In this document: positions 1 to 64,000 of the stretch, one piece after another
How the letters are laid out: every line of letters starts with the position of its first letter
Position numbering within the stretch: position 1 is the stretch's first letter
Source of the DNA: Stylophora pistillata
Lineage: Eukaryota
Reading direction: 5' to 3'
Assembly (NCBI RefSeq): GCF_002571385.2
Contig: NW_019217789.1
Span: forward strand, 656,916-720,915
DNA: 64,000 nt
The notes under the pieces: model-generated
Database searches by the model: none
Told to the model about the DNA's origin: nothing
The model's input: the letters and a program-made list of their open reading frames with translations, nothing else
Made by a program: the position numbers and the translations under genes

Positions 1-24300: not shown

Positions 24301-27300
24301 AGGACATTAAACGCGAAACATGGCTTTAGTTTTCGAGTTTAGCTCGCAACAACCAATTAAAGAAGAGTGTCGAGACACGCCGACCGCTGAAGTTTGGAGT
24401 TATTTGCTGGAGTTATCATTAAGTTCACCAGTTTGGGGAGCGAGGAACATCTGAAATCTCACATAAAGCCAAGGTGCGCCGAAGGTAAGCTGTATTTATG
24501 ACGAAATCTCCTCCAGTTGTTCGATTTTAGTGTAGGTGAAAAAATCGCGAATGATGGTACATGTGCTGATTCAAACGGTCATAACTTTTGACAAATCGAA
24601 AACGTACAGGGGTTTTTGCATTTTTTTTGCCTGTAAAGGTCTAAAATTAACGGCTGTGTAGGATAGAGTTGTCAACCAGGTCCCAAATCCCAAAACTTAA
24701 CGTCTAAATCAAGGTTATTTACGGCCATCGGCCGATGGCGATTTATAGGGGTCAGAATATGCTAAAATTCATCTTTTCAGATATATTGAGAGAGCAAATT
24801 CTAACTTTCTTGGCAAACTAAAAAGGATTTTAAGCAATCTCATATAAATTCGGTGGCTTAACTATGCGAATCAAATATTTTACAATGTTACTAAATATGC
24901 CTATTTTTCAATTTTTGAGACGTTGCGACGGTCCCAACAGACTGGGAAACAATTATGGCCCCAAACGCAGTCAGAAAATTATTTCCAAACAAACCAAATC
25001 TAATTTAGTTCTTTCCTAAGTAAAGTCTTTCTGTTGACAGAGTTTCAGGCAAAATTATTTTTGACACGAAATTGACCGGGTGGAAATAATAGAGACAACC
25101 TCTTAATCATAATATTCTTTCACCAAATATTTTCAATAGAATAAATATAACTTGACAACAAAATACACTGTTGCACTACGATATATACATGTGTATATAT
25201 AGATAAGAAAGAAAAGTAGAGACCAAACGAAGTGGAAATGGCCGAACGTGACGAAACAAGTTCTTCATCAAGCTAGCTTGACCAAAATTTTCGCTAAAGG
25301 CAGTCCGCTGCATTTCGGTTTGCGAAATCGATACACTTCCTACTTTGCTTAAAAATATTTGTTATTCCGAAAGTCATTTAAGCAATAATAATTCCTTTGT
25401 CGATGCTAAAACTGTCTCAAACCCTGAGGGCTAAATTTTGGTGCCGGGTACCGGGTTCATCATTGTAAAATTCTTAGAATTTCAAGAGTTTCCGCTTTCA
25501 CCACCAGAAAAATATTTGGCAAGTGTAAAGCGCTTTTTTTTGGTTCGTCAAATAAGATTTACATTAACACAATGTAAAGTTTTATTTTTGACATCTGCTA
25601 AACCGAAAAGTACATTTTCATCGCGGTAGTGCGGCAAAGTCCGACTTTTCCCAAGCATTATTTCGATTCAGATTTATTGAACAAATGTAGAAAAGCTTGA
25701 AAATCCAAAAGCATGTTGTGGCTGAAGCGAACGTTGAACGCAGTTGGCCGATAAATCGTGTATTCCGCATCGATAGAACAGTTTGAAGCGTGCACTGGAC
25801 CCATAAGAATTATGTATCCATAACAACCCTTAAAGAAAGGCAATTTAACCAATAACCGCCTATCATAGTAGTGAGATCTGCACTTTTTGGTCCGTTTTCT
25901 GCATATAACAATTCAAAGTCATGATTTCATTAGAAATGAACCGGCTGGAGATCAAAAGGTTCAAAAGCTGTTAATTACGCTGCAGACTTAGGAGTTACGT
26001 GTAAAACACAGTGTGGGCTACTATTCGCATTTTCTTCTGTCGTAGTAGATATAAATAGAGATATTGCGTGGAACTTCCATGACAAAAATGTGCGACAAAA
26101 ATGTGCGACAAAAATGTGCAAAAAGAAACCCGTGAGTGTGTTTTTAGTGTAACTTGATGAGAGTTTTATCTTTAAAGGCTATTAACTCATTACCAGAAAA
26201 AGTGTTTCCAAAACTAGCCAGAGGTTATGACCAGTTTACAGTCTGAAAAATTTTTAATTTCCTCCACTAATCACTTTTTTTTGTTGTTGTTGTTGCTTTT
26301 GTTTTTTTATTTTATATTGTTTTCTTATCGGCCTGTTTGTTTTATAATGCCCTCCCGCGGCTGTCGCTCAGTCCTTTAACCTCGCCCCTTCGAAAAACGA
26401 AGCAGGGAGCCTTGTCCAGAAAGGTAGTTCTGAGAGTACTATGAAACGTAAAATTTTAACCCTGTAAATCCTCAATTCGCGTCTTATTATGTTAATTTCG
26501 GAGTATTTGTGATAAAAGGTGTTTAAAGTTTAGGTATATCATTTCACTATAGTACGCTGCTCTGTTCGAAGCTGACAGGTTTACGCTGTATTAAATACGA
26601 ACAAAAGTGATAGTAAATGAAAACCGAGTACCTCTCTTTGAATGCTCTGATGTTATTTTCTATGTCTGTTCTAAAATACTTATTAGTTATCGCTTCACTC
26701 TCCGTATTACCTNAAACTAGCCAGAGGTTATGACCAGTTTACAGTCTGAAAAATTTTTAATTTCCTTATCACAAAATCTCTTTGTAATATTGTTTAGTCT
26801 TATTGGACCTACATATGGTGGTTGTGTCCACTACACTATCCCTTTAAAGACATTGACAACATATCTACTAACTTTTCTGGTACATTTGCAGACTATATAG
26901 CAAATCATCTTTAAATACATATTATAGTAAAACTTTCCTTTTCCTTTGGACTGAGTTAGTGGATCTTTCTATAGGGACATATCTTCAAACGCAATAAGCC
27001 ATGTTCCAGAGGGATTATTCTTCAACCTGACCAGGCTGGAATATCTGTGCGTGAAATTTTGACTCACCTTACTATATGATTTTTGTCAGCATGTGCAGCG
27101 GTCCTTCCCTCTATTTTTAGCCTAAAAAAGAGCATAGCAAGACTGGCGCAAAGGCATTAGACGAAGAGAAAAAAAACTGTTAAGACCAATGGAAGGGGTA
27201 GGGAAGACAAAAAAAAAAAAAGAAAAGAAAGCTTACTGACGAGTTCAGAGGTTTTTCTCAGGACGTCTTCTATCGAGTCTCGTCAAACGTCACGTGAGAA

Positions 27301-30300
27301 ACAATCATTACCTCCTTCCGCACCTCAGCGAAACAAACGTCGACGCTTTTGTGTGGAGCAAATTTCAATCCCTTCTAAGGCGAGTCCGATTTTATTTGAC
27401 AGTCGACCCGTTTGCATCAGTGGCTTTGATTGATTGAAATTCCCTCATAGACTAGACGGATTCTCGCTCTCAGAAGTTCGTGCGAAACAATCCCGTCAGG
27501 CCTTTCTTTTCCTTCGATGCTCCTTCCTTCCACTAATCACTTTTTTTTGTTGTTGTTGTTGCTTTTGTTTTTTTATTTTATATTGTTTTCTTATCGGCCT
27601 GTTTGTTTTATAATGCCCTCCCGCGGCTGTCGCTCAGTCCTTTAACCTCGCCCCTTCGAAAAACGAAGCAGGGAGCCTTGTCCAGAAAGGTAGTTCTGAG
27701 AGTACTATGAAACGTAAAATTTTAACCCTGTAAATCCTCAATTCGCGTCTTATTATGTTAATTTCGGAGTATTTGTAATAAAAGGTGTTTAAAGTTTAGG
27801 TATATCATTTCACTATAGTACGCTGCTCTGTTCGAAGCTGACAGGTTTACGCTGTATTAAATACGAACAAAAGTGATAGTAAATGAAAACCGAGTACCTC
27901 TCTTTGAATGCTCTGATGTTATTTTCTATGTCTGTTCTAAAATACTTATTAGTTATCGCTTCACTCTCCGTATTACCTTATTTATTTGTTTTTTCCATAG
28001 GGATTTATCTTCAAACGCCATGGGCTCTCTTCCAGGAAGAGCGTTTGTCAAGCTGGAAAGATTACGTTTCCTGTAGGTGAAATTTGACTTGTCCTTTAAA
28101 ATGTTCCGTGTTAGCGAACAGCAATCTTTTCCTTCTTCTTTAAGTTCTTTTAAAAGGGAAAGAGGCATGGTCTAAGCGGAACTCGTACGAAGACATAAGA
28201 AGAAAGGGAAAGGGAGGAAAACGGAAGCTTCCTTCTGAATCCAAAGATTTCAGCGAACGTTCCTAAATGCTTTCACTGATTAAGGCAGCGCCTGTCATGT
28301 CAAGTATTCACTTGAGAGACAAAAGAGAGATTAAACACGGCGTTTACGTTAAACGGCAAACGTCAGCTTGCCCTTTCACGTTTCTAGTAAAATAGCGTGA
28401 GCCTTGCTTCAGCTTCGCGCGAGGTCACGTCACGGTTGATTTGAAGGCGACCCTGTATGACTTACAATATGATTTGCAAGGAATAGTTTTGGGGCCCTTT
28501 TTCCGGCAATAAACTTTTACTCTGGAAAAGAAAATGTGAAAATCTTACGTATAAGGCAAATGCGAAACAGATCCCTTTCATGAAGAAACGGCAAAGCGCA
28601 ACCGGCCAACGTGAAAAAATGGAGGGAAAAAACAAGGTCACGTGGTTACTCTTGCCGTTCACGTTTCTCATAAATGCGGTCATATATCACTCTTTTCCCC
28701 CCTTCCGACAAAGGGTGAACTCCCAAGCAAATATCGTGGCGACAATTTCACCACCCAAGAAATTAATTTCTTATCGGTATGGCAAATCAGAACAGTTAGA
28801 GTTGCGTCCCAAATTTCTGTGTCGAGACAATTTGTAATTTGGGTATTTCCCATGCAATTTGAAACGAAGGAATTCTAATCAAACCTCAGAAAAGGAAAAA
28901 ATCCTCAAGTAAACCCTTTGGAGAGTGGAAACGGCAGACCTACTGGTGTTAAGGCCAAACATGCGAATTCTTGAAGATTGCCTCTGCATTAAATAAATAC
29001 AAATCATTTCTAATGTCTGATGATGGCAAGTCAGTGGATAAGAAATTAAGAACCTTTGTTTAGAGAAAATTTATATATCATATTTTCTCAATTTAAAGCC
29101 CCCGAAGTTTAATTGAGGTGACAGTAGACCTTCGTGGGTGTTCTTCGCAAAAAAAAAAAATTAAGGCGTTATTTGAAGCATAGCCACCATAAACTACATA
29201 TCAATGAAAAGGTTCTGAAATGCACTGTTCGGGAAAAAAATATTTCTTGTCTTGATCTAATCATAAGTGAGCATGCAATACCCTTTTTTTTTTTGGAAAG
29301 CATAACTTCTTCCACAAGAATTCCAATATTATGGAAAAAATTGCTAATCTAATGTACGACATCAATACTACTTCTGCACCAAGTAATATTTCGAATTTGT
29401 TTTCGAAAATTTCCAGCGTTCACTCTTACGGCACACGTTCATCAACGCCTGAGCATTTTTAGACCAAACATTCTGCGCTTAATGTTCAAAGTAAGGCTTT
29501 TTCACGTGTTGGCGTTAGAATCTGGAATGGGAGACCAACTAGTCTTAAAAAACTTTTCACAGAACTCTTTTAAAAAATCCATTAGAACAAAATTAATCGA
29601 AATTCTATAAACTGAAAACTCCTATGTTGAAATAGATACTCTAATTAATAAGATGAAAGTTAACTTCTAATTATGTTTAGTCTGTAGTCGACTCCTAATT
29701 CAAAACAGATACTTTAATTAATACTTGATGAAAGGTTAATTTCTAACTGTAGTTATGTTTGGTATCTAGTCTCTTTAGTCTGTAGTTTTCCTCTTTCCTC
29801 TGTCATGTTGCAATATTATTATGTGAAATTGTCTAATATTACTTTTCAATCGTCTGGCTTGCCGCGACTAGCTCTTCGCTATTCGCAAGCCAGCCTAGTA
29901 ATAACCACCTGATATTTACTTGAAAATAAAATCTCTCTCTCTCTCGCTCTCTAATCATAAACTGAATGGGGCGTGTTTTCAACTTAAAAGCGACCTAAGC
30001 ACGCCTCAGCAAAATTTAACGTTTGCTGATCGAGTGCGAGCAGCGAAGATTGCCTAAGCAAACAACGAACCTTTGAGATTCTTTCGCCATTCCGCCTCGA
30101 GTTTCTTTACCTTTTGTGTGACAGCAAGGCTTCTTGGACTCTTCCTCTATTTTACACTCATATTCATTCTCAAGTTTTAAACGCAGAGTGTTTTGCAGCT
30201 AGAAACGTTAACTGTACGGGAGTCAAGTTATAATTGACTTCCATATTTTGGCGAGCTAGCGATTCATTTCGAAAATATATTTCTGGAAATAACTCGCGTG

Positions 30301-33300
30301 CGTCTCAATATTTTAACAAAAATTTTCCTTGGAAACCATAGATAAAATAATAATGCTTAGTTTGACATGGAAAAAAAATCAAGAAAATTGGCCATCAAAG
30401 GTTTACCGTATCCTTAAAATCGACAGCTTTTAACTGGCGTTTTTTCGAGAAGATATGGTATCTTATTGTCTCCGATTTCATCTCTAAGTTGACACTAAAT
30501 TGTTGATAGGTGAAACATATGGAGAGATTTGTCATCAGGCCAAATACCAGAAATATAATTTGGCTATACTTGATAAAAGATTAACCAATTGCAATTCCTC
30601 ATTACATCCGGCTCGTGAACGAAAGTCTCATTCCTTAAATAAGCCAAATTTTAGGCAACTTTAGGTTCTGTTAGGTTCGGTTTTTTACCACTAAGATTGA
30701 CCATGAACAAGTTAATGATGTCCAGAATGTTTGTCTAGAATGCACCAAGCCTACTGACTCTTTTGCTTGCTTATAAATAAATATCATAACCTTATATCCA
30801 CAAATTAATGTCTAAATAGTCCGCAAAGTCAGGGTCAAGAACATTTATAAATTAGCGGTTAAAAAGCTTTTAAAACTACACGACGTCAACGCTTTTAAAC
30901 TCAAGTGACAACCATGAGTCGGGCAGAGAATAGGCCCGTAGTGCGCATAATAATAAGCATGTAACGTGTAAATGGCAGCTTCAAAATCATTGTAGTAGTG
31001 TTTACTATTGGCAACAGATATGCCTTAGAGTTTTCAAATGCTTAGATTTCTCTTACATTTATTTTCTTAAGCTACATTTACTTTGAAAATTGAGTACATT
31101 TCAAATGGTTACAAGGTGGAATATTCTGTCCTATCACGAAATAAGCATCATTACAAAGCTTTCCTTTTCCTCGTCTTAGTTAATCGCTTTTCCTGCAGGT
31201 ATTTGTCCTCAAACACTATAGGCTCTCTTCCGAAAGGAGTGTTTGACAAGCTGACCTCACTGGAACACCTGTACGTAGAATTTGAGATAGGTAAAACACC
31301 ACCGAAATTGACTATGGTTTTTCGGGTTGATGGGAAACATTTGTTTAAAATTTTACGAACTTAGAAATGGTAAATGGAGTAAAAATTAGCAGACATGAAT
31401 AAAATAAGAAGTTTAATCTTTCCAACTAATATAGTACTTTAAAAAAGAGATTCATCCTCAGAGGCTATTGTAACTATACCAGAGACCGTCCGTATCCAAA
31501 TTAAAATGCTTTTCATTATCTGTGCGCGCTGTGAAAGACTTCACTTTTGTCCATTGAAATTTTCTCCTCGCGTCACTTCAGACAGTTTTGTCGATTCTAT
31601 CATAGAATCCCCATTACATTTTCTCGTGGCTTCAATATTTGATTCTACCATAGGGATCTATCTTCCAACGAAATAAGCTCTCTTCCAGGAGGAGTATTTG
31701 CCAAGCTGACCTTTCTGTGGTTCCTGTACGTAAAATTTGACATACCTCAGTTTATCCTTCAAAATTTTCTGTTTTAACATAAAGAATTGTTGGTTCCAGT
31801 AGTAGTTTCTTTTGCTGTCGTTGTACTTGTCTTTGCAATCGTAATCCGGATGAATCCAAACAGCCTGATCATATCAAATTGCACGTACTACTAGCATTAC
31901 ACAAATTGCGTTATTCAACAGCAATACAAAAGTATAGAGGAGAATTTTTTTCTTCAAAGTTGAGAGATTTTAACTTGCTACTGTAACGAAGCAGTAGGGA
32001 GAAAAGAGAGAGAAAAGATAAGTGGCTTCTAGTTCTTGCTCTAACATTTCCGTTGTCAAAATTGTGTCACTTACGCAGCGATCCATTTGATGCAAAATTG
32101 CCTGACAGCGAGTAACGACTACTCTGTCATTTCCTTTCAGTTCCTAACGACTCCGGAATACATTTATCTTACAGTAGACCAGTTATTTTCACTGTCAAGC
32201 CGATATAAATACTGCCGGCGAACATTGTTTCGAGAGGAGTTCGGAGAATTTTCATGTTTTTTTTTTTTTTTTGCTTCTTTAGCTCTTATATAAGTTTATC
32301 TTCAGCAATTAATTCTAGGACATCTTTGCGAGTCTTCTGGACAAAATATTGAAAATCTTGTGCCCTAGTTTTAACGCAATTACTTCCCGCTTTATATTGA
32401 AAAGAATCTATTTCGCAAAAAATTGTACAGAGCGGTACACTTTGTACTTTCAATTGACTGGTTCACAGAATTCTTTTATTTTCTTCTACGCTAAAAAATA
32501 GCTAGTTATGGAGAGGAGGAAGAGACATGATGCACCTTTTTTCCATGTTTTGTTCCAGTTCTTAAAGGTTTAAAATAATTACTCTCAGGAATGTATTGAG
32601 TCTACCTTTTTCCCTGAGACGATCAATTTTCTACGCAGCAATCGAAGCTGCCACAGCTATTTTTTAACTGAGGCTCTGTTTTAGATTCCTTAGTGGGAAC
32701 AATCTAACGCGTATTCCTTCTCGTGCCTTCTTTTATATGTATCAATGGAGAATTATGTAAGTACACACGAAGAAACTGCTCTTTAAATAATTGACTGCGA
32801 GAGACTGGCGTAATCACCTATGTCTAATGTCTATCGATTCCTTCGAACTTGCTACAGAGTATTCGCAACGATGAAAAACTGCAGCTTCTTTTTTCAAGAT
32901 AGTAGTTAATTGCCAATTCCCAAAGGAAGCATTTTCCATTTTATGCCAGTGGAATAACATTTTATTAACAGATTCAACTTCGTGAGGATGGTGGTAACGA
33001 CGGTAACAAGGACGTTACTTGCCATGACGACGGTTGACGATAACTACTATAATAACGGTACAACAACGAAGACGGTGGTGGCGTTATTTTCTACAAGGAA
33101 CACAATGACGACGGCAATGATTATGATAACGACGATGACGATGATGTAAACATCAACAACTAAGATATTTTGTCTTTTTATCTCTTACCTGTAGATCACT
33201 ATCCGATAATCCTTTGGTAACAATTGACTCGGAGGCATTTCATTTCCGCACATCTGTAACCAGTAGATTGTAAGTAATCTTATTTGTTATTAAAATTTGT

Positions 33301-36300
33301 TTTACTGCTCCCCGAGTGGAAGAAAGAAACCTATGTCATAAATGTTAAACCTCGATAGCTCAACTAAGGGCCTACACTGGCTGAAAATCCTTAAAATCTT
33401 GTGTTTACCTCCAATAATTAGACTGCTTTAGAATCTACAAATTAGGATGGCGATTTGGGGTAATGGTACGGCTGGTATTTCAAAACCAATGGTCCCTTAT
33501 TCTTGTTCTTTTATAGAGATAAACTATTCTTCAGTCTTCTGACAGGCCACTCTTTTCTAAGCCTTATCTGACAGCGGCTCTGTTGCGAAATCTCAGGTTT
33601 AAAAAGATCATTCGCTTTGATAAATTGTACACACCATTCTTATATGACCAAATATGGTATTCTTTGTTTCCGTACCTGATAGCGACGCCATCCCAACGAG
33701 TGCCTTTAACAAACTCTGCTTTTTCATTGTATTGTCATAGATTTCTTCTGCGAACAAACTTAAAATTATTCAACTCTGACTCATTAACGAACTTCGACGC
33801 TGGCGATTTCAAGCTGTAAAGTATCCGACGAGTGTTTAACGAAATTTTATCATTGTTATCTGTATAAATCATTATGCGAACAATTCAACATAATATTTCA
33901 TAAATATAAGTAAATCCAGAGAATCCTACGTGCCCAGGTGGAGAAGGAACAAGAGAAATCCTATAATAGAATGCACAGTAATGCTCCGTCAGAATGATTT
34001 ATCTTTCCCACGCCAGACACGTGCTTACGAGTGAACTTCTCACTTCGACGGGTTTGATACAAACCCTAATAACCAGCTCCCAGTTGTCGTGTTAGTATCG
34101 CAGAGGTCATGGATTCAAATCCCGTACGGACCTGAATTTTTTTCAAGCTTTATTTCCACTACTACATAAGTAAGGTCCTTTACTGCGAGGATCGCTCTCA
34201 TACGAAGGTATTTTATGAGTAAGCCCCATCGATTATTGTAATCCCAGTATATCTTTAGTTGCACTTCTGTTTCAGAAACTTATGGGAAAGAATTCCTCGC
34301 ATCATAAATTACTACCATAACAACAAGACCACGCTGGAAGTACATATGTAAGTACGATGTTTTATATATGAACTTCATATATTCATTGTATCTCATTTAC
34401 GATGTTTTGTATGTTTGGGAAAAGGATGCTAACAAGCATCTGTCACAAAATCAATCTGTTCGATATAATCAAAAGCATAAATTCAGACAAATGAGATGAG
34501 TTTTGTTCGAGGGTTTCTTTAGTTTACCTTGAGAGACACAACCTATACTTTTGTAATTTAAAATGAAAAGCTACGTGAGATACGAAGCAAAAATGTTCTT
34601 GGAGTATCCTTAAAAATGCATTGTTTCTCCCAACAATTACTCACAATGCAAAGTCAAAAGCCTTTCGATCAAAACCCTTGTGTCAGTTTGAATGGTTGAT
34701 AAACTTTTCTCTGTCAGTGTGGATAATACCTACATGTAAATTTAGCCAAGCCTAAAAGTTAGTAAAATTTTTCTTCTCTTTACCCAATTGGAACTTTCCC
34801 TGGCTGAACAACAACCTTCATAACAATTAATTTACAGTAATTTAGAGACTGGTCAACGTGGTACTTGTAACAAAATAGTATCTTCCACGTGAACTTTGGT
34901 GCTCAATTTTATCCTTAGAAATCCTATAGATCCACACAGAGAAGTTTTTAGAGTCCCCGCTATGGAGGACTTGACTCTTTCGGATGCTTTGCTAAGCATG
35001 GGTTTCACAAGAACTTACGATCACCCTTACGGTATATATCGACCGTGTCAATTGGGAACGTTTTCAAACGGAAATGGAAAGTGTACAGAATGTCCTCCTG
35101 GTACGTTATGTTGTGATTTAGTTTACTACCTTCAGAAGAAGTAGATCCGTTTTAAAACGACTTAGAAAGGCCAAATTCCATCTGTAGAAGGCGATGCTCG
35201 TATAGCTGAAAAAAACTTGTTATCATTATCAAAGCACCATGATAATCAAGGAGAATTTTGAGATATAACTCACATAATTAGAGAAAAGACAGAAGTGCCC
35301 GATTATGTCACTAACAGTTCAAGTCTTCATAATGATATATTGTTTGTTCCTTTATTGGGTCTTTTTTTTTTATTTGAAACTTGAAACGATCTTTGCTCGT
35401 TTAAAAAGAAGTCACTGAAGTCCTCTTTTAATTCTACCTCGCTTTCTCTTGGCTTTCCATGGCTAACAAGTTATGTGAACTTTTACCAGGCGGTTTCTAC
35501 TCTGATACTCTTGCTTACGTTGCGGAAAGCTGTAAGGAATGTCCGAATGGATCCTACGTCCCCTACGACAAAAAACCAGGAAGATCAATTCTAGAATGCG
35601 TGGCGTGCCCCCTGGGTAATAATTGTAATTACCCATGATTGTTTACCATCTCAGCACCTACTGTTTGTCAAAATTTTTAAGTGGATGAGTCGAATGGCTA
35701 AAAAAAATTCAAATGTAAATAAATATGATCGTTGATAAGAAAAGGTTGCAAATGGGAAAGTAATTTTCCATAGATAAACATCGGCGGAAGGGTAACAATG
35801 TTGTCATTTTCAACAAGACCTTCAATTCACGCATTATGAAAAGAGAAAGTGAAGGGTATTGAGGTGAAACTTTTAAATATTCCAAAACATCCCTTTACAT
35901 TCTTCCCTTGATCTGCAAGTAAAAACAATACCGTCGTTGTGCATGCATCACCGGTTTTACAAGTTTACAGACAGATTTTAAGAATAATGGCTGTCGTAAC
36001 TAAAACTATAAATATTGGATATGCCTCATACCCTCATTGAGGTATGAATATATTTGAAACTATGGTAAAAAAGAAATACAATCATCGTTGCTTTTTTTTT
36101 TTTTCAGTTCGAACTAAGAGAAGAACGAAACATAAAGAATGCTTTTCGTTTAATAGCGTCACAACTTACCTATAAGCATGCGTACAACACTGTTTGAAGT
36201 CAAAACCTTACCTCGATAACACTCACAATTTTCTAAATTTTAACAGGAACTGAAAGTGACTTTTTAGCTGGATATCGTGCCTGTCCGTGTTTGGAAGGAT

Positions 36301-39300
36301 TTTATCGAAGCCATCGATTCGCTGAATGTCTCAAATGCAAAGTGGGAATGGTGTGCCAAGATGACTATGCCTCATTAAAATCTGGATTTTGGTGGCAGTG
36401 GCGTAACGAGTCATACAAACATCGCTACCAGCAGTTCGTACATAATCTTTTGGTAGCTTCTCCAGCGCTGGATAGCTCCTCCATTCAATATCCGCATGCT
36501 ATCCCAACAGCTTATAGGTGCCAGGTAGAGAAATCTTGCAAAGGTGGCTTGGAATCACCATGTGGAAAAGGGTATCAAGGACCACTTTGCGCAGTTTGTA
36601 GTTCAGGATATCACAAACAACTGGAGTCCTGTGAAAAATGTCCGTCAAAGGCGTGGATTGCGGTACAGTTGTCCATTGTCGTACTCATTCTATGTCTACT
36701 ACTGACATTTTTGATATTGAAGAGAAAATCAAAATTTGAAAAAGACGAAGGCCACTATCTGATGGACGTGTTTTTTTCCAAAATCAAAATACTGGTTGGT
36801 TTTTATCAGGTCACGCACGGCTTGCTAGAAGTCTTCTCGTACATTCAATGGCCAGATTCTTTGCAAGGTGTCGCCACATACTCCGGAATACTCCAGTTAA
36901 ATATGCTTCAGATCGCACCCATCCACTGCCTTTTTCCAGGGTTACACCTAAATACCTTTGGAGAATTGCTCCTGATGTTAACTTTGAATTTGACGGTCAT
37001 TAGCGTCTCTGGTATATGTCTCCTAATCTATAAGATAGTAATCTCGAAGAGTCATAACCTTGACGAAGACGAAAAGTCGACCAAAATCAACCAAACAAAA
37101 CAGCTCGTTTACAAAAATTTGTTTTTCTTCCTGTACGTAACATACCTGAGTACACTTTCCAAGACAGCCAGCGTTCTCCCATTTGCATGCCGGAAATTAT
37201 GCAGAGATGAAAAGGAGGAGATGTGTGAAGAATACGTTAAAGCAGATTACAGCATTCAGTGTCAAGGATCCTTATATAACCATTGGCTGATCTTGGCATA
37301 CATTTCGACCGCATACGTTTTTGCCTTGCCTGCCGCTTCGTTTATCGTACTTTGGAGGCAACGGAGAGTGTTATCATCTTCGACAAGGAATAGGGACTCT
37401 GGCACGGAGGTCATCGAGGGTTTGAGATTCCTTTTTGAAAATTACAAATCCACTCTCTGGTACTGGGAACTAGTTGAAATGTCTCGTAAAGCTGTTCTTA
37501 CTTCTGGCCTTATCCTTGTAGGACAAGAGAGCAGGTCTTATATTGGTTTGGCATGGGTGGTTGCTGGTATTTATGGAGTGCTCTTCTCCTGGATGAAACC
37601 CGTACAAGTCACTTCCGAAAACAGACTGATGTCCACGTCCCTCGCTGTCACCATTGTTAACTTGGGCGTTGGCGCTGTGAGCAGAATCCCCGCAGAAAAT
37701 ATTTCACATGAGGTGGACAAACAAAAAGACGAACTTATGATGAAAATACTTATCCTTGGAGCAAATGCTATGGTGATTTGTCTACTTGTCGGTAAGGCTG
37801 GATTAAAGGTACTCCGTATTTTTAACAGTTGATCGGCACGTCATCGCAAGTTGACTCTTTCTCCATCATATAGGGGAAAAATTTCAATTAACAGGATTCA
37901 CGTCGTCTTAAATTTTGAGCGAACGTTAGTTACGCCTAAAAGATAGCCAAAAGTGGATCCGATCTCATTATGGCTTAAGCCTTTAAACGGTGTAGAAAAA
38001 TCCCAGCAGTGGATGCCGTTAAGGCCTTACTATGTTGGCCCAGCGATGAGATGAAAGCAGTGATAGCTTTAAGTAGCGGACTGAATGACTACATTGCATT
38101 GCGTGGCTAGTGCAAATAACATCCGATTATTAACAATGGAGCGAAACGAGTGAGGCAAAGAAAATGTACTGTCGTCATAGGAGCGGAAATATTAGAAGAC
38201 ATATTATTACGTATATTTTTGGCAACAACTGTTTGGCAACCTTCGACGAAAATAACCATTTGGGGATTTTAGGTTCAAAACAGAGCTGTCACCGTCAAAT
38301 ACAATATTCTCTTTTTTGCTGATTTGTTTCTGTTACTTTGATTATACTCAACTTTCCGCTTCTGTAAATCAAAACGTGAATGATCTCTGTGTTTAGAATC
38401 AGTTAACGTTTGGAACGTATTGACCGTTTTAGCTCATGATGTAATTAGTGTTTCTATATTCCCTTTTAAGGGCTTCTTAGGATTCCCTGACATGATAGAA
38501 AATATGATTTAAATTGACTTCCTATATGACGTTTCTCTGCAGCCAATAGCGTCGGTTGAAAGACAAGCTCCTCAAGGCTCACTTTAAGTTAGGTTTGCTA
38601 TATGCAGCATGATATCCTGAATTCGTGGCTTTGATAAAAAATTTACATTTGATTGAACTATTCCAATTTTATCTCTGCCACAGGTCAGTATTTGATGTCT
38701 TTATATGAGGATTTAAAGGAGTGGCGCAAAAACCCACAATGTTCCTTTTCCTGTTGCCTGGCTTTGCTTCTTCCTCTTAACGACTTGCAAGGAGAAATTC
38801 GAGGAATGGTTGGCCAAGACCTCATGAAAACTCAACTTGACTCAGGGATGTTGGAGAAACCGAACGTTACTGCTTCTGCGCAAGATAGTGGTGCTATGAG
38901 CTTTGCTATTTGTGGCGAAGAGTTTGAACGCGAAAATGAAGTCAAAACGGAATTTCGCTACCGAGAGGACGACGTCAGAGAGAACAACAAAAAATATAAT
39001 TGTTGGACACAAACAAAAGTTGCAATGCCACCATTTGCTTCCATCGTGGGATCGGAATCGACGAAAGGGCAGCAGAGGATACATAAGTGAGTGTGAAAAT
39101 TATCTAGACTAAATGATTTTAATGTAACGCAGGAAACCTCGCAAGTGGCATATTTTAACCACCTAAGCTACCATAGCCGAACCTCTATTTAACATTCCTA
39201 CACCAAATCTCTTATTGCTGGCATACTATCTGGCACACGCTATATTGCACAAATACTGGGCGTTTGGTTCACTGTTATTATGATACATAAGCCGCGCTTT

Positions 39301-40387
39301 AGGAACGTCATACAGCTTGAAACAAAGTAGAAAAAAAAGGTTACTAAGTCACTTGTATTCTTGCTCATTAGAAATGTGACTCGCCTGGCGTGCCATTTAA
39401 TGACAGGTTGCGGCATTGAACGTTGATTTGCTTTAAAGTATAGCATAGGCATTTCTTAATTTCTTCTCAAAGTCCGCATTACATTCCTTTAGTCGATTTT
39501 ATTACTTTGCAGGTCTATTACCTAAGTTGGTTAGGAAAATTCCAAAAACTTAGTGTAAACCTATGATCAAAACGCACTTGAAAGGGGCTATCAGTGAAGA
39601 GAGCATCACTTCGAGCAAAAAGTGTCACACAATGCCCATTTGGCCGGAACTTCTGATCTCACACGAGGTGAAGAGACCATCTGAGAACGGGAAAAGTCAA
39701 CAGAACTTTAGATTGAGTGTGCCTCGCAGCCATGCAGTTCTTAGTTAGCATTGACAAACTTGATAACGTATTACTTTCAAAGTTGTCTTTTTGCACGGAA
39801 AATGAATAGATGTAAAAGGTCCTTAAACTTTAGCTAAAAGTTTCAAGAAAACTGCGCCCTTAAATACACTGTAAATGTTTCTTAAGTAACCTTACTCACT
39901 TTATTTGTTCAGACGTGAGCCATCTAAGAATCAAATCCCGACCAGTGAAAAAAGGAGTACGGTATCAGCAAGACACAAGGCATGCATGAAGAATAAATTA
40001 GAGGGTAAAGCACCTGAAAACCTAATGGCAGGCACGAAACATGAGGCAGATTGTAGCTCACCAGCAAAGCAGAAGGGAGGAGCTACAAATGGAGCAAAGG
40101 GAATTCAACAAGTAAAGCAGAACGCATCCATGAAGAATGAAGTAGAGGGTATTGCATCAGCAAAGAAGAAAGGAAACTTGAAGAGTGACGTGAACAGTAA
40201 TACAAATACAAAGCAGAAGAAAGGCATGAGGAATAAAGCAGAGGGTAAAGCTTTACGAAAGCGAAGGGGAAGAATGGCAAATGAAGCAGAAGGTGTTGTG
40301 GCAGCCGAACGGATGGAAGGCACAAATTGTGACGTAAGGATTAAAAAACAGGCTGAGCAGAAGAAACACGAGTCCATGAACTGTTAA
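12299..40387 (+). CDS. Receptor gene B: SP-CUB-Ig-CUB-Ig-LRRNT-LRRx8-Cys-rich-about 9 TM-repeat tail (about 1568 aa, 22 coding exons seen)
   Basis: Exons 12299-12386, 13172-13328, 13553-13725, 16577-16807, 18955-19111, 19286-19458, 20097-20321, 20745-20862, 21280-21351, 26975-27046, 28001-28072, 31199-31270, 31654-31725, 32685-32756, 33195-33269, 33741-33815, 34276-34347, 34919-35100, 35490-35615, 36247-37791, 38684-39086, 39913-40387. They sum to 4707 nt, in frame, all GT-AG. Linkage across the N-gap at 21404-22114 is inferred. Confidence 0.82.
13172..13725 (+). CDS. Gene B CUB domain 1 (two exons)
   Basis: GCG...LKSPGYPDKFYPSNMDCVY...IYFDYFQL / FDYVEI...GTFCG...IRFHSDSIVQKRGFSLLF, matching the CUB consensus. 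Confidence 0.9.
13766..16198 (+). mobile_element. Degenerate L2/CR1-clade LINE (endonuclease remnant plus RT), intronic
   Basis: LIDNIF and SDH endonuclease motifs; YRPISLL, QYGFR, DLRKAFDTVNH, GVPQ.SVLG.LLFLIYVND, LFADD and KYLGV RT motifs with frameshifts and stops; internal deletion near 14330; 3' stem-loop 16108-16140, AATAAA at 16174, (TTGTAAAC)2 tail. Confidence 0.92.
16577..16807 (+). CDS. Gene B Ig-like domain 1
   Basis: PPNISMP...VTCLVTGSPP...EEGNYSCVVTNKYG Ig pattern; phase 1-1 exon; unusual GAG acceptor. Confidence 0.8.
17967..18204. mobile_element. PIF/Harbinger-type MITE
   Basis: TIRs GGCCGGGTTGTTCAAAGCTG / CAGCGTTCGAACAACTGGGCC, internal inverted TAACCCAGGGTTAG motifs, 3-bp TSD CTG (17964-17966, 18205-18207). 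Confidence 0.75.
18955..19458 (+). CDS. Gene B CUB domain 2 (two exons)
   Basis: [27 protein letters not shown] / FDFVEI...GKYCG...IRFHSDSFSSQTGFSMFF; exon sizes 157 and 173 nt, identical to CUB1. Confidence 0.9.
19654..19776. mobile_element. Truncated second copy of the 8301 palindromic element
   Basis: Near-identical to about 8301-8423 (AACAAATGG...CTAGCTTCTTGAG), then truncated. Confidence 0.85.
20097..20321 (+). CDS. Gene B Ig-like domain 2
   Basis: VKCSVTGSLP...KEGNFSCVATSNYG; phase 1-1 exon, paralogous to 16577-16807. Confidence 0.85.
20745..20862 (+). CDS. Gene B LRRNT-like cap exon
   Basis: DCRPTCSL...LSCVNVTDLHLRDCLPTNIDSL; strong polypyrimidine acceptor; phase 1-2, linking Ig to the LRR exons. 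Confidence 0.75.
21280..33815 (+). CDS. Gene B array of eight single-LRR exons (72 or 75 nt, phase 2-2)
   Basis: For example NLPSNGVRSFPSGLLDKLTLLRVL, DISSNAISHVPEGLFFNLTRLEYL, DLSSNAMGSLPGRAFVKLERLRFL, YLSSNTIGSLPKGVFDKLTSLEHL, DLSSNEISSLPGGVFAKLTFLWFL, FLSGNNLTRIPSRAFFYMYQWRII; typical-class LRR consensus. Confidence 0.88.
21391..25102 (-). mobile_element. TTAA-targeting DNA transposon, Sola3-like (Kolobok is the alternative), with decayed ORF
   Basis: TTAA at 21387-21390 and 25103-25106; termini GAGGCTGTCTCT / AGAGACAACCTC (11/12 inverted match); - strand Cys/His-rich ORF 23743-24171 (ICEKHR..MGKNWR...CQYPLH) and a stop-interrupted ORF-like segment at 22115-22460; N-gap immediately inside the left end. 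Confidence 0.7.
26081..26119. repeat. Tandem repeat (GACAAAAATGTGC)x3
   Basis: Three direct 13-bp copies. Confidence 0.9.
26162..26233 (+). pseudogene. Degenerate LRR pseudo-exon
   Basis: Exactly 72 nt, phase 2-2, AG at 26160-26161 and GT at 26234-26235; VLSLKAINSLPEKVFPKLARGYD; weak splice context and lost LRR consensus residues. Confidence 0.6.
26263..26712. other. Duplicated segment (equals about 27529-27978); probable alternative haplotype at a contig join
   Basis: About 450 bp identical except G26511/A27777; ends at the single N at 26713, after which 26211-26262 is repeated. Confidence 0.8.
29267..29949 (+). mobile_element. 5'-truncated L2/CR1-type LINE 3' end
   Basis: Translates to HAIPFF..LMYDI..APSNISNLF..VHSYGTRSS..FSRVGVRIWN (same region as 15590-15969); stem-loop 29854-29893; AATAAA plus (CT)n tail; 11-bp TSD TCTAATCATAA at 29256-29266 and 29950-29960. 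Confidence 0.88.
32985..33160. repeat. Degenerate trinucleotide (GAC/GAT/AAC) simple repeat
   Basis: Runs such as GACGATGACGATGATG and AACAACGAAGACGG within an intron. Confidence 0.6.
34073..34202 (+). mobile_element. tRNA-derived SINE fragment (A-box region deleted)
   Basis: B-box-like GGATTCAAATCCC at 34111-34123 in context GTATCGCAGAGGTCATG...CCTGAATTTTTT; resembles SINE-like repeats I recall from coral genomes (recognition, not searched). Confidence 0.6.
36247..37791 (+). CDS. Gene B large exon: Cys-rich module plus multi-pass membrane domain
   Basis: ORF 36291-37832, colinear with 3245-4771; acceptor TTTTAACAG ending 36246, donor GTAAGG at 37792. Confidence 0.93.
39913..40387 (+). CDS. 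Gene B terminal exon, Lys-rich 16-aa repeat tail
   Basis: Phase-2 join AA|A from donor GTGAGT at 39087 to acceptor TTGTTCAG; ORF 39905-40387; eight 16-aa units at 39977-40360. Confidence 0.75.
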
Positions 40388-43300
40388 TCAATCAGTAGAC
40401 TGCCTCCCGTCCCATAATTTACAAAGCCATGCATTAATTAAACTAGAGTAGCGACATTTTAATATCCATAAGAAAATTAGATTACTAGAAAATTAAGAAA
40501 AGGCATGTTGTATGACAAGGACATCGTTCATGATAAAAAGTATCCTTTAAGACCATGTATTGGTATTAAACCAAACATTTCGTGATGTTTCTCAATATTT
40601 ACATTCATTTCTCTAATATCGTCGTCAACATTTATGCATGAAATCGCAAGGTTGCTACTTAGTAGTTAATAAAGGCGGGGGTCGTCCAAGACCTTCCTCA
40701 ACCCATGAGGTTTTTGGACGCAATAGCTGAGAGGTCGGAGTAGCCAGGTTATAAATTCCTACAGCATTGAGTTGTCTGGAGAAGAAGAAATGTCTGAAAT
40801 TGCTTAATGGTCGCTCAGCAGCTTTACACTATGGAAAAAAAACAACAACAGCAGTAACAAAAGCTAAAATCAAAACAAAACAGGCGATATCAAGTTAGGC
40901 GTCACCAAATCCAAAACAATGGTGGCAGTCATTCCTCAAAGTGACGATTGGAATTACACTTAGCTTGAACAAGCTGCCGCAACGCCAAATATGAAGTCCT
41001 TTTAAACTTCTCAACACTATTTTAAGATCTCATGAAATGCCTAACCAACCTTAAATCGCTCAAATATTTCGCATAATTCTCTAGCGGCAGAGTTAGTAGC
41101 GATATGTAATTTCTACATAATCTTACCACACGGATATAGCTGGAGCACAACGAAACAACACTTGTTGTATTATACAATACGTTCAATGCTTTCACTTGAG
41201 GGAAATGTAGAATGACAAGTTAAGTATGATATGTTGCTTTTTCGCGACGAAAAAACGACATGCTAAGCTATTAAGATACTCATTTAACGGACCTCAACAA
41301 CACACTTTGTTATGAAAAATGGTAATTGGTCAACCGGATGTGTTGGAACTCTTTAAGAGCTAACGTTAAGTCTTTTTCTCTTTTTCTAGTCAATATGTAA
41401 GTTGGAGAGCAGCTGAATAAACGTTGCTTTGTATATCACAAGCAAAAAGATTGTTGCAAATAAATAACTACGTCTACTCCGGATATAGCATCTCATTTTA
41501 GCTGTTAGAATGAAGTAAACTCCGCGACTCGATAAAAATAAAAGACTGGCGTCTACGTTTCAAAGATGCAATTGAGTCTTTACTCATATTTTTGGCATAC
41601 CGTGATGAGTAGAGGCTGCTCACTTTACTAACGAACCCGAAATAATTTTTTTGGCAACATTTTTGAGTAACTTTGTCTAATTAACCTTATGACTTGAAAG
41701 GGTTATTTCTTTTAAGTAGCCGTGTAACAGTCTATCAACTTCTACCATTTCGATCGAGTTCATGATTCAGTTTGGGTTGATCCTTGATTTCTCTCACTGA
41801 AGGTGCGACTATTTGTTTTTATTTAACTACTTGATCTGAAGTATGCCTTAACTGTGAATTCTCTTTGGTATCATTTCAGTTAATTTAAAATTCTGCAAAA
41901 AGAGAGAGCACTTCCAAGGAAAGCCTGATTAGTTATGTTTTGAAGAATTTGAAAGTAAAATTGGAAGGGTGAAAGTTTTTTATGAAGGAGGTAGATTTCT
42001 CCCGTTTTTCCCGAAAAATGAAAATAATAAACAGTTTAAGAACCACACAGACTCCTTATTTCTACCCAGGATGCTTTGCTAAGAAAACTATGGCCAAAAT
42101 TTGATTCAAAATTGCCTTACACCCACCAAGCTTTCTCCTTTCATTCATATAATAACAGCTTCAGCTATCTTCTCAACGATAAATTTATGGTTATGAGATG
42201 TAAATTGTTACATTATTAAAGCTCACAGAGTCATGAAAGTGTTAGGTTTAAAATGTGGACCAGTGAAAGAAAACAAATGAGAACTTACGAAATGTCCCCC
42301 CCCTTTCCCATCCCCTCCCATTCAGGAAAAAGACTATCTCACAAACGGTAAATTTGCGCGCTTTAATTTTGTGAATTCACCTCGTGATTAACATGATTAT
42401 ATAATTGCTTCAAGAAAGATGGTATAAATCTACGGAAATTATCGATAAATGATAAATATTTTGGCTACGTCTAGAAAAATAATGCCTTACAGTTTGACTC
42501 TGATACTCACTGGCAAGGACAGAGTTAAGAAGTCTCCTGAGCTTTTCAGTGAAAAAAAAAATGTTCGGTGGGTCACAAGTAACTGAGAATCAGCGAAAAA
42601 TCAAAATCTACCTTGAAGTAGTGTTCCAGGTAGTAAATTGAAACAATGCCCCTCGTGTCCTTCCTCCCCACGGGACACATTTACTCAGTATGGTTATTTT
42701 TTGCATGCCGAGTCTCTCTGAACATTTCTTGCTTCCTAAATTTAACAGTGTTGGGGAAAGCAGAAGAAAATCTATGTGGAAAATCTTTGGAAAATACATT
42801 ATCGCATGTAATTAACTGAGAGGAAGTCAAAATAAACTGAATTTGACGGCCAGGCGCTAACCACAAACAAAGTTTGGTAAATTTTATTGCCAATAATTAT
42901 GTTTTCGAGAAAGCCCTCCTAGTAAAATTTTTTAGTGATCGGAAAAAATGAAAACCTAATATATTTTCGGGAAACTTTTTAACAGGAGCCAACCTTGATG
43001 CTCAATTATTTTGTGAAAATTATTCGATTCATATCCTGCTTTAATGCAGAAGTTCCCGTCAGGGACTTTGTATAATAGCACCTGCCCTAACTTAGACTTG
43101 CTCACAAGTGGCGCTTTTGAGCGCGTAGCGCGACAGTGAGCGCGAAGCGTGAGCGAGCTGAGCCGAGCGAGCGAAAGCGCATCGTACAACCAGCTGAAAA
43201 TTTAAGTTTTAGGAAAAGCTTCTACATAAACAAACAGCTAAGCAAAACACTCGGAACGAATTTTACCCAGACAGGTTTCATGTTTCAAGATCTTGCGCGC

Positions 43301-44135
43301 GTGATCTGTTTGATTGACGTGCGGCTTGATAAGGCTGTCTCTGATTGGATAAAATTACAGGAGGAAAATTCCTCCTGTAAATTTGGCGCGCAGCAAGGGA
43401 TAAGAGTCGTTCGTGCGGGTCCAACCGCACCAGAACAGAAAACAAAGCGAACGACTTTGAGAAAGTCTAGCCCTAACTGTCAAACCAGTCTAAGCATGAG
43501 GTAAAATAAGCCAAAGACAACTTCTTTCCTGCCTGCACGTCTTTATTTGCGAAGGTCAATATTTAGTAATTCAATTATAAAGCCCATTTCTCAATCAATG
43601 TTAAGATTTCGCATAAGTGCTTTTCCGTCTGAATAACGTATGCAGGATTAATGTAATCTCATATGTCGGTAAAAAGTCGATCTCAATTTGGCAGACAAGC
43701 GCCGGCCGCCTGTGGATTTCTTAATATCCTGCAGTCACGTTCGAAACAAAATACTTACCTTCTTTGAAAATAATGGTAATTGAAAACCAGGAGTAATTGA
43801 TTAACAAAGATATCAGTTACTTGCAAATGTAATATTTCCGTGCAAATAGTGGATATGATAGTTGCGAATAGTTCACCTTCAGGTCATCAAACGTATTTCA
43901 GTGTTATCTCAGTTCAAGAATATCCATGTTAATCGCTTTAATCTTTTTCTTATGACTTGTTTTATTGGTGATAAACCCAAACTTCGACAAACTGTTTCTA
44001 TTCATATTCATCTCCTAGTGCTAGACTTCTGATGCTAATTGATAAGTTTCATAAGCATTTGATAATAAAGACACGAAAGAAGAAACAAGCGTTACTTGGA
44101 AATAAACATTAATTGTCCTACACAAGAACTGGCTA

Positions 44136-45448
44136 AGGGAAGGTACGTTTTTTATTGGGGGGTGGGCTGAGGTATTTTAGAAATTTTTTGCCAAAAAAGT
44201 CGTGGCCCTCCCACTTTCCAGATTGGATTAATGCATGACTCTTAATAAATGCCTAAACAAAAAGGATCTGACCCTTCCCCCACATCCTCCAAGACAAAAA
44301 CAACCGGAAGTGAAAATAACTGACCGGAAGTGTTGCTCGCATAACCGTGTCTGCGCACAAAGCAGTTAATTGCGTGGCGTTGTACGATGAAAACTTGAAA
44401 CTGGGCAAGGATGTGCCAGGAATAGAAAGAGGGAAATGCGCTTGTGGAGAATGCCAGGATTTCATGAGGTAAGATGGAGCAACTTGTNNNNNNNNNNNNN
44501 NNNNNNNNNNNNNNNNNNNNNNNNNNNNNNNNNNNNNNNNNNNNNNNNNNNNNNNNNNNNNNNNNNNNNNNNNNNNNNNNNNNNNNNNNNNNNNNNNNNN
44601 NNNNNNNNNNNNNNNNNNNNNNNNNNNNNNNNNNNNNNNNNNNNNNNNNNNNNNNNNNNNNNNNNNNNNNNNNNNNNNNNNNNNNNNNNNNNNNNNNNNN
44701 NNNNNNNNNNNNNNNNNNNNNNNNNNNNNNNNNNNNNNNNNNNNNNNNNNNNNNNNNNNNNNNNNNNNNNNNNNNNNNNNNNNNNNNNNNNNNNNNNNNN
44801 NNNNNNNNNNNNNNNNNNNNNNNNNNNNNNNNNNNNNNNNNNNNNNNNNNNNNNNNNNNNNNNNNNNNNNNNNNNNNNNNNNNNNNNNNNNNNNNNNNNN
44901 NNNNNNNNNNNNNNNNNNNNNNNNNNNNNNNNNNNNNNNNNNNNNNNNNNNNNNNNNNNNNNNNNNNNNNNNNNNNNNNNNNNNNNNNNNNNNNNNNNNN
45001 NNNNNNNNNNNNNNNNNNNNNNNNNNNNNNNNNNNNNNNNNNNNNNNNNNNNNNNNNNNNNNNNNNNNNNNNNNNNNNNNNNNNNNNNNNNNNNNNNNNN
45101 NNNNNNNNNNNNNNNNNNNNNNNNNNNNNNNNNNNNNNNNNNNNNNNNNNNNNNNNNNNNNNNNNNNNNNNNNNNNNNNNNNNNNNNNNNNNNNNNNNNN
45201 NNNNNNNNNNNNNNNNNNNNNNNNNNNNNNNNNNNNNNNNNNNNNNNNNNNNNNNNNNNNNNNNNNNNNNNNNNNNNNNNNNNNNNNNNNNNNNNNNNNN
45301 NNNNNNNNNNNNNNNNNNNNNNNNNNNNNNNNNNNNNNNNNNNNNNNNNNNNNNNNNNNNNNNNNNNNNNNNNNNNNNNNNNNNNNNNNNNNNNNNNNNN
45401 NNNNNNNNNNNNNNNNNNNNNNNNNNNNATAAAAAACGTACCTTCCCT
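44136..45448. mobile_element. TIR DNA element (AGGGAAGGTACG termini, TA TSD), interior mostly gap
   Basis: Perfect 22-bp inverted match TAAGGGAAGGTACGTTTTTTAT (44134-44155 / 45429-45450), including the flanking TA. Confidence 0.8.
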
Positions 45449-48164
45449 TAAAAAGATTTAAATAATAAGTGTTTGGGCTTCATTGTTTGAAGAAAAAAGC
45501 TTTAATTCTTCTACGTTATTGAACAAGGGTAAGGCCAATACGGCGGATTTTCGTTGGTCCATGGCCAATATTCAAAGATAAGGACCAAGAGGGCTTGGTC
45601 AATAAAGGACTTATTCTATGGGAGGAAGACGATGAAGATTATTCTTTATTAATTCCCTAAATTAGTCGTGTTTTTTGTTGTTTCGAATAGTCATTGGACG
45701 TGCTCCACGGTTTCCATTGCTGTGAAAACTGCACTTCATGTAACCGAAAAACTACGAAATAAGTGAACAGCTTCAAGCACATTGTTTTTCTTGTAGCTAA
45801 TTCGGTTCGAATTATCTTGTCCGCTCGTTGGATTAGCGTTTTTCAACAATCTTAACTCGTGTTTGCTGAAAACAGCCGGCAAATGCCTTATCTTATTTTG
45901 TTCAAGATGTAAGATTATATCTTGGCTAAAATAAAACAATGATTTTTCACATAGCTTAAAGTCTTATATTTCTTGAGAATGTTTTAGGGGTTTGGTATGC
46001 TTGGTGTTACCCTTAATAAATCATTTAGTTTACTGCTTAACATTCCAAAAACATTTACGAGATCCTCAAATAGAGTTTTGACGTCTGGGTCAAGATGCCG
46101 GAAAAAATTGGAGATTAGCCCCTTCAAGGAAAGCTGAATTATTTACGTCCTGAATGGTTTTTCTACAGAAACTGAGAGAAGTTGGTTTTAAGCGTCACAG
46201 CATGGCTGTTGTAGCAATGTGCCCTCTGCCTGCTTTATTGCTTATGATAAAAAAAAGTAGAGAGCTGTGATAACACAGAAAAGCAGATAGATTAACATAT
46301 AAGACGACAGAGAGCGAGAAAGTTCCTAACCTGTATTGAAATTTTATTTGCAGTGAAGTAGGCAAACATGAAAAGCGCAAGAAAGAAAAGTGAAAAATGG
46401 CGGTCTACGTCACGACACTGCTTTTTAAGTAAAGGATCCGAAGATTTTTCCTTATCTGAAATCTCATCCCGAAAACAATCCAACGATCTTAGCAATCAGT
46501 TGGGCTCCTCTAGAGAATAGGGAATAACTTTTAAATACAAAGTTGCTTTATAAAATCATATGCCAGGTAGGGAAGATTCTGAATAAACCGAATGCACTGA
46601 TGCGATTAAAAGACACTCACACGTAGAAACAACTCTTATTTTGCTTTTATATTTATCAAAAATTTGCTACAAATTATGCTTGTTGTCATCATGAAAAACA
46701 ACCCTAAGAGGAAGCTCCGGCAATAGCGAAATAAATTAGACATGTACTCGAATTTTTCTCTGAGGCAATTTTCCTGTTTGAGTTGGTTATCCCAAGTGTG
46801 AAAAGTTTTAAAATGCCGAATAAGAGAAAAAGTAATAAGAGGCGGATAAGGTTGATTCAAGTTGAGTTGGATTCGAATGAGGAAAAAATTTCCATGACAA
46901 GGGTCCATTATGACTTTCCTTTGATTTACATTGTGTCCATCAAGTACGTTCACTATGTTAACAGTATATATATATATATAAATAGTATCATTTAAGGGCC
47001 CCTCCAGAGAATTTGTTGCTAATTTGCCCTTTCGGGCTCCAGAGGCCTTGTTTTGGGATTTTGTTACGGTTTACAGTTGTAGTTAAAAATGGCCCTTCCT
47101 TTTTTTAATGCTTGCCGCATTGCTTCTTTGCAATTGGTTACGCCACTCATTAACATATTTAGTATTCTTATCTCTTAGTTTTTAGGGTTTGTTTCTTGTA
47201 TTTTGTCCATTGCTTNNNNNNNNNNNNNNNNNNNNNNNNNNNNNNNNNNNNNNNNNNNNNNNNNNNNNNNNNNNNNNNNNNNNNNNNNNNNNNNNNNNNN
47301 NNNNNNNNNNNNNNNNNNNNNNNNNNNNNNNNNNNNNNNNNNNNNNNNNNNNNNNNNNNNNNNNNNNNNNNNNNNNNNNNNNNNNNNNNNNNNNNNNNNN
47401 NNNNNNNNNNNNNNNNNNNNNNNNNNNNNNNNNNNNNNNNNNNNNNNNNNNNNNNNNNNNNNNNNNNNNNNNNNNNNNNNNNNNNNNNNNNNNNNNNNNN
47501 NNNNNNNNNNNNNNNNNNNNNNNNNNNNNNNNNNNNNNNNNNNNNNNNNNNNNNNNNNNNNNNNNNNNNNNNNNNNNNNNNNNNNNNNNNNNNNNNNNNN
47601 NNNNNNNNNNNNNNNNNNNNNNNNNNNNNNNNNNNNNNNNNNNNNNNNNNNNNNNNNNNNNNNNNNNNNNNNNNNNNNNNNNNNNNNNNNNNNNNNNNNN
47701 NNNNNNNNNNNNNNNNNNNNNNNNNNNNNNNNNNNNNNNNNNNNNNNNNNNNNNNNNNNNNNNNNNNNNNNNNNNNNNNNNNNNNNNNNNNNNNNNNNNN
47801 NNNNNNNNNNNNNNNNNNNNNNNNNNNNNNNNNNNNNNNNNNNNNNNNNNNNNNNNNNNNNNNNNNNNNNNNNNNNNNNNNNNNNNNNNNNNNNNNNNNN
47901 NNNNNNNNNNNNNNNNNNNNTGGGAGCTGATCCTAATGTTGGTTCGTAAAATGACGTCATGACCTCACGTTTGATATGCAGTGCAAATCATCCTTGGTTC
48001 CAAGTTCATTTCCATTTTCCCTTGCGTAAAAGAGAAATTTTTAACTGCATGAAAAAAGAAGGATATATTATATAGTCATATAAATTCTGTATACGAGGGA
48101 AACCCTGACCCTGTACACCCCAAGTAATCATACTTAAATAGAATAAATGTTTGAAAAGAAAATT

Positions 48165-48236
48165 TGCCCTGAGCGGGATTTGAACCCACGTCCCCCTGTT
48201 ACTAGTCAGGTGTGATGACCACTACACTATCAGGAC
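48165..48236 (-). ncRNA. tRNA-like unit (pseudo-tRNA, Thr(AGT)-like anticodon loop)
   Basis: GTCCTGA..TCAGGGC acceptor stem, A box TAGTGTAGTGG, T arm GTGGG-TTCAAAT-CCCGC, anticodon arm CCTG-ACTAGTAA-CAGG (irregular), followed by TTTT. Confidence 0.65.
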
Positions 48237-48532
48237 AACCATGCTGGCAACACGGCAATCGAAGATGTGATTTACGTGATCGGAGACGTGGTCTCCCGGG
48301 AAACTTAATTTTCAAGGTGACAGGGTAGGGGAAGCCTATAACCCCATATGACACCCAACAAAGGATCTATTAAAGTTGACTTCGGTCGTGTATCTTTAAT
48401 AGATCCTTAGTTGGGTTTCATATGGGGTTATAGGCTTCCCCTACCCTGTCACCTTGAAAATTAAGTTTCCCGGGAGACCACGTCTCCGATCACGTAAATC
48501 ACATCTTCGATTGCAGTGTTGCCAGCATGGTT

Positions 48533-48604
48533 GTCTTTATAGTGTAGTGGTTATCACACCTGACTAGTAACAAGGGGACGTGGGTTCAAATCCCGCTTAG
48601 GGCA
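48533..48604 (+). ncRNA. tRNA-like unit, mirror copy (more degenerate)
   Basis: Same layout as 48165-48236 with substitutions in the acceptor and anticodon stems. Confidence 0.55.
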
Positions 48605-49724
48605 AATTCTCTTTTCAAACATTTATTCTACTTAAGTATGATTATTTGGAGTGTACAGGGTCAGGGTTTCCCTCGTATACAGAATATATATATGTATATA
48701 TATCTCTCATTTTTAATATCCCGAGTTTTTTGGTTGAGTTTTTACAAAAGAAGTCTTGTTTCTTTTTATATTTAAAGTAGACGCAAACTGCAGTCGTTAA
48801 GGAATTTAAATTGGCTTCCCTTTGGCTCCAGATGTAACGAGAAAAAATTGTGCTCAAATTAGACATCGAAATCTCCCAATTATCTATGCTTTATGAACAC
48901 AGAGATTGTTTGGAGCAGATGCACTAAATATCTATTTTTCCTTCCAATGAACGTTTTGCTTCCAAATGTTTATCAAAATAAAAGCCTTAAACAATACACT
49001 GAAAATGCATAATATCATTTCTCCGTTATCGTGTCGAATTTCCATAGGTGTCTTCCGCAAAATGGAATTATTAGTTTACCAACTTTTCACACTGTATTCA
49101 CGCCCGCGCAGGTGCTTTTGCATAACTATATTAATTGTCGAATCACACCGAGATATATTTCGCAACGTGTTCTCTCTCAGCTTGATGTTAAGTCTAGCTT
49201 TTGGTTTCGGTAACTCTATCATTTTCTATAGCCCTTCATTTTATAAACAGGATTTGCACACAACTTTAACAACCCTACTAACGCACATCCCCAATATGAA
49301 TTAAAGCAAACAAACTCTTTCTCGGTCATGAATTTAAATTACCGTCAAGTTTGAATAATTCAAACTAATTTACAACTGCCATCGAGACGGAAAATTGGAT
49401 AAATTGGCCCATGCGCGCTCCATTCGAATTCGTTTATTTTCCTCCAACTAAAACAAATCTACATCTGTCTTCTTTTTGTTTTGCTGACACCCAACACCTT
49501 ATACTAATGCAAGCTTATTTCCAAGGAGATTTCGTTCAAAGTAATGGAACTGGAGTCGATATACGATGCCATTTGGATCAGAAAGCTTCTAGCACCTTCC
49601 TCAGAGCTTTTGTAATGAATTGGCAAACTCTTAGAGAGTTTAGCTCGAAATATGGAGGTTCAACAATACTATAATACATGAAGCTGATACATTTTGTTCA
49701 TCACTGCCAGTAGCATCAGCGAAT

Positions 49725-52700
49725 ATGAAAACAAAGCTTCTTATGGCCTTAATCGTTGCTATTTTCAATGGTCTTTTCCATCGTCTGTCAACTTCTGAAG
49801 AAATAAGACTAGGAGCTCTGATAGCGTGGAATGGAACTTGGCCAGTGGGACCGAGAATGGCATCAGCGTTGCTTGTTGCCTTTGATACGATAAAGAACGA
49901 TCTCAACCTGCTGCCAAATTAAAACTTTACATATTACTGGCAAGATAGCGCTTGTGATACCGGTGCCACGCTGAGATCCATGGTCGACTTACAAGCGAAG
50001 AAGCCACCAATTCATGCCTTTCTCGGGCCAGGCTGTTCTGTTGGATGTATACCAGGTGGTTATTTAGCAGCGTACTGGGAAAAGCCTATGATATCATTTG
50101 CTTGTGGCGAATCTGCGCTTTCAGATAAAAAGAAATATCCAACATTCGTTCGAACAGTTGGAACGTACGCACAAACCGGAAAGTTTTTTCTGAATATTAT
50201 GCAAAAATATAGCTGGAGTCGTGTTGGGATTCTAGCCTCCACAGAAAGCCTATGGTCGCAAGTTGCTAATTTTGTGAGAGACGAAATTGATGGTAGCACA
50301 AGCGGGAAATTCACTGTCGCTTCTTTTCACGTATTCAGCCCCGGTATTACGACCGATGAGCAATTCAAAAATATGTTGAGTTCTGCGAGAGAAGAGGCAC
50401 ATGGTGAGTAGGTAGTACTTGTGTCTGCATGAAAAATTTTTCTAGAAGTATTTATCTCACGAAAATCTGCAAAAAGGCAAAACATAGGGTAAACTCAACC
50501 TATAAGTAGTTTTATCACTTTAAGACGAGGAATTAATTACTATAATATCATTGGTTGTTGAAGGTTATTTCAGTTATACCTTTGCAATGTTTTGTTTTGA
50601 TGCTTTTTGTCAGAGTTAGTAGAGGGGACTGGGTCCCCTCTACTAACACTGTTTTTGTGTTAGATAGGTAGGTATCTTTAGGGATTAGTTAGATCTATTA
50701 AACCCTTCTTATTCCAAATCGCCTTTGTTAGCAATAAGCAAGAAATTTTAAATGCTGAATCACTGCAAACAGATTACACGACGTTGAAATATTTTCTAAC
50801 ATTTTCTTTTTGATCCTTTTCATAAGTCAACGTTCTAAAGATCCTTTCTCAAAAGATACAATTATCTTTTCGTAAGGTCAATCCGCCATTATATTATTCT
50901 TTCGAACAGCTGATTTATTCAAACGATACGCATCAGATATTATTCCTCAATATTCCATTTTTTTTCTGACCTGTACTCACGCAAAAAAAATAAATCCTTA
51001 TGCTCCCTCGTTTCTGCAGTTTGATAAAAGATATATTCTTTCGTACCGTCTTCATTCGTTTAGATTATTGATAAAAGAGTAAAAGTCGGTATCATGCTAT
51101 CTTAATAGATCGGTGAGCAAATATACTCTCGGTTTGTCCTCTAGTATTTCATTCAAATGTAAATAGAGTGCGTCATGCCAGCCCATTTAAACCATAAATG
51201 CAACCGAAAAAAACAGACTGCAAAGCCTGTTTCCAAATCCAGGCCAACTGCAAAATTAAGCTAAGGCTCCCCAGTACAGCGTAGCAGATGCTTTAGAGGA
51301 AAGCTCCAAATTACGTCTTTTAAACCTAAATAATATAGGCAAACCACAGGAGGTGAAGTGCATGGAATCTGAAGTCTATTGTTACTTCCAAACTAACCCA
51401 AGAATCGAGCAAATAACATCAATTTCGAGGAGAAAGCCCGATTTTGTGCAGGAAATTCATTTTCAGTAGGTCGATCGTTAATTTTTCTGGTGGGTTTATG
51501 CGTTCTGCATAAAAAGGCAATCGATCACAAAAGAAGAATACGGGTGCATATTATCAAAACAATGTCACGCTTAAGGAGTTTGCATGTCAAAACATAACTA
51601 ATACGTGACCAATACTAAATATAAAACAGTATAGACTAACCGGTGTCGATTAGTTTCTATGAGTGTTTATAACTAAGGATATCATAAAAGAGAGTCTAAC
51701 TTTTGTTCGAGCCATCGAGGGTCGAGGGTCTTATGTCGAGGTCGAGGATATTTAGTCGAGGGTCCCTTTTTTTGTTTTTCTTTTTCGCAGCCCATGTTCC
51801 TAGTCGAGGGTCCCTTTCTTCTTTTTCTTGGCAATAGCGGAAAATACGAGTCATCGCATTGCGTGAGACCGGATGTTGACGTTGTTACGAAATCGAGGCA
51901 AACTAGTTCTGTTAAAATAAATTGAAGTTGTTCGGAGTAATTTTTGACATTGTTTTATCATTTAGTAGCGGTAGTGCATTTTTTTTACTGATTACTTTCA
52001 AATTCAATAACTATTTTTGTTGAAATTGAATTACCCACCCTTTTCTATTATTGAATCACTTATTTGTTCATTGGAGGTGACGAAAATTTTCCGTTTTTCC
52101 ATTCAGGGGAGGGTGCAGCTACACGTTGGCTAAAATAAANCTTCTTCAGGGAATACTTTTTCTTCGTGCAGTTGTTTATCTGCACAAAATGTTAAAACCA
52201 GAATGGTGGAAAGTAAACAACAAAGGTATTCCTTTGAATATCGCGTGACGTTTGTGGTAAAGATATGCGTGTACGTACTTTCTAGCGGAAGTTCTTGGGT
52301 GGTGGTTTTGTCTAAATTTTCAGGCAGACTGCCTCCATAAGAGTATTGACACTTATCAATACAAATGTGGTATCGTCAAGGCATATAAAAAGAGAAAAGG
52401 CCTTGCTTCCGGTTCGTGTTCGTCGCTAAAACACGACGGACAATGAAAATACTTAAGGGCTGAGGGCGAGCGAAGCACAAAAAAAAAATTTTCGCGAAAG
52501 GGAAAATTGAATGAAAAAAAAAAATCCATGCACGCCAGTTAACCCTGAAACATATCCATGCTAGGACCAAAAAAGTTCATACGAGAAATGATAACGAATA
52601 AAATTCCCGCATTTCGAAATGTGACGTTCAAGATCGCATTTGAACTCAAGTCAATTTATTTTAACAGAACTAGTTTTCCTTGATTTCGTAACAACGTCAA

Positions 52701-55700
52701 CATCCGATCCCACGCAATGCGATGACTCGTATTTTCTATCGCCAAGAAAAATAAGAAAGGGACCCTCGACTAGGAACAAAAAAGGGAATCTCGACTAAAT
52801 ATCCTCGACCTCGACATAAGACCCTCGACCCTCGATGGCTCGACCAAAAGTTAGAACCCATAAAAGAAAATCTATATTTTACTGACGGAAACTCGTTTCT
52901 TGACCAAGTAAATACTGCAAGGAAACTGAACCACAACAATTCGAACTAGAGGTGGGGGTGGTAATGATGGGTAAATGTACTTATGAAAACATTCCTTGAA
53001 CCATAAAGTCATTAGGGTTAAAGTTGTTTTGAGGCGGACATTATATGACAAATGGATGATGGCATCTAAGACGCCACGTAAAAGGAAATTGAGATGAAGA
53101 AATATTTAAGAAAGATGACATCATGATGTTGGTTGATTAACAAACGTCAAATGATGTCTTTGGTGTTCTTTAGCTGATTATATGTTGATCCACAGTCATT
53201 TCATTGAGTTTTAAGCCCTTGCACAAAGAATATCTGAGAAATTTGGAGCATTTTGTGAATGTATTTTATAAGGCGGACAATTGTTANTTGTCCACATTTG
53301 TTTTTTTTCTTTCGTAACTAAAATCCAATTCTTCGCTTGCGCGATGCGAGAAAACCTGTTTAACCGGTACTCTACAATAGACGAGTACAAATAGCGCGGG
53401 ATATTTGTAATCGTCTATGGCGTTATTTGTACTCGTCTAGGTTTAGTTGGATAATAAAGATACATATTTTTAGTTTAGATTAGACGAAATTGTAGCCCAC
53501 CCGTGCTGCCCAGATGGAAACAGACACCAGGGAACAGTTAAGAAAATTATATCGATAATGATGGAGCTTTTTATTCTAACAGCATTTCCGAGAGTTTAAT
53601 AACTCAGTCCCAGTCATTAATATACAAAATTATAACAAAAAAAAGATTTACAGACAGATTTACGGCATTCTCTACAAAAGCAAAGCCACAACAGGGTATA
53701 ATTTCTCTTCTAAGGCCTCCCTCTAGGCAAGAAGTTATAGTTTCATCTTGTTTCTTTGCATATTTTTCTTTGTTTTGTTTTGTTGTTGTTGATGTAGTTA
53801 TGTTTTTCATAACTTTTTATGCAACACATTCTCTTCATTACTTAGTTTTTATCCTTATTGGCTATGGAAACTCGATACGGCAGATCATGTTAAACCTGCA
53901 CGATTTAGAGATGATTTCGACAACATACGCCTTGTTCACCTTTGAAATCACACCCGAAAACTGTAAGGGGAACGACGGAAGGGACAAAGAAGCTTGTGAA
54001 GCATTCGAAGGCCTCATGGACATTGCTAATTATGTTCCAGTAAATACGGCATACAAGAAGTTTGAGGAAAAAGTTCGACAGAAAATGCCTGAGTTCGCTG
54101 GCTTAGGATATCAGATGCCACAGCGTGATGAGGTAAGAGCTGAGGATTAGTGAATTAATTGGGTCAGTGGTAAAATAAATTCATTAATCAATATACACTT
54201 ATCAGGCGCCGATAATTTTCGTTTTCGCTGCGAAGTTGGCTAGGGAGGAATAAAATTTGCACTCAGAATTTTGTAATATAAACATCGTGAAGTAAATAGT
54301 GAATAATACATGGGCCCGTGTACACATGGAATTTCTCTTCCAGTGTTATTTGCAGGTCTGTACAGCACTCTTAGATTCGCATAAGCGAGGAGTAAACAGG
54401 TTTCAAGAACATGAGTTTTCATTTCGATATATAACGGATAACAAAGATGAACCAATGTGTAATACTCCCAGGGATTTCATCTTATGCTGAGTGTTTGTCA
54501 ATATCCCCTGTTCTTCAGGTGGATATCTACGCGGGTTTTCTCCATGATGCAGTGGTATTGTATGCTCGAGCAGCCCATGACCTTTTACGAGCTGGAGGAG
54601 ACCTTGCGGATGGAGAAGCACTGATCAAGCGCATGACAAACAGAAGCTTTGAGGGTACTTACATGTGATGCGACGTAACTTTCTTTTCATGATGTGGCTG
54701 TCATCCTCTATTTTCGAGATGAATTGTCTGTGTGTATTCTCTTGTTCTGTGTTCGTTGTGTTGATCCACAGCTACCGTCTAATTTAAATACTTTTTATCA
54801 CGAAGATTAGTCAGTGAGTAAGTGATCAGTTTTCTTAGTCAAAAATTTCATCTTCCTGCCCAAGAATGTCGACTGGAGCCACTCTTGAATTGAAACACCT
54901 AAAAATTAGTTTAAGATATCAAAATGCATTGCCCTAACTTTGCGCTGAATCTGCTATCTTTCTTTCAATTATCGTGACTTCATAGCTGCCGGGTTCCAAG
55001 GGTGATTGGCGAAGCCATAAAGAAAGAGCAACCGAGCCCTAAAAAAGATGCTGCGAAGCCAGAAGTTGAAGGAGAGCAAGTAGCTCCCCTTCCTTTTCTC
55101 ACAACTTCGCTACTTTCCATTTCAGTTCTTCTTCCTTCATTTCTGAAGGCTTACTTAAAATGCTCGCGTTGAGTAGGCATGATGTTTCGTCTCGTGCAGG
55201 TGTTTCTGGGCTAGTTTTTATAGATGAAAATGGGGATAGAGCGATCACCCTCCAAATGAAGAACTTTCAAAATGGCAGAATGGTTCGTGTTGCAAACTAC
55301 TTTCGGCACTCCGAAGAACTCGAGTTCATAAACGCAACGACTCTTTGGCCAGGAGGGTCTGTAGTTGCTCCATTGGGAAGACCTAAGTGTGGCTTTAACA
55401 GAGAATTCTGCTCGTCTCCAGGTATGACAATAACAACGATTACCCGTATTTAAAACAACAGTAATACAGTAATGTTTGTCAATGAATTTTTTAAATTTTC
55501 CCAAAATTAACATGATACAGACCGACAAGCTTCACAAACAAATCGAAACTTCTCAACCATTTGTATCCTGATTATATTTGAATAAGAAATAATAAGAGGG
55601 TTACTCATTCTATTTTTAGTCCTTCCTTAAGGAAGTCGTTTTGTCCAAAAACTTGCCCATTTTGCCCTTTTGACTAAGTAATTATTAGCTGTCACAACCT

Positions 55701-58700
55701 TAGCACAAGGTGCACGCGGCCGCAAATTTTCCCTTAAATACGATAAAACGTTTGACAAAAACATAATCCAAACTGGATCATTTGAGCCGCAAATTTTTCG
55801 TTACTAGACAGGGCATAGCGGTTGTGTTTACCGTCTTGCTTCGCTTTAAGCCATCTTTAAGCTTTACTTTCCAACTTTAATTGGAAAGTAAACGCATCTT
55901 TGAGCGTTTCCTATTGAGAAACTAAGTTTGATGAAAAGTTTATCTATGTATAAATTTAATCCGTCATCAAGCTTTTATGTTATTCCTTATTAATGAGTAT
56001 CTTATCGTTTTATTTGCTAGTGATTTGGAGGATCGCTGTTTATGCACTCTCAGCCTTCACTGCTCTTATAATTTGCATGGGTGTTCTTCTTGTTTATTAC
56101 AAGTAAGCAGTATATTATATATAGGAACTTATCGTATGATTGAATGATTCGTAAAGTAATTTTCTGCTTATACTTTGTAACTGAATATATTCATGGAAAA
56201 TTTCTATCGGTCTGTTAGTTCAAAACGCTTGACATGCTAATCGATGTCACCCACAATAAATTTAAAAATACCTTTCAATTACTACGGACCCGTCACCTCT
56301 TCTATTTAGGTGATAAAATACTAATATGCTGCAAATTTCGATCCCAATGTACTTTGCTCTTCCGTCAATAGAGTGGCTGGCCTTATCATGATACTTACTT
56401 TACATTTAGGAGGAAAGCATTTGAGTCGTCACTTCAGAGCCAACGTTGGAAAATTTCTTCGGCAGATATAAACTTTACAAGAAAAGCTCTGGATGGAAGA
56501 AGCATGGTGAGAAACAATCCCTGAACACATTTTTATCTTTTATGAAATACAAATTAGGGTTGTCACCTACCGTTCTAAGAACGCGTTTATATCCTCAGTC
56601 TTGTATGTTTTCACTATCCCTTTGCCAAGATTAAAGAAAGATACAGGGTCAAGATCGCACTTATGACTTTACATTTGGCATACTGTCTGACACCAACTGT
56701 TTATATTGGACGTTTTCCCAAAAAAAGTGTGGCCCAAAAATAACTCACGCAAAGGAAAAGGCGTGAGATTGCCTTGTGCAACCATCAGCAATCGGGTGCA
56801 AAAAAAAACTCTTCCAGTACCGCTTTTTGAGCGTGCGTCAATTTAGACTTTACTGTAGCTGTTAAAGAAGATATGGACGGGCTTAAGTAATTAAGTTATC
56901 TCTATTATGAACATTGTAATGTTTTTGGCAGATCTCAACATCTAGCATTGGCTCTGGTGACAGCAGTATGAATTCGAGAGCCTTAGAGGAAGATGAAATA
57001 AGAGGACAAGTATTTACAAAAGTGGCAATTTTTAAGGTTTGTTATATATTTCTCGAGGACTGGAATTAGAAAGGTGCCCGGTGAGATACTGAAATAATAA
57101 TTCCCCATCTCAATGATTTGTTTCCATTTTAATTCTTTAGTCCACAGTGGTAGCAGTTAAGAAGCTGAGAAAGACGCACATAACTTTGTCAAGGACAATT
57201 CTCATGGAATTAAAAGAGGTAATCCGCTGTGTACCACAAACATTTAAAGTGCAGCACAACAAAATAGTCATAAACGGCCAACAAAGATTGAGTGTCCCAT
57301 AAACAGCCACCCAAAAACACGACACCAGCTGTCGTCGTAAACCTGAGACAACAGACAAAATTTCAGCTTATTTTCAGGATGTGGTTTCGTAAAAGGTTTA
57401 AAACCCTCTCCCCAGCGTGAATGGCCCTTGACAAAGTGCAGAGATCGGTCAATTTAGATAGTATCGTAAACCACGTGCGCACGTAAAATGGTCGTCTTCT
57501 GAAGGAAAGTAATCCGTGAACAAACAGAATTCCAATTCACTTCCGTGGGATCACAACAATAGTATATTGCCCTATTCCATTCGGAAATTTGGAAGAGGGG
57601 CTCCCTTCAAATGACGATTTCACAGTCGTATCTAACATCAAATCTCTTCCTTTGCAATATAATTTCTTGAAGATCTCGAAAAACAATCTAATTTTCCTTC
57701 CACAAGAAAATTGAAGTTCAAAACATGTGAACTTTAATCACTGCTCTTCACAGTAGTGTATATCTTACATAGGTTTACGAGCTTCAACATCCAAATATCA
57801 ATCGATTCATCGGTGCGTGCATGGACTCGCCAGATATATGGATTTTAACACAGTACTGTAACAAGGGAAGTCTGCAGGTATATTTTAAAGGAGTGAGGAC
57901 AAAGACACGATTTTAGGGTCTCTCGTCTACACACGCTTTTTGATAATGTTAATGGCTAATCATAAGAAAAGACTTAGCTATCTACCATTGGTGTCGATTA
58001 CTTGCTTTTTATTCAAGAATTGCTTTTCTAAAAGTTTCGCTAACCTGACTAACAACAACATACGTAAACCATTAATACAAAATCAGATTTTGCATGAGCC
58101 AAAGGTGCAGTTCCATCAGGACGATAGCCATGATGATATAAAAAAGTAGCATAACCTCGATTGAAACTGAAGCTAGGCCTTTTGCTCATCACAGGCCGAA
58201 TCATGTAATGCGTTGGGAGTCCAAAGTACAGAGCTCCCAAGGTGCGAAGGAGAAAAATAATTCATGTAATCACTTTACTACGCTAACCTGATCTAGTAAG
58301 CTACGCCCAGACCGTGTAGAGAATCTTCCTTATTTGCTCCATTAAAAACATATCATTCGCCAATCTCTCTTTCAGGATGTTTTGAATAATGAGAAGATGA
58401 AGCTTGACTGGATGTTTAAAATGTCCTTTGCATCCGATATCGCAAGAGTAAGAACAGATGGCATATTAGTGCCTAAATCTAGCAAAACAAAAAACAAGTA
58501 CAAGAGAAATACTTTGACGCTGAAAACCCTGCCTCGTTTTTATAATTCTTACCAGAATAAGAGTCTAATTTGTTGTTAGGAATGCTTATTTTTATGGCAG
58601 AGATATGAAAAACGAAATGTTTACTACTCATATCTAAAAGATTGAGGTTCATCACTGCTGCTGTTTTAGCCTTCGTTTTTGCTTCTGTTTATGACAAATG

Positions 58701-64000: not shown

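What the first reader, a model, noticed from the sequence alone, without database searches (positions are those of the whole stretch)
26211..27978. Assembly join appears to capture two haplotypes that differ by one whole LRR exon
Seen: before N26713 the sequence runs ...AATTTCC (26262) straight into TCCACTAATC. After the N, the same left flank (26714-26765) is followed by 763 extra bp (26766-27528) containing LRR exon 26975-27046, and then the same TCCACTAATC block. The two copies differ by one SNP (G26511/A27777), and the junction has TTCC(T) microhomology. Inference: a heterozygous 763-bp deletion removing one LRR in frame, i.e. 7- and 8-LRR alleles in one individual.
Basis: partly seen in the sequence, partly recalled or inferred. 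Interest (0 to 1): 0.75.

Follow-up and report, generated by a model that had tools for sequence, protein, structure and literature searches.

The report
Unmerged haplotypes differing by one LRR exon
At one scaffold join in a stony-coral genome the same stretch was assembled twice, once with and once without a 763-base piece that carries one leucine-rich-repeat exon; both versions are real and occur together in public samples, so this is an ordinary structural polymorphism shown up by a known kind of assembly error.

Summary
26211-26712 is a 52-nt flank plus a 450-nt block. After the single N at 26713 come the same flank, 763 extra nt (26766-27528), then the same block with one mismatch.

Logan contigs of 3 of 3 DNA runs laid (three samples, two studies) form a k=31 bubble at these breakpoints. 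One contig ends at 26263. An 822-letter branch spans 26737-27558 at 0.40-0.67 of flank depth. The next contig starts at 27529. Contigs run unbroken across 26210|26211 and 27978|27979, so the apparent tandem duplicate is false.

The 763 nt are single-copy in the 397.6-Mb assembly. They hold a well-formed 72-nt, phase-symmetric LRR exon (26975-27046), so the short form lacks 24 codons in frame.

The gene is an uncharacterised coral CUB / Ig-like / LRR / cysteine-rich / multi-pass membrane protein. The genome is Stylophora pistillata or a very near relative.

- **Not shown:** the deletion-junction contig itself, a 1:1 ratio, any RNA use of the exon, and allelism as opposed to a collapsed two-copy locus.

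The parts
26162..26233 (+). Upstream LRR-like cassette exon. It is 72 nt and degenerate: Lys replaces the conserved Asn, and both splice sites are weak. Its last 23 nt lie inside the duplicated left flank.
   Evidence: No Pfam hit.
26211..26262 (+). Left flank, first copy. This is near the end of the contig that precedes the N.
   Evidence: Identical to 26714-26765.
26263..26712 (+). Right block, first copy, joined directly to the left flank. This is the short (deletion) form, and it ends at the N.
   Evidence: In 3 of 3 DNA runs a contig ends exactly at 26263 (table 8).
26713..26713 (.). Single-N scaffold join between two contigs that overlap instead of abutting. I did not fill it.
26714..26765 (+). 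Left flank, second copy. This is the start of the contig that follows the N.
26766..27528 (+). 763-nt segment present only in the long form. It is 40% G+C and single-copy in the assembly.
   Evidence: An 822-letter contig covers 26737-27558 at 0.40-0.67 of flank depth in 3 of 3 DNA runs.
26975..27046 (+). LRR cassette exon of 72 nt. It starts with one base that completes a codon and ends with two bases of the next. It encodes (L)DISSNAISHVPEGLFFNLTRLEY(L).
   Evidence: Pfam LRR_8 E 0.0035, 17.5 bits, below the 27-bit cut-off.
27529..27978 (+). Right block, second copy.
   Evidence: In 3 of 3 DNA runs the next contig starts exactly at 27529 and runs unbroken across 27978|27979 (table 8; start worked out from record offsets).
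26511..26511 (+). G in the short form, against A at 27777 in the long form. This is the only substitution between the two copies.
   Evidence: At 27777 X2 reads A, while X1 and X7 read G (table 3).
28001..28072 (+). Next LRR cassette exon downstream, 72 nt. In the short form it would be the next exon after 26162-26233.
   Evidence: Pfam LRR_8 E 0.0092.
21280..33269 (+). The LRR exon series of the gene: 21280-21351, 26162-26233, 26975-27046, 28001-28072, 31199-31270, 31654-31725, 32685-32756 and 33195-33269. That makes 8 visible exons in the long form.

Best explanation
The scaffold holds a false duplicate made from two haplotypes. The real locus exists in two forms. The long form has the 763 nt 26766-27528, including LRR exon 26975-27046. 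The short form joins 26262/26263 directly to 27529.

The contig left of the N was extended along the short form, and the contig right of the N was extended back along the long form. Because the two differ by 763 nt they could not be merged, so they were left overlapping with one N between them.

The long form is the older one and the short form is a deletion: the segment has no donor copy elsewhere in the assembly, and its exon is an old, diverged member of the gene's LRR exon series. The breakpoints lie in T-rich intron sequence with 1 nt of strict microhomology, which points to end-joining or replication slippage and not to unequal crossing-over between repeat units.

At the protein level the short form would lack exactly one 24-residue LRR of an uncharacterised coral CUB / Ig-like / LRR / cysteine-rich / multi-pass membrane protein.

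- **Shown:** the layout, the coexistence of both forms in each sample laid, the absence of a real tandem duplicate, and the exon's frame.
- **Inferred:** allelism, the direction of the change, the assembler's route to the error, and any effect on the protein.
For: - **Layout:**
- **Bubble in 3 of 3 DNA runs laid** (X2 from 2016; X1 and X7 from 2024; three samples, two studies; 4 of the 24 listed runs were laid), table 8. The left contig ends at 26263, which is the record's end. An 822-letter contig lies at 26737-27533, with 25 more letters running into a skipped repeat, so it reaches 27558. The right contig starts at 27529 by record offsets. All overlaps are 30 letters. This is exactly the k=31 branch expected if a second path joins 26263 to 26264.
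- **Depth:** branch against flanks is 18.5 vs 27.7/32.6, 88.9 vs 138.5/153.5 and 77 vs 180.7/191.2.
- **No outer fork:** contigs pass 26210|26211 and 27978|27979 unbroken.
- **Possible junction contig:** bin 26150-26349 holds more depth than the listed contig explains. A short unlisted junction contig would account for it.
- **Single copy:** the 763 nt match nothing else in the 397.6-Mb assembly. The only other matches are 40-94 nt at 73-93%.
- **More than one genotype:** site 31187 shows three letters among the assembly, X2 and X1/X7, so at least two genotypes carry both forms (table 3).
- **Assembler:** the S. pistillata assembly used ALLPATHS-LG with HAPLOIDIFY, then SSPACE and three rounds of GapFiller (PMC5730576, passages). 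GapFiller extends from both gap edges and closes a gap only if the extensions overlap and the size fits the estimate within 50 nt (PMC3446322, passages).
- **Exon:** frame and splice sites. Five of the eight cassette exons give weak LRR_8 matches.
Against: - The roughly 59-letter contig expected over the deletion junction was not among the records listed (801 not shown). No joint or loose end at the junction was listed either. So outside the assembly the junction is inferred from the shape of the graph and not read directly.
- Depth ratios (0.57-0.67, 0.58-0.64, 0.40-0.43) are only roughly one half.
- All 3 of 3 samples carry both forms, which a fixed two-copy locus would also give.
- In X7, depth falls to 92-116 over 30028-31745, and I cannot explain this.
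- Logan contigs are simplified graphs. They give no read pairs and no long-range phase.
- RNA run X20 (about 2 in 100 of the run read) put 0 reads on any of the four exons laid, so use of the exon is untested.
- The paper speaks of 'nubbins' from 'colonies', so a single genotype for the assembly is not stated.
Confidence: 0.8

Rival explanations
1. Both forms are real but are not two alleles of one locus in one diploid genotype. Either every haploid genome holds two near-identical copies of the region, one with and one without the 763 nt, collapsed into one locus by all short-read assemblies; or the samples are mixtures or chimeric colonies.
For: 3 of 3 samples laid, plus the assembly, carry both forms. 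For unrelated heterozygotes the chance of this is at most 0.125 for three. Ratios are not exactly one half. In X7 the flanks (181-191) have twice the depth of 30028-31745 (92-116).
Against: - In X1 and X2 the flank depth equals that of neighbouring single-copy contigs out to 31745 (138-169 and 23-40).
- The assembly has no second locus.
- The two copies differ by only 1 substitution in 502 nt.
- In X1 the long branch is the deeper one, yet the contig reads G at 27777, which is the letter of the short form in the assembly. The substitution is therefore not fixed between the two forms, as it might be between two loci.
- Clonal aquarium stock would also explain the 3 of 3.
Confidence: 0.13
2. The short form is only an assembly error: a chimeric or wrongly extended contig end. 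No molecule joins 26262 to 26263.
For: The junction sits next to a T-rich low-complexity run (26268-26330) where assemblers and the laying tool have trouble. No junction contig was listed.
Against: Three independently assembled runs break their contigs at exactly 26263 and 27529, with 30-letter overlaps to an 822-letter branch of reduced depth. This needs a second path at both ends. A de Bruijn collapse would need about 30 shared letters, and the breakpoints share 1. The left-flank word occurs nowhere else in the assembly.
Confidence: 0.05
3. The scaffold is right: a real tandem duplication lies on one chromosome, with a short copy followed by a long copy.
For: Only the scaffold as written. 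A real tandem duplicate of an LRR exon unit does exist in the upstream paralog.
Against: The copies end and begin exactly at the N. In 3 of 3 runs contigs cross 26210|26211 and 27978|27979 without a fork. The right block has the same depth as its neighbours and not double. The real duplicate in the paralog is 91.6% alike and has no N, unlike this one at 99.8%.
Confidence: 0.02

Closest known systems
False heterotype duplication in genome assemblies (Ko et al. 2022, Genome Biol 23:205, PMC9516828; abstract and passages seen)
   Same: Two haplotypes of one region are placed side by side on a scaffold, with a gap between the copies. There is haplotype-specific sequence at about haploid depth, and it arises where the haplotypes differ too much to merge.
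   Different: This one is very small: 502 nt duplicated, where that paper surveyed duplicated regions and genes genome-wide. The cause is a single 763-nt indel and not high local divergence. No false gene results, only a false repeat of 23 nt of exon plus intron. Read-pair discordance could not be tested.
Allelic duplications left in coral assemblies because of high heterozygosity (Noel et al. 2023, Genome Biol 24:123, PMC10236652; passages seen)
   Same: A coral genome in which heterozygosity leaves both alleles in the haploid assembly and confuses counts of duplicates.
   Different: That paper deals with whole allelic contigs and duplicated BUSCO genes in long-read assemblies. Here the overlap lies inside one scaffold of a short-read assembly, and it happens to expose an exon-level variant.
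Gain and loss of single-LRR cassette exons within this gene cluster; from recall and not tested here, variation in LRR number in plant resistance genes and one-LRR-per-exon genes such as LGR-type receptors
   Same: One 24-residue LRR per 72-nt phase-symmetric exon, so whole repeats can be added or removed in frame. Neighbouring paralogs carry about 14 and about 7 such exons, and one shows a real tandem duplicate of an exon unit.
   Different: Here the change is a still-segregating deletion with non-homologous breakpoints: 29 nt after one exon and 482 nt after the next. Unequal crossing-over would break at matching positions of two repeat units.

Membership tests
False heterotype duplication (features as listed in PMC9516828) | Gap between the duplicated pair on the same scaffold | tested here: met
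   The single N at 26713 lies exactly between the copies. The first copy ends at 26712 and the second starts at 26714.
False heterotype duplication (features as listed in PMC9516828) | Haplotype-specific sequence or words between the copies | tested here: met
   A 763-nt indel and 1 substitution. The 822-letter branch contig is separate from its flanks in 3 of 3 DNA runs.
False heterotype duplication (features as listed in PMC9516828) | About half read depth on the haplotype-specific part | tested here: inconclusive
   The branch has 0.57-0.67 (X2), 0.58-0.64 (X1) and 0.40-0.43 (X7) of flank depth. These are mean word depths of contigs and not raw read depth.
False heterotype duplication (features as listed in PMC9516828) | Discordant read pairs or linked reads across the copies | not testable with these tools
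   All DNA runs were held as contigs only.
False heterotype duplication (features as listed in PMC9516828) | No sequence support for the outer junctions of the duplicate (my own added criterion) | tested here: met
   Contigs cross 26210|26211 and 27978|27979 unbroken in 3 of 3 runs. Nothing was laid on 26350-26736 apart from the start of the branch (tables 2 and 8).
Heterozygous germline deletion allele | Both forms present in one sample | tested here: met
   The bubble is present in each of X2, X1 and X7. The short path is inferred from the forks and was not listed itself.
Heterozygous germline deletion allele | Single locus, 1:1 ratio and Mendelian segregation | tested here: inconclusive
   One locus in the assembly. 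The ratio is only roughly one half. Segregation cannot be tested here.
Leucine-rich repeat (Pfam LRR_8 type) coding exon | LxxLxLxxNxL core followed by xxLPxxxFxxLxxL | tested here: met
   Read directly from the translation (L)DISSNAISHVPEGLFFNLTRLEY(L). The consensus wording is recalled.
Leucine-rich repeat (Pfam LRR_8 type) coding exon | Significant match to the family profile | tested here: inconclusive
   E 0.0035, 17.5 bits against a cut-off of 27. A single 23-residue repeat cannot reach the cut-off.
Leucine-rich repeat (Pfam LRR_8 type) coding exon | Spliced into mRNA | tested here: inconclusive
   RNA run X20 gave 0 reads on bins 26950-27149, 27950-28149, 31150-31349 and 31550-31745. 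All 41 reads laid lie on intronic repeats, and about 2 in 100 of the run was read.
Real tandem duplication | Duplicated block at double depth, with a fork at its outer edge | tested here: not met
   The right block has depth 32.6 / 153.5 / 191.2 against left flank 27.7 / 138.5 / 180.7. There is no fork at 27978|27979.

The most novel reading that the evidence does not exclude
The presence or absence of this one LRR cassette is an intermediate-frequency, perhaps balanced, polymorphism in Stylophora pistillata. It is heterozygous in every sample looked at (3 of 3 runs plus the reference, at least two genotypes). Colonies would then routinely make two versions of a receptor-like surface protein with 7 and 8 repeats, from a gene family whose members differ mainly in how many single-LRR exons they carry.
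Probability: 0.1. Interest if true: 0.55.

Novelty: new member of a known kind. Interest (0 to 1): 0.3.

Why it matters
**For users of the assembly.** This scaffold of the widely used coral reference carries a false 502-nt repeat inside a gene, including 23 nt of an exon. That can disturb gene models, read mapping and variant calls here. The join should be collapsed to one haplotype.

**For biology.** It is a clean, easily genotyped example of an in-frame exon presence/absence variant in a receptor-like gene from a large coral-specific family. It shows the same process still segregating that has made neighbouring paralogs differ in LRR number. A two-band PCR would serve as a simple marker for telling apart clonal and non-clonal colonies.

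Neither point opens a long-standing question.

Tried and rejected
- **Tandem duplication.** Rejected on contig continuity and depth.
- **Transposon insertion as the source of the 763 nt.** Rejected. The segment has no other copy in the assembly and carries a member of the gene's own exon series.
- **Unequal crossing-over between LRR units.** Rejected. The breakpoints lie 29 nt and 482 nt after their exons, so they are not at matching positions. The breakpoint neighbourhoods are only mildly alike: local score 13, reached by 16 of 2000 shuffles and 21 of 2000 random window pairs.
- **A systematic artefact at every single-N join.** Rejected. Only 1 of 18 isolated single-N joins, and 1 of 32 N runs examined in 324 kb, shows the overlap. 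One other join had a 20-mer match 3.8 kb upstream, across another gap. I did not follow it.
- **Direct view of the junction elsewhere.** A scan of JGI metagenome contigs for a 26-base word of the shared left flank found 0 matches.
- **LRR counts among homologs.** Counting LRR motifs in the 120 proteins listed gave nothing useful: 118 of 120 had none, because the length filter keeps out long family members.
- **Earlier notes.** Word searches of the scan's earlier notes gave nothing on this kind of join.
- **Whole-protein search.** Each exon was scanned on its own, so this gene had no whole-protein search, and I did not see its public gene model.
- **Supplementary files.** None were opened. Tables S1 and others of PMC5730576 may give assembly details that I did not see.


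Full report
**What is in the sequence.**
- 26211-26262 is identical to 26714-26765.
- 26263-26712 matches 27529-27978 at 449 of 450 positions, with G26511 against A27777.
- The second copy has 763 extra nt (26766-27528) between flank and block.
- The first copy ends at the base before the single N at 26713, and the second copy begins at the base after it.

So two contigs overlap by 502 nt (first) or 1265 nt (second) instead of abutting. Of the 7 N runs in the window, only this one behaves so. I looked at 324 kb of the same contig and examined 32 of its 45 N runs, leaving out 13 tiny runs in one patch. 18 of the 32 are isolated single Ns. Only this join has flanks that match at 95% or more. It is therefore not a habit of every join in this assembly.

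**The junction.** The two forms share 1 base (T) at the breakpoint. The 61-nt neighbourhoods of the two breakpoints are mildly alike. Their local score is 13, reached by 16 of 2000 shuffles and by 21 of 2000 random window pairs from the same introns. The left breakpoint lies 29 nt after exon 26162-26233, and the right one lies 482 nt after exon 26975-27046. These are not matching positions of two repeat units, so unequal crossing-over is unlikely. End-joining or replication slippage in T-rich intron sequence is the likelier cause (inference).

**Evidence from public runs.** The look-up of sequencing runs listed 24 runs. 19 hold part of the stretch and 7 hold half or more of its words. All DNA runs are kept as Logan contigs. 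I laid 4 of the 24 on 25750-31745: X2 (2016, sample S2), X1 and X7 (2024, samples S1 and S3, one study), and the RNA run X20 as raw reads.

In 3 of 3 DNA runs the picture is the same.
- A contig of 1201-1291 letters ends, at its own last letter, on 26263. This is the last base shared by both forms.
- An 822-letter contig lies on 26737-27533 and has 25 more letters that run into a skipped low-complexity stretch, so it reaches 27558.
- By the record offsets, the next contig begins at 27529.
- The overlaps are 30 letters on both sides.

For words of 31 letters, 26737-27558 is exactly the set of words that contain anything specific to the long form. The graph can break at both of these places only if a second path leaves after 26263 and re-enters at 27529. 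That second path is the short form as written in the scaffold. The branch has less depth than its flanks: 18.5 against 27.7 and 32.6 in X2, 88.9 against 138.5 and 153.5 in X1, and 77 against 180.7 and 191.2 in X7.

**What one search does not show.** The contig of about 59 letters expected over the deletion junction is not among the 24 records listed (801 were not shown). No joint or loose end at the junction is listed. Bin 26150-26349 does hold more depth than the listed contig explains, by about 460, 2420 and 2280 depth-letters in X2, X1 and X7. This fits such a contig but does not prove it. Read laying allows one call, so I could not look again.

**A real tandem duplicate is excluded.** In 3 of 3 runs the contigs cross 26210|26211 and 27978|27979 without a break. 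The right block has the depth of its neighbours and not double. Nothing was laid on 26350-26736 except the first letters of the branch (tables 2 and 8).

**One locus or two; one genotype or several.** The 763 nt occur once in the 397.6-Mb assembly. The only other matches are 40-94 nt long at 73-93%. In X1 and X2 the flanks have the same depth as single-copy contigs out to 31745, which argues for one locus.

Two things argue the other way. All three samples carry both forms. In X7, depth falls to 92-116 over 30028-31745, which I cannot explain.

The samples are not all one genotype. Site 31187 reads C in the assembly, A in X2 and G in X1 and X7, and X7 has a run of private differences at 28702-29158 (table 3). 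Logan's bubble popping can mimic some such differences, so I claim only two or more genotypes.

In X1 the long branch is the deeper one, yet 27777 reads G, which is the short form's letter in the assembly. The substitution is therefore not tied to the indel, and this fits alleles better than two fixed loci. I put allelic heterozygosity well ahead, with about 0.13 left for a collapsed two-copy locus or mixed samples.

**How the assembly came to this.** A protein that NCBI names as Stylophora pistillata LOC111323230 is encoded at 100% identity over residues 155-672 on another contig of this genome. The genome size is close to the 400.1 Mb of scaffolds reported for that species (PMC5730576, passages). 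That assembly used ALLPATHS-LG with HAPLOIDIFY, an RNA scaffolder, SSPACE and three rounds of GapFiller. DNA came from 'nubbins' of aquarium colonies that originated in the Gulf of Aqaba.

GapFiller extends both gap edges base by base. It closes a gap only if the extensions overlap and the filled length is within 50 nt of the estimate (PMC3446322, passages). An extension along the short form from the left and along the long form from the right would fail that test and keep growing past each other.

The outcome fits what Ko et al. call a false heterotype duplication: a gap between the copies, haplotype-specific words and about haploid depth (PMC9516828, passages). Noel et al. report leftover allelic duplications in coral assemblies (PMC10236652, passages).

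**The exon and the gene.** 26975-27046 is 72 nt, preceded by tttctatag and followed by gtgcgt. It starts with one base that completes a codon, ends with two bases of the next, and reads (L)DISSNAISHVPEGLFFNLTRLEY(L). Its loss removes 24 codons in frame.

Eight such exons are visible: 21280, 26162, 26975, 28001, 31199, 31654, 32685 and 33195, the last being 75 nt. Scanned one by one, 4 give LRR_8 at E 0.002-0.017, 1 gives E 0.16 and 3 give nothing. None can reach the cut-off alone. Exon 26162-26233 is degenerate and has weak splice sites. The N runs at 21404-22114 and 23770 may hide further exons, so '8 and 7' counts only what can be seen.

On the same strand lie:
- two CUB domains (E about 1e-7 to 1e-8);
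- two Ig-like exons (Ig_2 E 5e-4 for one, none for the other);
- two cysteine-rich ephrin-receptor-like or TNFR-like exons;
- a 531-residue multi-pass membrane exon at 36237-37829 with only a weak DUF7630 match.

That membrane exon has 823 relatives at E 1e-5 or better among the 8000 candidates scored. All the names that sources give are coral proteins, called 'uncharacterized', 'hypothetical' or 'cysteine repeat modular protein A-like'. There are 63 matching places in this genome.

RNA run X20 gave 41 reads, all on intronic repeats and none on the four exons laid, with about 2 in 100 of the run read. Whether the gene or this exon is expressed remains untested.

**Which form is older.** The segment has no donor copy. 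Its exon is only about 70% like its neighbours and 77% like its best match in the upstream paralog. It is an old member of the series, so the short form is a deletion. Neighbouring paralogs carry about 14 and about 7 LRR exons. One of them has a real tandem duplicate of an exon unit, 91.6% alike over 274 nt with no N between. Gain and loss of single-LRR exons is therefore the normal way this cluster changes.

**Verdict.** The apparent duplicate is an assembly error of a known kind. The underlying 763-nt variant is real and removes one LRR exon in frame. It is a tidy case and useful for curating this reference, but it is not surprising. The one mildly odd point is that every sample examined carries both forms.

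Noticed in passing
window 13766-15966 (+): Pieces of a reverse-transcriptase ORF lie in the intron between the first CUB exons and the first Ig-like exon. Pfam RVT_1 gives E 4.6e-9 and 7.3e-5, and the pieces contain an FADD motif. This looks like a non-LTR retroelement.
   Followed up: partly
window 28150-28750 and 29150-29950: Intronic stretches show word depths up to about 52,000 in the DNA runs. They are also the only places where RNA reads of X20 lay. They look like dispersed, transcribed repeats.
   Followed up: no
upstream of the window, window coordinates -9164..-7872 (G000:C6 about 647752-649044; L010): The neighbouring paralog has about 14 LRR cassette exons. These include a real tandem duplicate of one exon unit (274 nt, 91.6% alike, no N between), with inverted repeats of 200-234 nt in between.
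   Followed up: partly
window 30028-31745: In run X7 only, contig depth is 92-116 here against 164-191 over 25750-29199. X1 and X2 stay flat. Either this stretch is hemizygous or the left part has an extra copy in that sample. I have no explanation.
   Followed up: no
window 905-4645 versus 33728-37685: Two tandem paralogs lie about 33 kb apart, 73-85% alike at the DNA level over the cysteine-rich and membrane exons. A third paralog's LRR exons lie 39-46 kb upstream of the window. The family gives 63 matching places in the genome.
   Followed up: partly
downstream of the window, window coordinates 69642-69710 (G000:C6 726557-726625; L015): A patch of 13 tiny N runs of 1-10 letters sits within 70 nt. 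It is unlike the other gaps.
   Followed up: no
downstream of the window, window coordinate 202007 (L028): At this single-N join, the first 20 letters after the N also occur 3.8 kb upstream, beyond another gap. The blastn check did not reach that far.
   Followed up: no
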